Under the pieces are notes generated by a model. It made no database searches. It was not told where the DNA came from and worked only from the letters and a program-made list of their open reading frames with translations. From Candidatus Aenigmatarchaeota archaeon (GTDB lineage Archaea; Aenigmatarchaeota; Aenigmatarchaeia; QMZS01): a DNA stretch of 64,000 bases. The translations under genes were made by a program, and so were the position numbers. Positions 1 through 64,000 of the stretch are shown here, one piece after another. Positions within the stretch are counted from its first letter, which is position 1, and each line of letters begins with the position of its first letter. The stretch covers positions 15,277 to 79,276 of the forward strand of contig JAFGCN010000027.1 of assembly GCA_016932615.1 (NCBI GenBank), read 5' to 3'.

Positions 1-323
1 TCGCTATCTTTGCAGTTGTTTATAAGGCAGGACAGATAAATTCCATCCTCTTGAATATGTTTCCAGTTTCCACCAATCTTCCGGGCGACGATGGGGATTC
101 TTTCAGGAGGCAAATCTGTAGAGTACAATAAGTCCTTAGCGTTATCATAAAATGTGGCAACTTCAGCTTCCTCAAGGCCTCTCCCCCAAACGGGTCTAAT
201 TTCCTCTTCCAACATGTACTTTCTGAGCTCTCCCCTCCATTTAGAATAGTTCTGAAGCACTTCTCTTTCCTTAAGGCGGCTGGAAATGCCTTCTGTTAAT
301 CCCCCATATGTTTTGCTGGACAT
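1..323 (-). CDS. Hypothetical protein, partial. Its 3' end lies beyond the window start.
   Basis: Open minus-strand frame from the ATG at 321-323 to the window edge, about 107 codons with no stop (MSSKTYGGLTEGISSRLKEREVLQNYSKWRGEL...). It is not in the ORF track because it runs off the window. No recognisable family. Confidence 0.35.
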   Translation of the reverse strand, partial: MSSKTYGGLTEGISSRLKEREVLQNYSKWRGELRKYMLEEEIRPVWGRGLEEAEVATFYDNAKDLLYSTDLPPERIPIVARKIGGNWKHIQEDGIYLSCLINNCKDS

Positions 324-423
324 ATACGATAACTACACAAAAATGATTAATACTCATATTTGCAAGACTCTGGCGCCTATGCGCATTCTGGCTTGAAACC
401 AGCGGGCTAAAAAGTAGCTTGCT

Positions 424-433
424 ATATTAAAAT
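424..433 (+). promoter_or_regulatory. TATA-like box (tatattaaaa) about 15-24 nt upstream of the glyS ATG. This implies a leaderless or short-leader transcript.
   Basis: AT-rich TATA-like hexamer at the typical archaeal distance from the start codon at 447. Confidence 0.3.
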
Positions 434-446
434 CCCCATTTTTATT

Positions 447-2003
447 ATGGCGCAGGTAGAGAAAGAGAAGGTCGAAACACTCCAGAAAATTGCGAATTTA
501 TGCAAAAGGAGAGCGTTTGTTTTTCCTTCCTGCGAGATTTACGGCGGTTTTGCCGGGTTTTATGACTATGGCCCGCTTGGCTCCGAGATGAAGCTTAACC
601 TGAAGGAATCCTGGTGGAAGAGGTTTGTAAGAGGCAGGGAAGATGTTGTGGGGGTTGACGCCTGCACGGTAAACCACCCCCAGGTCTGGACCGCATCAGG
701 CCACGTCGACGGCTTTGCTGACCCGCTTGTGGACTGCAGGAAGTGCGGCTACAGGATACGTGCAGACCACCTGATTGAGGATGTTCTTGGAGTTTCAGCC
801 GACGGCTGGACTTTGGAGCAGTTCAACGAAAAGATAAGGGAGTGCAATCTTGTCTGCCCCAAGTGCAAGGGGGAACTGAGCCCTGCAAGAAAGTTCAACC
901 TGATGTTCAAGACTTTTGTCGGGCCAATCGAGGACGATGCGCACATAGCATACCTTCGCCCTGAAACCGCGCAGATGATTTTTACCAACTTCAAGTCCGT
1001 TGTCGAGACGGCAAGGGTAAAGCTTCCATTTGGAATCGCCCAGATGGGAAGGGCTTACCGAAACGAGATTTCGCCACGGGACTTTTTGTTTCGCTTGCGG
1101 GAATTCGAGCAGATGGAAATCGAGTTTTTTGTCCACCCAAAAAAGCTTGACGAGTGCCCATATCTCAAGGGCGATGTCCTGAAGTTTGAAGTGATGATTT
1201 ACAGCGCAGAAGCCCAGGAAAAGGAGGGCGAGCCGGTGAAAATGACAATTGGCTCTGCTGTTGAAAACAAGGTGATAAGCACGGGCTGGCACGCCTACTG
1301 GCTTTATGAGACTCTTAACTGGTTCTTGGAACTTGGCATTTCGCCTGAGAAGCTCCGTCTTCGCCAGCACTTGTCTGACGAGCGGGCGCACTATGCAGTG
1401 GACTGCTGGGACATAGAATACAAGTTCCCTTTCGGCTGGAAGGAAATACATGGCATGTCCAACAGGACTGACTTCGACTTGAAGCAGCACATAAAATTCA
1501 GCGGAAAAGACCTCACTTACTTTGAGGAGGAAACGCACGAAAAAGTCATACCTCATGTCATCGAGCCGTCACAGGGTCTTGACCGGGCGTTTTTGTCAGT
1601 CCTGATAGACGCTTACAGAGAGGATGGAGAACGGGTTTACCTTAAGCTTCACCCGACTTTAGCTCCAACAAAGATTGGCGTTTTCCCGATTGTCAAAAAA
1701 GACGGGCTTGCCGAGAAAGGAAGGGAAATTTACGAGTCCCTGAAGGATTGCTTTTCAAGCATGTACGACGACAAGGGAAGCATAGGGAAAAGGTACGCAA
1801 GGTCTGATGAGGTTGGAATTCCCATCTGCATCGCCGTGGATTATGACACGCTCAAGGATGATACCGTGACCCTGAGGGACAGGGACACGACAAAGCAAAT
1901 CAGGGTCCCGATAGCTGAGCTTAAGAGTATTTTGTGGGGCCTCCTCTACACAGGAGGGGACTTCGAAAAGGCGGGGGAAATCGCCGAGACGAGGAAGAAA
2001 TAA
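447..2003 (+). CDS. glyS: Glycyl-tRNA synthetase, archaeal/eukaryal-type class II (alpha2).
   Basis: The 518-aa ORF opens with FVFPSCEIYGGFAGFYDYGPLG. It carries class II motifs (FRLREFEQMEIEFF, GIAQMGRAYRNE) and a C-terminal anticodon-binding domain. Confidence 0.9.
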   Translation: MAQVEKEKVETLQKIANLCKRRAFVFPSCEIYGGFAGFYDYGPLGSEMKLNLKESWWKRFVRGREDVVGVDACTVNHPQVWTASGHVDGFADPLVDCRKCGYRIRADHLIEDVLGVSADGWTLEQFNEKIRECNLVCPKCKGELSPARKFNLMFKTFVGPIEDDAHIAYLRPETAQMIFTNFKSVVETARVKLPFGIAQMGRAYRNEISPRDFLFRLREFEQMEIEFFVHPKKLDECPYLKGDVLKFEVMIYSAEAQEKEGEPVKMTIGSAVENKVISTGWHAYWLYETLNWFLELGISPEKLRLRQHLSDERAHYAVDCWDIEYKFPFGWKEIHGMSNRTDFDLKQHIKFSGKDLTYFEEETHEKVIPHVIEPSQGLDRAFLSVLIDAYREDGERVYLKLHPTLAPTKIGVFPIVKKDGLAEKGREIYESLKDCFSSMYDDKGSIGKRYARSDEVGIPICIAVDYDTLKDDTVTLRDRDTTKQIRVPIAELKSILWGLLYTGGDFEKAGEIAETRKK

Positions 2004-2052
2004 ATCTGAAACTTAATATTTGCCTTGATAATTATTTTATCTACATATACTT

Positions 2053-3003
2053 ATGAACGCCAAGGAAATCGTGGCAAAAAAATGCGGGCTCGAGCCGGGC
2101 CACAGCATGTGCGCGGGCTGCGGAGTTCCGATAATTGTAAAGCAGATTCTTTCGTCGGTCGATAATCTTGTCGTTGCTAACGCGACCGGCTGCCTTGAGG
2201 TTGCAACAACCGCTTACCCTTACTCTTCCTGGAAAGTTCCCTGGATTCATAACGCTTTTGAAAACGCAGCGGCAACAATTTCCGGTGCGGAAGCTGCTTA
2301 TCAGGTCTTCAGGAGGAAAGGCAAGATAAAAAAGAAGATTAACTTCCTTGCAATAGGCGGCGACGGGGGCTTTTTTGACATTGGCCTTCAGTCCCTTTCA
2401 GGCGCCCTTGAGAGAGGACATGATTGTGTTTACATTGTTTACGACAACGAGGCCTACCAAAATACCGGAAGCCAGAGAAGCTCTGCAACCCCTCTTGGCG
2501 CAAGCTCCACGACAACCCCCGCCGGAAAGGTGAGCTACGGAAAGGAGGTTCCAAGAAAAGACCTTGCAAAGATTGCGATTGCCCACAATATACCCTATGT
2601 AGCGCAGATGGCGCTTCACAACTACGCAGACCTTACCAGAAAGGTAAAAACCGCCTTTGAAAACACCCCTGCTGTTCTTGTGGTGCTCCAACCGTGCCCC
2701 ACAAACTGGAAATTCGACTCCGGAAGGACAGTCGAGCTTTCAAAGCTTGCCGCCGAAACCTGCTACTGGCCGCTTTACGAGTACAACCGGGGAGTTTACA
2801 AGATAAATTACGTCCCCAAGAGAAAGGCGCCTGTTGAGGAATTCCTGAGGATGCAGGGGCGCTTCAGGCACCTTCTGACCGAACAAAACCGCCATGTGGT
2901 CGAGAAAATCCAGGAGGAAGTCGACAAAAACTGGGAAAACCTGCAGAAATTGGAGGAATTTACCAGGGTTTCCACCTCTGAAGCCATAGAAGAAATTAAT
3001 TAA
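2053..3003 (+). CDS. porB: 2-oxoacid:ferredoxin oxidoreductase beta subunit (TPP-binding, PorB-like).
   Basis: N-terminal Cys cluster CAGCG...ATGC, a TPP motif (AIGGDGGFFDIG) and YDNEAYQNTG. The length of 316 aa is typical. No alpha or gamma subunit is seen in the window. Confidence 0.7.
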   Translation: MNAKEIVAKKCGLEPGHSMCAGCGVPIIVKQILSSVDNLVVANATGCLEVATTAYPYSSWKVPWIHNAFENAAATISGAEAAYQVFRRKGKIKKKINFLAIGGDGGFFDIGLQSLSGALERGHDCVYIVYDNEAYQNTGSQRSSATPLGASSTTTPAGKVSYGKEVPRKDLAKIAIAHNIPYVAQMALHNYADLTRKVKTAFENTPAVLVVLQPCPTNWKFDSGRTVELSKLAAETCYWPLYEYNRGVYKINYVPKRKAPVEEFLRMQGRFRHLLTEQNRHVVEKIQEEVDKNWENLQKLEEFTRVSTSEAIEEIN

Positions 3004-3022
3004 AACTTATACAGCACTATTT

Positions 3023-3169
3023 ATGGCAGAAAAGAAAACCCATGAAACTCCAGCTACCTGCAGGAGATGCGGATGCACCACAGGAGTGATATCTAAATAC
3101 AAGCTTTTCTACTGTAGGCACTGCTTCAGGCAGGTCGCCCAGAGAATTGGGTTTAAGAAGTATAATTAG
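3023..3169 (+). CDS. rps14: Ribosomal protein uS14, zinc-binding type Z (S29e-like).
   Basis: A 48-aa ORF not in the track: MAEKKTHETPATCRRCGCTTGVISKYKLFYCRHCFRQVAQRIGFKKYN. It has a CxxC...CxxC zinc ribbon and the conserved FRxxAxxxGFxKY C-terminus. Confidence 0.75.
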   Translation: MAEKKTHETPATCRRCGCTTGVISKYKLFYCRHCFRQVAQRIGFKKYN

Positions 3170-3435
3170 GTCTTATCTGCGATTTTTACTAGCTTATCCG
3201 TCAGTTCCATAAATAATCCCTTTGCCTTTTCCCGGTTCTCCTCGTCGTAGGGAATCCATAGGGAAGCAACCTCTTCAGCCATTTCCCTGATTCGTTTCAT
3301 CTCCTGGTTGAGCTTCTTGCACTTTCTAAGCTCCATTATGATACTGGCGCAGACCCCATCCGGCTCGATGTCGGTTCGTTCGACAAGTGCCAGAAATTTT
3401 TCAGCAAGTTCCCTTTCTTTTTCTGTGCAGACCAT
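3166..3435 (-). CDS. Hypothetical small protein, possibly starting at the internal Met (MVCTEKERELAEKF...).
   Basis: ORF 3166-3513. The shorter version avoids overlap with the downstream gene. Charged helical sequence, no family recognised. Confidence 0.3.
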   Translation of the reverse strand: MVCTEKERELAEKFLALVERTDIEPDGVCASIIMELRKCKKLNQEMKRIREMAEEVASLWIPYDEENREKAKGLFMELTDKLVKIADKT

Positions 3436-3454
3436 AAATACAGAAAGCCAAACC

Positions 3455-4060
3455 TTATTCAAGCACAGGATAAACGTAATTGACAAAGCCGATGACCACC
3501 ATTGCTGTTCCAAACTTCTTTTTGGGGACGAAGCTTTCCGCCAGGAGCTTTATGTTTTTTAGCTCGTACTTTTCCGAAAACCCGTTGAAATACAATTCTT
3601 CTATGCTTGAGCGAAGCTGCTTTTCTGCCTCCGCTTCAGGCAGGTCGCCGTTGTACTCGCAGACAAGCCCGCCGAACTTTTCTCCGGTTTTCCTGTCATA
3701 AAGCCAGCCGAAAATTATCGCGGCAGTTGCGCGCGTTCCTTTCTCGGCAGTTGAAACCGCCATTATGGTTTCCATGACCGAGCCGTGGGCAAGCTCGTTT
3801 GGCCGCTCGATTTCTCTTGCTATTCCTGGAAGGATGGACGAGTAAGTCATGATGTTGCACATTTCAATTCCGGCATCCTTGAGGGCGAGGTGGTACGAGC
3901 CGGCGTGGACCGTTATGTCGCTTTCGCCCTTTCCCTGGGTCGTAAAAAAGTCCTTTGGAATTCTGCACCCTATGAGCGGTCCGTTTAGCTGCGCCTTCTT
4001 TTCATTGCTAGTTTCACCAGCACAAAAAGTTTTTCCCGTCATCTTTAGCGCAACATACAA
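3455..4060 (-). CDS. pdaD: Pyruvoyl-dependent arginine decarboxylase.
   Basis: FFTTQGKGESDITVHAGSYHLALKDAGIEMCNIMTYSSILP matches the PdaD core, including the serine in the GES motif that forms the pyruvoyl group. The true start is probably the Met at 4042. Confidence 0.7.
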   Translation of the reverse strand: MYVALKMTGKTFCAGETSNEKKAQLNGPLIGCRIPKDFFTTQGKGESDITVHAGSYHLALKDAGIEMCNIMTYSSILPGIAREIERPNELAHGSVMETIMAVSTAEKGTRATAAIIFGWLYDRKTGEKFGGLVCEYNGDLPEAEAEKQLRSSIEELYFNGFSEKYELKNIKLLAESFVPKKKFGTAMVVIGFVNYVYPVLE

Positions 4061-4147
4061 ATATGATTATGCGTAAATTGATTTAAAATTAAAATCGGAT
4101 TCTGCTTGCCAAATAGCTCCACTACAGCATATTTCCTGAAAAGTCGC

Positions 4148-5827
4148 TTACCTCATCTTGCCTGCTTCCCATTCCTTCATCTTGCCCTTTCCTACGGCCT
4201 GCCCTCCGATGAATCCGTGCTGCTCTTCCACGACCTGCAAGAGCCCCTTTATCGGGTCCATGAAGTGCTCCTGGATTTGGGTTTCCTGCATCTTGATGGC
4301 CGAATCCTCCAGCCCGTAAAAATGTAGATTTTCGGGCTCGGAAAGCTTTTCGGGGGGAACATCTTTTCGGAGAAACTCCACGTTTTTCTTGAGGGACATC
4401 GTGCTCTGGTCAACAGGGTCGCCGCCGACGCCGCCGGCTCTCTCGAAAATTATGAATCTAGTTTCGCTTTCGTCAAAGCCCCTTTTCCTGAGCATATACA
4501 TCCACCTGTAGAGCTGCTCCTGCTGCTCGGAGCCAAGGTAGATTGGGACGTGAGCCGGGCCAAGCGGAGTGGGCCAGCCGACGTGAAGCGTGTTCACATA
4601 CCTTGCGCTTCCAGAGCCCATTTCTTCTATGAACTTGTCAGGGTCAAGCTCGGCTCCAAGGCAGTGCTCAAAGTCGATTGCAGTCCTAAACCACTTGCAC
4701 CCTGCCTTTTCCATCTCCCTGCAAAGTATCACAAAGTGCGCGGGGTTGGCAGCTCTTGGCAGGTCCTCCATTCCTGACTTCATTGTTTCGGTCTCGATTA
4801 CGAATGGGATTTGGTATTGGCTTAGGAAGGGTTTAGGGTCCTTGAAGCAGTGCTCACCGCACTTCCCTTTTGCCTCTTCCGGGAAAAAATGCCCCCAGAT
4901 ATACTTCAGCGAAACTGCCGGGACCCAGATGTAAGGGTCGTTTTTCACGTTTTCCATCTTTTTGCCTTTTGTAATGTCTTTCCAGAGCGGGTCGCCCTTG
5001 TCGGACATCCACTTTCCAATCGAGAGATATGCCAGTCTTTCAGGGCCATAGCTAAGCTCAGATCTTTTTAGCTTTTCTACAGTATAGAACTTTACAATTT
5101 CTGGAGCGGATTTCTCAATAAGCTTTTTTATCCTTTCGTCAACCCTCTTCTGGAATTCCTGCAATAGTTTCTGAGCCTGTTCGGGTGGCGTTGACTGTGT
5201 AATAGTTTTCCCTTCTTTGTCCATTTCAGCTTTTACTTCTTCCTTGGCCTTTGGGCTGTATTTTTCTGGGTTCCGGGGATCTTCTATGATGTCTTCCACA
5301 GTGCTTCCTGCAACTATCCTTATCTCTTCCTGGTGTATGAGCCAGTTGAAGACATTCTCGTTTTCCTGCAGGAAAATCCAGAGCGGCCTTCCCCAGATAT
5401 CAACTACCTGAGTTGACTGGAAGTCTTTACCAAGCCAGCCATAGGGCTTGGTTTCAGAGGCGTGCTGAAGAAGGTACATTGCTTTTGCCTTGCCGCTTCT
5501 CTCTATATCACGAAGGAGGCATGCGTGCGTCCTTTCCCAGTCTTCTTTTACAGCCGAATCCAGGAGGATTCCGTTTGCGCCCATTGCAGTGGAGAGGCCG
5601 TGTATTCCGTAATGGATATTCATCTCCCTTAGCTGCTCTAGCTTTTTCATGACTCCTGGCGCAAGAAACTCTGCGGAAGTTTCGAGGTCAATCTGTGTAA
5701 ATGTAACGCCCTTAAATGCAGTATAAAAGCCCTTCTGGGCAAGGTCAATCTGGCCTATCTTTTCCTGCGGAGACGCCATGCTGAAAACCCCGGAGCTTAC
5801 GCCTATGGTATAACCCAGATTGGCCAT
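4148..5827 (-). CDS. Hypothetical 559-aa protein, possibly with two xylose-isomerase-like TIM-barrel halves.
   Basis: Long uninterrupted ORF with conserved-looking His/Glu-rich segments (IDFEHC, HVGW). The family assignment is only tentative. Confidence 0.45.
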   Translation of the reverse strand: MANLGYTIGVSSGVFSMASPQEKIGQIDLAQKGFYTAFKGVTFTQIDLETSAEFLAPGVMKKLEQLREMNIHYGIHGLSTAMGANGILLDSAVKEDWERTHACLLRDIERSGKAKAMYLLQHASETKPYGWLGKDFQSTQVVDIWGRPLWIFLQENENVFNWLIHQEEIRIVAGSTVEDIIEDPRNPEKYSPKAKEEVKAEMDKEGKTITQSTPPEQAQKLLQEFQKRVDERIKKLIEKSAPEIVKFYTVEKLKRSELSYGPERLAYLSIGKWMSDKGDPLWKDITKGKKMENVKNDPYIWVPAVSLKYIWGHFFPEEAKGKCGEHCFKDPKPFLSQYQIPFVIETETMKSGMEDLPRAANPAHFVILCREMEKAGCKWFRTAIDFEHCLGAELDPDKFIEEMGSGSARYVNTLHVGWPTPLGPAHVPIYLGSEQQEQLYRWMYMLRKRGFDESETRFIIFERAGGVGGDPVDQSTMSLKKNVEFLRKDVPPEKLSEPENLHFYGLEDSAIKMQETQIQEHFMDPIKGLLQVVEEQHGFIGGQAVGKGKMKEWEAGKMR

Positions 5828-5889
5828 AATTATACTAGATATTATCTATTTTTTGGAAAACCTTCTTAAACCGCCAAAAATCATTTCTT

Positions 5890-6219
5890 TCAGTCGTTTA
5901 GCGCCTGTATTATCTCGCCTCTTGACTTTAAAACGGTAATGCCTCCCTTTTTGAGCTTACCTATGAGCTGCTTGTCAAGCGTTGCTACGCTGCACCTGTA
6001 TTTTGAAGCCGCCTCGACAATCGACAGGTCTGCATTTTTTGCCTCAGTTTCTACGACTTTTACGCCTTCGACAAGGGTAAGGAGAACTTTTTCATTTTCC
6101 TCCCCCGCAAGCCGCTTTATTTCTCCAAGCACTGGGCCGGTGAACGCTATCTGGCTCTTGTGGAAAAACAAGGGTATTTTTTTGTACTCCAAAGCAACAT
6201 TTGCGTCAACCAGTATCAT
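5890..6219 (-). CDS. PIN-domain protein (Fcf1/VapC-like).
   Basis: 109 aa. N-terminal MILVDANV and C-terminal CSVATLDKQL resemble the acidic-residue quartet of PIN domains. Confidence 0.45.
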   Translation of the reverse strand: MILVDANVALEYKKIPLFFHKSQIAFTGPVLGEIKRLAGEENEKVLLTLVEGVKVVETEAKNADLSIVEAASKYRCSVATLDKQLIGKLKKGGITVLKSRGEIIQALND

Positions 6220-6254
6220 AACTTTAGGTATTGGCTAATAAGTAAGAAGCGCTT

Positions 6255-6659
6255 TTACATTGCGTAAGTAACTGAGCATTTGTTTTTAAGGCACTGTGGG
6301 AAGAAGTCGCACCGGATGTCTTCGGGCGTAATATCCGGGCAGGAAAACTCCTTGCACTCAGGCACCAGTTTTTTATTCCAGTAATCAGCATATTTTGCGT
6401 TTATTGCAATGGAGCTTCCGCCAAGCTCGCAGCCGCAGCAGTCTCCGTTAACCATCAGGCAGTCGCTGTCTGACTCGCATGCATAGAGCTCTTCTTCTGA
6501 GGGATCAAGGTCCTGGCTTGAATTGTCCGGCTTTTGCACATCGTCAGTTGATTTAAGGGAAATAAAGGCGAAAAAGCCGATTGCAATCAGGACGACCCCG
6601 GAAATGACAATGAATTTCAAAACCTTTTCAGGGTCTTTCCTCATAAAGTTATATCTCAT
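6255..6659 (-). CDS. Small membrane-anchored cysteine-rich protein.
   Basis: N-terminal TM helix (FIVISGVVLIAIGFFAFISL) followed by an approximately 90-aa ectodomain with 14 Cys. Confidence 0.5.
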   Translation of the reverse strand: MRYNFMRKDPEKVLKFIVISGVVLIAIGFFAFISLKSTDDVQKPDNSSQDLDPSEEELYACESDSDCLMVNGDCCGCELGGSSIAINAKYADYWNKKLVPECKEFSCPDITPEDIRCDFFPQCLKNKCSVTYAM

Positions 6660-6681
6660 AATATATATTCCCTGCTCCCAC

Positions 6682-7443
6682 TTAATCCCTGCAGAAATGC
6701 TTGCTTAAGTCCCAGACATTCTGGAATATGTGGTCTGGGTTTTCTTTTCTGAGGTGGTGGTCGAGGCCCGTTCCGCAAAGAATGGCTGCCGAAAGGCATC
6801 CTGCATCTTTGGCGGCGCGTATGTCGACTGCTGAGTCTCCAGTGTGCAGAGTTTCCTCAGGACCCATACCTAGAGAGTCCATGAGCTTTTTTATGCCTTC
6901 TCCTGACGGCTTGTTGCCGGGCAGGTCCTCTTTTGCAACTATTCCGGAAAATCCCTCCAGGCCAAGGTGATTTAGGTCTCGCCTGACAGTTTCAATCCCG
7001 GAGTTTGTAAGTATTGCAACCTTGTAATTTTTGCTTTTGAGTAGGTCAATTGCCCCAACTCCATAAGGGTAGACCTCTATGAGTTGTCGCGCCATGCTGG
7101 TTGTAAGAAACTTTGTGCTTATCTCGCAGATTTTCTCTATTCTTGCCCTGTCGGCGTCATTTAGGTTGTTTTGTGTCATGTAGTCCAGCTCTTTTTCGGC
7201 ATCGGGGTTTGAGAGAATTTCATTTATGTCTTTTTTGAGCATGCTGATGGCGTAAAGCGCTTCAATTAGCTTTAAGCGGGAGTTGTACTTTCCAACCCCC
7301 ATCAGGTTCCAGACTTCCTTTGTCTTGTAAGGGTATCTCTGGCCTATAGAAATAAAACCCGAGGAAATGCCTTCGCTTATGGCTTTAGATGAATCTCTAA
7401 ATGAGCCGTCTACGTCGAAAATAAATAGCTTGGGTTTTGCCAT
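6682..7443 (-). CDS. HAD-superfamily hydrolase (phosphatase).
   Basis: N-terminal FIFDVDGS motif I, and a downstream GDS.D motif (HTGDSAVDIRAA). Confidence 0.7.
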   Translation of the reverse strand: MAKPKLFIFDVDGSFRDSSKAISEGISSGFISIGQRYPYKTKEVWNLMGVGKYNSRLKLIEALYAISMLKKDINEILSNPDAEKELDYMTQNNLNDADRARIEKICEISTKFLTTSMARQLIEVYPYGVGAIDLLKSKNYKVAILTNSGIETVRRDLNHLGLEGFSGIVAKEDLPGNKPSGEGIKKLMDSLGMGPEETLHTGDSAVDIRAAKDAGCLSAAILCGTGLDHHLRKENPDHIFQNVWDLSKHFCRD

Positions 7444-7514
7444 AAGTATATTGGCTGCAAGATATATTTACGGTTTTATGATTTCAAAATTGAGCCTTTC
7501 CTGGGGTTCCCTAC

Positions 7515-7814
7515 TTATTTATGCTCCATCTTTATGGCTTTGACCGGGCATTCCAGAGCGCAGATTCCGCAGCCTTTGCAGTGTGTCAGGTCTGTCTCGA
7601 GCCGCTTTCCATCCTTCTCCGGAATGCAGCTTTCGGGGCAGTAGAGTGCGCAAAGCATGCAATTAACGCATTTTTTCTTGTCCCATACGGGCTTTACGGA
7701 ACTCCAGCTTCCAGTATTTCGGGTTCTTGAAATGGACTGTGGAATTACGGCTCCCTCAGGAAGGGCTTTCCATCCGGGCTTCTTGAAGGGGGCCTGCTTT
7801 TTCTTAGCTGCCAT
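7515..7814 (-). CDS. porD: 4Fe-4S ferredoxin, PorD-like (oxidoreductase delta subunit).
   Basis: Two CxxCxxCxxxCP-type clusters (CVNCMLCALYCPESC and CKGCGICALECP) and a basic N-terminal extension typical of PorD. Confidence 0.65.
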   Translation of the reverse strand: MAAKKKQAPFKKPGWKALPEGAVIPQSISRTRNTGSWSSVKPVWDKKKCVNCMLCALYCPESCIPEKDGKRLETDLTHCKGCGICALECPVKAIKMEHK

Positions 7815-7837
7815 AATAAATATCTATACCTAACTTA

Positions 7838-8386
7838 TTACTTGAGATACTTCACCATTGTTATCTGGTCATAATATTTTCCGTTTCTTTTGAGTGCCCG
7901 TTTTATGGTTCCCGCTTCCCTAAAGCCCATCTTTTTGTAAAGCCCGATTGCCGCCTTGTTTTGGGAAAACCCCTGAAGTTCGAGCATTTCAATTCTGAGG
8001 CGCTTTTTTGCCTCTTTGATTATTTCTTCCATCAGCGCCTGCCCCAGGCCTTTTCCGCGAAGAGCTTTGTCGAGGTTTATTCCCAGTTCCCCGACATGGC
8101 TTTTGACGCCTGTCTTTTTGTCTACCTTTGCTTCTCCGAAGATTCTGCCCTCATGCTCCACCAGCAGGAGGACTTTTGTTTTCCCTTCAATTCTTTTGAG
8201 GGTGGCTGCAGTATGCTCCATCTCTTCACTTGTGCTGCTTTTCCGGTCAGAGCCAATCATTGCGCCTTCCGCTATAAGCCGGTTGAAATATTTTCTCGTT
8301 TCAGGGTAGTCTTCAAAACAGGGGTAGCGGAAAGTGTATTTTTTCCCATCACTCTCAATAACCCTGACAACTTTGCCGCAGAGCAT
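7838..8386 (-). CDS. GNAT family N-acetyltransferase.
   Basis: Acetyl-CoA binding motif A (LRGKGLGQALMEEII) and a GNAT-fold tail (GLYKKMGFRE). Confidence 0.7.
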   Translation of the reverse strand: MLCGKVVRVIESDGKKYTFRYPCFEDYPETRKYFNRLIAEGAMIGSDRKSSTSEEMEHTAATLKRIEGKTKVLLLVEHEGRIFGEAKVDKKTGVKSHVGELGINLDKALRGKGLGQALMEEIIKEAKKRLRIEMLELQGFSQNKAAIGLYKKMGFREAGTIKRALKRNGKYYDQITMVKYLK

Positions 8387-8408
8387 AACCTAATATCAAA
8401 CTCTGCTA

Positions 8409-8759
8409 TTATTTGCGCCTGCTGCAGGGATTTTTGCCTTTTGCAAGATTCCTGAGGGTGTTTAGCCCGAAGAGCTCCATCACAAGGATTGAGGCTCCAA
8501 ATAGGTAAGTATCATAGATGCTTCTGCCGTAAACGTTCATAAGTTCCACTGGTGGCTGGTGGAGATAACAGTTGGCAATAGGTAGCCCGCCAAGAACTAT
8601 GGCGCCCGCAGCAACTCCCTTGGAAACATACGCCTTTGGAGTGAGCTGGGCCATTTCCGATTTGGCCTGTATAAACCGGTTTGCAGAATCCCTGTACTGT
8701 CCAAGCCGCTCAAACATAATTCTTAAAAACGCCTTTCTAGAAAACCCGCTTAAACTCAA
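8409..8759 (-). CDS. Hypothetical protein.
   Basis: 116-aa ORF with a hydrophobic segment. It overlaps the next gene by 23 nt. No family recognised. Confidence 0.3.
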   Translation of the reverse strand: MSLSGFSRKAFLRIMFERLGQYRDSANRFIQAKSEMAQLTPKAYVSKGVAAGAIVLGGLPIANCYLHQPPVELMNVYGRSIYDTYLFGASILVMELFGLNTLRNLAKGKNPCSRRK

Positions 8760-9375
8760 CCTTCTCGACAGGAACGTATTTTTTCATAAGTTCCGCCACT
8801 CTTTGCTTCAGGGCTTCCGGAAGCTGGGTTTTCTCCTCGATTACTGCTACTTTCTCCTCAACCTTTACCGGGGCATCCTTGCAGAAGAATTCCGATATCG
8901 CCGCGGCTTTTTCAGGCGCGCCTTCGAGCTTCTTGTTGACTTTTACGACATACTCCACGTCCCTTCCCGCAAGGGGATTGTTGAAGTCAATCCTTACCCT
9001 TCCGGAGTTTACTGACTGGATTTTTGCCTTTACCTCGCCCATATCAAGAATCATTCCCGGGTAAGGCATAATCTTCTGCCGCCTCAACTCCGACTCGGAC
9101 ACGACTTTTATGAGGTCTGCCTTTCTTTCGCCAAACGCGTCTTTTGCCTCAAGCTCTATTTTTTTCTCCTCGCCCACTTTCATCTGCCTTATGGCATCTT
9201 CAAGACCTTTTATCACAAAGCCCTCGCCCATTATAATTTTGAGCGGACCGTAGCGGGCGTCCTTGTTGTAAATGTCCTTTTCTTTTGCAAGCGATTCGCT
9301 TGTAAGGTCAAAAATCTCTCCGGTGTCCTTTAAAGTCCCGGTATATTCGATTTCCACAAAGTCTCCGTCCTGCAT
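8737..9375 (-). CDS. FKBP-type peptidyl-prolyl cis-trans isomerase, long archaeal SlyD-like form with an inserted-flap domain.
   Basis: N-terminus GDFVEIEYTGTLKDTGEIFD, plus an FKBP core, an IF-domain insert and a C-terminal extension. Confidence 0.8.
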   Translation of the reverse strand: MQDGDFVEIEYTGTLKDTGEIFDLTSESLAKEKDIYNKDARYGPLKIIMGEGFVIKGLEDAIRQMKVGEEKKIELEAKDAFGERKADLIKVVSESELRRQKIMPYPGMILDMGEVKAKIQSVNSGRVRIDFNNPLAGRDVEYVVKVNKKLEGAPEKAAAISEFFCKDAPVKVEEKVAVIEEKTQLPEALKQRVAELMKKYVPVEKVEFKRVF

Positions 9376-9488
9376 AACAAGACTTTGAAAAGTTTTAATT
9401 AGCCAGAAGCTCGCCAGGAAGGCATCTTGACAATTCGGGCTGGATTTTGCCGACAGGTGTATTATTTTTAGGAAATGGGTCTTAAATT

Positions 9489-10904
9489 ATGTCCCGCCAG
9501 ATTTACGAGGAAACCCTTCTCTTTGCAGGCATACTGAAATGGTCCCTTCTGGCAGGAGCAGTTGGGATTCTGGTAGGCCTTTCCACGGCATTCTTTCTCA
9601 GGGTTTTGGAATGGGCGCTCCGGCTTGGGGCAGGCCACCCGATGTATTTTCTCTTCCTCCCCTTTTCGCTGTTTCTGGTCGCTTTCATAAGAAAATATGT
9701 CTTTCCCGAGGCGGACGCATGCAGCACGGATGGGGTCATAAAATACGTGCACCACCTGAAGAAAATTCCGGCCATGTCGATTCCAAAGGCCTTTATTATG
9801 CCGATACTCACTATTGCTTCCGGCGGCTCCGCGGGAAAAGAAGCGCCGGCGGCGGATGTCGGCGCGGGTCTTGGCTCTCTTTTTGGGAGCTTCATGAACC
9901 TGAATGACGAAGACAGGCGAAAGCTTACTATCTGCGGCATAAGCGCGGGATTTGCGTCTGTCTTTGGAACGCCGATTGCAGGCGCGATTTTCGGAGTCGA
10001 AGTGCTTTTTATGGGAAGCCTTCTCTATGAAATTCTTCTGCCGGCGTTTATTGCGGGGGTTATTGGCTACCAGGTTTCTTCTGCAATGGGCATAACTTAT
10101 TTTTACCAGCCAATTGACATTGTGCCTGTATTCAGCCAGAGCTTCTTTTTTGACCTTATAATTGCTGGACTGTTTTTTGGCGTGTGCTCAGCGTTTTTCA
10201 TGTTTGCCTTGAAAAGCTGCAAGTCCTTTTCAGGCAAGTTCAACATCTGGGCACCCTTGAAGGGCTTTGTGGCGGGGCTTGTCCTGGTTGTCCTTGCATT
10301 CTCTTTTTCCACCCAGTATCTGGGCCTTGGCCTTGGCTCGGTGCAGTCCTCCTTGCAGGGAAACCCGGCCGACCCGGAAGCTTTCGCGCTTAAGACGATA
10401 TTTACTTCGATAACTCTCGGATTTGGGGGAAGCGGGGGGGTAATCACTCCGGTGTTTTTTGTCGGGGCGACTTCAGGAAATTTTTTTGCGCAGGTTTTTA
10501 GTGAGGACATGGCCACCTTTTCTGCAATAGGGCTTGTCGCGGTTTTGGCGGGCGTTACCGGAACGCCGATTGCCGCAAGCATTCTTGCAGTCGAGCTTTT
10601 CGGCTCCCACGTCGCGCCTTACGCTGCAATTGGCTGCCTCATCAGTTTCATAGTCGTGGGAAACAGGAGCATTTTCCCTTCGCAGGTGACGTCGGTCAAG
10701 AGGACATATGTGCCTATAAGCATTGACGAGGAAATTGGAAGGGTCAAGCCCCACATTGACAAGGGCTACCAGCTCCTGGTGGGTGCGGGCGAAGCGCTGA
10801 GCGAAAAGGTGCGCCCGGGAAAGTATGAATTTCGGAGGAAGACGCTGAAGCAGAAGATTTCCGACAAGGTGAAAAAGGCGAAAAGCTATGTCTGGGAGGA
10901 CTGA
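9489..10904 (+). CDS. ClC-family voltage-gated chloride channel / H+-Cl- antiporter.
   Basis: Selectivity motifs GSAGKEAP, GTPIAGAIFGVE and GTPIAASILAVELFG, with about 10 TM segments. Confidence 0.8.
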   Translation: MSRQIYEETLLFAGILKWSLLAGAVGILVGLSTAFFLRVLEWALRLGAGHPMYFLFLPFSLFLVAFIRKYVFPEADACSTDGVIKYVHHLKKIPAMSIPKAFIMPILTIASGGSAGKEAPAADVGAGLGSLFGSFMNLNDEDRRKLTICGISAGFASVFGTPIAGAIFGVEVLFMGSLLYEILLPAFIAGVIGYQVSSAMGITYFYQPIDIVPVFSQSFFFDLIIAGLFFGVCSAFFMFALKSCKSFSGKFNIWAPLKGFVAGLVLVVLAFSFSTQYLGLGLGSVQSSLQGNPADPEAFALKTIFTSITLGFGGSGGVITPVFFVGATSGNFFAQVFSEDMATFSAIGLVAVLAGVTGTPIAASILAVELFGSHVAPYAAIGCLISFIVVGNRSIFPSQVTSVKRTYVPISIDEEIGRVKPHIDKGYQLLVGAGEALSEKVRPGKYEFRRKTLKQKISDKVKKAKSYVWED

Positions 10905-10966
10905 AAATTTTGCCTTTTTTGGAATTTTTTAAAAAAGAAAAAATTGCTTTGCAGGTGTGGTTTGGG

Positions 10967-11272
10967 CTACTTTTTGGTCACTTTCTCTTCCTTTAGGACC
11001 ATCTTTGCGATTAGGAATACAACTGCGGCTATTATGACGAAATTTATGAGCTCGGCCAGGAAAGGCCCCCACCCAATTATGACAGGGCCTAACGCAAAGG
11101 TTGCTGTTTTCCATGCGCCTCCGGGTATGAAAAACGTCACCACGGGCATTATGACATTGTCGACAAGGGACTTGACAAGAGCAGTTACTGCAACGCCCAT
11201 TATGAACGCCACTGCAAGCCCCACAACCTTGTATTCCTTCAGGAAATCCTTGAATTCTTTTACTAGTGCCAT
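10967..11272 (-). CDS. mscL: Large-conductance mechanosensitive channel.
   Basis: MALVKEFKDFLKEYKVVGLAVAFIMGVAVTALVKSLVDNVIMP has the same layout as the MscL N-terminus and TM1. 101 aa with two TMs. Confidence 0.8.
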   Translation of the reverse strand: MALVKEFKDFLKEYKVVGLAVAFIMGVAVTALVKSLVDNVIMPVVTFFIPGGAWKTATFALGPVIIGWGPFLAELINFVIIAAVVFLIAKMVLKEEKVTKK

Positions 11273-11336
11273 AATTATCCAAGTGCCTGCTATATATGCT
11301 GTTTGGGAGAGAGCCGCAGAATAAGTGAGGGGGTGT

Positions 11337-11894
11337 TTAGGAAAGTCTTAATTTTGGGTGCTTAGAGGAAAGTTTTGCACACCAAAGCGACTCAAACCAA
11401 AGTTTTTTTTCGGCAATTATTTCCAGCCCGTATTTTTTCTTCAGCATTTCCACTTGGTTAAAACTTGAAAGCAGAACTATTGCCTCGCCCGTATTTTCTA
11501 GGTGATTTCCGACATTCTGCAAAAACCTTTCTGTCACCTCCTGCCCGTTCTTTCCGCCGCAGAGGCATTTTTCCCCCTTTCCCGGCAGGTATGGCGGGTT
11601 GAAGAAAACAAGGTCAAATTTTCCGGCTACTTTTTCGAACAGGTCGCTTTCGGCAAACTCGATGTTTTTTGCTCCTTTTTCCAATGCCTCCTTTTTTGCG
11701 CGCTTCAGGGCATCCGGATTGATGTCTATTGCGATAATCTTCCCTATTTTTGGGGAAAGTGCAATCGAGATGATTCCGCTTCCAGTGCCTATTTCAATCG
11801 CACTTTCAATTTTCCGGCTTCCAATTTCCTTTTCGATGCACTCCAGAAGAAAGTAGGTGTCTTCGCCCCCCTCGTATACGATTTCCTTCTCCAT
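11337..11894 (-). CDS. SAM-dependent methyltransferase, N5-glutamine (HemK/Mtq2-like) family.
   Basis: EIGTGSGIISIAL SAM-binding motif I and an NPPY motif (FFNPPYLP). Confidence 0.7.
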   Translation of the reverse strand: MEKEIVYEGGEDTYFLLECIEKEIGSRKIESAIEIGTGSGIISIALSPKIGKIIAIDINPDALKRAKKEALEKGAKNIEFAESDLFEKVAGKFDLVFFNPPYLPGKGEKCLCGGKNGQEVTERFLQNVGNHLENTGEAIVLLSSFNQVEMLKKKYGLEIIAEKKLWFESLWCAKLSSKHPKLRLS

Positions 11895-11921
11895 ACTGAT
11901 ATATATGGCTGTTTTTTCTAG

Positions 11922-13010
11922 ATGATTATGCCTAAGCGGTTTTTGTCGGCAGGCGTTTTTTCAGGTCACTTGCCAGTGCTTGCCCTTCTGCTTTTCCTGC
12001 TGTTCTCACAAGCTGCTTTTGCCCTGGAAGTTATTTCCGGAGATACTGTCTATGTAAGCGAGCCCATTCAGGATGATATATTCGTAACTGCAGGCACAAT
12101 CTATGTGGATGCTCCCGTCAGCGGCGCAATACTTGGGGGAGGCAAGGTTGTGCTGAACGAGCCGGTTCAAGGAGACGTGCTGGCAATCGGCGGGGATATT
12201 GACGTTAATTCTGAGGTATATGGCCGGCTGGTTGCTATTGGGGGGACAGTTAACGTCAAGGGAAACGTTTCCACGAACCTGCTATTTGCTGGCGGCTCGG
12301 CAAAAATCCTTCCAGGCGCAGTTATCGGGCGTGACGCAGTTTTCTATGCGGGGATGGTTTCAAATGAGGGGGAAGTTGGAGGTAATTTGAGAGTCGAGGG
12401 CGGAAACCTCGAAAACAACGGAAGCGCAGGAGAAGTTATCGTTAAAAAGAGTAACGGAACAAGCGACCTTGAGCTTTTGGCCCAGGCGCTAAACATTCTC
12501 CTTCTTGTGAGCATATTCGTAACCGGGCTTATAGTCCTGGCGGTATTTCCCTCTCTTTTCACCAGCACTGAGGAGACTGTCAGGGAGTCGCCGGTAAGGT
12601 CATTTCTCATGGGTTTTGTCCTTGCCTTTGTTTCCCCACTGCTTGTTATCCTGTTTCTCCTTTCCATAGTCGGCATCCCGGTCGCCTTTTTCCTTGCCCT
12701 TGCATTTGTCTTCTCACTCATGGTTTCCGTCCTCGTTATTTCTTATGCTGTTGGGGGGTACATTTTCCGCGCTCTTGGCTTGAAAAACCACAATTTTCTG
12801 GCCTATATCATCGGTTACTTCCTGTTTATCCTGGCGGTCAGGGAGCTTCCTTTTGGCGGGTGGCTTCTTGCTATATCGATGCTTATGGGCGGAGGGGCGC
12901 TGTACTTTGCCGGAAGGGAGGGATTTGGCAGGAACAAGGGCTGGCGACTTCTGGCCGTTTTGAGGGAATTATGGCCGAAATTTTCGGGCAAAAAGCCCCC
13001 TTCAGAATAA
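11922..13010 (+). CDS. Membrane protein with a signal peptide, a beta-helix-like repeat domain (bactofilin- or hexapeptide-like) and four C-terminal TM helices.
   Basis: Repeated G.V.G.I/V.V..GNV strands (GKVVLNEPVQGDVLAIGGDIDVNSEVYGRLVAIGGTVNVKGNV) followed by hydrophobic helices. Confidence 0.5.
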   Translation: MIMPKRFLSAGVFSGHLPVLALLLFLLFSQAAFALEVISGDTVYVSEPIQDDIFVTAGTIYVDAPVSGAILGGGKVVLNEPVQGDVLAIGGDIDVNSEVYGRLVAIGGTVNVKGNVSTNLLFAGGSAKILPGAVIGRDAVFYAGMVSNEGEVGGNLRVEGGNLENNGSAGEVIVKKSNGTSDLELLAQALNILLLVSIFVTGLIVLAVFPSLFTSTEETVRESPVRSFLMGFVLAFVSPLLVILFLLSIVGIPVAFFLALAFVFSLMVSVLVISYAVGGYIFRALGLKNHNFLAYIIGYFLFILAVRELPFGGWLLAISMLMGGGALYFAGREGFGRNKGWRLLAVLRELWPKFSGKKPPSE

Positions 13011-13062
13011 CACCCGCCCCTGCGGGAATATCTGGCTAATTTATTTCTTTCGGCTCTATGTT

Positions 13063-13440
13063 ATGGGAAAGGTCAGGAACAGGAAGTTTCGCGGTTCAAA
13101 CACCTGCGGATACGGGTCTAAGAAAAAGCACCGGGGAAAGGGCTCAAGAGGAGGAGTCGGCTTTGCGGGCTCTAAAAAGCACAGGATGCAGATGTTCAAG
13201 ATGAAGTGCCCGGAGCACTACGACCACAGGGCTTTGAAAAAGAAGGCAGTATGCAGAGTCATAAACCTGGAAGACCTTAATAAGTTCGAAACGCCTGAGG
13301 TAAACCTGACCGAAATGGGCTATGAAAAGCTCCTTGGCTTGGGCGAGCCGAAAAAGAAGCTTAAAGTCACCGTTGCCCGATGGAGCAAATCCGCCGAGGA
13401 AAAGATAAAGGCAGCAGGCGGCGAGATAATTGAAGGTTAG
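13063..13440 (+). CDS. rpl15: Ribosomal protein uL15.
   Basis: Gly- and basic-rich N-terminus (RGSNTCGYGSKKKHRGKGSRGGVGFAGSKKH) typical of uL15. It is the usual upstream neighbour of secY. Confidence 0.7.
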   Translation: MGKVRNRKFRGSNTCGYGSKKKHRGKGSRGGVGFAGSKKHRMQMFKMKCPEHYDHRALKKKAVCRVINLEDLNKFETPEVNLTEMGYEKLLGLGEPKKKLKVTVARWSKSAEEKIKAAGGEIIEG

Positions 13441-13543
13441 CTCATAGTATACTTTACTTCTGGATGATTTTCTCTTCTGGGATAATATCCTATTCTTTTT
13501 GGCTTTTAAAACTATTTATTCTTTTAAAGTAGCAATTATTTAG

Positions 13544-14041
13544 GTGAAAAAGATGGCAGGTATCAATAATTCGGAGATAGTTCATGTAGGGTTGCCTTCA
13601 GATAAAGGCATGGTCACCATCAATAGAACTGGAGACACATACCTCATTAACTTTTCAAGGATTATTGGAGACAGAAGCTATAGTTCAAATCTGGAGCTGG
13701 GTGATGGTCGTATCCTTAGGTATTCTTCCTGGGTTGATGCTGACGAGCATAGGGCTATCCCTGGGTCTAGTACTACCCTTACAGAGGGTATTATCTCGGA
13801 GGGGTATTATGGATATAATGACACTTCGTATGATTCTAGGTTGGGCCGTGCGAGAGATAGATTGAAAGATATGCGATTGCTTCAGGAATCGATCCTGCCG
13901 GCTCAGGTTCCGGAATTGGACCAGGCGGTACTTACTTTGGGCCTGATTGCCTCAGATATGGGTAACCCTCTTAGCAATCTCGAATATACACCAACTACAC
14001 CTCCACCAAGCCCTCTGTCGGATAGGCCGTTTGTAGGATAG
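13544..14041 (+). CDS. Hypothetical protein. The ORF begins at GTG, and the first ATG is at 13553.
   Basis: 165-aa ORF inserted between uL15 and secY. No family recognised. Confidence 0.35.
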   Translation: MKKMAGINNSEIVHVGLPSDKGMVTINRTGDTYLINFSRIIGDRSYSSNLELGDGRILRYSSWVDADEHRAIPGSSTTLTEGIISEGYYGYNDTSYDSRLGRARDRLKDMRLLQESILPAQVPELDQAVLTLGLIASDMGNPLSNLEYTPTTPPPSPLSDRPFVG

Positions 14042-14261
14042 TCTTTGTTAGTTTAAGAGGGCGAATAATTGAAGGGTGATTTTGGCGTTTGTCGCTTTCT
14101 GATGGATAATTGTTGGACTATTCTGTCTATTTTTCCCTTCTTGTTTGCCAAGGGTAGCCAAATAGACCAGGCCCGTATCTTTGAAGGGCACCCATAAAAA
14201 CAGTTTAATAAGGGCTATAAGTAGCTAGGGGGTCTTATTCGTCACGAAACGTATTTTTTAC

Positions 14262-14290
14262 AGACCCCTCCTTTTTGTGAGGGGTTTTCA
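14262..14290 (+). terminator. GC hairpin followed by a T tract (acccctcctttttgtgaggggtttt).
   Basis: Stem CCCCTC/GAGGGG with a T-rich tail, lying in a 468-bp intergenic region. Confidence 0.3.
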
Positions 14291-14518
14291 TAGCGCGCCA
14301 ATTATGTTGCCTTGCAGTAGTTTCTATCTCTAAGGATGTGCTTTTTTCCCGATATGCATCTCCTCTCAGTTTCCAGCCATTTGCCTTGTAAATAACTACC
14401 CTTTAGTAAAATTACAAAGTAAGCTACCTCTAAAATGGCTCTAAACGTCAATTAGCCGGCTTTTAAGCGGTTTGGTGGTGTATATAAGCTAAATATACAT
14501 TATTATTTAGTGACAACT

Positions 14519-15466
14519 ATGAAAGTAACCACTATTTGGTTGGACCTACTTGCCTTAGCAATAGTCGCAGGAATAGTCCTGCCGGGATTTGCAATGGCAG
14601 AAGGGCGCAGCGATGTAGAGACAGGAATTGCCTGGGCAAGACCATATTATCTTGCAATGCTTTCGGCCAGAGCTGAAACTGGAGCATGCCTTGATGAATT
14701 GGCAGTTTGCAACGAAACTCTCAATAAAACCCAGACAAAGCTTAAAAGGGTTATGAAACCACGCTCAAGCGGGCCCATAACCTCAGAAGGGCAGCGCTAC
14801 TATGATATGTGGCAGTCATGCCTTAGCGGAAGCCCAAATGGAGAAGGCACCGAGTGTGAGGACTGCACACCCGCAAACGAGGAGAACTGTGAGCAGTATT
14901 GCCCAGAACAGGACTGCGAGACAGATGAATGCACCCCGGTAAATGAGGAAACCTGCAGCGAATACATAAACGAGGATACTTGTGCGCAATACTTCCCAGA
15001 GGAAGAAGGATGCACCCCGGTTAACTACCAGACATGCCGGCCTTACATCAACGCTAACACCTGCAGCGGATACATCAACGCTAACACATGCAGACCTTAC
15101 GTAAACATGAATTCCTGCAGACCCTACATAAACATGAACACCTGCAGCGGATACATCAACGCCAACACCTGCAAGCCATACATAAATGAAGACTCCTGTG
15201 AGGAATATTGCCCGGACCAGGCCTGCAACGAGATAGAGATAGAAGTAACGCTTGACAAGTCAGAATCAATAACAATTGATGGAACAAAACTGACTTCTTC
15301 AGGGACAGAAACTTCGTGCGGACATAAGAAGGTAACAATAAATGGCGTCAAGATTGCAGAGCACGCAAGCCATACGTTTGGTCAGGTAACTGTTAAGGTA
15401 GAGGACATATCCGGAAATACTGCAGATTTAGAAATCTCAATTCAGGACTGCACGGATGAAAGATAA
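14519..15466 (+). CDS. Secreted cysteine-rich protein with tandem CxPYINxNT repeats.
   Basis: Signal peptide (TIWLDLLALAIVAGIVLPGFAMA), an acidic Cys-rich region, then about 7 tandem 9-10-aa repeats (CRPYINANTCSGYINANTCRPYVNMNSC...). The ORF track starts at a GTG at 14510. Confidence 0.6.
   Translation: MKVTTIWLDLLALAIVAGIVLPGFAMAEGRSDVETGIAWARPYYLAMLSARAETGACLDELAVCNETLNKTQTKLKRVMKPRSSGPITSEGQRYYDMWQSCLSGSPNGEGTECEDCTPANEENCEQYCPEQDCETDECTPVNEETCSEYINEDTCAQYFPEEEGCTPVNYQTCRPYINANTCSGYINANTCRPYVNMNSCRPYINMNTCSGYINANTCKPYINEDSCEEYCPDQACNEIEIEVTLDKSESITIDGTKLTSSGTETSCGHKKVTINGVKIAEHASHTFGQVTVKVEDISGNTADLEISIQDCTDER
15035..15210 (+). repeat. Tandem coding repeats of 27-30 nt.
   Basis: ccttacatcaacgctaacacctgcagc-like units repeated about 6-7 times inside the CDS at 14519-15466. 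Confidence 0.6.
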
Positions 15467-15492
15467 TTTTCTTTTGAGGTTTTGTAATAGTT

Positions 15493-16050
15493 TTACAAGA
15501 GAGCTTTCTTTATTGCTTCATATTTTTCGCTAAGCATTTCCTGTGCCTCAGGCATAAGCTTTTCCCAGCTTCTTTCAAGCTTTCCCAAAACCCAGTCCCT
15601 GCCTTCATCTATTCCCATTTCGTGCTTTGTGTAGGCAAGGTAGAGCAGGGAAGCGACATTGTCAAAATGCGCCATGGCGTCGCTACTGGCGACAATTTCG
15701 GCCTCAAGGGTCTCTCTTGGAATGTTTTTGCTTGCCCGGTGGGCCAGAATGCAGTGCTGCACGCGCTTTATGCGGTCTTCAGGGTAGTACATACTATAAA
15801 GGACCTCTCCGGCAAGCCGGGCGCTGTGTATGTGGTGCTCTGGGTATAGCTCTTTGTCCAGAACAGATGAATAATCGTGAAAAAGGGCTCCAAGCTCGCA
15901 GATTTCCTCGTCACCGCCGGTCTTTCGTGCCAGGGCTTTAGAGTATTTTACGACCGACTCTATGTGGTGCGTCCACGCCCCGTAGCCATAGGCATTGTTT
16001 TCACTCCTACAGGCCGATTCCACGAGGTTTCTGGCTTCTTCAGCAATCAT
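15493..16050 (-). CDS. HD-domain metal-dependent phosphohydrolase.
   Basis: H...HD motif (GALFHDYSS) and downstream His and Asp residues (ILAHRAS, SSDAMAHFD). Confidence 0.7.
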   Translation of the reverse strand: MIAEEARNLVESACRSENNAYGYGAWTHHIESVVKYSKALARKTGGDEEICELGALFHDYSSVLDKELYPEHHIHSARLAGEVLYSMYYPEDRIKRVQHCILAHRASKNIPRETLEAEIVASSDAMAHFDNVASLLYLAYTKHEMGIDEGRDWVLGKLERSWEKLMPEAQEMLSEKYEAIKKALL

Positions 16051-16097
16051 AAGCTTATAAGGAAAGCTTTATCTACGATTCTTTCGAGCAATTATTA

Positions 16098-16107
16098 TTT
16101 TTAAAAG
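16098..16107 (+). promoter_or_regulatory. TATA-like box upstream of secY (tttttaaaag).
   Basis: AT-rich box about 10-20 nt before the ATG at 16117. Confidence 0.3.
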
Positions 16108-16116
16108 AGTTATTTA

Positions 16117-17484
16117 ATGAACCTAGTGAACAAGATGCCGGGAGTCGTAAACCCTAAATCCCGGCTTAACTTCAAGGACCGGCTTAAATGGACTGTGCTT
16201 GTTCTTGTTCTTTTCTTTTTGATGGGTGAGACCCCGCTTATCGGAGTCGCACAGCAAAGCTATGATTACTTCAAGAATATATCCGTGCTTTTGGGTTCAG
16301 AATTCGGGACTCTTGGGACACTTGGTATTGGCCCGATTGTTACCGCTTCCATTCTTCTTCAGGTTTTGGTCGGGGCCAAGATTCTTGGTTGGGACCTGAG
16401 CAAAAGGGAAGGTAGGGTCAAGTTCCAGGGCACGCAGAAAATGCTTGCAATCGCTTTTTGTTTCCTTGAAGGTTTTGCGTACGTAATGTTTGGGGCCGTA
16501 CAGGCGGAAGTTCCGTCAATGGTCCTGTTTGTTGGCCTGCAGATTGCGGCAGGCGGCCTTATAATCCTATTCCTTGATGAGGTAAGCACAAAATGGGGCC
16601 TTGGGCCGGGTGTTTCCCTGTTTATTGCCGCAGGGGTTTCTAAAGTCATATTTGTCCGGATGCTGTCCGTTGTCCCATCAGGAGAATACTTTGCAGGCGC
16701 CATTCCAAGCCTTCTTGCAAGCCTTCCCGTGGGAAGAATTGACTTGGCCGCATTTTACCTGACCGCCATTCTTGCAACGGTTCTTATATTTGCCCTTTCA
16801 TTGTTCGCACAGTCCATAAAGGTTGAAATCCCTCTTGCTTTCTCGCAGGTGAGGGGCTTTGGAAGAAGGTGGCCTTTAAACCTGTTCTATACCTCCAACA
16901 TGCCGGTAATCCTTGCTTCTGCCTTCCTTATTAACATTTCCCTTTTCGGCTCAATTCTCGATAATCAGGGCATAACATCTATTCTTGGCACTTATGATGA
17001 TACCACGGGCCAGCCGATAAGCGGGCTTGGTTATTACCTTTCAGCGCCGCACAACCTTCTTCCAACAGTAATGTCTGGCCTTGTGTCCGGAGCAGAGATT
17101 CCTACCGCAGAGTTTGTGCGTGCGATAACCTATACGATATTCCTGACGGCTCTTTGCGTCGTATTTGCCTTCTTCTGGGTCGAAACCACCAATATGGGCC
17201 CTGAGCCGGTGGCAGACCAGATTACTTCGGTTGGTATGCAGATTCCGGGCTTTAGAAAGGACAAGAGAATCCTGGTTGGGATTCTGTCGAAATATATTTA
17301 CCCGCTTACAATAATGGGCGCCATTGCCGTTGGGCTTCTGGCAGCCATTGCCGACCTTACCGGCGCTTTTGGAACCGGAACCGGAATCCTTCTTACGGTA
17401 ATGATTCTCTACAACTTCTACGAGAGAATCGGCCAGCAGTATGCTGAAGACATGAACCCTGCGGTCAGGAAGTTCTTCGAATAA
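16117..17484 (+). CDS. secY: Preprotein translocase subunit SecY (Sec61alpha-type).
   Basis: 455 aa with 10 TMs and archaeal SecY signatures (GTLGTLGIGPIVTASILLQVL, plug and hinge regions). Confidence 0.9.
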   Translation: MNLVNKMPGVVNPKSRLNFKDRLKWTVLVLVLFFLMGETPLIGVAQQSYDYFKNISVLLGSEFGTLGTLGIGPIVTASILLQVLVGAKILGWDLSKREGRVKFQGTQKMLAIAFCFLEGFAYVMFGAVQAEVPSMVLFVGLQIAAGGLIILFLDEVSTKWGLGPGVSLFIAAGVSKVIFVRMLSVVPSGEYFAGAIPSLLASLPVGRIDLAAFYLTAILATVLIFALSLFAQSIKVEIPLAFSQVRGFGRRWPLNLFYTSNMPVILASAFLINISLFGSILDNQGITSILGTYDDTTGQPISGLGYYLSAPHNLLPTVMSGLVSGAEIPTAEFVRAITYTIFLTALCVVFAFFWVETTNMGPEPVADQITSVGMQIPGFRKDKRILVGILSKYIYPLTIMGAIAVGLLAAIADLTGAFGTGTGILLTVMILYNFYERIGQQYAEDMNPAVRKFFE

Positions 17485-17675
17485 AACTGCAAACAGTTTT
17501 ATCATTTAGGGCATCTTCACCTTCGGTTCGACACCCTGAAAGGGCCGACACCTCCAAAAGAAGCAGATTCGAAAAAGCCCCGGGCTTTTTTTAGTAAACA
17601 CTTTGCCTTGATTCCCCTAAACGGCCACAATATCAAAAGGATTGAGCAGGGCAAATATCTTGAAGGATATTAGTT

Positions 17676-19028
17676 ATGGCTCCTGATTTGCGCGCTCTGG
17701 CAATTGTTGCTGCCATCATTTTCCTGCCAGCGGCAGCTTTGGCTGTGGACACAGGCGCGCCTTATTTTCAAAATCCTTCTTCTGCAGGTTCCTGTATTGA
17801 CGTGCCCCTGACAGTGGACGTAGAGGAAAGGTGCAGGATGAATCGGCTTGAGGCAAGCCCAAGGGTTCAGGGCGGCTGCGTCGTTGGGTATGACTGTGTT
17901 TACCCCTCCAAGGTTGGCTCTGTTGCAGGAAACAGCGCAAACTTAACGGTCCTTTCAATTGAGCCCTGTCTTGAAATCTCTGTTGTTTCAAACATCAGCC
18001 GCATTTTGGAGGAAATGAAGGCAGCAGAAGATAGCGGCGACAAGGCGGCTTATGATGAACTTTCCAGGGAGCTTGAGAAGCTAAGCTTATCGGTGGAAGC
18101 AGCAAGAGCCCGGTGTATTGCCAAGCTTCCGGCAAGGCCTTCAGAGGACCCAGACCACCTTCTGGATACCCCGGTGGCTGCCCAGATTAGGGCCTGCGAC
18201 GCTTTAGAATCGAGAAGGGCGAAAGTTGCTTACCTTCAGGGCATCCTTTCAGACCAGCAGAAGCAGAAATATTCCGGAGTTTCTCCCGAGGCGATTTCTG
18301 CAACAATTGGGCAATTGGAAGCCCAGTCGGCTTTTCTGGGGGAGGGCTGCAAAGATTTGGAGAAAGCAGGCCTTGGCGAACTTCTGATGGAGGCGGTAGG
18401 GGAGAGTACCTCAGGAGCAGGAGATATACTTGTCTACTACCAGATGCGCCTTTCCGAGATTTCTGCCTCTAATGAGACTCCTTCTGCAAAGGCAGGGCAA
18501 TTTATCGGGCTTAAGAATGAAACAAATCAGCTGGCGGCACTTCTTGTGGAAAAGCAGGGCCAGGTCAATGTCAGTGAACTCCGCCCCCTTGTAAGGAAAA
18601 TTTCCGTAATGCAGGGGGCAACTGAGGTGGAGGGCATAAGAGTTTATCCTAAGGCAGGCAGCATTGTTTTCAGGGCGAATGGGCTTCCCACTGCAATAAG
18701 GTACAACCTTTCTGGAATATTCCTGGATTCTGAAGGCATTTACGCCAAAATTGATAATATTACGCTTAATGAGGGTAAGCTCTTTGCAGAGGGAGTGGAA
18801 ATACGAGTTCTCCCTTCACAGGTAACAAGAAAGCTTGGCATTACGCCAAAGGAAATGCGGGTCGTGCCCAGGGGGGAAGGTCTGGCTTACCGGCTCACTC
18901 AGGAAGAGAGAGGAAAATTCCTGTGGCTTTTCCCGGTAGAGTATGAAAGGATAATCGAAGCCAGTGCGGAAAGCGCAAGCGTAGTGGCTAATAACGCCCC
19001 CTGGTGGTCAGTATTTGTAGTAAAATGA
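17676..19028 (+). CDS. Secreted hypothetical protein.
   Basis: Signal peptide (LRALAIVAAIIFLPAAALA) followed by an approximately 420-aa soluble domain. It occupies the position normally taken by adk after secY. Confidence 0.5.
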   Translation: MAPDLRALAIVAAIIFLPAAALAVDTGAPYFQNPSSAGSCIDVPLTVDVEERCRMNRLEASPRVQGGCVVGYDCVYPSKVGSVAGNSANLTVLSIEPCLEISVVSNISRILEEMKAAEDSGDKAAYDELSRELEKLSLSVEAARARCIAKLPARPSEDPDHLLDTPVAAQIRACDALESRRAKVAYLQGILSDQQKQKYSGVSPEAISATIGQLEAQSAFLGEGCKDLEKAGLGELLMEAVGESTSGAGDILVYYQMRLSEISASNETPSAKAGQFIGLKNETNQLAALLVEKQGQVNVSELRPLVRKISVMQGATEVEGIRVYPKAGSIVFRANGLPTAIRYNLSGIFLDSEGIYAKIDNITLNEGKLFAEGVEIRVLPSQVTRKLGITPKEMRVVPRGEGLAYRLTQEERGKFLWLFPVEYERIIEASAESASVVANNAPWWSVFVVK

Positions 19029-19055
19029 AGCAAATAGGTTTTAAGGGCCTGTGAG

Positions 19056-19364
19056 CTAAATGTAGGTTTTAAGCTTCTTTTTGAGCGCCGGCTCAGGGTA
19101 GAAGCCGACAATCTGGTCTATTAGCTTTCCGTCTTTGAAGACAAGGATATTGGGAATTGACCTTATCTCGTACTCACCTGTCACCTCGGGGTTTTCGTCA
19201 GTATTCAGCTTTCCAAACTTTATCTCGGTAATCTCTCCAGACAGATTTTCAAGAACGGGGCTGAGCATCTTGCATGGAGGGCACCATTCGGCAAAGCAGT
19301 CGACAACAGATACGCCTTCCTTTACGAAATTTTTGAAGTTTTTGTCCGTTACTTCTTTTATCAT
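19056..19364 (-). CDS. trx: Thioredoxin.
   Basis: 102 aa with a WCPPCK active site (CPPC variant of CGPC) and a thioredoxin fold. Confidence 0.8.
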   Translation of the reverse strand: MIKEVTDKNFKNFVKEGVSVVDCFAEWCPPCKMLSPVLENLSGEITEIKFGKLNTDENPEVTGEYEIRSIPNILVFKDGKLIDQIVGFYPEPALKKKLKTYI

Positions 19365-19365
19365 C

Positions 19366-19560
19366 TTATACCTTAAATTTGGCTATTTCCTTGATGTTGT
19401 CCGAGTGCGTAAGAAATGTTGTTCTGCAGCAGTATCTTTTAAGCCCTATCTGGTCCATGACCTCTCCGGGCTTTTCTCCATTCTCGGTCTTTTTCTTGTA
19501 GTCAGACCAAAGATGGCCGATTACTTTTCCGCAGGTGAAACATCGAACAGGTATTATCAT
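19366..19560 (-). CDS. rpoN: DNA-directed RNA polymerase subunit N (Rpb10).
   Basis: MIIPVRCFTCGKVIGHLWSDY...YCCRTTFLTH, 64 aa with zinc-bundle cysteines. It is the C-terminal part of track ORF 19366-19944. Its stop lies 1 nt from the trx start codon. Confidence 0.8.
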   Translation of the reverse strand: MIIPVRCFTCGKVIGHLWSDYKKKTENGEKPGEVMDQIGLKRYCCRTTFLTHSDNIKEIAKFKV

Positions 19561-19660
19561 TAAATATACTTGGCTAAATAATTTAAAAAGGCATTTTAGC
19601 CCCTTTAGCTTTCCAAAGCCGTGGAAAACACCATTAAAAGCTTTTCCTCCATATAATGAA
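19561..19660. promoter_or_regulatory. Divergent promoter region between rpoN and rpl13, with several TATA-like boxes.
   Basis: taaatatactt, taaataatttaaaaa and ccatataatg elements in a 100-bp AT-rich spacer. Confidence 0.3.
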
Positions 19661-20080
19661 ATGAGAGTTATAAACGCTGAAGGGTGCGTCCTTGGGAGGA
19701 TGGCCGTTGAAGTGGCAAAACTTGCCCGTTCCGGAGAGGAAGTGGCAGTCGTAAACGCAGAGAGGGCCATAATTTCAGGCGCAAGGGATGCGGTTTTCCA
19801 TAAATATGAAGTAAGGAGGCACAGGGGTTGCCCTGAGCATGGCCCTTTTTTCCCAAGAGGCCCTGCAGAGATAGTTAGAAGGTCGGTTAGGGGAATGGTC
19901 CAGATAAGGTCTCCTGAAGGAAAACAGGCCTTTTCAAGAGTCAAGGTTTACGTTGGCGTCCCTGAGGAGTTCAAGGACAAAAAACTGGAGGTTTTCGGGA
20001 AGACCGCAGATAAGATAGACTGCGAGTTTGTCCTTATCGGCGAATTAAGTAAGCATTTGGGTTATGATTATGGCAAGTGA
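19661..20080 (+). CDS. rpl13: Ribosomal protein uL13.
   Basis: MRVINAEGCVLGRMAVEVAKL... is a typical archaeal uL13 N-terminus. The track ORF starts upstream at 19535, but the ATG at 19661 fits the expected length of 139 aa. Confidence 0.8.
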   Translation: MRVINAEGCVLGRMAVEVAKLARSGEEVAVVNAERAIISGARDAVFHKYEVRRHRGCPEHGPFFPRGPAEIVRRSVRGMVQIRSPEGKQAFSRVKVYVGVPEEFKDKKLEVFGKTADKIDCEFVLIGELSKHLGYDYGK

Positions 20081-20462
20081 AATCTTCGTTGGCAAAAGGC
20101 GTTTGGCAGTTTCAAGGGTAAAGCTTACCCCCGGAAACAAGAGGATTGTCCTTAATGACAAGCTCCTTGAGGCCTACCCGAAGACAATTCAGCTCAAGAT
20201 TCAGGAGCCGCTTATAGTTATTGGTGAAGATGGCTTTGACATCAGGATAAACGCTGCAGGAGGCGGAATAATCTCCCAGGCAGAGGCAGCAGCCCAGGGC
20301 ATTGCCCGTGCAATTGTCTCCCTTAAAGGGGACGAGGCAAAAAAGGCATTTTTGGATTATGACCGGGCTCTCTTGGTTCAGGACCCCAGAAGGGCCGAGC
20401 CGCACAAGCCCTCCAGGTCAAAGAAGGGAGCCAGGCGCCACAAGCAGAGAAGCAAGCGATAG
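20064..20462 (+). CDS. rps9: Ribosomal protein uS9.
   Basis: GKRRLAVSRVKLTPGNKRIVLN... and a C-terminal basic tail RSKKGARRHKQRSKR. It overlaps rpl13 by 17 nt. Confidence 0.85.
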   Translation: MIMASEIFVGKRRLAVSRVKLTPGNKRIVLNDKLLEAYPKTIQLKIQEPLIVIGEDGFDIRINAAGGGIISQAEAAAQGIARAIVSLKGDEAKKAFLDYDRALLVQDPRRAEPHKPSRSKKGARRHKQRSKR

Positions 20463-20510
20463 TTTAGCCAATTTGTAGAGATGGGCTTTTGAACTTTTTT
20501 TAAATAAGTT

Positions 20511-23500
20511 ATGGAATCTGAGGATAAAAGCTATGACCCAAAAATTGTCGAAAAAAGGGTTTCTCTGGCGTGGAGTGAAAAGAAAGTCCCCGAGAGCATA
20601 GTTTCCTCAAAAAGGGAGAAAAAATTTTACCTTCTTGACGGCCCTCCTTACGTAAACGCCCCGGCTCACGTGGGACACGTAAAGACAACAACCTTCAAGG
20701 ATATCTGGGGAAAATTCAAGTTCATGCAGGGCTATGGCGTGTGGTTTCAGCCGGGATTCGATTGCGGCGGGCTTCCAATTGAAAACAAGGTGGAGCAAAA
20801 GCTTGGCCTCCGGTGCAAGGCAGATATCGAAAAGGCGGGAATCGGGAAATTCATTAAGGAGTGCAGGGTTTTTGCCAGGGGGCACGAGACCGAATGGCTT
20901 GACCTCTACAGGAAAATCGGCGCCTGGAGGGGATACGTCGAGCCGTACCTGACTTCTGAAAATTACTACCGGGAGAGCGGCTGGTGGACAATAAAGAAGA
21001 TTTTCGAGAAGGGGCTTTTGGCGAGGGGCGAAAAGCCGACCTTCTGGTGCCCGCACTGCGAGACCGTGCTAAGCGGCTATGATGTTACCGACTCCTACAA
21101 GGAAATCGAAAGCCCTTCGATTTACATTAAGTTCAAGGCCAAGGGAAAGGAAAACGAGTTCTTCCTTGCCTGGACTACCACCCCCTGGACGCTTCCTGCC
21201 AATGTTTCCCTGTGCGTCCACCCGGACGAGACTTATGTAAGGGCTGAAGTGGGCGGCGAGATTTTCATAATGGCAAAGGACCGCCTTGACCTTCTTGAAA
21301 ATTTGGGGTGGGGCTACAGAATCTTAGAGGAGTTCCCTGGAAAGAAGCTTGAAGGAACCCCTTACGAGTCGCTTATTGACATCCCAATCCAGGCGGAAAT
21401 AGACCACCGCGTAATTCTTTCGATTCCTTTGATGAAAAAGAAGGTGTCCGGAAAAGTGGCTGCCAAAAAGGAAACTGCGGCAGACGAGGAGACACAGTTT
21501 GGCCACCTTGTTGACATAAGCACCGGAACAGGAATTGTCCACATCGCCCCCGGGCACGGTGAGGAGGACTACCGGATTGGAGAGCACTATGGCCTTTCGT
21601 CAATCTCCCCGGTTGATGAGGCGGGAAAATTGTCTGAAGGCACCGGAAAGTTCGAGGGAATCACGACCGACGAGGCGAATGTCTCAGTTTTGGATTATCT
21701 GAAGGAGAAAAACGCGCTTTTCCACAGCGAAAGAATCGTCCACTCGTACCCGCTTTGCTGGAGGTGCAAGACCCCGCTTATCTACAGGAAGACCAAGCAG
21801 TGGTTTTTGAAGCTTGATACGATTAGGGACAAGATGCTTCACGAAAACAAGTCTGTGAGGTGGCTTCCTTCATTTGCCGGCGAGCAATACCACAATGTCG
21901 TAGCGTCTTCCCCTGACTGGGCGATAACTAGGCAGAGGTACTGGGGAATTCCTTTCCCTCTCTGGGTCTGCAGGGATTGCGGCAGGATGAAGATGATTGG
22001 AAGCGTCGAGGAACTGAAGGAAAATGCAGTTTGCAAAGTGCCAGACGACCTGCAGCTTTCAGTCGACTATGTTGATGGCATTAAGTTCAAATGCGAGTGC
22101 GGAGGCGTTATGGAAAGGGAGAGGGAAGTTATGGATGTATGGTTTGATTCAGGAATTGCCCCCTGGGCATCTATTGGTTACCCTTACCAGAACAAGGATC
22201 TGTTTGAGAAGATGTGGAAGGTGGATATGATTACGGAAGGGATAGACCAGATAAGGGGTTGGTTTAATTCCCTGATGGTCTATTCGGTTGCTACCTTTGG
22301 GGAGGGATCTTACAAGGCAGTTGGGCTTAGTGGCTGGAACCTGGACGAGAAGGGGGAGAAAATGTCGAAATCCCTTGGAAACGTCGTTTGGGGGAAAGAT
22401 GCATACAATGACCTTGGGGCTGACATCCTGCGGCTATATGTTTGCTACACAAATGCCCCCTGGGAGGCACAGAGGTTTTCGCTTGAGGAAGCAGGCCAAC
22501 TCAAAAATACCCTGAACACCCTCTGGAACCTTTCGGCTTACCTTGAGACTTATGGCAGGAAAATCGAGGGCGGAAATGGTGTGGCGCTTGAAAATATCGC
22601 TGACCTTTGGCTTGTTTCAAGAATCAACACCCTGGTCGAGGAAGTAACTGACGACCTGGAGAACTTCCGGTTTCACTACGCGTCAAGAAAGCTCATGAAG
22701 TTTTTGATAAACGACTTTTCGCGGCTTTATGTGAAGCTTGTCAGGAGCAGGATTGCAAAGGAAGAGGAAGTCTCCTGCGCCTTCCAGTACGCTCTTATGC
22801 GGCTCGTAAAGCTTCTTGCGCCTTTTGCCCCGTTTTTGTCAGACGAAATCTGGATGAGGTCATTTGAGGGCTCGGTCCATATGTCAGAGTGGCCGGAGTG
22901 TGACAAAAAGAGGGTTGACAAAAAGCTCGAGGAAAGCTTTGAGCTTGCCAAAGAGATAACCGAGGCGATAAACGCCGAGAGGCAGAAGAATGGAGTGGGC
23001 TTAAGGCACCCGGTCCTGAAGGCAACCGTTTATGGAGGAAAAAACGTAAAGGAAGCGGTCAATCAGACCAAAGAAATTGTGCTTACTTTGTCAAACCTGA
23101 AGAACGTGGAGTTTACGGAAAGCGACAATGTCGAGATAAAGCCGAACTTTGCAACCCTTGGAAAGAAATTCGGAAAAGACACTCAAGCTGTTGCAAAGCT
23201 GATTTTGGCGCTTACTTCAAGCCAGGTCAAGGACGAAATGGACCTTGGAGGATTTAAGGTGGAAAAGTCTGACCTCATAATCAGACAAAAGCCGGTTGAG
23301 GGGACAACCTTTTCTGAAGGGTATGTGGCACTTGACCTGACCGAGACGCAGGAGCTTAAGGAGGAGCGCCTTTTAAGGGAGCTTGTCAGGGAAATCCAGA
23401 AGGCAAGAAAAGACGCGGGGCTAAAGGTTTCCGACAGCATAGCACTGGGACTTGAGGACAAGCCGTTTTTGAAGCGGTTCGAGGAGGAAATAAAGGAGGA

Positions 23501-23597
23501 AGTCGGGGCTTCTTCAGTGAAATATTCCGTAACTGACGGGAAGGGCTTTGGGGAGTACAAGGACCTGAAAGTCGGGTTTGGGTTTAAGAAGGCGTAG
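20511..23597 (+). CDS. ileS: Isoleucyl-tRNA synthetase.
   Basis: 1028 aa. HVGH motif (APAHVGHVKT) and KMSKS motif (GEKMSKSLGN), with CP1 editing and zinc-binding regions. Confidence 0.95.
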   Translation: MESEDKSYDPKIVEKRVSLAWSEKKVPESIVSSKREKKFYLLDGPPYVNAPAHVGHVKTTTFKDIWGKFKFMQGYGVWFQPGFDCGGLPIENKVEQKLGLRCKADIEKAGIGKFIKECRVFARGHETEWLDLYRKIGAWRGYVEPYLTSENYYRESGWWTIKKIFEKGLLARGEKPTFWCPHCETVLSGYDVTDSYKEIESPSIYIKFKAKGKENEFFLAWTTTPWTLPANVSLCVHPDETYVRAEVGGEIFIMAKDRLDLLENLGWGYRILEEFPGKKLEGTPYESLIDIPIQAEIDHRVILSIPLMKKKVSGKVAAKKETAADEETQFGHLVDISTGTGIVHIAPGHGEEDYRIGEHYGLSSISPVDEAGKLSEGTGKFEGITTDEANVSVLDYLKEKNALFHSERIVHSYPLCWRCKTPLIYRKTKQWFLKLDTIRDKMLHENKSVRWLPSFAGEQYHNVVASSPDWAITRQRYWGIPFPLWVCRDCGRMKMIGSVEELKENAVCKVPDDLQLSVDYVDGIKFKCECGGVMEREREVMDVWFDSGIAPWASIGYPYQNKDLFEKMWKVDMITEGIDQIRGWFNSLMVYSVATFGEGSYKAVGLSGWNLDEKGEKMSKSLGNVVWGKDAYNDLGADILRLYVCYTNAPWEAQRFSLEEAGQLKNTLNTLWNLSAYLETYGRKIEGGNGVALENIADLWLVSRINTLVEEVTDDLENFRFHYASRKLMKFLINDFSRLYVKLVRSRIAKEEEVSCAFQYALMRLVKLLAPFAPFLSDEIWMRSFEGSVHMSEWPECDKKRVDKKLEESFELAKEITEAINAERQKNGVGLRHPVLKATVYGGKNVKEAVNQTKEIVLTLSNLKNVEFTESDNVEIKPNFATLGKKFGKDTQAVAKLILALTSSQVKDEMDLGGFKVEKSDLIIRQKPVEGTTFSEGYVALDLTETQELKEERLLRELVREIQKARKDAGLKVSDSIALGLEDKPFLKRFEEEIKEEVGASSVKYSVTDGKGFGEYKDLKVGFGFKKA

Positions 23598-23706
23598 GGA
23601 TTATCGGGCTTAAGGCAGAACGTTTTTATGAATCATTGAGCAGTGCGTCGATTGCACTCCAAGCCACCTGGCTTTAAGGGTTAAATAGTATCCGGTTTCT
23701 AATTAT

Positions 23707-24468
23707 ATGGCGGAAAACAAAACCTTCAATGGAATAAATGTGACCCTGGTCGAGGATAAGGAAGAGATGACAAAAGTTGCAGCAGAGATTATCCTGGAAA
23801 GGATGAAATCAGCAAATCCGCTAAAGCTGTTGGTGCCGACAGGGACAACTCCCGAAGGGGTTTATGAGCTTTTAAGCCGGCAGGGCGCAGAGGTCCTTTC
23901 CAATGCCATTTTTTTCAATATGGACGAATACGGCCATCTGGAAAATGGGGTTTTCAGGTTTGTTTCCGAAGACCACCCGGCATCATACAGAAAATATATG
24001 AATGAGCGATTATTCTCGAAAATTGCCCCCCGGCCAAGGCATTATTTTCCGGGAATCGAGAACGCAAAGACGCCCGGCCATTACGATGAATTGATTGAAA
24101 ACCTGGGAGGGATTGACCTGTGCCTGAATGCTATGGGCGAGGATGGGCACATCTTTGGATTTAATTCCCCGCCCGAATCGGGCTTTGGCTCTGTGACAAG
24201 AATGGTCAAATTGACCGAAGACACGCAAAGCGTCAACCAGGGCTTGACGGGGCTGGAAACGCCCAGCCACGCTGTCACGGTTGGCCTGAAAACGGGGATG
24301 GCTTCAAAGGAAATCCTGTTTTTGGTGTGCGGGGAGAGAAAGGCGGATATTCTCCGAAAAGTCCTGTATTCCCCTGAGCCCACAGAAGAAATTCCAGCCA
24401 CGATACTTGCAAAACACCCCAACTGCCACTGGATTGTGGACAAGGCAGCGGCCAGCAAGCTTAACTGA
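23707..24468 (+). CDS. nagB: Glucosamine-6-phosphate deaminase / 6-phosphogluconolactonase family.
   Basis: LVPTGTTPEGVY and FFNMDEY motifs of the NagB/Pgl fold. Confidence 0.65.
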   Translation: MAENKTFNGINVTLVEDKEEMTKVAAEIILERMKSANPLKLLVPTGTTPEGVYELLSRQGAEVLSNAIFFNMDEYGHLENGVFRFVSEDHPASYRKYMNERLFSKIAPRPRHYFPGIENAKTPGHYDELIENLGGIDLCLNAMGEDGHIFGFNSPPESGFGSVTRMVKLTEDTQSVNQGLTGLETPSHAVTVGLKTGMASKEILFLVCGERKADILRKVLYSPEPTEEIPATILAKHPNCHWIVDKAAASKLN

Positions 24469-24500
24469 AGGGGCCCTAAGTCAGCAGAGCAAAAAGAACG

Positions 24501-25166
24501 TTATTGCTTTTCATTGATGACAAACCATTCACCTTCGCTAATCACTTCAATCTTATTGCCAATAATTTTCAGCGCGGAATTATCGTCAAGCGCATAGATT
24601 TTTCTGCTTATTTCCTGCCCGACTTTTTCTATGTTTTCTTTCCTCACTTTCTTGAACCATTCGGAGTTCAGGTGCGGCAGGAAATAAAAATCTACGAAAT
24701 TCAGGCCCTTTAATTCTTCGGTTTCCAGCATGTCTTCTTCAAAGAGCTCTTGCGATAGCTTTAATGACAGGTCGGGGTTTGTCACCATGCTTCCGGCGCT
24801 AAGGCCGACATACACCTTATCCTTCAATAGTTCGGGCAATGCCTTAGCCAAGCCGGACTTGTTCAGCCATCTCATCAGGTGGTAGGTGTTTCCGCCTTCA
24901 AAAAACAAAACGTCCGCCCTTTCCAGGCTTGGCTTCCAGATGGTTTCATCGACTGCCGAGATGTCAGTAATCTCGATGGCCTTGAAATTCAGTTTTTTCA
25001 GGTTAATCAGGTCGGCAATTAGCCAGCTTTTGTCCCCGGCTTCAGCATTGCTTGCGGTTGGAATAAAAACAAGGGTTGTTTCTTCTGGTCTTTTGCCAGT
25101 CATTTCAAACAGGGCACTGGCGATTGAATCATTGGTAAGCCCCATTGATGTCAGCAACAGTTTCAT
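24501..25166 (-). CDS. Peptidase family S51 (dipeptidase E / cyanophycinase-like).
   Basis: IPTAS...LFFEGGNTYHLMRWLNKSGL...VYVGLSAGSMV is the S51 catalytic Ser-His arrangement. Confidence 0.7.
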   Translation of the reverse strand: MKLLLTSMGLTNDSIASALFEMTGKRPEETTLVFIPTASNAEAGDKSWLIADLINLKKLNFKAIEITDISAVDETIWKPSLERADVLFFEGGNTYHLMRWLNKSGLAKALPELLKDKVYVGLSAGSMVTNPDLSLKLSQELFEEDMLETEELKGLNFVDFYFLPHLNSEWFKKVRKENIEKVGQEISRKIYALDDNSALKIIGNKIEVISEGEWFVINEKQ

Positions 25167-25336
25167 AATATTAGGTGGGGGAGGTATTAAAACTAACCTG
25201 AGGGGAGGTGGTGAAGTTTTTGCAGACCAAAAGCCGGCTTAGCCAAAGGACAAGGGAATTTGGGAGAGGCGAGGGTGGGCTGCTAAATTCTGGAGTAGGT
25301 CTTCGTTAATACAGCTAAGATGTAAACGGAGTGTTT

Positions 25337-26998
25337 CTAATCGGTGTACAGATTCATCAAGTCTTTTGCTTTAGCCATGATTAAACTGGCTCTTTGGTCA
25401 ATAAAGGAGTCATAATCGAGGTCTGCAAAATCTCTTGGAATTAACGATTCGTCGATATACTCATTAAAATGGCGCCTGTCAATTCGCCGAATATATTCGC
25501 TTGGTGCCTCATCCTTTATGGTATTGTTATCTCCTCGGGTTAAGAAACAAATATTGGCCAGCACATTTATTTTTCTTTTCTCAACACTACTTCGCTCCAA
25601 ATGCTTTTTGGGAAAAATGTGGTGAAATTCATGGGTATTTACTTTATTTAATACCCTTTCCAGCTTTATCGTTGTACCACTTACAAAAGAATGTGGCTCA
25701 AGTGAACCTAGTAAAAGAATTAACGTTTTTGAATCGGCACTTCCAGATGAGAACTTACTGTTCTTAAAGTCTACCTTAATTTCATCCAAAGGGTAATTGA
25801 AGCTATGATTTTCGTCATCCTTTAAAGCTTTAAACTCAGTAATATCAACAGCTTGCTTTTCATTAACGCCTGCAGAAAATCTTCGAGTAAAGACCGATCT
25901 CCAAAACCATTTCATCATTTTTTGTTTTTGCTTATCAGTATAAGGTGAACCTTCGGTTCTACAAGTTTCAAAGAAAACACTTAATGGGACAATGAGACCT
26001 GGGAACGGGAGCAATTTGTAATTCTTAATGTTTAATTCCCCTTTTAAGAAGTCAATTGCACCCAACATACCTCTCCTAATGTCTTCAAATCTTTCTCTAA
26101 TTTCTTGACCTTGCATTTCAAGGATTGCCTTGGGAGTAGTTTCTCCTCTAATAATCCCTGCACATATCCTTAATTGTAGGTCTCTATCTTTACACAACCC
26201 TTCGTACCCATGCTCTGCAATTTCTTCTTGAAGTTCGTCAAATTTTTCAACCAGGTCAAAATCTTCCGACCAGCTCCATGCGGACAAAAGTTGAAAGATG
26301 TCTAGCTCTGTACCCGCCCGATTTATTCTTTCAAAAACAATGGCTACACTATTCCGATCTTGTGACTCAAATGTCTCGTTGGGTATTAAGTATTCCTTAA
26401 ATCGGTCTTGAAGATTATCGATTTCTAATTTTTGCTTATCGGATAGCTTTTCCGTTGCTTTTCTATAACCTACCGTATCAAATAATACCTTCATGGGAAA
26501 ATATCTGTTTGAATCAACCTCTGATTCGTCAAGCGCTACAAATAACGATTCTTGGATACTTTCTTTAGCCTCCAAGTCAAAATATATATCCACCCATTCA
26601 TCATCTACTGGTGTAAGAGTGGTTTGAAAAACGCTAAATAAGCTAGTGATTCTTTGTTGCCCATCTAACACATAATTTACAGGATAATCTTTTAGCGGTT
26701 GAGGCAGAACAAATCTTCCCAGATCTTTTTCTGTTGTAAGGCGAGTATCAGTTTTCCATAAAATGATGGTTCCTATCGGAAAACCTTTGTAAATGCTATC
26801 TAGCAAAAATGCTACTTGATCAGGTTCCCAAACAAAATCTCGTTGAAAGGCCGGGATTCTTATATCTCCTGAAGAAATTCTCTCAATCAACTTCCTAATC
26901 GTAAGAGGGTCTCCCATTATAGTAGTTATATGGAATACCTCTGTACTCGGTCGTTTTCTGTTGATTTTAGACCCCTTGTTGAGTGCAACACTGTTCAA
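25337..26998 (-). CDS. DUF262-DUF1524 fusion protein: an N-terminal ParB/Srx-like NTPase domain and a C-terminal His-Me finger (HNH-like) nuclease, as in the GmrSD/SspE/BrxU family. Putative modification-dependent restriction or defence nuclease.
   Basis: N-terminal FQRDFVWEPDQVAFLLDSIYKGFPIGTIILW and DGQQRITSLF (DUF262 hallmarks). C-terminal HEFHHIFPKKHLERSSVEKRKINVLANICFLTRGDNNTIKDE (DUF1524-type H..H/N..N motif). The ORF begins at TTG (26998), and the first ATG is at 26917. Confidence 0.75.
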   Translation of the reverse strand: MNSVALNKGSKINRKRPSTEVFHITTIMGDPLTIRKLIERISSGDIRIPAFQRDFVWEPDQVAFLLDSIYKGFPIGTIILWKTDTRLTTEKDLGRFVLPQPLKDYPVNYVLDGQQRITSLFSVFQTTLTPVDDEWVDIYFDLEAKESIQESLFVALDESEVDSNRYFPMKVLFDTVGYRKATEKLSDKQKLEIDNLQDRFKEYLIPNETFESQDRNSVAIVFERINRAGTELDIFQLLSAWSWSEDFDLVEKFDELQEEIAEHGYEGLCKDRDLQLRICAGIIRGETTPKAILEMQGQEIRERFEDIRRGMLGAIDFLKGELNIKNYKLLPFPGLIVPLSVFFETCRTEGSPYTDKQKQKMMKWFWRSVFTRRFSAGVNEKQAVDITEFKALKDDENHSFNYPLDEIKVDFKNSKFSSGSADSKTLILLLGSLEPHSFVSGTTIKLERVLNKVNTHEFHHIFPKKHLERSSVEKRKINVLANICFLTRGDNNTIKDEAPSEYIRRIDRRHFNEYIDESLIPRDFADLDYDSFIDQRASLIMAKAKDLMNLYTD

Positions 26999-27033
26999 AA
27001 AACACGCAATAAATAACTCAAAAAAGGTTTTTT

Positions 27034-28110
27034 ATGGCGGAAAATGGAAATCCCCCCGGCGTTATGATTGTTGGCTATGGAGACATGGGAAAAATCCACT
27101 ACAAAAACCTTTTGCCCCTTCAGGAGGAGGGAAAGGTAAAAATTTCCTCGGTTGTTGACAGGGACTATTCCAAGGTGGAGGGGCTTGGCCCAATAGGATA
27201 CGAAAGCGTGCAGCAGGCGCTTGAAGAGACAAAGCCAGACATCGCCCTGGTCGTGGTCAACACGGATACTCACGCTGAGGTTATCGGCGAGCTAATCGAA
27301 TACGCCGGTAAGGAAAAATCCCCCGCAATCTACTGCGAAACCCCTTTCGCGGAGTCTCTTTCTGAGGCGCTTCCCCTGGCAGAAAAGCTTACCGCTCTTG
27401 GCTATGGAAGCGAAATCCCCCTGGGCTTTGCCTACCTCATAAGGTATTCTCCGGCCACCGATGCCCTTATTTCTTACATAAACGACAAAAACCTTCCGGT
27501 CGAAAGCGTTGACATCGCCTGGAGAAAGCTTCGAAAGCCGGCCCGCCCGTCTGCGGGAGTCCACATAGACGAGACGACCCACTCGGCGGACACGGCTCTG
27601 CAGTACATACTTCCGATGACCGGAAACCGCGTAAAGGGAGTAGCCCTTGAAAAAATCCGCCAGGTTTACACCGACAGCATCATCGACAAGGAAAAGCAGA
27701 CCGAGCTTTACGGAAAAGGTTCAGAGAAGATGGTCCCGATGGCGGAAGTTGAGTACACATTGAAGTGCCTGACCGAAGGCGGGAAGCTGATTCCTCTTCA
27801 CGGCTTTTCGTCTTACATGAACCCTGATTTTGTCAGGAGAATCTCGGTTTCATGCGAAAACGGCGAAACCCTGACCACCTATTACGACAAGGCGGGAAAG
27901 GACGAGCTGACAGTCAGGAGAGAGGGTAAAGCTGGGGAGGAGATGCTCGGCTCGTGGAACATGAGCACCCCCGGGAAAAACCGCGTCCGAATGGAGCTTG
28001 AGGACTTCCTTGATTACTACAAAACCGGAAAGCGCTCTCCAAGAATCGCCGGCCTCGATAGTGCGCTCTTTGACCTTCAGGTGACGGGTCTTCTTGAGTC
28101 TTCGCCCTGA
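27034..28110 (+). CDS. Gfo/Idh/MocA family NAD(P)-dependent oxidoreductase.
   Basis: N-terminal Rossmann fold (VMIVGYGDMGKIHYKN) with EKP and a C-terminal alpha/beta domain. Confidence 0.65.
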   Translation: MAENGNPPGVMIVGYGDMGKIHYKNLLPLQEEGKVKISSVVDRDYSKVEGLGPIGYESVQQALEETKPDIALVVVNTDTHAEVIGELIEYAGKEKSPAIYCETPFAESLSEALPLAEKLTALGYGSEIPLGFAYLIRYSPATDALISYINDKNLPVESVDIAWRKLRKPARPSAGVHIDETTHSADTALQYILPMTGNRVKGVALEKIRQVYTDSIIDKEKQTELYGKGSEKMVPMAEVEYTLKCLTEGGKLIPLHGFSSYMNPDFVRRISVSCENGETLTTYYDKAGKDELTVRREGKAGEEMLGSWNMSTPGKNRVRMELEDFLDYYKTGKRSPRIAGLDSALFDLQVTGLLESSP

Positions 28111-28190
28111 AGCTGAAAATAAGCAGCCCTAATAAGCGCAGCAACGCCAACTTATGGTTTAAAGCCAATCCAGATAATGAGGGTTTCAAT

Positions 28191-28829
28191 ATGACAAAAA
28201 TTTTCATCTTTGGAGACAGCTTGCCTTATGGCAAGTGGGACTCTGAAAAAGCCGGGTGGGCAAACCGTTTGAGGGTCTGGCTTGACGAGAAAGTCCTTTC
28301 AGGCCACGGCTACTACGAGACGTTCAACTTCGGCGTGCCTGGCGACTTTTCGGAAGGTCTTTTGAACCGATTCGAGTCAGACCTGAAGCCAAGGTTTCGG
28401 GATGGCGAGGACATCGCGATAATTTTCCAGATTGGGATAAATGATACGCAGTTCATCCCCGCAAAAAGCGTCCTAAAGTCCACAAAGGAAGAGTTCGAAA
28501 AAAACATAGGCCACTTGGCGGCAATCGCCTTGAAGTACACGTCGAAAGTTGCTTTTCTGGGGCTCACCCCGATAGACGAGGAGAAGACGCTTACCGTTCC
28601 CTGGTACCACGACAGCTACTACAAGAACAAGTCCATCCAGGAATACAATGAAATTATAAAAGAAGTATGCGAGAAAAAACAGGTTTATTTCCTCGGCCTT
28701 TTCGAGAAATTAAACCAGAAAAAATATTTCGACAACCTTGTCGACGGGCTCCACCCGAACGCGCTCGGCCACGAGTGGCTTTTCAAGTTCGTAAGGGATT
28801 TTGTGCAGGACAAGAACTTCCTTGGGTAG
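28191..28829 (+). CDS. SGNH/GDSL hydrolase.
   Basis: IFIFGDSLPYG block I Ser, GINDT block III, and DGLHPN block V with the catalytic His. Confidence 0.7.
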   Translation: MTKIFIFGDSLPYGKWDSEKAGWANRLRVWLDEKVLSGHGYYETFNFGVPGDFSEGLLNRFESDLKPRFRDGEDIAIIFQIGINDTQFIPAKSVLKSTKEEFEKNIGHLAAIALKYTSKVAFLGLTPIDEEKTLTVPWYHDSYYKNKSIQEYNEIIKEVCEKKQVYFLGLFEKLNQKKYFDNLVDGLHPNALGHEWLFKFVRDFVQDKNFLG

Positions 28830-28990
28830 GGATGTGGTGTTTTTATCTCTCAGGTATTTTTGGAAAAATTTTCCTGCCAAATATGACGTAGTCCGAAAGT
28901 AACACTGCCGTATCCTTTTGCAACCACAAACCCTAAGTCAATTGACTTAGTTGGGCAAAACAATATTTAATTACTTGCCTAAGATTACCT

Positions 28991-30184
28991 ATGGCTATTG
29001 CTATAATAGGCACAGGCATTACGCAGTTTGGCGAGCTTTGGGATTCCTCCTGGGAGGAGCTGGTGAGAGAAGCATGCATGGAGGCGATAAAAAATGCCAA
29101 TGTTGAAGTTAACGAAATTGATTGCGGATATTTTGGAAACATGAACCTTTCAAGGTTCGATGGGCAGGACCACTTAGTTGCGAGGATAAATGAATTTTTG
29201 GGGCTAAGCCATGTATTCAGGACAGAGGCCGCCTGCGCATCCGGAAGCGTTGCACTGAAGCTTGCGGCAACACAAGTCGAGCTTGCAGCACTCCGGGGAG
29301 AAAATGACGTTGCCCTTGTCTGCGGATTTGAAAAAATGACCGACCAGATGACGGGCAGGACAACAAACATCCTTGCAAGCGCTTCCCACTTTGACACTGA
29401 GGTCATGAATGGCGCTACCTTTCCGGGGCTTTACGCGCTTCTTGCCCAGAGGTACCTGCACGAGACAGGCGCAACAGAGCAGGACCTTCATGCAATTGCA
29501 ATAAAAAACCACAAGAATGCAACGCAAAACAAGAAGGCGATGTACAGAAAGGAAATTACGATGAGCCACTTCAAGAGCCATGTTGCAACCCCGCTTTCGC
29601 TTTTCGACTGCTCTCCGATTTCAGACGGCGCAGCGGCGATGCTGGTGACTACAGAAAAGTGCGCCAAGTACCTTGGAGTTGAGTACGTGAAGCTCGAGGA
29701 TATTGAGGTCTGCAACTCCTCGATTTCACTGGCAAAAAGGTTTGACCCTCTTGTGCTTGATGCCGGGGTTTGCGCGTCAAAGCGTGTTTACAAGCGAATG
29801 GGCATTTCACCTAGGGACATTGACCTGATAGAAGTTCATGACTGCTTTACTATTAACGAGATTTTGTGCCTTGAGGCGGCGGGATTTGCAAAGCGCGGTG
29901 AAGGGTACAATCTCATAAGGAGCATCCTTCCATATGACAGCATAAACCAGCTTACCCCGCCGGTTCCTTATACAGTGGATGGAAGGCAGCTTTATGTCAA
30001 CACTTCAGGCGGGCTGAAGGCAAAGGGACACCCTGTCGGGGCGACGGGAGTTGCACAGATTATCGAAGTCTGCGACCAGATTCTTGGAAAGGCGGGCGGC
30101 AGGAACGTAAACCCCAATATTGGGGCAGCCCTCAATATCGGAGGGACCGGAGGAACAGCGGTTTTTTCTGTTCTGAGGAGGTGA
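28991..30184 (+). CDS. Archaeal-type acetyl-CoA acetyltransferase (thiolase).
   Basis: Thiolase fold with the active Cys (EAACASGSVAL) and the CH..N..GGT C-terminal region (NTSGGLKAKGHPVGATG). It is co-located with HMG-CoA synthase. Confidence 0.8.
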   Translation: MAIAIIGTGITQFGELWDSSWEELVREACMEAIKNANVEVNEIDCGYFGNMNLSRFDGQDHLVARINEFLGLSHVFRTEAACASGSVALKLAATQVELAALRGENDVALVCGFEKMTDQMTGRTTNILASASHFDTEVMNGATFPGLYALLAQRYLHETGATEQDLHAIAIKNHKNATQNKKAMYRKEITMSHFKSHVATPLSLFDCSPISDGAAAMLVTTEKCAKYLGVEYVKLEDIEVCNSSISLAKRFDPLVLDAGVCASKRVYKRMGISPRDIDLIEVHDCFTINEILCLEAAGFAKRGEGYNLIRSILPYDSINQLTPPVPYTVDGRQLYVNTSGGLKAKGHPVGATGVAQIIEVCDQILGKAGGRNVNPNIGAALNIGGTGGTAVFSVLRR

Positions 30185-30186
30185 TT

Positions 30187-31551
30187 ATGCCAAGGCCAGC
30201 AAAAGCTCAGCGGATAAACCATTTTGAAAACGTGGGTCTTGAGGGAGAGGTCTACTCGAAGACAAAGCTTCATGTGGCGTCCGACCTGTTCCAGTTCGAA
30301 AAAAAGCTCCCCTATGTAACTGCGCTTATAAAGACCGAGACCAAGACGATATTCGGTCTTGTCGATGAGCACAACGTCGAGATTGGTGACTGGGTTGTTT
30401 CAAGAGCCGGGCTTATTGGGGTTAATGACAGGGGTCTTAGGATTTACGGTTCTGTCTGGGAAAAGAAGCACTACTTCGAGGAGCCGCTTATGAAGCCGCC
30501 AACAACCAAAAGAGAAGCTCCCAAGTACAACTTTGTAGGCATCGAGGGATATGGAGTATATGTCCCGCGCCACCGGCTTGACCTGTCACAGCTTGGAAAA
30601 GTCTGGGGAAAGGATGCAGCCGGCTTCAAGAGTTTTCCCGGAAGCTTCGATGACCAGGCGAGCTACGCGTGCAATGCAACTCTTTCGGCAATGAGGCACG
30701 CCGGGGTAGACAAGCAGCAGGTTCGCTTTATTGAGGTCGGAAGCGAAAGCAAGGTCTATGCTGTAAAGCCGACGGCAAGCATAATCGCGGGAATGCTTAG
30801 GACAAGCAACTGCTTTGCAGCGGATAACGAGTTTGCGTGCAAAGCGGGCCTGCAGAGCTTTGTGAATGCGCATAATTTTGTCATGGCTCATGGGGGCTTT
30901 GGAATTGCAGTCGGGGCGGACTCCGCGCAGGGGGAGCCGAATGACGTGCTTGAAATGACTGCCGGGGATGGGGCTGCTGCATTCGTACTTGGAGCGGAAA
31001 GCCCTATTGCGCTTGTCGAGGGCATGACAAGCTACACGACAGACACGGCAGACTTCTGGAGAAACGAGGGGGATAGATTCCCGCAGCATGCAGGAAGGTT
31101 TTCGGGCGAGCCGGCTTATTATAAGCACGTCCTTGCTTCGGCAAAGCACTTATTCAACAAGCTAAAGCTTGAGGCGCAGGACTTTGATTTTGTAGTCTTC
31201 CACCAGCCAAACGCGAAGTTCCCGAGAATCGCAGCCACAATACTTGGCTTCAATAAGGAGCAGTTCGAGCCGGGAATTGTTTTTGACTGGATAGGAAACA
31301 CCTATTCTGCAAACTGCATGCTAGGGCTTGCAAAGGTCCTGGATATTGCAGGGCCTTACCAGAGAATACTTGTGGTTTCCTACGGGTCAGGCGCAGGAAG
31401 CGATGCCATGTCTCTTGTAACAACTCCTGAGATAGAAAAAAAGCGCGGCAGAAGGGCAAGGTCAGTAAAGAGCTGGATAGGCCAGACAGATATAGGAAAC
31501 CTCATTGTTGAGGGGTATGGAAGGTACCTTCGGAACAAAGGGCTTATCTAG
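30187..31551 (+). CDS. Fusion of a DUF35/OB-fold scaffold domain (N-terminal, about 110 aa) with hydroxymethylglutaryl-CoA synthase.
   Basis: The N-terminus (HFENVGLEGEVYSKTKL...IGDWVVSRAGLIGVNDRGLRIYGSV) looks like DUF35. It is followed by an HMGCS core (VGIEGYGVYVPRHRL, FIEVGSESKVY, Cys in NCFAADNEFACKAG, VFHQPN). The track ORF starts at a GTG at 30181. A GGAGGTGA sequence overlapping the thiolase stop lies 5 nt before the ATG. Confidence 0.7.
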   Translation: MPRPAKAQRINHFENVGLEGEVYSKTKLHVASDLFQFEKKLPYVTALIKTETKTIFGLVDEHNVEIGDWVVSRAGLIGVNDRGLRIYGSVWEKKHYFEEPLMKPPTTKREAPKYNFVGIEGYGVYVPRHRLDLSQLGKVWGKDAAGFKSFPGSFDDQASYACNATLSAMRHAGVDKQQVRFIEVGSESKVYAVKPTASIIAGMLRTSNCFAADNEFACKAGLQSFVNAHNFVMAHGGFGIAVGADSAQGEPNDVLEMTAGDGAAAFVLGAESPIALVEGMTSYTTDTADFWRNEGDRFPQHAGRFSGEPAYYKHVLASAKHLFNKLKLEAQDFDFVVFHQPNAKFPRIAATILGFNKEQFEPGIVFDWIGNTYSANCMLGLAKVLDIAGPYQRILVVSYGSGAGSDAMSLVTTPEIEKKRGRRARSVKSWIGQTDIGNLIVEGYGRYLRNKGLI

Positions 31552-31555
31552 AACG

Positions 31556-31939
31556 ATGTTTCAGGATTTTGTTGAAGAGCTAAAGCAGCTTAATCTTCCA
31601 ATGGGTGAATATGCGATATTTGGGAGCGGGCCGCTTGCTGTCAGGGGAGTCAGGGAGTCTCAGGACATAGACCTTGTCGTAAAGGATGGGCTCTGGCAGG
31701 AACTGTCCCAAAAATATGCTCCGGAAGGCAGGAGAATTTACGTGGGAAATGTTGAGATATATGCCGACTGGAGCCCCTGGACGGACACGGGCTTTCTGGT
31801 GGATTCTGCGGAGATTATAGAGGGCATGCCTTATGTCCGGCTTGAGTATGTGCAGGAGTGGAAAGCATACCTGAGTCGGGATAAGGATAAGGCAGACCTA
31901 AAACTGATTGAAAAGTACCTTTCAGAGGGAGGAAGGTAA
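31556..31939 (+). CDS. Minimal nucleotidyltransferase-fold protein (putative).
   Basis: YAIFGSGPLAVRG...QDIDLVV resembles the GS...DxD motif of the pol-beta NTase superfamily. The start was chosen at the internal Met to avoid overlap with the HMGCS gene. Confidence 0.4.
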   Translation: MFQDFVEELKQLNLPMGEYAIFGSGPLAVRGVRESQDIDLVVKDGLWQELSQKYAPEGRRIYVGNVEIYADWSPWTDTGFLVDSAEIIEGMPYVRLEYVQEWKAYLSRDKDKADLKLIEKYLSEGGR

Positions 31940-31959
31940 GTATTTTTTTGGTATGGCGT

Positions 31960-34900
31960 TTAGCTTGTAACTTCCATGACGAGCACTGAACCGGAATAAA
32001 TCAGGTACTCCGAATCGCTGCTTATGTCAGCAGTAATTTTTGCCTTGTATATGAAGGGCACAGTAGTCTCATAGCCGCTACCCGATAAAGGGAGCTCTAT
32101 CGATTCAAGCGCGATGCCTTCATAATCCAAGGCCCCTACGGGGCTTTCCGTCATTCTTATTTCAAGACTGCCGCCGAAGTTTCCGGTCTGGAAGTAATGG
32201 TAGACCTTTATTTTCACTCTTTCGCCAGGGTTTATATCGGACTTTGTGACGCTAAGCGTTATGTCTTTTTCAGGATTTTTCTTTGAAAGGACCGCCGTTT
32301 CGTAGCTTGATTTTATCCTGATTCCAGACCCCTCCCAGGCACCTTCCCTGCACACATAGAGCGAGCCCTTTCTCATTGCAGTGTATCCGTTTCCGACACA
32401 GGAATTTTCAAGGGCGCATTGTCCATTGAAGCAGCATATGCTTTTTGATTCATCTATGAGGGTGGGCGAGCAAGTGTAATCTGACGTTCCGGGAAGGTTG
32501 CAGTCGCAGTCATGAAGGCACTCCGCGTTTCCGACTCCGCCTTTACCCCAGACGCCGTTCTTGCACATCCACATGCACCCGTTAAGGTCGTTTTGCCCTT
32601 CCGGGTAGCACTCTATATTTGTAGGGCCTGTGGCGTGAGCGCACTGCCCCTTAGGGCAGCAGTAAAAGCAGGTGTCGTTTTTTATGGAAGTGTCCGTTTC
32701 GTAGAAACCGGGTTTGCCGGAAGTATATCCGCTTAGCCGATAGGTCACCATCTTGTAGGTCTGGCAGGTTTTTTCTCCGGGGCTTGAAAGAGTCGAGGGG
32801 CTGTCCTCCACACAAAACGAGTTTGGATAGCAGTCGGGGCTTTCAGAGTAGCAGAATGTCTTGTCGGGGGTATAGCAGTCGACGGTAATATTATATACAT
32901 TTTCGGTTGGCTTTCCTGCAAAGCTGATTTCATATGAGCCTGTTGCCTCCTTCAGCTCAAGCTTTTGCTTTCCGTTTGACTCAGGAACGGCAGGAACTTC
33001 TTCTTTGTTTTCGCTGAGCTCATAGATGTAGTCGCTGAAGGGGCTGTTGCCGTTATCCTCATACTGCTCGTATCCCTGCATTGAATGGCTAATCTTTGAA
33101 GCTTTTATCTGTATTTCATCATCAGCGCTTGGCTGTGGAATGACGTAGGCAATGGCGTCCCTTGGCCTGTCGAAGATTATGCTGTAGCTTAAGGGAGCAT
33201 TGCTGAAGCTGCTCTTCGGTGTGTTTACTCCATTGCAAAGGTTATAGTATTTATAATAATGGTCTGCCCGGTGATTGTCACACGGGTGGCTTATTTCGGT
33301 GTAGAGGGGTATTTTTTCAGTTTCTGATTCAAGTTTATAATTGAATATGGTTTCGCCACAGCTCTGGGAGTTAGTCCACTTGCCGTTATCACACTTTAGC
33401 TTTAGCCCCCCATATAGGATTTCAGTTCCATGCCTGTAGCATCCGACAGATGAATCTTCGTTAAGCGATTCGTAGCCATCCGTTCCTAAAACCTGCTTGC
33501 AATCTTTCCAGGTCGAATCTGAGCTGTCCCAGCATAGGGTAGGGCTGTCTGGGATTTCCACATGGGCGCAGTATGAAACCGTGCTGGTGAAGTCGCTCCA
33601 GGACTCCATTCCGGGGGATATAACTACGCCATCGTCTTGGACATTGCTGATTTGCTCTGTCGGGCAGCAAAAGCTCTGCCCGCCGGCAAAGTCTGCTGCG
33701 CAGTTTCCGGATGCACAGGGGTGAGAGTCATCGATTACCGTGTCTTCGCATTCGTAGAAATCCTTTATGGCAAGATAATTGCAGTAGCAGGCTTGTTTTG
33801 AGTTGAGGTAGGCATCCCTTTCTCCAATGCAGCTGCTGTGGTCTGAGCTTCCCGTTACACTCTCACAGCGGTAAGTTTTGCCTACGCTTGTCGGGCTGTC
33901 CCGGGGGTCAGCAATCATCGTGTACTTCTCGTTGTATATGAAATCTTCCTCGTCGGAGGCCTGCTCTTCTACCGGAACGCAGCAGTATTCGCCGTCAGGG
34001 CAAAGGGAGCCCTTCACTACTCCCCCATTTTTAACCACGGAAATTTTCCAGGAATATCTATTTGGATAATCACCGTAGTCAAGAAGGGGCTGGTTGCAGT
34101 ACTGCCAGTTGTTTACGGATAAGCTTGTTCTCTTGTACCAGGGTATGCTGGAGTCCACTTCCATACAGGTGCCACCTATGTCAGAGCAGGTTTTGGACTC
34201 ATCGATTGTACACTTGACTCCTGCCGGGCACATATTTGTGCCAACCCCTCTGGAAATAAAAAGCTGCTTTCCGCTTCCCCCGCACTCTCCGCCAAGCTTT
34301 ACTTCACAGAAGGCCTCATCGGGGTTGCTGTCCTGCATGTCTTTATAGTTCTGGCTTTGGTCGCTGCATCCTGCAAACCCGTCATAAACAGGGGCGTTAT
34401 CCATGCACCAGCCCTTGCAAAGTTCGTCCTCACACAGGCAGCCTGTTGAGCCGTCTTCTCCGCCGGGGCAGCCGGTGAAGTAGCGGGTGAGAAAGGAGCC
34501 GTCATGGTAGTAGTGACCCTCTGGATCGCCGCTGGGGAAGTGGTCCAGGCTAGAACTGTAGCCGCATCTATCCGTGCAGGTTACTTTTTTATTTGCATTG
34601 TCGTCTATGCACGTTTGCCATGGCTGGCAGTCTTTTACTGAGGAACTTCCCTCAGTCATTGCTGCTATTTTGCATAAATTGTCGCACCCGTCCTCACAGT
34701 AATAGAAATAGAGTTTGGTTTTATAGTCCGTGAACTTACTCATTGTCTCAAGGTAGTTTTTTGGGTCATAGGAGATCAGCTGGCTTTCCGTCCCACTAGA
34801 GTACCAGACCTCTTTGGCTTCAGAATAGGTTGGGTTTCCATCAGTACATTGGTCATCGAAGGGTGTGCAGTCAAACGTCCTGCTAAGACTGTCGCAATAG

Positions 34901-35055
34901 TTACAATCTCCTTCACAGTGAAACCCTTCAGAGTCGTCTTCACAGTGCGCTGTCGGGGCTATTAAGGTCAGGGTTATGAACAGTACAATCAAAGGTAAAA
35001 CTATCTCACTTCTCATACTCCTTAAGCTTCCCCTCAAGTTTTTCGACACCCTCAT
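31960..35055 (-). CDS. Giant secreted cysteine-rich protein, 1031 aa with about 130 Cys.
   Basis: N-terminal signal peptide (EIVLPLIVLFITLTLIAPTAHC), then Cys-dense sequence throughout with Gly/Asp/Tyr/Trp-rich segments. No obvious C-terminal anchor. Confidence 0.7.
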   Translation of the reverse strand: MRVSKNLRGSLRSMRSEIVLPLIVLFITLTLIAPTAHCEDDSEGFHCEGDCNYCDSLSRTFDCTPFDDQCTDGNPTYSEAKEVWYSSGTESQLISYDPKNYLETMSKFTDYKTKLYFYYCEDGCDNLCKIAAMTEGSSSVKDCQPWQTCIDDNANKKVTCTDRCGYSSSLDHFPSGDPEGHYYHDGSFLTRYFTGCPGGEDGSTGCLCEDELCKGWCMDNAPVYDGFAGCSDQSQNYKDMQDSNPDEAFCEVKLGGECGGSGKQLFISRGVGTNMCPAGVKCTIDESKTCSDIGGTCMEVDSSIPWYKRTSLSVNNWQYCNQPLLDYGDYPNRYSWKISVVKNGGVVKGSLCPDGEYCCVPVEEQASDEEDFIYNEKYTMIADPRDSPTSVGKTYRCESVTGSSDHSSCIGERDAYLNSKQACYCNYLAIKDFYECEDTVIDDSHPCASGNCAADFAGGQSFCCPTEQISNVQDDGVVISPGMESWSDFTSTVSYCAHVEIPDSPTLCWDSSDSTWKDCKQVLGTDGYESLNEDSSVGCYRHGTEILYGGLKLKCDNGKWTNSQSCGETIFNYKLESETEKIPLYTEISHPCDNHRADHYYKYYNLCNGVNTPKSSFSNAPLSYSIIFDRPRDAIAYVIPQPSADDEIQIKASKISHSMQGYEQYEDNGNSPFSDYIYELSENKEEVPAVPESNGKQKLELKEATGSYEISFAGKPTENVYNITVDCYTPDKTFCYSESPDCYPNSFCVEDSPSTLSSPGEKTCQTYKMVTYRLSGYTSGKPGFYETDTSIKNDTCFYCCPKGQCAHATGPTNIECYPEGQNDLNGCMWMCKNGVWGKGGVGNAECLHDCDCNLPGTSDYTCSPTLIDESKSICCFNGQCALENSCVGNGYTAMRKGSLYVCREGAWEGSGIRIKSSYETAVLSKKNPEKDITLSVTKSDINPGERVKIKVYHYFQTGNFGGSLEIRMTESPVGALDYEGIALESIELPLSGSGYETTVPFIYKAKITADISSDSEYLIYSGSVLVMEVTS

Positions 35056-35350
35056 TTTCCTTGACTTTAGCTTCTTCAGTCTTTATCTCCTCGACAATTT
35101 TCTCAAGCTCTATTTCGACCTTTGCTGCCATGTCTTTTTTTGCCCAGCGGTTCATCCCTTCCTCTTCTTCAAGGGTCCTGATTTTCTGCTCGGCCACGTC
35201 GAGTTTCTGTAGAAGGTCTTTCTTTGAGGCATACCCTTTCTTGTCGACTTTTTCCCGGAGGCGGTCCCATTTTTTCCGAAGTCTACTTATTCTCCTCCTG
35301 AAGGCGCCTTCAGAGTTGAACATGCAGAGTACCGATGAGAGGAAACCCAT
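35006..35350 (-). CDS. Hypothetical coiled-coil protein.
   Basis: Lys/Glu-rich heptad-like sequence (KLDVAEQKIRTLEEEEG...KVKENEGVEKLEGKLKEYEK). It overlaps the start of the giant gene by up to 50 nt. Confidence 0.35.
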   Translation of the reverse strand: MGFLSSVLCMFNSEGAFRRRISRLRKKWDRLREKVDKKGYASKKDLLQKLDVAEQKIRTLEEEEGMNRWAKKDMAAKVEIELEKIVEEIKTEEAKVKENEGVEKLEGKLKEYEK

Positions 35351-35410
35351 AAATATAGCAATATAGAATCTATTTGGCTTTTCTCTTATAGATTAGTTAG
35401 CTATACTTTT

Positions 35411-37663
35411 ATGGCTCATTTGAAGGGCATGGACACCTGGATTTGGCTTGTCGGAGGAATTATCGTTACAATCCTTTCCATGTTTCTGTTCTTAAACCTT
35501 TTTGCGAGCATCAATCTTCAAAGCCACACACAGGCCTCAGTTGAGACCTCTGGAAACCTTGCTTCTGACATAAACCGGCTTTGCTCGATGAAGGAGGGCG
35601 AGGCGATGAACCGGGAAATGAAGTTCTCGACCATTGTAACAGAGTTTTATGCTTCACATAATGGCTCTATTGAAATTGATTCCGGGAGGACATACGGGCA
35701 GCTTTTGTGCGTAAATATATCCGGGAAAAGCTCCTGCAGCGAGCTTGACTGCCCCCTTGAGATTTCGACGATAATAACAGAGAAGAAAATCCTCTCCCTC
35801 ATCGACAAAATGCGAGGCGACATAAGCTACAGGGACTATTCCGTGGAAGCAGTAAGGACTTCCTGTGGGGTGTCAGTACTTTTGAAAGGTGAGCGGTCTG
35901 GCTGCATCTGCGGGCTCGGGGAGTTTGATACCCCGGTTTACTGCGACTATAACGGTCACCAGCCCATAGTTATTTCCAAGGATCACTCGGTTGTCCTTGC
36001 CGATACCGAGCCATGGCTTTCTCCAGATGAAGACTCACTTCAGCTCTTCTCTAACATTGCCGGATACCTTGGCGGAAATTCAATTCTCATCCTTTATGAT
36101 GATGATTCAGTTGACCCTGCCCTGACCCAGGCGTCTCAGGTAATAGATCAGGTAATCTCTGAAGGGTATAGCGTAGACTCTGTGCTCCATGAAGCCGCTG
36201 TTGACTTTTCAGCGTATGACCAGGTCTGGCTAGTCACACCTGGATTTTGCGAGCTTTCTTCGAGGAACTGCAGCCAGCATTACCGGTGGAGCGTTAATGA
36301 GGAAAAGCGGCTTATCGAATATGCGGATTCCGGAGGCAAAATTTTGCTTGTCACCGATTCTGGTCTTGTAAATGGGGTTTATGGCCAGATGGGGCTTGAC
36401 TTAATAAACTCCCTCCTGATTGAGCTGGGCTATCCTCTTGAGCAGTTGCCGAGTTGTGTCTGCGGCTGTGAAGGAAGGCCGACTAACCAGACCGTTCTTG
36501 AAGCGGGCGGCATTGGCGATGGGCTTAGCGTTCTTAACGTGCTTGGCGCGGCTGTCTTCAGGGAGACTTGCATATATGACCCGAAGGAAAGCGGAGGCGA
36601 TTCCGGCGTTGGTGGGTGCGGCTCTGACAGGCTATGTTACCCGAACTGCCCTTCGGGAGACCCCGACTGTTCCTGCATAGAGCAAAATGGCTTTGTCTGC
36701 GACGAGGAAAAGGACTGCCCTGGAACAAAGCTAAAGCATGCCGGCGGGCGTACCTGCTGCTCTGAGCAATGTTCCGCTTCAGGCCCGCAGGTCTGCCAGA
36801 ATACAAGCGATGTTCCGGAAGGGGGCCTGTGCGTTTGCACAGGGCAGTGCCAGCCCGGCCTGTCTTGCGGGGATAAGAAGCGCTGCTGCCCTGCTGGAGC
36901 CGAATGGAACGGTTCTAAATGCTCAAAATCCGAAATCTGCTCGAGTTCTATTTCAAAGTGCTATGGCCAGGGCCATTGGGAGCATTATGGCTCACGGAAT
37001 TTTTTCAGTAATGTGGGCCGCGCCTGCGAATGCAAAATATATTCTGGCATGACAACGCCAGCGCCGCAGTCTCAGCGGTGCTATGGCTGCGATTATGTTG
37101 AAGTCTGCCAGTCCAGCGTGGTCAAGCCCATTGCAGAGGAAATCATAAATTGCTGCAATTCAAAATGCACTGATAGCGGAGGGCATGGAAGCTGCATGAA
37201 GTATTGTTCCAATGCAGTCCAGAATTCAGGGCTTTCCTCGACAGAAACTGACGACACACTGAAGAAATGCTATGGCCTTTACGCAATATATGGGATGGGC
37301 CCTGGCGCCAAATGGACAAGGGGATACATGCTCCATATAGAGGCGCCTGCTTCGGTCATGTTTAGCGGCGGAACATGGATGTGCAGCGGGTATTCCCTGA
37401 TGCTCACCACGCTTTTGAGAAGCGTGGGCTACACGACTTCAGAGGCATATTCAATTTCTTCAGATGACCATGCATACAACCTGGTGAAATTTCCTGGCGA
37501 CACGAAATATACTCTTGCAGACACGGTTAATAATCGCCCCAGTCCTGTTAGGCTGGGGTCTGTTCCGGGCGGATACCTTCACTGCAGCTATATCTCCAAC
37601 ACCTGCGGCAATGATGCCGGGATGTTCACATGCCCTTCAAGGGGCAATGTTTATGGGTGCTGA
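35411..37663 (+). CDS. Membrane-anchored cysteine-rich protein with a C-terminal transglutaminase-like (Cys-His-Asp) core.
   Basis: N-terminal TM (WIWLVGGIIVTILSMFLFLNLF), a middle region with 60+ Cys, and a C-terminal GGTWMCSGYSLMLTTLLRSVGYT...SDDHAYNLVKF that matches the transglutaminase-like cysteine peptidase signature. Confidence 0.6.
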   Translation: MAHLKGMDTWIWLVGGIIVTILSMFLFLNLFASINLQSHTQASVETSGNLASDINRLCSMKEGEAMNREMKFSTIVTEFYASHNGSIEIDSGRTYGQLLCVNISGKSSCSELDCPLEISTIITEKKILSLIDKMRGDISYRDYSVEAVRTSCGVSVLLKGERSGCICGLGEFDTPVYCDYNGHQPIVISKDHSVVLADTEPWLSPDEDSLQLFSNIAGYLGGNSILILYDDDSVDPALTQASQVIDQVISEGYSVDSVLHEAAVDFSAYDQVWLVTPGFCELSSRNCSQHYRWSVNEEKRLIEYADSGGKILLVTDSGLVNGVYGQMGLDLINSLLIELGYPLEQLPSCVCGCEGRPTNQTVLEAGGIGDGLSVLNVLGAAVFRETCIYDPKESGGDSGVGGCGSDRLCYPNCPSGDPDCSCIEQNGFVCDEEKDCPGTKLKHAGGRTCCSEQCSASGPQVCQNTSDVPEGGLCVCTGQCQPGLSCGDKKRCCPAGAEWNGSKCSKSEICSSSISKCYGQGHWEHYGSRNFFSNVGRACECKIYSGMTTPAPQSQRCYGCDYVEVCQSSVVKPIAEEIINCCNSKCTDSGGHGSCMKYCSNAVQNSGLSSTETDDTLKKCYGLYAIYGMGPGAKWTRGYMLHIEAPASVMFSGGTWMCSGYSLMLTTLLRSVGYTTSEAYSISSDDHAYNLVKFPGDTKYTLADTVNNRPSPVRLGSVPGGYLHCSYISNTCGNDAGMFTCPSRGNVYGC

Positions 37664-37691
37664 GGATATTAGTTAAAGATAAGCTAATATT

Positions 37692-38558
37692 ATGCATTGC
37701 AAAGATGCTTTCAAGGTAAGGGTCTTTTGCGCCCTGGTTTTTTGCCTTATCCTGGCCCCCATTTCTTTTGCTGAAAGTGTTCATGTCTACCGAGACTTTC
37801 CTGGCGAAGCCCGGATTGGCTCTGTGATTCAGATAAACCTGACCGTGGAAAATTTAGGGGCTTCTGTTATAGAAGCAACCATTCAGGAAAACGTGGGTGA
37901 CTATACTGTTATTGAGCCCACGCCAGTGTCTTATGTAGGCACTCCTGGAATTATTGGGTTTAGGCTGCCTTATTTTGAATGGAATGTTACGGTTGGCCCT
38001 ATGCAGAATGAAACAGTCTATTACCGTGTAAACCTTACCTCTCCCGGGGAGGTGCTGCTTTCTCCTGCAACTGTCATTGTCGGGGACGAATATATTTATT
38101 CGGATTCGGGAAGTATCAGCGTTATTTGCAATCAGAATGGGGACTGCGAGTCCCTTTTGAATGAGAACTGTTTCAACTGTCCTGAAGACTGCCCTACAGG
38201 CGCCAGTGACGGAATATGTGACCTTGTAGCGGACGGCAGATGCGACCCTGATTGCGAAGAGGGATCCGACGAGGATTGCCCGTATTGTGGGGATGGTATT
38301 TGCAGCCCGAAAGAAGATGAGTCAACTTGCCCTGGGGACTGCCGGGTAGATAGGCCACAGGATCCGGAGGAATCAGGAGATACAGAGTCGCCTGGTTCGG
38401 AAGGAATGGATTATGGCCTTATCCTGGGCATTGTTTTTGCCTTAGCCATTCTCATTTTAATTGCAGTTTACCTTAAGAGGCGAGCCTCCAAAACTTCTGA
38501 GATTCCTCCTGAAGCGCCTGCACAAAGCCAACCTATTTACCCGGAATATCCTCAATAG
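37692..38558 (+). CDS. Type I membrane protein with a Cys-rich module, a C-terminal TM and a short cytoplasmic tail.
   Basis: Signal peptide, a soluble domain, a Cys cluster (CNQNGDCESLLNENCFNCPEDCPTG...CPYCGDGICSPKEDESTCPGDC), then a TM (LILGIVFALAILILIAVYL) and a proline-rich tail. Confidence 0.55.
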   Translation: MHCKDAFKVRVFCALVFCLILAPISFAESVHVYRDFPGEARIGSVIQINLTVENLGASVIEATIQENVGDYTVIEPTPVSYVGTPGIIGFRLPYFEWNVTVGPMQNETVYYRVNLTSPGEVLLSPATVIVGDEYIYSDSGSISVICNQNGDCESLLNENCFNCPEDCPTGASDGICDLVADGRCDPDCEEGSDEDCPYCGDGICSPKEDESTCPGDCRVDRPQDPEESGDTESPGSEGMDYGLILGIVFALAILILIAVYLKRRASKTSEIPPEAPAQSQPIYPEYPQ

Positions 38559-38623
38559 GCCTCTGGTCTTCGCTTTGAAGACTCAAGCCGCTTTTTCAAA
38601 CCTCCCTCTTGTTAACTTGCAGA

Positions 38624-39307
38624 TTAATTTGTGCTTTCAACAACTGTTCCGTTTTCAAGCACGATTGCTGGCTCAACCCCCTCTTGGCTTTTCAGGGATA
38701 CGAATACTTCAATGCCGACTTCGTTTTGGTAGGTTACTGTTGTGTTCGTTATCGTGAAGTTTGAGAGGGCCATGCCTTTTGCGGAGTAGTGGGCATCTAG
38801 GACTTCGCCAATCCGCATTTCCGAAAGGGTGAATGCCTTCTCTACGCAGGAGTCAGCAGCGCTGTCGTAAACCTGGCCTTGCCAGCACCCGCAGTCCTTG
38901 TTGCAGTTGTTTGGGTCTTCAAAATATTCGCATTCTCCGTTTCCGCAGATTGGAGATACGCAGGATTTTTTCTCAAGCGAGCAGTACTCTCCCTGCCGGC
39001 AGGTGCAGTCTTCCCTGTCGTCAAGGCAGTTTTCTCCGGATTCACAGACCCCGTTATTTTTGACGCTCTGCAGTTTTTCCGTTTTTTCACTATTCTCCTG
39101 GGGGATGTCTTTATTGTCATCAAGATTTTCACCACTTCCTCCAAATAGGTAGCTGCTTAGAAATGCAATCGAAACAATTACGATGATGATTCCAATCACG
39201 GCCAGAAGGTATTTCTTCCGGCTTGTGGAATAGTTTTTCTGGTTTTCCTCCGGGGGTGGGCTTTGGGGCGGCGGATCCTGAGGGACAATTGGATATATTT
39301 CATCCAT
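38624..39307 (-). CDS. Type II membrane protein with a proline-rich cytoplasmic N-terminus and an extracellular Cys-rich module.
   Basis: PQDPPPQSPPPEE, a TM (LLAVIGIIIVIVSIAFL), then CESGENC...CGNGECEYFEDPNNCNKDCGC, which shares the CG[DN]GxC...NC.xDC pattern with the protein at 37692-38558. Confidence 0.55.
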   Translation of the reverse strand: MDEIYPIVPQDPPPQSPPPEENQKNYSTSRKKYLLAVIGIIIVIVSIAFLSSYLFGGSGENLDDNKDIPQENSEKTEKLQSVKNNGVCESGENCLDDREDCTCRQGEYCSLEKKSCVSPICGNGECEYFEDPNNCNKDCGCWQGQVYDSAADSCVEKAFTLSEMRIGEVLDAHYSAKGMALSNFTITNTTVTYQNEVGIEVFVSLKSQEGVEPAIVLENGTVVESTN

Positions 39308-39337
39308 AACTTACTATTGGAAGTATTAAACTAGATT

Positions 39338-39877
39338 ATGGTGGAGCAAAAGCCCTTTGAAAATTATCCCTGCCGGACTTTGGCGCTTTCCAATTTGCTG
39401 ACACTTTCGATTTACTTTCTGGGCGGATACATTCTCTACCAGTTTGGTGCCCTGTGGCTTGGGCTTTACCTCCTTTATGCCCTTGCCCTTGAATTCCGGG
39501 TGATGAAAAACAGTTGCGTGAGCTGCCACTACTATGGCAAAACCTGCGCCTTTGGGAAGGGAAAACTCGCCGCATTGTTTTTCAAAAAGGGAAGCCCCGG
39601 CAAATTCGCCAAAAGGGAAATTTCCCCGAAGGACCTAATTCCTGAGCTTCTCGCGTCACTCGTTCCGTTAATTGCAGGCCTCGGGCTTTTAATATTCAGT
39701 TTCAGCTGGGCGGTGCTGGCTTCTGTTGTCCTGCTGGCAGTTCTTACTTCTGCTGGGAACGGCTTTGTCCGGGGAAAACTTGCCTGCAGGTTCTGCAGGC
39801 AGAGAGAACTTGGCTGCCCTGCCGAGAGGATGTTTAGGAAGGGCAGAAAGTTGGGTCGAGCGTTAGCGAGCCGCTAA
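39338..39877 (+). CDS. Membrane protein with CxxC pairs.
   Basis: Four hydrophobic helices with CVSCHYYGKTC and CRFCRQRELGC motifs. Confidence 0.45.
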   Translation: MVEQKPFENYPCRTLALSNLLTLSIYFLGGYILYQFGALWLGLYLLYALALEFRVMKNSCVSCHYYGKTCAFGKGKLAALFFKKGSPGKFAKREISPKDLIPELLASLVPLIAGLGLLIFSFSWAVLASVVLLAVLTSAGNGFVRGKLACRFCRQRELGCPAERMFRKGRKLGRALASR

Positions 39878-40041
39878 ATTCCTGTTAGTTTCGTTTCCAG
39901 TTACGAAGTTCTGGAAACCTGCGTCCGCAGAGTCGGGAGAAAGGGCGTTCTATCAAATGAGCGAATGCTATACATCAAGAACAAGAATCTAGAGGCGTTT
40001 GCAATTATATTTATATAGAAGTAAGCATTATTAAATTTATA

Positions 40042-41283
40042 ATGGAAAAAGATGAAATATTGAAAGAGATAACAGATAAATATCTTGGTTCAGAAGAATT
40101 CAATGGTTATGCTCTTTATAATTTGGAAAATGAAATACAAAAGATAATTGAATTAGTTAAGGATGAAAAAATTGAAATAAATTTTGGTGATGGGCATCCG
40201 AATTTTCATATTAAAGCATTTGATTGTGATAATGTAGATACTCAATTAAAAAAAATTGATTCAATGGGACTTAATAATTCATGTGCATATCCAACAAAAA
40301 AATATCTCAAAACAAAAATACCTTATGGAAAATATAAAGATAAACCATTTACGAGATTGATTGCATTAGGTGAAGCAACACTAAACTTTGCGGTGTTTGA
40401 TTTAAGTGTTCTAGAAATATATAGAAATGATCCTAGGTTTTCATATTCTACTGATGATGTTGGTGGGCAAATTAACATCTCTGATGATTACTATAAATCT
40501 ACAGAAGTAAAATCCTCCGATAAAATTTTACTTCAGACGTTTGGTTTTTGTTATGAAAAAGAAAAGTTTAATAGAGCAGTTGCAGTATTTTATAGATATC
40601 TGGCTAATTTATCTGATGAACATCAAAAAATATGGCATGCTAAACTTTTGAGTGGAGATTATTTTTTACACCCGGATTATGCCCGAAGTTCTATGGGACA
40701 TTGGCCTGAAAAAGTTTCAATTTTTGAAGCATTTATTGAAGAACTAAAAACGATTAATGAGTTTTCTAAATTAATGAATAGACCAACTTTATTTAAGGAA
40801 GATTTCAAAAATAATAAACCTAGAGATTTTGCATTTTTAATCCGACCAACACTTAAAGAATTTAATTCATTTATTCATTTGTTAGATAAAATGATTTCTG
40901 ACAATATCAATAAAGATTTTTTTAAGGATGATATTGAGTTAGAATCTGAAGAAATTAGAACAGATGGTAAGATTATTGTTAGACAAAAAGCAACGATTAC
41001 TCTACTGAAAGACTGGTTAGATAAAGTAGTCAAATTTCCTGATCCAAAACCTAAGGAAGAAATGATAAAAACAATAAGAAATATTAGAACTATGCGTCAA
41101 CATCCTGCTCATAAAGTTGATGAAGATGTTTTTGACCAAAAATATTTCAAAGAACAAAGAGAGTTAGTTATTGAAGCATATAATGCAATAAGAACTTTGA
41201 GATTAATTCTTGCAAATAATCCTAGAACCAGATCTTATGAAGTGCCAGATTGGTTATATAAAGGAGAAATTTGGTCATTTTGA
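40042..41283 (+). CDS. Hypothetical 413-aa protein on a strongly AT-rich segment, carrying a C-terminal HEPN-like Rx4H motif. Possible Abi-like defence protein.
   Basis: Codon usage and base composition differ sharply from the flanks (roughly 30% G+C by eye). IRNIRTMRQHPAHK contains Rx4H twice. No other family recognised. Confidence 0.55.
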   Translation: MEKDEILKEITDKYLGSEEFNGYALYNLENEIQKIIELVKDEKIEINFGDGHPNFHIKAFDCDNVDTQLKKIDSMGLNNSCAYPTKKYLKTKIPYGKYKDKPFTRLIALGEATLNFAVFDLSVLEIYRNDPRFSYSTDDVGGQINISDDYYKSTEVKSSDKILLQTFGFCYEKEKFNRAVAVFYRYLANLSDEHQKIWHAKLLSGDYFLHPDYARSSMGHWPEKVSIFEAFIEELKTINEFSKLMNRPTLFKEDFKNNKPRDFAFLIRPTLKEFNSFIHLLDKMISDNINKDFFKDDIELESEEIRTDGKIIVRQKATITLLKDWLDKVVKFPDPKPKEEMIKTIRNIRTMRQHPAHKVDEDVFDQKYFKEQRELVIEAYNAIRTLRLILANNPRTRSYEVPDWLYKGEIWSF

Positions 41284-41401
41284 TGTAAACGCCCCCTTCT
41301 ATTTTTTAGCCCTTTCTCCCGATTGAAACTAACAACTGTTTAACGAACTTTATTCTCCTTTGCCTCGTCTTTTATGAGTATTAACGAAATAAGCGGTTAA
41401 C

Positions 41402-43522
41402 TTAATACACAAACAGCATCTCCCTGAACTTGGGCACAGGCCAAAGCTTGTCCTCGACTTCTCCTTCAAGCCCGTCGATTGCTTCCCGAAGGTTTGCCAT
41501 TACGTTCAGCACTTCGCTGGTCTTTCCTGCTTCGATAATTCTTTCAAGGTTTTCCGATTCATGCATGGCCTTTGATATGAGGTTTGAAACCCTGTTCAGT
41601 CTCTTTTCCATTCCGGATATGCTTTTGGCGTTTTTGTTTGCTTCTTTTAGGAGCAAGACCTCTCTGCAAAGATTTCTCTGGTGGCGAAGGGCGGCAGGCA
41701 GAATCATTGTTTTTGCAAGGTCGAGCATGCACTTTCCCTCGAGGTCGATTGTTTTTTCATACATCTCCCAGAGTATGTGGTACCTTGACTCAAGCTCCCT
41801 TTTTGAGTAGACCCCGTACTTTTCAAAAAGCTTTTGGGCTTTTTCGGACCTGAGGTATTCAAGGGCTTCGGGAGTTGCCCTGATGTTTAAAAGCCCCCTT
41901 CTTTTTGCCTCTTCCTGCCACTCGGGGCTGTAGTTGTCGCCGTTGAAGATTATCCTCTTGTGCTTTCGTATTGTTTCAAGCAGCACTTTCTGAAGCGCCT
42001 GATTGAAGATTTCCCCTTTTTTGGTAAGGGCTTCGGCTTGGCTGCATATTTCGTCCAGCGCTTCTGCGATAATTGTATTGAGGACCGTGTTTGCTCCCGC
42101 GCATGACTGGCTTGAGCCAACTGCCCGAAACTCGAATTTGTTTCCGGTAAAAGCAAATGGAGAAGTCCTGTTTCTGTCTGTCGTGTCTTTTGGTATCGGT
42201 GGAATTGAGCTTACACCGATTTTCAGCATTTCCTTTGGCTTTCCGGTGCCATTTCTGCCGCTTTCAATCCGAGAAATTATCTCCGTAAGCTCGTCGCCAA
42301 GCGAGATGGAGATTATTGCTGGAGGCGCTTCATTTGCGCCGAGCCGGTGGTCGTTTCCGCTTGAAGCAACTGACGCGCGAAGAAGGTCTGCGTGCTTGTC
42401 AACAGCCATAATGACCGCGCAAATGGCTGTGAGGAATTTTGCGTTTTCCTGCGGGTTGTGCCCCGGGTCAAGCAGGTTTTTTCCGTCAGGGCCAAACAAG
42501 CTCCAGTTGTTGTGTTTTCCGGAGCCGTTTACTCCCTTGAATGGCTTTTCGTGAAGCAGGCATACAAGGCCGTGCTTTTCTGCGGTTTCTTTCAGTATCT
42601 GCATGATCAGCATGTTGTGGTCCACCGCAAGGTTTTGCTCCTCATAGAGGGGCACTATCTCGAACTGGGCGGGGGCGACTTCATTGTGCCTCATCTTTGC
42701 GGGTATGCCAAGCTTCCAGCACTCCTTGTCAACTTCCTCCATGAAGCAAATGACTCTTTTCCTTATGCTTCCGAAATAATGGTCTTCCATCTGCTGGTGC
42801 TTTGAGCCGATTCTTCCAAAAAGAGACCTCCCCGTCAGTATGATGTCCGGCCTTTCCAGGTAAAAGTCCCTGTCGATTAGAAAATACTCCTGCTCTATTC
42901 CCACCATCGGGACGGCTTTCTTGTCTGGAAGTTCTTCGCCGAATAGCTTCAGAAGCCGCCTCGTGGACTTGGAAAGCGCTTCGGCAGACCTTAGAAGAGG
43001 GGTTTTCTTGTCAAGCGCATCCCCGTTGTAAGAGTAGAACGCGGAAGGAATGCAAAGTGTCGGGCTCTCGCCGATGTACTTTATGAATGCCGGGCTTGTC
43101 GGGTCCCAGGTTGTGTGGCCTCTTGCCTCGAATGTTGCGCGAAGTCCGCCTGAGGGAAAGCTTGAAGCATCCGGCTCCCCGGAAACGAGGTTTTTGGCCG
43201 AAAATTTCATTATTGCCCTTCCGTCCGAAAGGGGCTCCAAAAATGCCTCGTGTTTTTCTGCAGTGAGTCCCGTCATCGGCTGGAACCAGTGGGTGAAATG
43301 CGTTGCGCCTTTTGAAATCGCCCAGTTTTTCATGCCTTCAGCGACGTCACCCAGCAGCTCTTCAGGGAAAGGGTCTCCCCGGTCCAGGGTGTTTTTGAGC
43401 GCGGTAAAAGCGGGGGTTGGCAGATATGCGCTCATTGCATTAAGCCCAAAGGAATTCTCGCCGTAGGTTTCCGTGATTTCTGTTTTTCCGGCGTTATCTG
43501 CGGCCATACCTAATCTTTCCAT
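41402..43522 (-). CDS. glnN: Glutamine synthetase type III.
   Basis: 706 aa. The GS catalytic core is present with the GSIII-specific long N- and C-terminal extensions (NGSGKHNNWSL, MAVDKHADLLRASVASSGNDHRLGANEAPPAIISI). Confidence 0.75.
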   Translation of the reverse strand: MERLGMAADNAGKTEITETYGENSFGLNAMSAYLPTPAFTALKNTLDRGDPFPEELLGDVAEGMKNWAISKGATHFTHWFQPMTGLTAEKHEAFLEPLSDGRAIMKFSAKNLVSGEPDASSFPSGGLRATFEARGHTTWDPTSPAFIKYIGESPTLCIPSAFYSYNGDALDKKTPLLRSAEALSKSTRRLLKLFGEELPDKKAVPMVGIEQEYFLIDRDFYLERPDIILTGRSLFGRIGSKHQQMEDHYFGSIRKRVICFMEEVDKECWKLGIPAKMRHNEVAPAQFEIVPLYEEQNLAVDHNMLIMQILKETAEKHGLVCLLHEKPFKGVNGSGKHNNWSLFGPDGKNLLDPGHNPQENAKFLTAICAVIMAVDKHADLLRASVASSGNDHRLGANEAPPAIISISLGDELTEIISRIESGRNGTGKPKEMLKIGVSSIPPIPKDTTDRNRTSPFAFTGNKFEFRAVGSSQSCAGANTVLNTIIAEALDEICSQAEALTKKGEIFNQALQKVLLETIRKHKRIIFNGDNYSPEWQEEAKRRGLLNIRATPEALEYLRSEKAQKLFEKYGVYSKRELESRYHILWEMYEKTIDLEGKCMLDLAKTMILPAALRHQRNLCREVLLLKEANKNAKSISGMEKRLNRVSNLISKAMHESENLERIIEAGKTSEVLNVMANLREAIDGLEGEVEDKLWPVPKFREMLFVY

Positions 43523-43604
43523 TTTGGGATATATCCCCCGGTAATATGAAATATTACCTGTCGTTGATATTCTGCTTTGTGATTAGTTATCTATTGATTT
43601 AGTT

Positions 43605-44318
43605 ATGAACCTCTACGGAAAGCGGCCGGTAATCGAAAGAATGAGGGTTGACCCCGAAAGCATAAGGGCAATCTATGTTGAGGGAGGAACCCATATCGAG
43701 GAGCTCTCAAGGATTGCCCATGAAATCGGCTTTCGCCTTAACAAAATACCGAGGGACAAGTTCTACCGCATGTCGAGGGGGCTTAACACCCAGGGTGTGA
43801 TTGCAGAGGTCGAGGACTTTGTTTACAACGATTATGAGGACATAGTCTCCGCGCCTGACGAAATAAAGCCGATACTGGTTTTTCTTGACGGGGTCACTGA
43901 CCCGCAGAACCTTGGCTCGATTATCAGGAGCTTGGCGTGCCTGGGCGGCTTTTGCCTTGTCCTTCCCAGAAGAGAATCCGTTGACGTAAATGAGACGGTT
44001 CTCCGGGTCGCTAGCGGCGGCGAAAGCCACATGCCCATTTGCCAGGTTTCAAACCTCAGCAATGCGATTATCCGCGCTAAACGGGAGGGCTACTGGATTG
44101 GCGCAACAGTCGTAGAGGGGGGAGTGAACCCTGCCAAAGCCCGCTTGAATTTTCCGCTTGGCCTGATTTTCGGCTCGGAAGGCCAGGGGATAAGGCCGGG
44201 GCTGATGAACAGGGTGGACTATATGCTCACGATTCCAATGAAGGGCGCTGACCTGTCCTTCAATGTCGCGGTGGCGGCAACCCTTTTCTGCTACGAAGCT
44301 GCAAAACAGAGGGAATGA
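43605..44318 (+). CDS. SpoU/TrmH-family RNA 2'-O-methyltransferase (RlmB-like).
   Basis: SPOUT motifs (VFLDGVTDPQNLGSIIRS, LIFGSEGQGI, NVAVAATL). Confidence 0.75.
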   Translation: MNLYGKRPVIERMRVDPESIRAIYVEGGTHIEELSRIAHEIGFRLNKIPRDKFYRMSRGLNTQGVIAEVEDFVYNDYEDIVSAPDEIKPILVFLDGVTDPQNLGSIIRSLACLGGFCLVLPRRESVDVNETVLRVASGGESHMPICQVSNLSNAIIRAKREGYWIGATVVEGGVNPAKARLNFPLGLIFGSEGQGIRPGLMNRVDYMLTIPMKGADLSFNVAVAATLFCYEAAKQRE

Positions 44319-44386
44319 TTTCCAAAAGCCCATCTTTTGACTTTTTCTGGGCTTCCTGAAAAATAACTTATAAATAATAGCTATTT

Positions 44387-44704
44387 ATGGACAGCCCTGA
44401 AACAAGGCCCACCGCAATAAAGGATTCTGTAACTGATGCGGGCATCTCAAGAAATGAGCTTAAGCGGCTTTATTCCGAATTCCGCTCTTTTGGCGAAGGC
44501 GAGCAGGCAATGCCCATAGGTGACCCCAAGGGACTTATGGGCAGGTTCAAGTACCGTGAAGGGGACTTCAAGATGTTTATGCGTGCTTTCAACAAGGCGG
44601 CAATGGAATTCAATATTCCCATCTTCATAAAGCTTGACAGAAACACGCATCGCTCTTTTCTCTGCTACGAGAACAAAGGAGGGGTCTTATTTAGCGTTTT
44701 CTAG
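44387..44704 (+). CDS. Hypothetical protein.
   Basis: 105-aa ORF, no family recognised. Confidence 0.3.
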   Translation: MDSPETRPTAIKDSVTDAGISRNELKRLYSEFRSFGEGEQAMPIGDPKGLMGRFKYREGDFKMFMRAFNKAAMEFNIPIFIKLDRNTHRSFLCYENKGGVLFSVF

Positions 44705-44739
44705 GTTATCTAGAATTTTATTTATTTTTCAGTAGTTTT

Positions 44740-45090
44740 ATGGAAGGAACTTACAAGGTTCAGTTGCTTGACGCCGGCCCCAACAGCCCGTTTGGAAATG
44801 GTATGATGGTATATAAGGAGAATTCTCCTTTTGCCTGGATTAAAGTACCTTCAGGCAGTGGTGAGCTTAAGGAAGGTTTGCCGGGTTTCCTGAAAAATTC
44901 ATTCAAACTGCCTGAAAAGCCGGTTATGAGCGTATTGAAGCCCTTTGGCCATTTTGGCAAGGAACTTGCCTGGGAAACAAAGCCCTTTAATTTTAGATGC
45001 GGATTGGGCTTGGTGTATAGTTTGATTGATTATGCCACCCGTAATAAATTAAAGCCCTCAGACCCAATTTACCTGAACGCAAGCCCATGA
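44740..45090 (+). CDS. Hypothetical protein.
   Basis: 116-aa ORF, no family recognised. Confidence 0.3.
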   Translation: MEGTYKVQLLDAGPNSPFGNGMMVYKENSPFAWIKVPSGSGELKEGLPGFLKNSFKLPEKPVMSVLKPFGHFGKELAWETKPFNFRCGLGLVYSLIDYATRNKLKPSDPIYLNASP

Positions 45091-45130
45091 AAATTGCAAA
45101 ACCAAATATCTACTTTAAACTCATTTGATT

Positions 45131-46216
45131 ATGGACGCCATGCAGAGGATGGATCTGGTAAAACTTGACCCTATAGAGGAAATTATAACTGAGGATGAGC
45201 TTTTGGAGCTTCTGAAGATAAAGGAGCGGCCCATTGTCTATGACGGCTTTGAGCCTAGCGGAGTAGCCCACCTTGGGACAGGAGTTCTCCGGGCGATAAA
45301 GATTCAGGACCTTCTTGATGCGAACTGCCGGTTCAAGCTTCTTCTGGCTGACTGGCACGCAATGCTTAACAACAAGATGGGCGGCGACCTTGAAAGGATA
45401 CAGAAGGCGGGAAAGTACCTTATCGAGGTCTGGAAGGCCTGCGGAGTCGACACGAGCAAGGTCGAGGTCGTATGGGCGTCTGAAATGGTCAAAAACCCCG
45501 ACTACTGGAAGCGCGTCCTGGAAATCGCAAAGCTTACCACTGTGAGCAGGATGGTGCGCTGTTCGACGATAATGGGGAGAAGCGAGGGTGAAATGCAGTA
45601 TGTTTCCCAGCTTTTCTACCCCGCGATGCAGGCATCTGACATTTTCGAGCTTGAAGTCGACATCTGCCAGCTTGGAATAGACCAAAGAAAAGTCAACATC
45701 CTTGCAAGGGAAATCGCCCCGAAGCTTGGCTACAATAAGCCGGTTTGCGCCCACCACCACCTTCTTATGGGTCTTCAGGGAGCAGCCAAGATGAATTACG
45801 GCGAAGGCGAGGAGGAAAATAAGGAGATTGACGCGAAGATGAGCAAGTCAAAGCCAGAAACCTGCATATATGTCCATGATTCGCCTGAAGACATTGCAAA
45901 GAAGCTGAAAAATGCCTACTGCCTTACAAAAGTTGTCGAGGGAAACCCTGTCCTTGAGCTTTCGCGCTACATAATATTCAGGAAGCAGAAAACCCTGCTG
46001 ATTGAGAGGCCGGAAAAGTTTGGCGGAAACACAGAGTACTCAAGCTACAGCGAGCTTGAAAACGCCTTCAGGGAGGGATTAGTCCACCCCATGGACCTTA
46101 AAACTGCGGTTTCAAGGGACTTAGCAAAGATACTTGAGCCAGTAAGAGTGCATTTTGAAAACAACCCTGAGGCGCGGGAATTATATGAAATTGTAAGGGG
46201 AGGAATCACCCGCTAA
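45131..46216 (+). CDS. tyrS: Tyrosyl-tRNA synthetase, archaeal type.
   Basis: YDGFEPSGVAHLGTG class I HIGH-equivalent and KMSKS. The C-terminus (KKLKNAYC...VVEGNPVLELSRY...RPEKFGGNTEYSSYSELE...HPMDLKTAV) parallels the Methanocaldococcus TyrRS. The track ORF begins at a TTG at 45125. Confidence 0.9.
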   Translation: MDAMQRMDLVKLDPIEEIITEDELLELLKIKERPIVYDGFEPSGVAHLGTGVLRAIKIQDLLDANCRFKLLLADWHAMLNNKMGGDLERIQKAGKYLIEVWKACGVDTSKVEVVWASEMVKNPDYWKRVLEIAKLTTVSRMVRCSTIMGRSEGEMQYVSQLFYPAMQASDIFELEVDICQLGIDQRKVNILAREIAPKLGYNKPVCAHHHLLMGLQGAAKMNYGEGEEENKEIDAKMSKSKPETCIYVHDSPEDIAKKLKNAYCLTKVVEGNPVLELSRYIIFRKQKTLLIERPEKFGGNTEYSSYSELENAFREGLVHPMDLKTAVSRDLAKILEPVRVHFENNPEARELYEIVRGGITR

Positions 46217-46240
46217 AAAGGGCTTCCCGGGTGTTCGAGT

Positions 46241-46486
46241 ATGCGCGCAGAGCTTAAGCCGGTGGACTTAAAGCCGGGCTATCTTGAATGGGTTGGGCTA
46301 AGGCAGCCGTTGGAGTTGGCGGAAATAGATTATGGTGTGGCGAGGGAACTTGCTGGGGAACTGAATGCTCAGATGACTGGAAACAAATACCACGTTTATT
46401 TTCTTCCTTCAAAAGGAATTTTTGACCCGTGGGATAGCGGCTGGAAGGGCTTTAGACAACCACTTGAAGTGACTGGGGTGGACTAA
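46241..46486 (+). CDS. Hypothetical small protein with an internal duplicated segment. Coding status uncertain.
   Basis: G[LF]RQPLE[LV].. occurs twice. It lies in a 530-bp intergenic region. Confidence 0.2.
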   Translation: MRAELKPVDLKPGYLEWVGLRQPLELAEIDYGVARELAGELNAQMTGNKYHVYFLPSKGIFDPWDSGWKGFRQPLEVTGVD

Positions 46487-46747
46487 GCAACTCTTTGCCC
46501 AACTTCGGGAAGGGGGATTAGGTTCGAGTTTGGCAGCAAAGTTTACTGCCCCAGCCCGTTTACATGCGTTGCCGGACGTATGCTGTCAGGCAATGCCTCA
46601 ATTTACCTTGCGCTTGGGGTCCGCACCGAAAATAATCCTGAAGTCTATATTGAAGGGTCTCCTGAAGTCCTTAAAGTCTCCAAGAAAAAGGGGCCGAATT
46701 TTGACAGCAGTATCTTTGACGGGCGTTTTGTATAAAAAGATTATATT

Positions 46748-47371
46748 ATGGCATTTAGCGTCAGGCAGAATATTCTTACCGCAGGAATCGCCATTCTGAT
46801 GGTGTTTTTTGTCTCTTATGGGATTGGCTCTTTTTATCCCGCCCCGGAGTATTCCGACTTCTGCACGCAGGGAATTTTGGGCTTTGCAATAGAGTCGGAA
46901 AGCCAGTGCCAGGAGTATGGAGGGAAGTGGATGAATTACACGGCTCTGCAGATTCCCACCCTTCAGGAGCAGTATGTCTGTACGCGCATGCCTTCGGACA
47001 ACCAGACCGAGGTTCGCCTTTCATGCACAGTTGCACCCGAAAGGAGCGGGTACTGCGAAGTCGACTATTACTGCTCAAAAGATTTCGAGGCGGCAAATGA
47101 AATTTACCGGAGGAACTTTTTTGTCGCTTCCGCCTTTTTAGGCATAATTGTTCTTGTCCTTGGAGGAGCCGTCCTGAAGCTTGAAAACGTTGGAGCAGGG
47201 ATAATGGGCGGCGGCCTTCTGGTAATTCTCTACGGGATAGTCAAGTACTGGGGGCTTGCAACAGACATGATTAAGTTTTTGATGACCGGAATTGCCCTGG
47301 CAGTTCTGCTGTGGCTTGGTTACAAAAAGCTGAATCCGGAAAAGAAAAAGAAAGGCAGATTTCTGAGATAA
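46748..47371 (+). CDS. Membrane protein with a Cys-containing ectodomain.
   Basis: N-terminal TM, 8 Cys in the middle, and two C-terminal TMs. Confidence 0.45.
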   Translation: MAFSVRQNILTAGIAILMVFFVSYGIGSFYPAPEYSDFCTQGILGFAIESESQCQEYGGKWMNYTALQIPTLQEQYVCTRMPSDNQTEVRLSCTVAPERSGYCEVDYYCSKDFEAANEIYRRNFFVASAFLGIIVLVLGGAVLKLENVGAGIMGGGLLVILYGIVKYWGLATDMIKFLMTGIALAVLLWLGYKKLNPEKKKKGRFLR

Positions 47372-47402
47372 CCTCCCACTAGTATTGATTGTAGCTAAAT
47401 TT

Positions 47403-48659
47403 ATGGAGCCGGACAGAAAACAAAAGGTTCTAAGGAAGGGGGAGCGGGCGGTACAGGTTTCTGCGGCAGTTTCGATAGTGCTTATTGTTTTGAAGGCGGC
47501 GGCGGGGCTTTTGTCCGGAAGTATAGCCCTTCTTTCAAGCGCGCTTGACAGCTTTGTCGACACCCTGGGGATGCTTGCGGGCTGGCTTGGCCTTAAAATC
47601 GCCCAGAGAAAGCCGGACAAAAGATTCCATTACGGGTATTACCGCGCCGAAACGCTTGCAACGCTTTTCATGTCCTTTATCATCCTTTATGCGGCATTAA
47701 GGTTGCTCCTGGAGGGGTACTCCCGCCTCTTTTCTGCAGCGGACATTAGCTATCCCCTTTTGGGCCTTGCTGTTGCGGCAGTAAATATCCTGGCCTCTTT
47801 TTTTCTCTCCCGATATCTGGCTCGGGTGGGAGAAGAAACTTCCTCTCCACTTCTTACAGTTGCCTCAAGGGAGCGCCTAACGGACATCCTTTCGGGCATT
47901 GTTGTTTTTATCGCGGTCCTTACAAGCTACCTTAAGGTTCCTTATGTTGAGGGGCTTGTGGTAATTGGAATTTCGCTTCTTATTCTCAGGGTGGGCATGG
48001 CATCTGTTAAGGATTCGGTTTTGGTGCTGATGGACGTGTCCCCCAGCAAGGCATTTGCGTCAAAGATCGGCGAGGCGGTTATGTCTGTCGGGGGCGTGTC
48101 GTCTTACAATCACCTTCGCATGAGAAAGAGCGGGCCCTTCGTGTTTTGCGAGCTTAGCATCAGGGTTAAAAAGTTGGCAAGCGTATATAAAGCCCATGAG
48201 ATAGCTGAAACTGTAGAAATGAAGATTAAGGAGAAATTGGGCGAAATCGCTTCAGTGACAGTCCATATAGAGCCAGACAATGAAGGCAAAAGCAGGATTG
48301 CAATTCCCGTAAGCTCTTGCGTCGGCCTTGAGTCCAAAATATACCCGGATATTGCCGAAGCGCCATGCATACTTTTTGTGGATGTCGACCGTGATGGAGG
48401 TAAAATAGATAGGCATTATGTGCGAAAGAATCCTGCGCTTGGGCTTAAGGAGAAAAAGTGCATAAAAGCCGCGAAGATGATTCTAAAGGAAAAGCCGGAT
48501 GTTCTCATCGTTTCCCGGATGTGCGTACCTCCGTTTCACCTTCTAAAAGAGCAGGGGCTTGTTGAAATATACTCCTCGAGGGGAGCCACAGCCAAATCTG
48601 CAGTAAGCAATTTTCTTAAGGGAAACTTGAAAAAGATGAAGACAAAGCAACTGGATTAG
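47403..48659 (+). CDS. Cation diffusion facilitator (CDF) transporter fused to a C-terminal dinitrogenase FeMo-cofactor-binding-like (NifX/NafY-fold) domain.
   Basis: The CDF TM core carries both metal-site motifs (SALDSFVD, HYGYYRAE). The C-terminal 110 aa (RIAIPVSSCVGLESKIYPDIAEAPCILFVDVDRDGGKI...) resemble the pfam02579 fold. The track ORF starts at a TTG at 47385. Confidence 0.65.
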   Translation: MEPDRKQKVLRKGERAVQVSAAVSIVLIVLKAAAGLLSGSIALLSSALDSFVDTLGMLAGWLGLKIAQRKPDKRFHYGYYRAETLATLFMSFIILYAALRLLLEGYSRLFSAADISYPLLGLAVAAVNILASFFLSRYLARVGEETSSPLLTVASRERLTDILSGIVVFIAVLTSYLKVPYVEGLVVIGISLLILRVGMASVKDSVLVLMDVSPSKAFASKIGEAVMSVGGVSSYNHLRMRKSGPFVFCELSIRVKKLASVYKAHEIAETVEMKIKEKLGEIASVTVHIEPDNEGKSRIAIPVSSCVGLESKIYPDIAEAPCILFVDVDRDGGKIDRHYVRKNPALGLKEKKCIKAAKMILKEKPDVLIVSRMCVPPFHLLKEQGLVEIYSSRGATAKSAVSNFLKGNLKKMKTKQLD

Positions 48660-48686
48660 GGTGCAATTTTGTGTTTATGGTTTTGG

Positions 48687-49607
48687 CTAGTCTGCTTTTT
48701 TAAGAATGTCTTTTGTAAGGAAATATGTGGCCTTGAGTATATCTGACTTTTCGGATTCGTTTTCGGGATGGATTATCAGCTTTATCTTCAGGTACCAGTG
48801 AGGGCCGTCGGCGTCAATCTGGACATTCGCGCTTTCTCCGTCTTTAAGACCGGAATTTACGAAGGATTTTATCTTCTTTATTCTTGCATCTATGTCTTTA
48901 GGTACCCTCGAGATTTCAAGCTTTATCTCCTGGTACATTCTGTCGCGCCCCATGTTTAGGACGTTCTTTTCCAGGATTTGCTTGTTGGGTATCTTTACGG
49001 TTTCCTTGGGGTCTGAAACCGACTCGATGGTGATGAAGAAAGTTCCGATTTTGGTGACCATTCCAACATCCTCGCCCATCTTTATAACATCCCCTATCCG
49101 GAAGGGCTTTTTCTGCAGTACTATCAGCCATATGAAAAAGGAAAGTATTATTTCCCTGATTGCAAAGGCGACGCCTGTTGTTACGAAACCGAGGTATATC
49201 GCGATATTTTCCTGGGAAACCCCAAGTCGCCAGAGTATGATCCCTAGGGCAACCATATAAATAAAACTGGAGTAGAGTTTGGTGAATATGATGTTCTGCT
49301 CGACTTCAAACTCCCCCTCGAACAGGTGAAAAATCTTGTCGACAGTCAGACGGACAAAAAGAGAGGCTGCAAGAAAGGATATTACAGTTACGAAAAAAAT
49401 GTCGGCAATATTGATTATTATCTCAGGCACATTAAGATAACCATTCCTGTAGGCGACAATCGGCACAAGAATGAGGAGTGCAAGGGCAAGGAGCATTACC
49501 GCACGCTTCTGGAACTTATCCTTTAGCTGGGACAGGCGTTCTTTTCTAGCTCTAAACTGCTCTTCAATGTGGTTTCGTTCGAATTTCAGCTTTTTGGAGT
49601 AAAGCAT
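48687..49607 (-). CDS. Small-conductance mechanosensitive channel (MscS family).
   Basis: TM region followed by the conserved beta-domain (GDVIKMGEDVGMVTKIGTFFITIES...KIPNKQI). Confidence 0.75.
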   Translation of the reverse strand: MLYSKKLKFERNHIEEQFRARKERLSQLKDKFQKRAVMLLALALLILVPIVAYRNGYLNVPEIIINIADIFFVTVISFLAASLFVRLTVDKIFHLFEGEFEVEQNIIFTKLYSSFIYMVALGIILWRLGVSQENIAIYLGFVTTGVAFAIREIILSFFIWLIVLQKKPFRIGDVIKMGEDVGMVTKIGTFFITIESVSDPKETVKIPNKQILEKNVLNMGRDRMYQEIKLEISRVPKDIDARIKKIKSFVNSGLKDGESANVQIDADGPHWYLKIKLIIHPENESEKSDILKATYFLTKDILKKAD

Positions 49608-49651
49608 ATATTATATACCCGCTTGAATATAAATCCTGCAGCTAATTGGGG

Positions 49652-49909
49652 CTAAAGAGACATGTCAGGATCTTCATTTTCCTCTATTTCAAACATGGAA
49701 TAGAGCTTTGATACAAGCCCCGCATAAAGTGCCATCGCCTGCTGGGGGTGCTCGGTCATAATGTGATTTACCAGGGCTAAAAGCTCTTTGCTCATCATTG
49801 CGGCATTGAACATGTCTTCATTGTCTGTTGCAAAGTTCAGTTTTATTCCTGACTCAGAGGAGGATTTCGTGTCTATAGTCTTGTCGCAGATTTTGCATTT
49901 GACTCTCAT
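49652..49909 (-). CDS. Hypothetical small protein with an N-terminal CxxC.
   Basis: 85-aa ORF (MRVKCKICDKTID...). Confidence 0.3.
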   Translation of the reverse strand: MRVKCKICDKTIDTKSSSESGIKLNFATDNEDMFNAAMMSKELLALVNHIMTEHPQQAMALYAGLVSKLYSMFEIEENEDPDMSL

Positions 49910-49979
49910 AAATGGTATTTAAAAAAGTACTTAACCATCATGCTACAGAGCAGTTGGCAAGAGATAATATGTTTTTTCG

Positions 49980-50600
49980 CTAATCCTGCCCCCGAAGGTT
50001 AATCAGGATCATCAGGATGTTTATGAACAGGTTTATGAAGTCGATGTAAAGCGCGGCAACTGCGGGGACATAATCCTCGTTTGGGTAGTTCTTCAAAATT
50101 GATGACATATCGTAGAGGACAAAGCCCGCGAAAAGAAGCGTGAAAAACGCGCTGATAATAAGGCCGTACCCGGTGAGCCCCAGGAAAGTTACCGCAAGGG
50201 ATGCGACAATTCCGAATATCAGGAGGACAAACAGCATCCCCCCAAGAAACGTGAAATCCTTCTTTGAAAAATACGCGTATCCGGCAAGCCCTGCAAAGAC
50301 AACTGTGGTTATGGCGAATGCCTGGAGTATCAGCCCCGGGTCAATGTATATAGCAAGCCCGAGAATTGGCGCCATAAGTGCGCCCATCAGAATGTTGAAG
50401 AAGTACAGAAGCGGCAGGCTTTTTGTCGAGTATATAGCGTACATTACCACAAAACCCATCAGGCCCAGGCCAAGGAGCACCCAGATGTTTGACAGGTATG
50501 GCAAAAGGAAAAGCAGCCCTATGAGAGAGCCTATTGTGCTCACTACGAGAGTTGTAGCAAAGAGAGGCATCACCTTCCTCTTGAAAACCTTCTGTTCCAT
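49980..50600 (-). CDS. Bax inhibitor-1 / YccA (TMBIM) family membrane protein.
   Basis: 7-TM protein of about 206 aa with the characteristic C-terminal ...YLDFINLF... region (YIDFINLFINILMILI). Confidence 0.65.
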   Translation of the reverse strand: MEQKVFKRKVMPLFATTLVVSTIGSLIGLLFLLPYLSNIWVLLGLGLMGFVVMYAIYSTKSLPLLYFFNILMGALMAPILGLAIYIDPGLILQAFAITTVVFAGLAGYAYFSKKDFTFLGGMLFVLLIFGIVASLAVTFLGLTGYGLIISAFFTLLFAGFVLYDMSSILKNYPNEDYVPAVAALYIDFINLFINILMILINLRGQD

Positions 50601-50629
50601 AATATAAAATATAAATTTAGCGTAGGTGT

Positions 50630-51052
50630 ATGAAGGGCGCTTATGTTATTGTCCTCGAAGTTGAAAAAGACTGCTCGCTTGCCGTGGGGGCTTTAGGCGA
50701 ACTGCATTTCAGGAAAGGGATTTACCTGTATGTCGGCTCTGCGATGAACAATTTGGAAAAGCGGACTAGGCGGCACCTGAGAAAAGAGAAAACTCTGCGC
50801 TGGCACATAGATTACCTGACAGTTTCGCCTTTCGTAAATGTAAGAGCGGTTTACTTTCGGGAGTCCTCCCGAAAGGAGGAGTGCGAAATAGCAGGTCTTG
50901 TGGCAAAACACGGCACTCCTGTTATGGGGTTTGGCTGTTCTGACTGCCGGTGCCATAGCCACCTTTTTCAGGTAAGCGATGAGGAATTTTTGAAAGGTAC
51001 GATGAAACGATTCTTTGGCGCTCAAGACAGTAGGTTAACTCTGCCCTTTTAA
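50630..51052 (+). CDS. GIY-YIG-like nuclease-fold protein (archaeal DUF123-like).
   Basis: GIYLYVGSA and a downstream R..RH motif, with a C-terminal Cys cluster (CSDCRCHSH). Confidence 0.55.
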   Translation: MKGAYVIVLEVEKDCSLAVGALGELHFRKGIYLYVGSAMNNLEKRTRRHLRKEKTLRWHIDYLTVSPFVNVRAVYFRESSRKEECEIAGLVAKHGTPVMGFGCSDCRCHSHLFQVSDEEFLKGTMKRFFGAQDSRLTLPF

Positions 51053-51131
51053 ATATGCTTTCTACTTTTTCATAATTCTTGCGGCTACATTCTTGCATTT
51101 TGATTAAATATCTGGAGGGGTAAACGGCTCT

Positions 51132-51476
51132 ATGGGAGAAGCTATTGTTGAGAGGAGAGCGCTGTCCGAGTGCCCCGTTGGGAGATTGTCTTGTGGAGAC
51201 GTTGTCAATGCTTTGGAAGCCGGACGCTCCAGTCGGGAGATTCTGGACTTGGCCGGATGCTGCAAAGATTGTCCTGCTTACAGGGCTTCATCTGATGGGG
51301 CATGGTTGGGGTCTGGAGATAGCCGATACGTAAGAATGGGGGGCGATTGCGGATTTTGTGTGCCGGGCTGGAATGAGGCGCTGGGATTGGGTCCTGTGTG
51401 CCGCATCAAGGAGTGCGTGGATACTCTGGGAATGATATACCGAGGTGACGGAGCCAGTATAGCCCGCACGCCTTAA
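51132..51476 (+). CDS. Hypothetical Cys-containing protein. Coding status uncertain.
   Basis: 114-aa ORF in a G+C-richer segment with several Cys pairs. Confidence 0.25.
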   Translation: MGEAIVERRALSECPVGRLSCGDVVNALEAGRSSREILDLAGCCKDCPAYRASSDGAWLGSGDSRYVRMGGDCGFCVPGWNEALGLGPVCRIKECVDTLGMIYRGDGASIARTP

Positions 51477-51557
51477 GGATGGCTCTTGGGCTTTTGTTTT
51501 GTCTTGTTTTGATATTTTCTGACAGAGCCGATGCTTTATTTTAATCCAAATTATATT

Positions 51558-51857
51558 GCGGGAGTGTCCGAGTCTGGCCAACGCTTTTTCTGCCTTTAAA
51601 TCCCATGAAGGAATGGGGCGGAATGATGGTTAAAGGAGCAGGACTTAAGAAATTAAGTTTGGAGCCGAAAAACGGCGATGACTGCCGAAAAAGCTCTTTT
51701 AAGAAATCCTGTGCGTTAGTCGCTGCGAGGGTGAATCTTTTTCTTTTGAAAAAGAAAAAGCTCCAGGACCAAAAAGAAAACAAATATTTCGCTTCGCGGA
51801 ATAATGCCTGAAGGTCGGGGAAGAAGATTTCCTTGAATTCGAATCCCTTCTCCCGCA
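51558..51857 (+). tRNA. tRNA-like gene of class II (Leu/Ser) type, with about 210 nt of intervening sequence. Putative multi-intron tRNA. The anticodon is not resolved.
   Basis: The 5' GCGGGAG and 3' CTCCCGC are perfect complements. The 3' end carries a canonical T-loop and stem (TTCGAAT-CCCTT) immediately before the acceptor strand, with discriminator A. The 5' end carries TG plus a Leu/Ser-like D-arm (TCCGAGTCTGGCCAA). A T-rich tract follows the 3' end. Confidence 0.4.
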
Positions 51858-51876
51858 CATTTTTAAGGTCTGGCTT

Positions 51877-53259
51877 CTAGTTAAGCTTCTCTATGCAGCT
51901 TCCAAGCTGGAAAACTTTTCCTTCCTGCAAATGGTCGCCGATTATGTGAAGCCCTATTGGCATTCCTTCGCTTCTGCCGACAGGAACGGACAGGTGAGGC
52001 ACTCCGCAAAGGTTTGGCCCCACAGTCAGGATGTCCATTGCGTAGTGCTGGGCAGGCGTAAGCTCTGCGATGTCTGTGAACTTGGGAGCGACAATCGGCA
52101 TTGTGGGCGTAACGATGCAGTCGAACTTCTGGAAAGCAGACTTGAATTCCTTTATCAAATGTGCTCGGACCTTCAGGGCTTTAAGGTAATACTTGTCCCT
52201 GTAGCCGGATTTCCTGTAGAATGTCCCAAGAATGCACCTCCTTTTTGCCTCGAGCCCAAAGTACTTCCCGCGGACTTTCGAGAAAAACTCGTTGTACCCT
52301 CCTTCAATCTCAAGGGTTGAGCCGTACCTTATGCCGCAGAACTTGGCAAGGTTTGTAGATGCCTCGCTCATCGCGATTATGTAGTATGACGGAAGCGCAT
52401 ACTTTGTGGAAGCAAGGGAGAACTCTTCGTACTTTATCCCGGCAGACTCTAGCTTTTTTATCTGCCTCCAGATTTCCTGCTTAATCTCTTCATTGACACC
52501 CTCGAAATATTCTTTGGGAACGCCCACCCTCATTTTCGAGGGATCTTTTTCAAGAAAGCTCGTATAATCCTCATCTTTTCGGTTTATTGAGGTGGAATCC
52601 CTTTCGTCAAATCCGGCAATTTTCGATAGGCCCCATGCGGCCTCAAAGCAGTTTTTGCCGATTATGCCGACCTTGTCGAGGGAAGAGGCGTAGTCTATCA
52701 TTCCATATCTTGAAACCCTTCCGTATGTGGGTGTTATTCCGACCACTCCGCAAAAAGAGGCGGGGCAGGATATGGAGCCGCCGGTTGATTCTGCCATTGC
52801 AACGTGTGGCAGGTTCTGGAGTGCTGCAGTCAGGCATGCGGCGCCGCCCGAAGAGCCGCCGCAGCTTCTTCTGGGGTCAAGCGGGTTTTTGGGAACGCCG
52901 AAAGCGCAGTTCATGGAAAAAGTGCCAAAGCCAAACTCGTCCATTGCGGTCTTTCCTATGATGTAACCGAAGTTCTTTATTTTTTCAACCACGTGGGCGT
53001 CAAATGGGGGGACATAAGTTTCAAGTATCCTGCTCCCTGCGGTCGTCCTTATCCCGCTTGTGCAGAGGCAGTCCTTTACGGAAATTGGGACTCCTGGAAA
53101 GCTTTCCTTTGCGCCCATTTTCTCGCAGTGGCTTAGCGCTTCGTCTCTTGAAACTGTAATAAAGGGCCCGAATTTGCCCTGAATTCTGTCAACTTCCTTC
53201 CATATCTTTTCAAATACTTCCCCCTGGTTGGGGTTTTCGAGATATTCCTTAAGGTCCAT
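51877..53259 (-). CDS. gatA: Glutamyl/aspartyl-tRNA amidotransferase subunit A (amidase signature family).
   Basis: GGSSGG signature (CGGSSGGAACLTAA), the Ser-cisSer-Lys triad context and a typical length of 460 aa. Confidence 0.85.
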   Translation of the reverse strand: MDLKEYLENPNQGEVFEKIWKEVDRIQGKFGPFITVSRDEALSHCEKMGAKESFPGVPISVKDCLCTSGIRTTAGSRILETYVPPFDAHVVEKIKNFGYIIGKTAMDEFGFGTFSMNCAFGVPKNPLDPRRSCGGSSGGAACLTAALQNLPHVAMAESTGGSISCPASFCGVVGITPTYGRVSRYGMIDYASSLDKVGIIGKNCFEAAWGLSKIAGFDERDSTSINRKDEDYTSFLEKDPSKMRVGVPKEYFEGVNEEIKQEIWRQIKKLESAGIKYEEFSLASTKYALPSYYIIAMSEASTNLAKFCGIRYGSTLEIEGGYNEFFSKVRGKYFGLEAKRRCILGTFYRKSGYRDKYYLKALKVRAHLIKEFKSAFQKFDCIVTPTMPIVAPKFTDIAELTPAQHYAMDILTVGPNLCGVPHLSVPVGRSEGMPIGLHIIGDHLQEGKVFQLGSCIEKLN

Positions 53260-53385
53260 AAAATACCTAGATTTTATAAGGTTTTGAAAGTGCCGCGTTT
53301 TTCCTCTTTTTTTGCTTAAATACGCTCTTTGGGCTGCAGCCGGACCCCTGCTGAGCCATATTTAACATTTAGCCCTTCTTTCTAA

Positions 53386-53643
53386 ATGGGAAAAGCAATT
53401 CTTTGTTACGAAATAATGCCGGAAAGCATTGAGTCAGTTGACCTGGTGGAGGAAGGGCTCAAAAAGCTTAATCCCGGAAAAATCGAAAAAAAGCCGATTG
53501 CCTTCGGGCTCAGCGCATTTGAGGTGACCTTTATCATCGAGGATGCGGAAGGGGCTGCAGGCAACACCGACGAAATCGAGACAAACCTTGAGAAAGTAGA
53601 GGGAGTCGGCTCGGTGAAGAGCATGGGCGTAACCCTTGCTTAG
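53386..53643 (+). CDS. Elongation factor 1-beta (aEF-1beta).
   Basis: 85 aa. MGKAILCYEIMPESIESVDL...PIAFGLSAFEVTFIIEDAEGAAGNTDEIE...VEGVGSV matches the archaeal EF-1beta fold consensus. Confidence 0.7.
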   Translation: MGKAILCYEIMPESIESVDLVEEGLKKLNPGKIEKKPIAFGLSAFEVTFIIEDAEGAAGNTDEIETNLEKVEGVGSVKSMGVTLA

Positions 53644-53668
53644 ACACAGTTTGCTGTTTGTTTTTGGC

Positions 53669-53884
53669 TTATATGATGCCCATTGATACTGACAGGGCAA
53701 GCTCGTGCTTTCTGAAGTAAAAATTCGCTTTTAGGGCTGCTTTTGGGTCCGGGCTTTTGCAATAAATTTCTCCAAGCGCAGAGTAGACGGGAACCAGACG
53801 ACGGGCCAGCTGGGGGTAGAAGTTCCAGTGTATGTCTGGATGAAGCTTTTCTGCCCTTTTGTTCGCGTCTTCGTAATTTTTCAT
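53669..53884 (-). CDS. Hypothetical protein. The same frame continues upstream through one TAA to an ATG at 54037.
   Basis: 71-aa ORF. The upstream 24 codons (MAELGYLGPAYSHDFWVERDPELV) are in frame, separated by a single TAA. Confidence 0.3.
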   Translation of the reverse strand: MKNYEDANKRAEKLHPDIHWNFYPQLARRLVPVYSALGEIYCKSPDPKAALKANFYFRKHELALSVSMGII

Positions 53885-54265
53885 TGCTCTCTCAAGGGCA
53901 CTAATTCTTTTGGACCCGTTCAGCCGTTTTGAAGCTTCATAGTCTTTGGCTCCGCTTACAATCAGTTATACCAGTTCCGGGTCTCTTTCAACCCAGAAGT
54001 CGTGGCTGTAAGCCGGGCCCAGATAACCCAATTCTGCCATGCATACCCTTAGGTTTTTTGGAATTTAAGTTTCTCAAGTATTGCTATTAAAACAAGTACA
54101 TTTAGATGACGAAAACAAAAAATTGAGCCGATTTCGGCGATGATTGGTGATGGGCGAACGGATACTCTATTTTCTTTTTCTGGAACTTTGTACGTTTTTT
54201 GTAATGCTTTTGCCAGACAATCGTATTTTTTTCCAGCTTAAAAAAAAGCATTGCTTTCTCTAGTT

Positions 54266-54727
54266 ATGCCTTTCAGGAAAACTCTTCCCGGTTCTAACCT
54301 CTATCGTGGGGAGTTGCTCTTTTTCAAAGTACTGGAAGGATGCAACGGGGGAAGTTCAGGCAGATCGGATTATTCTGCTGTCTTGGATTTTCCGCCAAGT
54401 TACTTGATCTTTGCAGATGAGAATATACCGCAGATGCTGATAGCTGCAGTTGGCGAAAATGCTACGGCGCACAGGATTTCCAGTGTTGTCAGAGAAGAGC
54501 CTATTTTTGGGCTAAAGCGTCGTATGCTCGATATGGATATTGAAGATATCGCCTTTCTTTATGGAGGGGCTTATATACTTAGTTCTGACCGTGATTTTAG
54601 GAATTATCCTCGCAGAATTTACATCAAGCAAAGTTCCGTAGGATATAAAACGCCTCAACTGGAGAAAGACCTTCAGGTGGTTATGGAGCGCCTTTCCCAG
54701 GATTTTCCAGAATACTCTCCTAGATAG
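54266..54727 (+). CDS. Hypothetical protein.
   Basis: The ORF from the ATG is about 153 aa (the track starts at a TTG at 54251). No family recognised. Confidence 0.35.
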   Translation: MPFRKTLPGSNLYRGELLFFKVLEGCNGGSSGRSDYSAVLDFPPSYLIFADENIPQMLIAAVGENATAHRISSVVREEPIFGLKRRMLDMDIEDIAFLYGGAYILSSDRDFRNYPRRIYIKQSSVGYKTPQLEKDLQVVMERLSQDFPEYSPR

Positions 54728-54763
54728 ATTATTGTTTTTTTTAAATAATTACTTTTTACTTTC

Positions 54764-55435
54764 ATGGGCACTGGACTTAGTAGCGTTAATTCTGGTCTTC
54801 CAGATAGGTTTCCAATCGGTCTTTGTTTGGACGAGAAAGGCCGGTATAGAGACACTTCTGTTTACTTGGAGATGCCAGAAACCCTTCTTCTTGGAAATGT
54901 TGAACAAATACGCTCAAGGAAGACTCGTGGTGGCAAAACTGGAACACAAATGTATCGGGATGCAGGTTCCTTGGAATTTAGCGCCTCCTCAGAACCGTAT
55001 AAAGAAGCTCATGATCTGCTATATTGTTATGCTGATCAACTGTCCCGTGAGATATTGACTCCGCCTAATGATCCACAGGAACACTTTCTTAAGGGGTATA
55101 TTCTTACAAATCTGGGCAAAAATCCTTCAGGCTCCAAAAGAAGGTCAGTTTTGGAGGTTCTTGAGAGAACTCCAAGAAGTACCAACCTGGAATTTTCCCT
55201 TGCGGTCTGCAATGCGTTTGAGGTATCTCCAGGAGTTTTTGTTGAGCTAGACACCCCTTATCCCAATTCAGTCAGGTATTTTGCTGAATTTCACATAGAA
55301 GCATCTCCTGGCGAGATAAGAGTTATCCCTGCAAGGATAAGGGATGCTGGTAGAGGAAGCGGAGAAAGCGAACTTGAATTTAATAAGGTAGTTTTAGCAC
55401 GATTTCTTTATGATTTTTCCAGGGCTCACCGGTAG
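54764..55435 (+). CDS. Hypothetical protein.
   Basis: 223-aa ORF, no family recognised. It forms a pair with the preceding ORF. Confidence 0.35.
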   Translation: MGTGLSSVNSGLPDRFPIGLCLDEKGRYRDTSVYLEMPETLLLGNVEQIRSRKTRGGKTGTQMYRDAGSLEFSASSEPYKEAHDLLYCYADQLSREILTPPNDPQEHFLKGYILTNLGKNPSGSKRRSVLEVLERTPRSTNLEFSLAVCNAFEVSPGVFVELDTPYPNSVRYFAEFHIEASPGEIRVIPARIRDAGRGSGESELEFNKVVLARFLYDFSRAHR

Positions 55436-55472
55436 ATCTGGCATTAATTGATTTAAATTCAAATAGAATTAC

Positions 55473-55623
55473 GCGGAGGTGGCAGAACAGCTATGCATCC
55501 GGCTGCAGTCCTACCCTTTCTTTGCAAAAGAAAGGCTGAGGTTCACCCAAAGAAAGCAGATTCCTGCTTCGCAGAAACAAAAGCGGTTACCGGACCAAGA
55601 GGGTGCGACTCCCTCCCTCCGCT
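55473..55623 (+). ncRNA. tRNA-like structured RNA locus. Acceptor-stem complements GCGGAGG/CCTCCGC and a T-arm-like hairpin enclose an approximately 75-nt insertion.
   Basis: 5' GCGGAGG-TG-GCAG...CTGC (D-stem-like) and 3' GAGGG-TGCGACT-CCCTC-CCTCCGC-T. The T-loop is non-canonical (G at position 55) and the D-loop is over-long, so this may be a degenerate or intron-containing tRNA. Confidence 0.3.
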
Positions 55624-55702
55624 GTCAGACCTTTTCTTTAGGAAAGAAAAGGGCCGACACCCCCAAAAGAACCCTATTCCTGCTTCGCAGGAATAACAGC
55701 GG
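55514..55702 (+). repeat. Two tandem copies (about 116-nt period) of a structured element. A third, diverged copy lies at about 51737-51806, inside the tRNA-like locus.
   Basis: Each unit has a T-rich/A-rich hairpin (CCTTTCTTT...AAAGAAAGG), CCCAAAGAA, and a second hairpin ATTCCTGC-TTC-GCAGGAAT. The copy at 51786-51802 reads ATTTCGC-TTC-GCGGAAT, with compensatory changes that keep the stem. Confidence 0.55.
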
Positions 55703-55733
55703 TCTGATAAGCGCAAGAGAAGCTATTGGCAGC

Positions 55734-56153
55734 TTAAGACACCTTTTTCCAAATAAGCCGTCCTTTTTGTTCGTGATCTATACCCTTGTTAACCCAAATG
55801 ACGCTTATATTTCCATTGGGCAGTATGTGCAAAGTATGTTCTCCCCAAGCGTTCAAATTTGAAGTAGGTCTCCAGTCATAAAATCCGGTAAGAACAGAAT
55901 TTCCAAGATATCTCAGGTGGCTTTCCCATTCAATCCCGTTACGTTCCCGACCTATTGCCTTAAAATCATTTCCGATTAAATGTACTACTCGTACCTTTCC
56001 ATTGTCGTGCACATAAGTACCAATAATATTTTTGAACTTTCTTTTTAGATAGCGTTTATCATAAAATTCACGCTTGAAGAGGACTATAACTGCTTCTGCA
56101 ATAAATGTGGCGATTATTCCAAGTAAGAATGCAATCGTAAAATCATTCTCCAT
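55734..56153 (-). CDS. Hypothetical membrane-anchored protein.
   Basis: N-terminal TM (FTIAFLLGIIATFIAEAVIVLF) and a 110-aa soluble domain. Confidence 0.4.
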   Translation of the reverse strand: MENDFTIAFLLGIIATFIAEAVIVLFKREFYDKRYLKRKFKNIIGTYVHDNGKVRVVHLIGNDFKAIGRERNGIEWESHLRYLGNSVLTGFYDWRPTSNLNAWGEHTLHILPNGNISVIWVNKGIDHEQKGRLIWKKVS

Positions 56154-56208
56154 AATTCTTTTTTGCAGAGTATATTCTAGGCGTTAATGGTGTTAGTCTG
56201 GCTTTAGA

Positions 56209-57645
56209 CTAAATCATATCCTTAATCATCTCCCTTATCCTTCCCGGTGACGCATGACGCCCGGATTTCTTCATCACCTGCCCGACGAGGTAGTTGAATG
56301 CCTCTTCATGCCCGTTCTCGTAGTCCCGAACCGCCTTTGCGTTGCCCCGTATGACGTCCCGGACATACTTTTCGAGCTGCTCTTCTTCCAGGGGCTTGTC
56401 AAGCTTCAGGTCTCGCAGAACATGGTCCGGCTCCCTTACCTTCTGCTTTTTGACGGCGTCGTAAACCATCTCCCTGATGACAAGCTCGGCAACATCGTCC
56501 ATTATCTTGTAATCCTGGAGCAGGTCGAGAAGCCTCCTCAGGTGCCTTATCTCGATTCCGCTGTCCTTAAGCGAAATGTTGTGGTAGTTGAGGGTCTTTT
56601 TCACGTATTTTGCAAGTATTGTCGCGGCTGGCTTTTCGCTGTGGGTTTCGCAAAGGTACTCGAAGTAATTTGCCATTTCGGGCTCCGTAAGAATTGTGTC
56701 AATAATCTCCTCAGAAATCGTGCCCATTTTCAGGTATCTCTTTTTCTTCAGGTCAGGAAGCTCCGGGAGGTTTGACTGGACCTTGTTAAGAAGCTCGTCA
56801 TCAATTTCCATGATGGGCAGGTCCGGCTCAAATATATATCCGTAGTCTTCCTCCTCTTCCTTTGCCCTGGCGCTTGTGGTGGTCTTGGTCTTCTCATTCC
56901 AGAGCCGGGTTTCCCTCTTTACTTCCTGCACGTTTTTCTGGCGTATTATCTCAAAGCTCAGGCTCTTTTCGACGTCCTTTATGCCGGAGATATTTTTGAT
57001 TTCAACCCTTTCGCCATCTTTTTTCTGCTCGACCATCCTTCCGAGGAATGGGTCGAAAACGTTTTCAAATCGGGTGACGGAAATGTTTGCGTCCATCCTC
57101 ATGCATCCCTCTTTTCTAAAGTCAGTTACGTAAAGGTATTCAATAATCTGCTGGAGCTTTTGCAGGAAAAGCCGCGCTTCGGCGGGGCTTGACAGGTCCG
57201 GCTCGGTCACTATCTCGACCAGGGGAGTTCCGGAGCGGTTGTAATCAAGAAGGCAGCAGTCATCTTTTCTTACAATCCTTGCAGGGTCTTCCTCGAGGTG
57301 AATGCCCCGGAGCCGAATCTCTTTGTTGTTGATTTTAACTGACCCACCTCTTGCAAGCTTTACCTCCTGCTGGGTAATCTGGTAATCCTTGGACAAGTCC
57401 GGGTAAAAGTAAGTTTTCCTCGAGAACAGAAATCTCCTGTTGAGGTTGCAGCCGAGGGCAAGTGCTATCTTTATGCCCTGCTCTATCGCTTTTTCGTTTA
57501 GCCGCGGCTTGGTTCCCGGAAAGCCGAGGCACACATCGCATACATTTGTGTTTGGCTCTGCGTTTTCGTTTGCGCAGGAGCAGAATAATTTTGAGCGCGT
57601 GTCTAGCTGCACATGGACTTCAAGCCCTATTCTTATGCCTTCCAT
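56209..57645 (-). CDS. gatB: Aspartyl/glutamyl-tRNA amidotransferase subunit B.
   Basis: 478 aa. N-terminal IGLEVHVQL, the Zn/cradle domain CSCAN...CDVCLGFPG and a C-terminal YqeY-like tail. Confidence 0.85.
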   Translation of the reverse strand: MEGIRIGLEVHVQLDTRSKLFCSCANENAEPNTNVCDVCLGFPGTKPRLNEKAIEQGIKIALALGCNLNRRFLFSRKTYFYPDLSKDYQITQQEVKLARGGSVKINNKEIRLRGIHLEEDPARIVRKDDCCLLDYNRSGTPLVEIVTEPDLSSPAEARLFLQKLQQIIEYLYVTDFRKEGCMRMDANISVTRFENVFDPFLGRMVEQKKDGERVEIKNISGIKDVEKSLSFEIIRQKNVQEVKRETRLWNEKTKTTTSARAKEEEEDYGYIFEPDLPIMEIDDELLNKVQSNLPELPDLKKKRYLKMGTISEEIIDTILTEPEMANYFEYLCETHSEKPAATILAKYVKKTLNYHNISLKDSGIEIRHLRRLLDLLQDYKIMDDVAELVIREMVYDAVKKQKVREPDHVLRDLKLDKPLEEEQLEKYVRDVIRGNAKAVRDYENGHEEAFNYLVGQVMKKSGRHASPGRIREMIKDMI

Positions 57646-57718
57646 AAAATAACCTATAGATATTTCTTATCCCTTTTTCCAGGCACTGTCGGATTATAAA
57701 TTCTCGCCTATATTCTTT

Positions 57719-59821
57719 ATGGTCCATGCTGACCCTTACCTTTTTGGTTTCGTAATGATTACGCTTGCTGCCCTCGTAATTGGACTTATAATGGGATTTA
57801 TGCGCCAGCCCTCTGTAATTGCCTACCTGCTTGCCGGGGTTCTGGTTGGCCCATATGGGCTTAAGCTTATTTCTGAAGGGAGCATGATTTCCGGCCTGGG
57901 AAACCTCGGCGTTATGCTGCTGCTGTTTTTTGTAGGAGCAAGCATTTCCCTTTCGACGCTCGTGAAGCGCTGGAAGCTTGCGATTTTTGGAACCCTCATC
58001 CAAATTATTCTCAGTCTTGGCGTGGTTTTTCTTATAGGCCATATATTTTCCTGGCCTCTTGGGCAGATGGTTTTGATGGGCTTTGTGATAAGCCTGAGCA
58101 GCACTGCAGTAATCGTCAAGATTCTTGAGTCCAGAGAGGAGATTGGCACAAAGCTTGGGCAGGATGTGATTGGGATCCTTGTAATGCAGGACCTGGCAGT
58201 AATTCCAATGATAATGATTTTGTCAGCCCTGTCGGGTGAAGCGACAAACGTAACAGGGCTTCTGCTGAACCTTGCCGGAGGGATATTTGTAATTGTTCTT
58301 GTCCTGAGCATTGTCAGGAACGGATTTTTGAAGCTTCCATTTGGGAAAAGGATAGAATCGGACCCTGAACTTCAGGTTTTGGCAGCTCTTGCCATGTGCT
58401 TTGGAATTGCAGTTCTGAGCGAGTCATTTCAGCTCTCTGCAGCATTTGGCGCATTTATTGCAGGAATGTCCATTTCCTCAGTAAGGGAGATGAAATGGAT
58501 TACCCAAAACCTTCAGCCATTTAAGGTTCTTTTCATTGCGCTTTTTTTCATTTCAATTGGCATGATGGTTGACCTGGAATACCTAAGCGCCCACGCTTTT
58601 GAGCTTGGCCTGCTTCTGCTTGCCCTTTTCTTTGTCAACAGCATTCTGAATGCCTTTATCTTCAGGTGGAGCGGGGAATCCTGGAGAAACAGTCTTTATG
58701 GCGGCTCTTACCTGGCCCAGATTGGAGAGTTCAGCTTTGTGCTTATCGCAATGGGGCTTGGCCTGGGGCTTATTTCATCAAGCGCTTACCAGTTGACCCT
58801 GCAGCTGATTGCCCTTTCCCTTATAATAAGCCCGTTCTGGATAAGCTTTTTCCGCCAATTTGTGGACAAGTCCACTTTGATAAGGGAAGCGATTCATTCC
58901 GGAGAGGGCAGACGAGAGGGCATACAATTCATAAAGCACCTTGTCGATGCCAACAAGCTGCAGGTTATCGTTGACGAACAGAGGATGGAGCGGCGCGTCC
59001 GCCGGCTTCAAACCTGGGTTGACAAGCTCACGTTTACGAGAATTTTTGCACTGTGGTTCTTCGTAATATTTTCATTTGGCCTGATTTATTTCTATGGCCA
59101 GACTCCCGAAAACAGCCTTATCTACCAAAATGGTGGCTCGGTGAATAACCTGATGGATACAATCTACTTTAGTTTCATCTCAGCCACAACCACGGGCTAT
59201 GGAGACATTCTTCCTTTTGGGCTGTTCAAGATACTTGCCATTATTGAAGTTGTCTGCGGGTGGCTGCTTCTGGCTGCGGTAACAACACGGCTTATTTCCG
59301 TAAAGCAGGATATAATCATCGGAGAGCTTTATAAGGCATCGCTCAGAAGCGAGATTTCGGGCCTTAGGACGGCATTACGGCTTTTCAGGCAGAATATCGA
59401 TGACTTTATTATCCGGATGGAAGAAGGGGCGCTTAAGAAAAGGTCTCTTAATGACCTTTCGAGATATCTTGCTTCTTTCGAGGAGAACCTGCTAAGAGTC
59501 AAGCTCATAATTCCAAAAGATAATGAGGATGGGTTCAGGACAGCTCCCGAAGAGGAAGATTTGGAGATTCTGGTAAATAGCGCAATGAACTCTTTTGAAA
59601 AGCTCTTGGAGCTAATCAATACCAACCACCGCGAAACCCTTGATTGGAGAACTGAGTCGGCGATGAATCGCATTAAAGTTTCCGTTCAGATTGGAGAGGA
59701 CATATTCAAACTTGCAGACCGGTCCGGCTTTTTCAAGCCCGAATTTATGAAGGGATTAAATGAGCGGCGGGAAAGCATAATTTCTGAGATAAGGTCAAAA
59801 GTCGGGCATAGGCCAAAATAA
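57719..59821 (+). CDS. Fusion of a CPA2-type monovalent cation:proton antiporter domain (about 390 aa) with a two-TM potassium-channel pore module (TTTGYGD selectivity filter) and a C-terminal helical cytoplasmic domain.
   Basis: KefB/NapA-like TM core (YLLAGVLVGPYGL, IGEFSFVL). After a cytoplasmic linker come M1, a pore helix, SFISATTTGYGDILPFG and M2 (ILAIIEVVCGWLLLAAV). Confidence 0.7.
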   Translation: MVHADPYLFGFVMITLAALVIGLIMGFMRQPSVIAYLLAGVLVGPYGLKLISEGSMISGLGNLGVMLLLFFVGASISLSTLVKRWKLAIFGTLIQIILSLGVVFLIGHIFSWPLGQMVLMGFVISLSSTAVIVKILESREEIGTKLGQDVIGILVMQDLAVIPMIMILSALSGEATNVTGLLLNLAGGIFVIVLVLSIVRNGFLKLPFGKRIESDPELQVLAALAMCFGIAVLSESFQLSAAFGAFIAGMSISSVREMKWITQNLQPFKVLFIALFFISIGMMVDLEYLSAHAFELGLLLLALFFVNSILNAFIFRWSGESWRNSLYGGSYLAQIGEFSFVLIAMGLGLGLISSSAYQLTLQLIALSLIISPFWISFFRQFVDKSTLIREAIHSGEGRREGIQFIKHLVDANKLQVIVDEQRMERRVRRLQTWVDKLTFTRIFALWFFVIFSFGLIYFYGQTPENSLIYQNGGSVNNLMDTIYFSFISATTTGYGDILPFGLFKILAIIEVVCGWLLLAAVTTRLISVKQDIIIGELYKASLRSEISGLRTALRLFRQNIDDFIIRMEEGALKKRSLNDLSRYLASFEENLLRVKLIIPKDNEDGFRTAPEEEDLEILVNSAMNSFEKLLELINTNHRETLDWRTESAMNRIKVSVQIGEDIFKLADRSGFFKPEFMKGLNERRESIISEIRSKVGHRPK

Positions 59822-59925
59822 GCCCCCTTTCGTAAAAGCAATGGCCTTGCCGGCGAGAAGATTTTTAAAACTTTTAAAATTTATAAAAATGGTCGATTTT
59901 GGATTGGCTTTTGCTTCTTTTGGCT

Positions 59926-60609
59926 TTAGTAGTGGATTGGCTCTCCCCTTCGGATAACCATCATCTCGATCGATTTCTTGTCGAATTGCCCGAATTTCTT
60001 CTCTCCGGCCTCGATTGACGAAACGACGAGCTTTTTTGCCTGTTCTTCAGTCATATCGTCTTTGTAGTTGCTTTCCAGGTATTTCTGCGCATCTTCCTCC
60101 CCTCTTCCAAGGGCTTTTGCAAGCCACCGGTCAAGAGTTCCTGAAGGGTTTATTACGTAAAGTATCGATTCTTCGTTTACGCCACCCAGGAGAATTGCAA
60201 CCCCATAAGGCCTTGCTCCTGCAAACTGAGTGTAGAGCTGCATCCTGTCTGCGATTTTCTTTCCCAGGACAAAAACGTCAATCGGCTCCCCGAAGGTCAT
60301 CTTGTGTATCTGCGCGTGCACCCTTAAGATGTCAATTAGGGCCCTTGCGTCTCCAGTAAACCCACAGGCGGTAGCGCCCATGTGCTTGTCGATTGCGGCA
60401 ACTTTTGTCGCCTTTCCCTTCAGCTGGAGTTTTGTGTCTGGGGTATATGCGGCAAGGACTATTCCATCCTTGAATACCACTCCAACGCAGGTCTTTCCAA
60501 GCTTTACTGCCTGGAGAGCGTACTCTACCTGGTAAATCCTCCCTTCTGGTGAGAATACTACAATCGCCCTGTCATAACCCATTTGGCTAGGTAAGTCCAT
60601 ATCTGCCAT
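59926..60609 (-). CDS. psmA: Proteasome alpha subunit.
   Basis: YDRAIVVFSPEGRIYQVEYALQAV N-terminus, the alpha-specific helix H0 and Ntn-hydrolase fold motifs. Confidence 0.9.
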   Translation of the reverse strand: MADMDLPSQMGYDRAIVVFSPEGRIYQVEYALQAVKLGKTCVGVVFKDGIVLAAYTPDTKLQLKGKATKVAAIDKHMGATACGFTGDARALIDILRVHAQIHKMTFGEPIDVFVLGKKIADRMQLYTQFAGARPYGVAILLGGVNEESILYVINPSGTLDRWLAKALGRGEEDAQKYLESNYKDDMTEEQAKKLVVSSIEAGEKKFGQFDKKSIEMMVIRRGEPIHY

Positions 60610-60654
60610 AGATTAACTAGGGTTTAAATAATATATCTTTTTGCCCTTCCCCGA

Positions 60655-61593
60655 TTAAGCCGATGCATAGTCGGCTGCTTTTGCGGTTTTGGTTCCTTGC
60701 GAGGGCTCGGGAGCATCTTCAGAAGGTCCCCCTTTCCACCTTCTTAGCTTATTCACTGCGGCCCGACCGAGGCCATAGGTAGTTCCCGCCACAGCAATTC
60801 CTGCAAGGAAAGAAATACCCAGCATAGCAATTACATAAGGATACATTTCCGGGCTGTAAACTAATTCTGCAGCTTCTGCTCCATTTTCTTCAAAAATACG
60901 GCTTAGGGCATTCAAGGGTTCAAAGACCAGTTCTCCGCCAGCTGCGCTGAAATCGCCTACATTAAAGGCGGGGACCCCTTCTGGAAGTTCCTTAAACATA
61001 TCCGTTGCTTTTACAACTTCTTCATCTACCGATGAAATGCGTAGCTGATAAACAGGAACCGCAACTAAAGAGCTTCCGGCAATAGCGAGCGGGAGGGACT
61101 TTCTTTTTTTAGCTTCATAAAGCAATTCAGCTCCCAGCGCCATGGATATGGCGTTCGGGGCTATAGCAACTAGCGCATCAGAAGGCCAGGGGCCAAAAGT
61201 GTCTGGATTTACATAACCCGCAATGTCTAATTGGGAGAGGTCTTTGGATTCAATCAGTGGGAAAATCTCACGAAGGAAGTCGCCCCCAAGAGCACTATCT
61301 ATCACTATCTCTTCGTTTGTGCCTCCGGTTGCAATATTAGTGGCTGCGTGAGTAAGTTCATGCGCTACAACATAGGGCTTTATTAAAGGGGTCCCCATTA
61401 GGGCATAAAAGGAAGCGGGAATCGCAGCGACATTAAGCGCCTTTTGAGTGGTTTTCCCGCCAGGCAGGCTTTCGGGGAATAGGTCATAGTAAGTCAGGTC
61501 CCGATACAAGTCTTTCCATCCATTAACGGGATTAAGCGCTCTGACAAGGCTTGAATCCTTGTAGAGATTTTCCGAGCCAGTTTCTTTAATCAT
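60655..61593 (-). CDS. Putative zinc metalloprotease with an HExxH motif and a C-terminal TM.
   Basis: VVAHELTHAATN contains HELTH. A hydrophobic helix sits near the C-terminus (YVIAMLGISFLAGIAVAGTTYGL). Confidence 0.45.
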   Translation of the reverse strand: MIKETGSENLYKDSSLVRALNPVNGWKDLYRDLTYYDLFPESLPGGKTTQKALNVAAIPASFYALMGTPLIKPYVVAHELTHAATNIATGGTNEEIVIDSALGGDFLREIFPLIESKDLSQLDIAGYVNPDTFGPWPSDALVAIAPNAISMALGAELLYEAKKRKSLPLAIAGSSLVAVPVYQLRISSVDEEVVKATDMFKELPEGVPAFNVGDFSAAGGELVFEPLNALSRIFEENGAEAAELVYSPEMYPYVIAMLGISFLAGIAVAGTTYGLGRAAVNKLRRWKGGPSEDAPEPSQGTKTAKAADYASA

Positions 61594-61713
61594 ATTACCA
61601 CTAATAGATAATGATTAATACTATATAAGCTTTTCTAAGCATTAATTTTTGCCTAAAGTCACTCCCTTTCGGGTTAATTGCCATTTTAGACTCTCTTCTT
61701 TCCAAAGCTCCCT

Positions 61714-61724
61714 TAATTTAAACT
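61714..61724 (+). promoter_or_regulatory. TATA-like box (ttaatttaaac) about 16-26 nt upstream of the rps13 ATG.
   Basis: AT-rich element at the archaeal promoter distance from the ATG at 61740. Confidence 0.3.
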
Positions 61725-61739
61725 TTTCAATTGATTGTT

Positions 61740-62213
61740 ATGGCAGAAACCAAGAAGATTATCCGAATTGCAAGAAAGGACGTTGATTCCGCCCTACCCA
61801 TAGAGAGGGCTCTCTGGGGCATTAAGGGCGTCGGAAAAGCGTATGCGCACGCAATAAGGGTTCAGCTTGGAGCAGACTCCAGGAAGAAAGTAGCCGATCT
61901 TACGGAGAAAGAGATAGAAAAGCTTGAGGATATTATATTTAACCCTTCAAAATACGATTTGCCTGTCTGGATGCTAAACCACAGAAAAGAAAGGGAAACC
62001 GGTGAGGATGCTCATTATGTTGAGGCAAACCTTGATTTCAAGAAGAAAATTGACATTGATTTTGTCAAAAAACTTAGATGCTGGAGAGGAATAAGGCACC
62101 AGCAGGGCCAGCCGGTAAGAGGACAGCGGACAAAGTCCCACTTCAGGGGCGGCTCTGCGATAGGAGTCTCAAAGAAGAAGGAAGCGCCAGGCAAGGCGGG
62201 AGGTAAGAAGTAA
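61740..62213 (+). CDS. rps13: Ribosomal protein uS13.
   Basis: ARKDVDSALPIERALWGIKGVGKAYAHAI...CWRGIRHQQGQPVRGQRTKS... The track ORF begins at a TTG at 61731, and the first ATG is at 61740. Confidence 0.85.
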   Translation: MAETKKIIRIARKDVDSALPIERALWGIKGVGKAYAHAIRVQLGADSRKKVADLTEKEIEKLEDIIFNPSKYDLPVWMLNHRKERETGEDAHYVEANLDFKKKIDIDFVKKLRCWRGIRHQQGQPVRGQRTKSHFRGGSAIGVSKKKEAPGKAGGKK

Positions 62214-62214
62214 T

Positions 62215-62787
62215 ATGGGAAGCCCAAGGAAACTAAGGAGTTCATTTGGAAGGCCGCTTAAGCCGTTCGACAGGGCCAGAATAGAGTACGAGGCAGGGCT
62301 TAAGAAAGAGTATGGCTTTAGGAGAAAAAGGGAAATCTGGAAGCTCAGCCAGTACTTTAAAAACCTCAAGAGGCGTGCAAGAAACATTCTTGCAACACAC
62401 GACATCAATGATGAAAAGGTCCTTATGGCAAAACTGACCCGGCTTGGCATCGGAAGCGAGGGCTTCACGCTTGATGACGTTTTGAACCTGAACCTTGAGG
62501 ATGTCTGTGAAAGGCGGCTTCAGACCCTTGTCGTGAAAAAGGGCATCGCAACAACACTTAAGCAGGCAAGGCAGTTCATTGTGCACAGGAGGATTCTCAT
62601 TGGAAATACAATCGTCGATATGCCTAACTACATTGTAAATGTCGAAGAGGAGGCAAACATAAAGCTTAGGGCAAAACAGCTAAAGCCAAAACCAGAGGAA
62701 AAACCAAAGGAAGCGGAAACAGAAGGGGTCGAGTCTGAGGCAAAGCAGGAGGAAGTGTCGGCAGAAGCCGAGCAGAAGAGTGAATAA
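62215..62787 (+). CDS. rps4: Ribosomal protein uS4.
   Basis: GSPRKLRSSFGRPLKPFD...YGFRRKREIWK... plus an S4 RNA-binding domain (LQTLVVKKGIATTLKQARQFIVHRRILIGNTIVDMPNYIV). Confidence 0.85.
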   Translation: MGSPRKLRSSFGRPLKPFDRARIEYEAGLKKEYGFRRKREIWKLSQYFKNLKRRARNILATHDINDEKVLMAKLTRLGIGSEGFTLDDVLNLNLEDVCERRLQTLVVKKGIATTLKQARQFIVHRRILIGNTIVDMPNYIVNVEEEANIKLRAKQLKPKPEEKPKEAETEGVESEAKQEEVSAEAEQKSE

Positions 62788-62892
62788 AACCAGCCAAACC
62801 CGAATTTTTTAGCGTTTGAATCATCTTATGCGGGATTTATCATTTCGCTTCAGGATTGTTTTGTTTAACTGCTTTATCTCTTTTTTAAGGGT

Positions 62893-63177
62893 ATGGCAAG
62901 TATGGCAAAGGAAGAAATAATTGATTTTCTAAGGGGAGAGTTCATAGGGAAAACTGTCCGGGTAGTGGAAAGCTCAAATAAAGACCTTATCGGGCTTGAG
63001 GGTCGGCTTGTCGATGAAACAAGAAATATGTTTGAGATTGAAACCCCCGCAGGCACAAAGAAAGTCCAGAAGAAAATCTGCAAGTTCCTTTTCGTTTCAG
63101 AGAAGATTTTGGTGGACGGGAAAATCATAAACCTGCGCCCCGAAAACCGGCTTACGGGCAAGTTTAAGGACTGGTAA
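62893..63177 (+). CDS. rnp1: RNase P protein component 1 (Rpp29/Pop4 homologue).
   Basis: FIGKTVRVVESSNKDLIGLEGRLVDETRNMFEIET...KKVQKKICKFLF fits the Sm-like Rpp29 core signature (G..V.V..S.....G.EG.VVDET.N...I). It is unusually placed after uS4 rather than between L29 and S17. Confidence 0.55.
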   Translation: MASMAKEEIIDFLRGEFIGKTVRVVESSNKDLIGLEGRLVDETRNMFEIETPAGTKKVQKKICKFLFVSEKILVDGKIINLRPENRLTGKFKDW

Positions 63178-63237
63178 CCATAAACTCTGCAGGGAGACTT
63201 GTAACAGTCAAATAACTATTAAATCCAATCAATATTT

Positions 63238-63648
63238 ATGGACGTTCGCAAGGAAATCGTTTCCGCGCTTTTGTACTTTGGTGTTCCTTTGCTGATTTTA
63301 CTTCCACAATCCATAGTCGAGCAGAGGGTGGGCTGGCTTGGGCCTGAGGCAGACATGATATTGTCGGTTCTGCTCCTTTCAGTGATGCTGGTGGCTGCCT
63401 ATGTGATTTCTGTAAGGTACTACTTCAAGAACTGCAAAATGGGAGACCCTGTAAGGGAAGGGCTGATGCTTGGGATTCTCTATGTGGCGATGTTTGTAAC
63501 CTTGGCTATGGTTTGGGAGTACCTTGGAGGGCCTTATCTATACGGTGATGATCTGATTCTGCTAGCCCTTGCAATGACACCTGCAGTAACAGTTGTGGCG
63601 GCAATAGACGCTAAGCCAAAGAGAAAGAAGCTTTTCGGCCTGTTCTAG
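63238..63648 (+). CDS. Hypothetical membrane protein with four TMs.
   Basis: 136-aa hydrophobic ORF. Confidence 0.4.
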   Translation: MDVRKEIVSALLYFGVPLLILLPQSIVEQRVGWLGPEADMILSVLLLSVMLVAAYVISVRYYFKNCKMGDPVREGLMLGILYVAMFVTLAMVWEYLGGPYLYGDDLILLALAMTPAVTVVAAIDAKPKRKKLFGLF

Positions 63649-63692
63649 AAACTTTTTTTCAGGTTTGTTTTATTTTGGCCTTTCTTGTATTT

Positions 63693-64000
63693 TTAAAAGT
63701 CCCCTAAATTCATCTGCTTTTTCTTAAACTGCTCGACTTCTGCCTTCTGGCCGAGCGGAAGAAGCTTTCCATAAACCCCTCCGCCTCCCGGTATATGCTC
63801 TATTTTGTCTTCCCGGAACGCCCGGATATATTGGGCGGTTTTTTCGTCAATTTTGGCAATTTCTTCGATTGGCGCGTTAATCAGGACTTCGATTTCGTTT
63901 CCGAACTTTTCCACGAACATTTCCCAGATTCTGGAAACCCTGCTTGAGGAGAGGGTTGTTATCCCATAGGCAGTTGCTATTATTTCGGTCAATGGGTAGA
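63693..64000 (-). CDS. Hypothetical protein, probably the C-terminal part of a longer gene that runs off the window.
   Basis: The ORF is open to the window edge. The track start at 63992 is a TTG with no upstream stop. It contains the PGGGGVYGKL motif. Confidence 0.3.
   Translation of the reverse strand, partial: YPLTEIIATAYGITTLSSSRVSRIWEMFVEKFGNEIEVLINAPIEEIAKIDEKTAQYIRAFREDKIEHIPGGGGVYGKLLPLGQKAEVEQFKKKQMNLGDF

Follow-up and report, generated by a model that had tools for sequence, protein, structure and literature searches.

A Kef-like cation/proton antiporter and a two-helix potassium channel joined in a single gene of an uncultured DPANN archaeon

The DNA analysed here, called the window, was a stretch of 64,000 nucleotides from contig JAFGCN010000027.1, and it was found to contain a complete plus-strand gene of 700 codons followed by a stop codon. 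The product of this gene (NCBI protein MBN2095668.1) originated from a Candidatus Aenigmarchaeota metagenome-assembled genome, an uncultured DPANN archaeon, and was annotated solely as 'cation:proton antiporter'. The gene and its surroundings were found to contain the following features.

56209..57645, minus strand: GatB, the conserved upstream neighbour (synteny anchor common to the stand-alone-channel loci)
57646..57718, no strand: divergent intergenic region of 73 nt between GatB (minus) and the fused gene (plus), from the sequence
57719..59821, plus strand: complete fused gene, 700 codons and stop, with an ATG start and no internal stops (ORF check)
57719..58897, plus strand: CPA2 (Kef/NapA-fold) antiporter module, residues 1-393 (Pfam, KefC match, Foldseek, AlphaFold2)
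58187..58192, plus strand: Q157-D158, the 'QD' ion-binding motif (alignment to KefC Q155-D156)
58898..59032, plus strand: cytoplasmic linker, residues 394-438 (AlphaFold2, alignments)
59033..59095, plus strand: outer helix (M1) of the channel module, residues 439-459 (AlphaFold2)
59150..59206, plus strand: pore helix 478-490 and selectivity filter T490-T-T-G-Y-G-D496 (Pfam, AlphaFold2, sequence)
59225..59308, plus strand: M2 inner helix, residues 503-530, containing G514 (AlphaFold2)
59309..59818, plus strand: cytoplasmic all-helical tail of about 170 aa, residues 531-700 (homology to stand-alone channels)
59926..60609, minus strand: proteasome alpha subunit, conserved as downstream neighbour (synteny anchor common to loci L084 and L086)

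TATA-like, A/T-rich stretches were found in the intergenic region (at 57695-57702, for example, the sequence ATTATAAA), which may serve as a promoter. The ATG start at 57719 was supported because the N-terminus (MVHADPYL...) aligned with the N-termini of the homologues P0003 and P0329.

In the antiporter module, residues 17-377 were found to match Pfam Na_H_Exchanger (PF00999) with an E-value of 5.3e-55 and 187.2 bits (gathering cutoff 26.2), which agreed with the CPA2 core of about 390 residues described in the earlier note. The match to NCBIfam TIGR00932 (CPA2 subfamily) was of 188.4 bits, under the curated cutoff of 238.3. The module was found to belong to a large family of stand-alone CPA2 antiporters of about 390-410 aa, and the best NCBIfam model for this short subfamily was 'MagA', which was far under its cutoff (271 vs 700 bits). 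The best PDB relatives were the CPA2 members KefC and NapA, the nearest solved relative by sequence being KefC (8bxg; E 3e-32), and Foldseek with the full-length model returned KefC at E 3e-14 and NapA at a TM-score of 0.77-0.81. The AlphaFold2 model (all structure prediction was of the monomer only) contained about 13 transmembrane helices of NhaA/NapA-type fold with pLDDT around 90, including two broken crossing helices (114-125/129-138 and 322-331/338-348), followed by a last helix of 40 residues (354-393) which was modelled as projecting into the cytoplasm toward the pre-M1 helix of the channel.

The Kef system (E. coli KefC, PDB 8BXG; plant KEA) was found to resemble this module in the 13-helix fold with two broken crossing helices, in the QD motif, in the SST break residues and in the E-F of TM12. 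The residues S127, S128, Q157, D158, E337 and F338 aligned with the K+-site residues of KefC, and the S127-S128-T129 helix break aligned with the KefC break residues S125/T127; among 56 stand-alone homologues S127, S128, Q157 and D158 were invariant. In KefC, Q155-D156 is the K+ site, with the essential ion-binding Asp in the 'QD' motif, which marks electroneutral K+/H+ exchange (PMC11150392). The position of the TM11 lysine (KefC K307, NapA K305) was occupied by Asn307, whereas the Glu position of the 'GLE' in TM3 was occupied by Ser, and the exchange properties may differ from those of KefC because of these two residues. Kef proteins were found to carry a C-terminal RCK/KTN regulatory domain, whereas the fused protein contained a channel in that place, belonged to the short subfamily of about 390-410 aa and was found with no evidence of a KefF/G partner. 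As the earlier note had stated, no RCK/KTN domain (TrkA_N/TrkA_C) was found in the 700-aa protein by Pfam search, whereas longer CPA2 relatives do bear TrkA_N/TrkA_C. Of the 74 CPA2 positions conserved at ≥95% in stand-alone relatives, 72 were found to be kept.

The linker contained 10 Lys/Arg in its 45 residues with low pLDDT (46-75), the fusion junction was placed at about residues 390-400, and the basic pre-M1 helix at 419-436 was also present in stand-alone channels. Residues 447-528 were found to match Pfam Ion_trans_2 (PF07885) with an E-value of 1e-10 and 41.8 bits (gathering cutoff 22.5), as expected from the earlier description of a two-helix K+ channel module behind a cytoplasmic linker. 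The TTTGYGD filter, encoded at 59186-59206, was placed by AlphaFold2 between the transmembrane helices M1 (439-459) and M2 (from 503), so that the flanking claimed for it was recovered by structure prediction. The mean pLDDT was 88.7 for the full length and 83.5 for the C-terminal part, and M1-P-M2 exceeded 90. M2 ran unbroken as one long helix from 503 to 569, followed by the presence of four further helices up to residue 696 and by no beta-rich Rossmann domain in the model, so that the tail of about 170 aa was all-helical as proposed. For the tail (531-700), sequence searches of Pfam and the PDB found nothing, and structural comparison gave no significant match.

The pore region was found to match the profiles of the KvAP, KirBac3.1, KcsA and NaK pores, and the Ion_trans match was limited to the pore region (profile positions 130-223). 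No cNMP_binding domain was found by Pfam search, and only two transmembrane helices followed the linker in the model. The fused protein shared with KcsA, KirBac3.1, the KvAP pore and the MthK pore the Ion_trans_2 match and the M1-pore helix-TxGYGD-M2 layout; it differed in having a helical bundle as its tail and in lacking an RCK domain, a beta-sheet domain of the Kir type and a voltage sensor. The x position of TxGYG in the filter was occupied by Thr and not by the usual Val/Ile. Among the channel positions conserved at ≥95% in stand-alone relatives, 30 of 31 were kept.

The C-terminal 306 aa (395-700) were found to align end to end with stand-alone DPANN K+ channels of 286-330 aa, with coverage of the channel alignments of 96-98%, E-values down to 1e-109 and identities of 58-59% for the closest and 33-46% for more than 300 others. 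These channels (P0121-P0181, annotated 'potassium channel family protein') were found to contain the same pre-M1 helix, a T-[TS]-T-G-[FY]-G-D filter, a KQD motif after M2 and the same tail. They are independent genes, whereas in the fused form a whole antiporter stands in place of the first 8-12 residues.

A collinear orthologue (P0329) of 710 aa, with 68% identity and 2 gaps, was found on L086 from an independent metagenome, and the PsmA/rpS13/rpS4 synteny was common to L086 and the window. The junction was also spanned by a third contig (L001), and the two fused contigs besides that of the window, which came from separate metagenomes (JGI 3300009157, 3300027722), contained the junction in the same place at 64-75% amino-acid identity to the window protein. 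Between the window and the orthologue pS was 0.64-0.81 (saturated) and pN 0.05-0.38 in each of the segments compared (CPA2, linker, pore, tail), the linker segment alone having pN 0.23 vs pS 0.81. As judged from these substitution rates, purifying selection has preserved the intact fusion in both lineages that carry it. The gene is thereby shown to be a genuine, evolutionarily maintained single gene which joins a Kef-like exchanger to a complete K+ channel; the possibility of a split ORF, raised in the earlier note, was settled by the intact frame at 57719..59821 and by the collinear orthologues, which rule out an artefact of joined genes.

The combination had been called unusual in the earlier note, and this was borne out by phmmer: among 1.84 billion sequences representing about 15 billion proteins, only the window protein and one other cluster, that of the orthologue, were found to match both modules. 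The metagenome scan added only duplicates of a split locus (L088) and of L086. A profile of in-silico concatenations of CPA2 tails and channel heads gave 289-302 bits locally for the known fusions, yet these were missing from the database search output, and nothing is concluded from that search. Literature searches gave no description of this antiporter-channel architecture. Very rare as the architecture is, both of its modules are ordinary ones.

In L002/L088 the CPA2 C-terminus was found to end in a stop, with a spacer of 37 nt separating it from the channel gene, which was in the same reading frame, and in the DNA alignment both fused forms lacked about 186 nt at the junction vs the split locus. 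In the close relatives L003, L084 and L085 the channel alone was found in the same GatB-flanked slot, and the organism of L084 was a very near relative of one that carries the fusion (PsmA 96%, GatB 91%). The fusion most likely arose by a deletion of about 186 nt between two adjacent, co-oriented genes, which would have been those of a short RCK-less Kef-like CPA2 antiporter and of a two-helix K+ channel with a helical tail. Lost in the deletion would have been the antiporter's tail of roughly 38 aa together with its stop codon, as well as the spacer and 8-12 codons from the start of the channel gene. The fusion looks like a merger of operon partners because the modules are autonomous elsewhere and, in the nearest relatives, are adjacent or represented by the channel alone; for the same autonomy, and because they are separate in relatives, obligatory allosteric coupling is not needed to explain it.

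The CPA2 tree was found to group the window and L086 at 100% bootstrap, with L002 joining at 98%, whereas both the tree of the channel and the housekeeping genes on either side placed the fused L086 beside the stand-alone L084. Similarity along the channel was a mosaic, the segment 501-560 (pore/M2) being 93% identical between the two fused forms vs 73% to the closest stand-alone form. A recent transfer was excluded because synonymous sites were saturated. Either an older recombination or a fusion-specific constraint may account for the conflicting trees and the mosaic channel, and the two could not be separated from alignments and trees; a single clean evolutionary scenario was, with this conflict, not established.

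The stand-alone channel family was found without any exchanger in hundreds of genomes, and adjacency to CPA2 was rejected as a general trait of the family, since any CPA2 within 6 kb of the channel was found at only 1 of 80 surveyed genome loci. No K+ channel was found among the neighbours of the closest stand-alone CPA2 genes (P0003, P0004, P0005). In an unrelated DPANN genome (L030) a different, RCK-bearing CPA2 gene ended 68 nt upstream of a channel of the same family, and this independent adjacency suggests a functional link between CPA2 and the channel.

With a probability of about 0.55, the gene represents a merger by deletion whose product is a co-assembled K+ channel and K+/H+ exchanger forming a K+ circuit, and this is the function which we infer as the most likely. 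The topology was found to be compatible, the CPA2 C-terminus and the M1 N-terminus both being cytoplasmic with the basic 45-aa linker between them. Through its pore module the protein would form a tetramer, and the four exchanger modules could associate as two CPA dimers. Both modules would act on K+, the channel moving it electrophoretically and the exchanger swapping it for H+ electroneutrally, and their 1:1 tethering would close a K+ circuit locally, by which membrane potential and pH gradient are converted into each other and which may serve K+, pH and volume homeostasis. For a reduced genome, the gain from fusion would be that the two modules are always expressed and localised together; it would not be a new transport chemistry. 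Both modules running at once would produce a proton leak unless regulated.

Secondary transporters are as a rule separate proteins from the channels that carry the same ion. Where a cation channel (electrophoretic) and a cation/H+ exchanger (electroneutral) share a membrane, they together balance membrane potential against pH gradient, and such pairs occur as separate genes in TPK3 and KEA3 of the thylakoid, in the mitochondrial K+ cycle (mitoK channels and a K+/H+ exchanger) and in the Na+ cycle of alkaliphiles (a Na+/H+ antiporter and the NaVBP channel). In those cases the partners are separate proteins, whereas here one polypeptide at a fixed 1:1 ratio would, by analogy, follow the same logic. 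The fused protein is a test object for whether physical coupling brings a gain to the K+ channel/K+-H+ exchanger circuits that have been postulated in thylakoids, mitochondria and alkaliphiles and, as a single natural chain, for how a dimeric elevator transporter can stand alongside a tetrameric pore.

A fairly unlikely alternative to the K+ circuit is that two neighbouring K+ genes in a streamlined genome were merged when an in-frame deletion happened by chance, and that their modules still work independently and with no gain. Such a neutral merger agrees with the autonomy of the modules elsewhere, with the presence or absence of CPA2 among close relatives, with a linker of low confidence that is presumably flexible and with the finding of only two fused lineages; from the channel alone in L003, L084 and L085 it follows that the antiporter module is dispensable for the channel and that the fusion could be near-neutral. 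However, no stop or frameshift has been gained although synonymous sites are saturated, the linker itself shows the low pN relative to pS given above, the position of the junction is conserved between the lineages and a second, independent CPA2-channel adjacency exists. The significance of the fusion is limited because it is confined to two uncultured lineages and its antiporter half is dispensable in close relatives.

Allosteric coupling, which the earlier note had suggested, is distinctly unlikely: either the pore would be gated by the elevator movement of the exchanger core or by its ion/proton occupancy, or the channel and tail would gate the RCK-less exchanger. Equally unlikely is the more specific picture in which elevator movement or protonation of the Kef-like core is passed on through its last, long helix and the basic pre-M1 helix so as to open or close the K+ pore, or in which the signal runs the other way, with two exchanger dimers arranged around a tetrameric pore. 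The model in which helix 354-393 leads to the pre-M1 helix, the lack in this exchanger of the RCK gate used by Kef proteins and the unusual conservation of 501-560 between the fused forms are in line with such gating, and SLC9C1 structures followed next after KefC and NapA in Foldseek with long alignments. The two fused lineages, however, gave no co-variation or interface evidence, the linker pLDDT was 46-75 and the channel family works in hundreds of genomes without any exchanger.

To our knowledge, SLC9C1 (PDB 8OTX, 8PCZ) is the only solved CPA exchanger covalently joined to an ion-channel-derived module. SLC9C1 is the sperm Na+/H+ exchanger, a dimeric eukaryotic CPA1 member which borrows the channel S1-S4 and CNBD and no pore. 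There a channel-type voltage sensor controls the exchanger, whereas in the fused protein the pore itself was joined and no voltage sensor was found by Pfam; a transporter-gated K+ channel, if real, would be the converse of SLC9C1. The fused channel might also indicate a candidate regulating partner for the short RCK-less CPA2 antiporters.

That one module has lost transport and now acts as a membrane anchor, an oligomerisation scaffold or a sensor is very improbable. The Asn at the KefC/NapA TM11 lysine, the Ser at the 'GLE' glutamate and the Thr in the filter could be read as degeneration, but 97-98% of the family-invariant positions and a low pN were found in both modules, and the substitutions are not specific to the fusion because Asn307 was present in 56/56 stand-alone homologues of the short CPA2 subfamily and Thr492 in 56/60 stand-alone channels. 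An assembly chimera or sequencing error that joined separate genes is scarcely credible: the source is a metagenome-assembled genome and the genes of L002/L088 are separate in the same reading frame, but collinear fusions with the same junction on two more contigs, which stem from two separate metagenomes, led to its rejection, and it was effectively refuted because an error is not heritable across a divergence of 64-75% identity.

The comparison also brought to notice a large and widespread family of DPANN K+ channels with a novel helical cytoplasmic domain. The closest Woesearchaeota stand-alone homologue of the antiporter module (P0005) was found within a cluster of ion-homeostasis genes that includes MscS, CorA and TrkAH.

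The fused gene was found to occupy positions 57719-59821 (+ strand) as a single uninterrupted ORF of 700 aa with an ATG start. The Na_H_Exchanger domain was found on residues 17-377 (E 5.3e-55), followed by the Ion_trans_2 domain on residues 447-528 (E 1e-10), both well over the Pfam gathering score, and the reading of the earlier note, a CPA2 domain and a K+ channel pore in one chain, was thus borne out by the two domains it had named. Its remark that RCK/KTN is absent agrees with the lack of any TrkA_N or TrkA_C match in Pfam. The nearest NCBIfam models of the N-terminal part were of the CPA2/Kef/YbaL/MagA type, every score being below the curated cutoff. An identical protein, MBN2095668.1 (NCBI, Candidatus Aenigmarchaeota MAG), was found to carry 'cation:proton antiporter' as its sole annotation.

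The whole chain was modelled with AlphaFold2 from an alignment of 118 sequences (mean pLDDT 88.7). The N-terminal module was modelled as a CPA-type bundle of about 13 helices, of which two are discontinuous (114-125/129-138 and 322-331/338-348) and the last is a 40-residue helix (354-393), followed by these features of the + strand gene:

Residues 394-438: linker, low pLDDT (46-75), 10 Lys/Arg in 45 residues
Residues 419-436: basic pre-M1 helix, inside the linker
Residues 439-459: M1 (AlphaFold2 model)
Residues 478-490: pore helix (AlphaFold2 model)
Residues 490-496: selectivity filter (AlphaFold2 model)
From residue 503: M2, unbroken helix to 569 (AlphaFold2 model)
After 569: four more tail helices, reaching residue 696 (AlphaFold2 model)

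The TTTGYGD motif, encoded at 59186-59206, is flanked by M1 and M2 in the model, in line with the two hydrophobic helices described around it in the earlier note.

The fused gene is genuine and has a collinear orthologue in another metagenome. The only other two-domain match, P0002, is a fragment on a 1.4-kb contig (L001); its 90%-identity cluster was found to contain a complete 710-aa protein, P0329, encoded on a 15.4-kb contig (L086) of a different metagenome with the same downstream genes as the window: proteasome alpha, rpS13 and rpS4. P0329 shares 68% identity with the window protein over 701 columns with two gaps only, and the junction lies at the same place. By Nei-Gojobori counts by segment, the synonymous differences between the two were saturated (pS 0.64-0.81) whereas the non-synonymous differences were low (CPA2 0.17, linker 0.23, pore 0.05-0.18, tail 0.17-0.38). 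An assembly or sequencing error as the source of the fusion is refuted, since no such error is inheritable across this divergence.

The combination is as unusual as had been supposed. A phmmer scan covered the full set of 1.84 billion representatives, which stand for about 15 billion proteins. Among the matches listed, both modules were spanned by the query and P0002 alone, and the remaining matches among the best 150 covered residues 1-390 or 396-696, never both. Fusions that arose independently and are more divergent may exist among weaker matches. Longer CPA2 relatives were found to have TrkA_N/TrkA_C or unrelated domains attached, and no description of the fused architecture was found in the searchable literature. 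The protein is a new domain architecture made from two known kinds, and the fusion, though conserved, is restricted to two uncultured lineages.

The N-terminal module is a member of a very large stand-alone CPA2 family (385-413 aa, without RCK), and the C-terminal 306 residues align end to end with stand-alone Ion_trans_2 proteins of 286-330 aa in Woesearchaeota, Nanoarchaeota, Aenigmatarchaeota and other DPANN archaea. The nearest of these have 58-59% identity at 96-98% coverage, and 304 relatives were recovered when genome representatives were scanned. The helical tail is part of this channel family and is apparently a cytoplasmic channel domain that has yet to be characterised; it matched nothing in Pfam or among PDB sequences, and no PDB fold significantly. 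In the tail of about 170 aa (window 59309-59818; alignment A1), S541 and R550 were invariant and L553, F556-R557-Q558, E568, R575 and E616 were at least 90% conserved.

A split arrangement was found on contigs L002 and L088, which are identical here: an orthologous CPA2 gene stops and, after 37 nt, a stand-alone channel starts on the same strand. In the DNA alignment about 186 nt of these loci, comprising a CPA2 tail of about 38 codons, the stop, the spacer and the first channel codons, were absent from both fused genes. The two ORFs (L002:3-1553; L088:2-1552) share a reading frame with only two in-frame TGA between them (…RKG*KMELFETKTN*LVGASYTSS…), which may be a coincidence (1 in 3) or a vestige of past fusion or fission. 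The channel-linked CPA2 sequences were monophyletic (window and L086, 100% bootstrap; with L002, 98%). On L003, L084 and L085 a stand-alone channel was found with GatB divergently upstream and the CPA2 gene absent, and on L084 proteasome alpha also lies downstream.

By sequence, the closest solved relative of the N-terminal module was KefC (E 3e-32); Foldseek placed KefC (E 3e-14, 392 columns) and NapA (TM-score 0.77-0.81) best, followed by SLC9C1. Q157-D158 aligns with Q155-D156, the KefC K+-site motif, and the SST break, L152 and the E337/F338 equivalents are kept, whereas K307 and S336 of KefC are replaced by Asn307 and Gly336 (residue functions from PMC11150392). Asn307 (window 58637-58639) lies at the TM11 lysine site of KefC/NapA and, like the other KefC-aligned features, was invariant in 56 of 56 stand-alone homologues of the short RCK-less subfamily. 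Ser75 (window 57941-57943) occupies the Glu position of the TM3 'G-[LM]-E' motif, elsewhere at least 90% conserved, and Ser was also found in L086 and in P0003, a stand-alone CPA2 homologue.

In KefC the helix corresponding to 354-393 leads into the RCK domain on the cytoplasmic side, and the M1 helices of K+ channels begin in the cytoplasm; the two modules would therefore be topologically compatible. The pore module probably tetramerises as in other P-loop channels, gathering four exchanger modules which, CPA proteins being dimers, could form two pairs tethered by flexible linkers of 45 residues. Driven by the membrane potential, K+ would pass through the TxGYGD pore, and the QD-type exchanger would carry out electroneutral K+/H+ exchange, which has been demonstrated for KefC (PMC11150392). 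On the likeliest reading, pore and exchanger would together form a local K+ circuit that turns membrane potential into pH gradient or back, or that tunes K+ and cell volume, at a ratio and location fixed by the fusion. Such circuit logic is accepted for thylakoid TPK3/KEA3, the mitochondrial K+ cycle and the alkaliphile Na+ cycle. Some reciprocal control would be expected because unregulated simultaneous activity would amount to a proton leak.

The evidence on a functional link between the halves is mixed. In its favour, a 605-aa Kef-type gene (Na_H_Exchanger+TrkA_N) ends 68 nt upstream of a 286-aa channel-family member on the same strand (L030:4055-6801), and P0005, the closest Woesearchaeota stand-alone CPA2, is set among MscS-like, CorA and TrkA/TrkH genes. 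Against it, CPA2 was absent within 6 kb at 79 of the 80 surveyed channel loci, no K+ channel was found beside the nearest stand-alone CPA2 genes, and the channel-only L084 comes from an organism very close to that of the fused L086 (PsmA 96%, GatB 91% identity). The L030 adjacency, from an unrelated DPANN MAG, is independent and involves a different CPA2 subfamily. P0005 (L093:114-6170; also L094) overlaps the MscS-like gene by 14 nt, with CorA downstream and TrkA+TrkH upstream in a compact ion-homeostasis cluster.

One rival to the circuit is that neighbouring genes were fused without selective effect. A second, an allosteric hybrid in which the exchanger gates the pore or the reverse, is suggested by the pore/M2 segment 501-560 (93% identity between the fused proteins, 73% to the closest stand-alone channel), a pattern that could also be explained otherwise. 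Degeneration of one module is disfavoured by the invariance of the KefC-aligned features, Asn307 included, and by the positions that reach at least 95% conservation among the stand-alone relatives, of which 72 of 74 in CPA2 and 30 of 31 in the channel are kept; judged from sequence, both modules look functional.

The locus has a reticulate history. L086 falls beside L084 in the channel tree and by its flanking genes, but with the window in the CPA2 tree and by the common junction; its channel resembles L084 in linker and tail and the window in pore/M2, where a run of 18 informative sites was found (window 59225-59400). Recent transfer was ruled out by the synonymous saturation, and the mosaic could have come about by old recombination between alleles of the fused and the stand-alone kind or by constraint specific to the fusion.

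The genes around the fused gene were archaeal housekeeping genes (GatA-like amidase, GatB, proteasome alpha, rpS13, rpS4), and no tRNA genes were detected in the whole 64-kb window. GatB directly abuts the fused gene in the window, unlike in L086, where three ORFs without Pfam match (680, 1139 and 96 aa; L086:798-6712) lie between the two and may be an inserted block. Two ORFs without Pfam match were found upstream of GatB (54764-56153; 223 aa, +, and 139 aa, -), and a 312-aa ORF, also without Pfam match, between proteasome alpha and rpS13 (60655-61593, -), where L086 contains two 87-aa ORFs.
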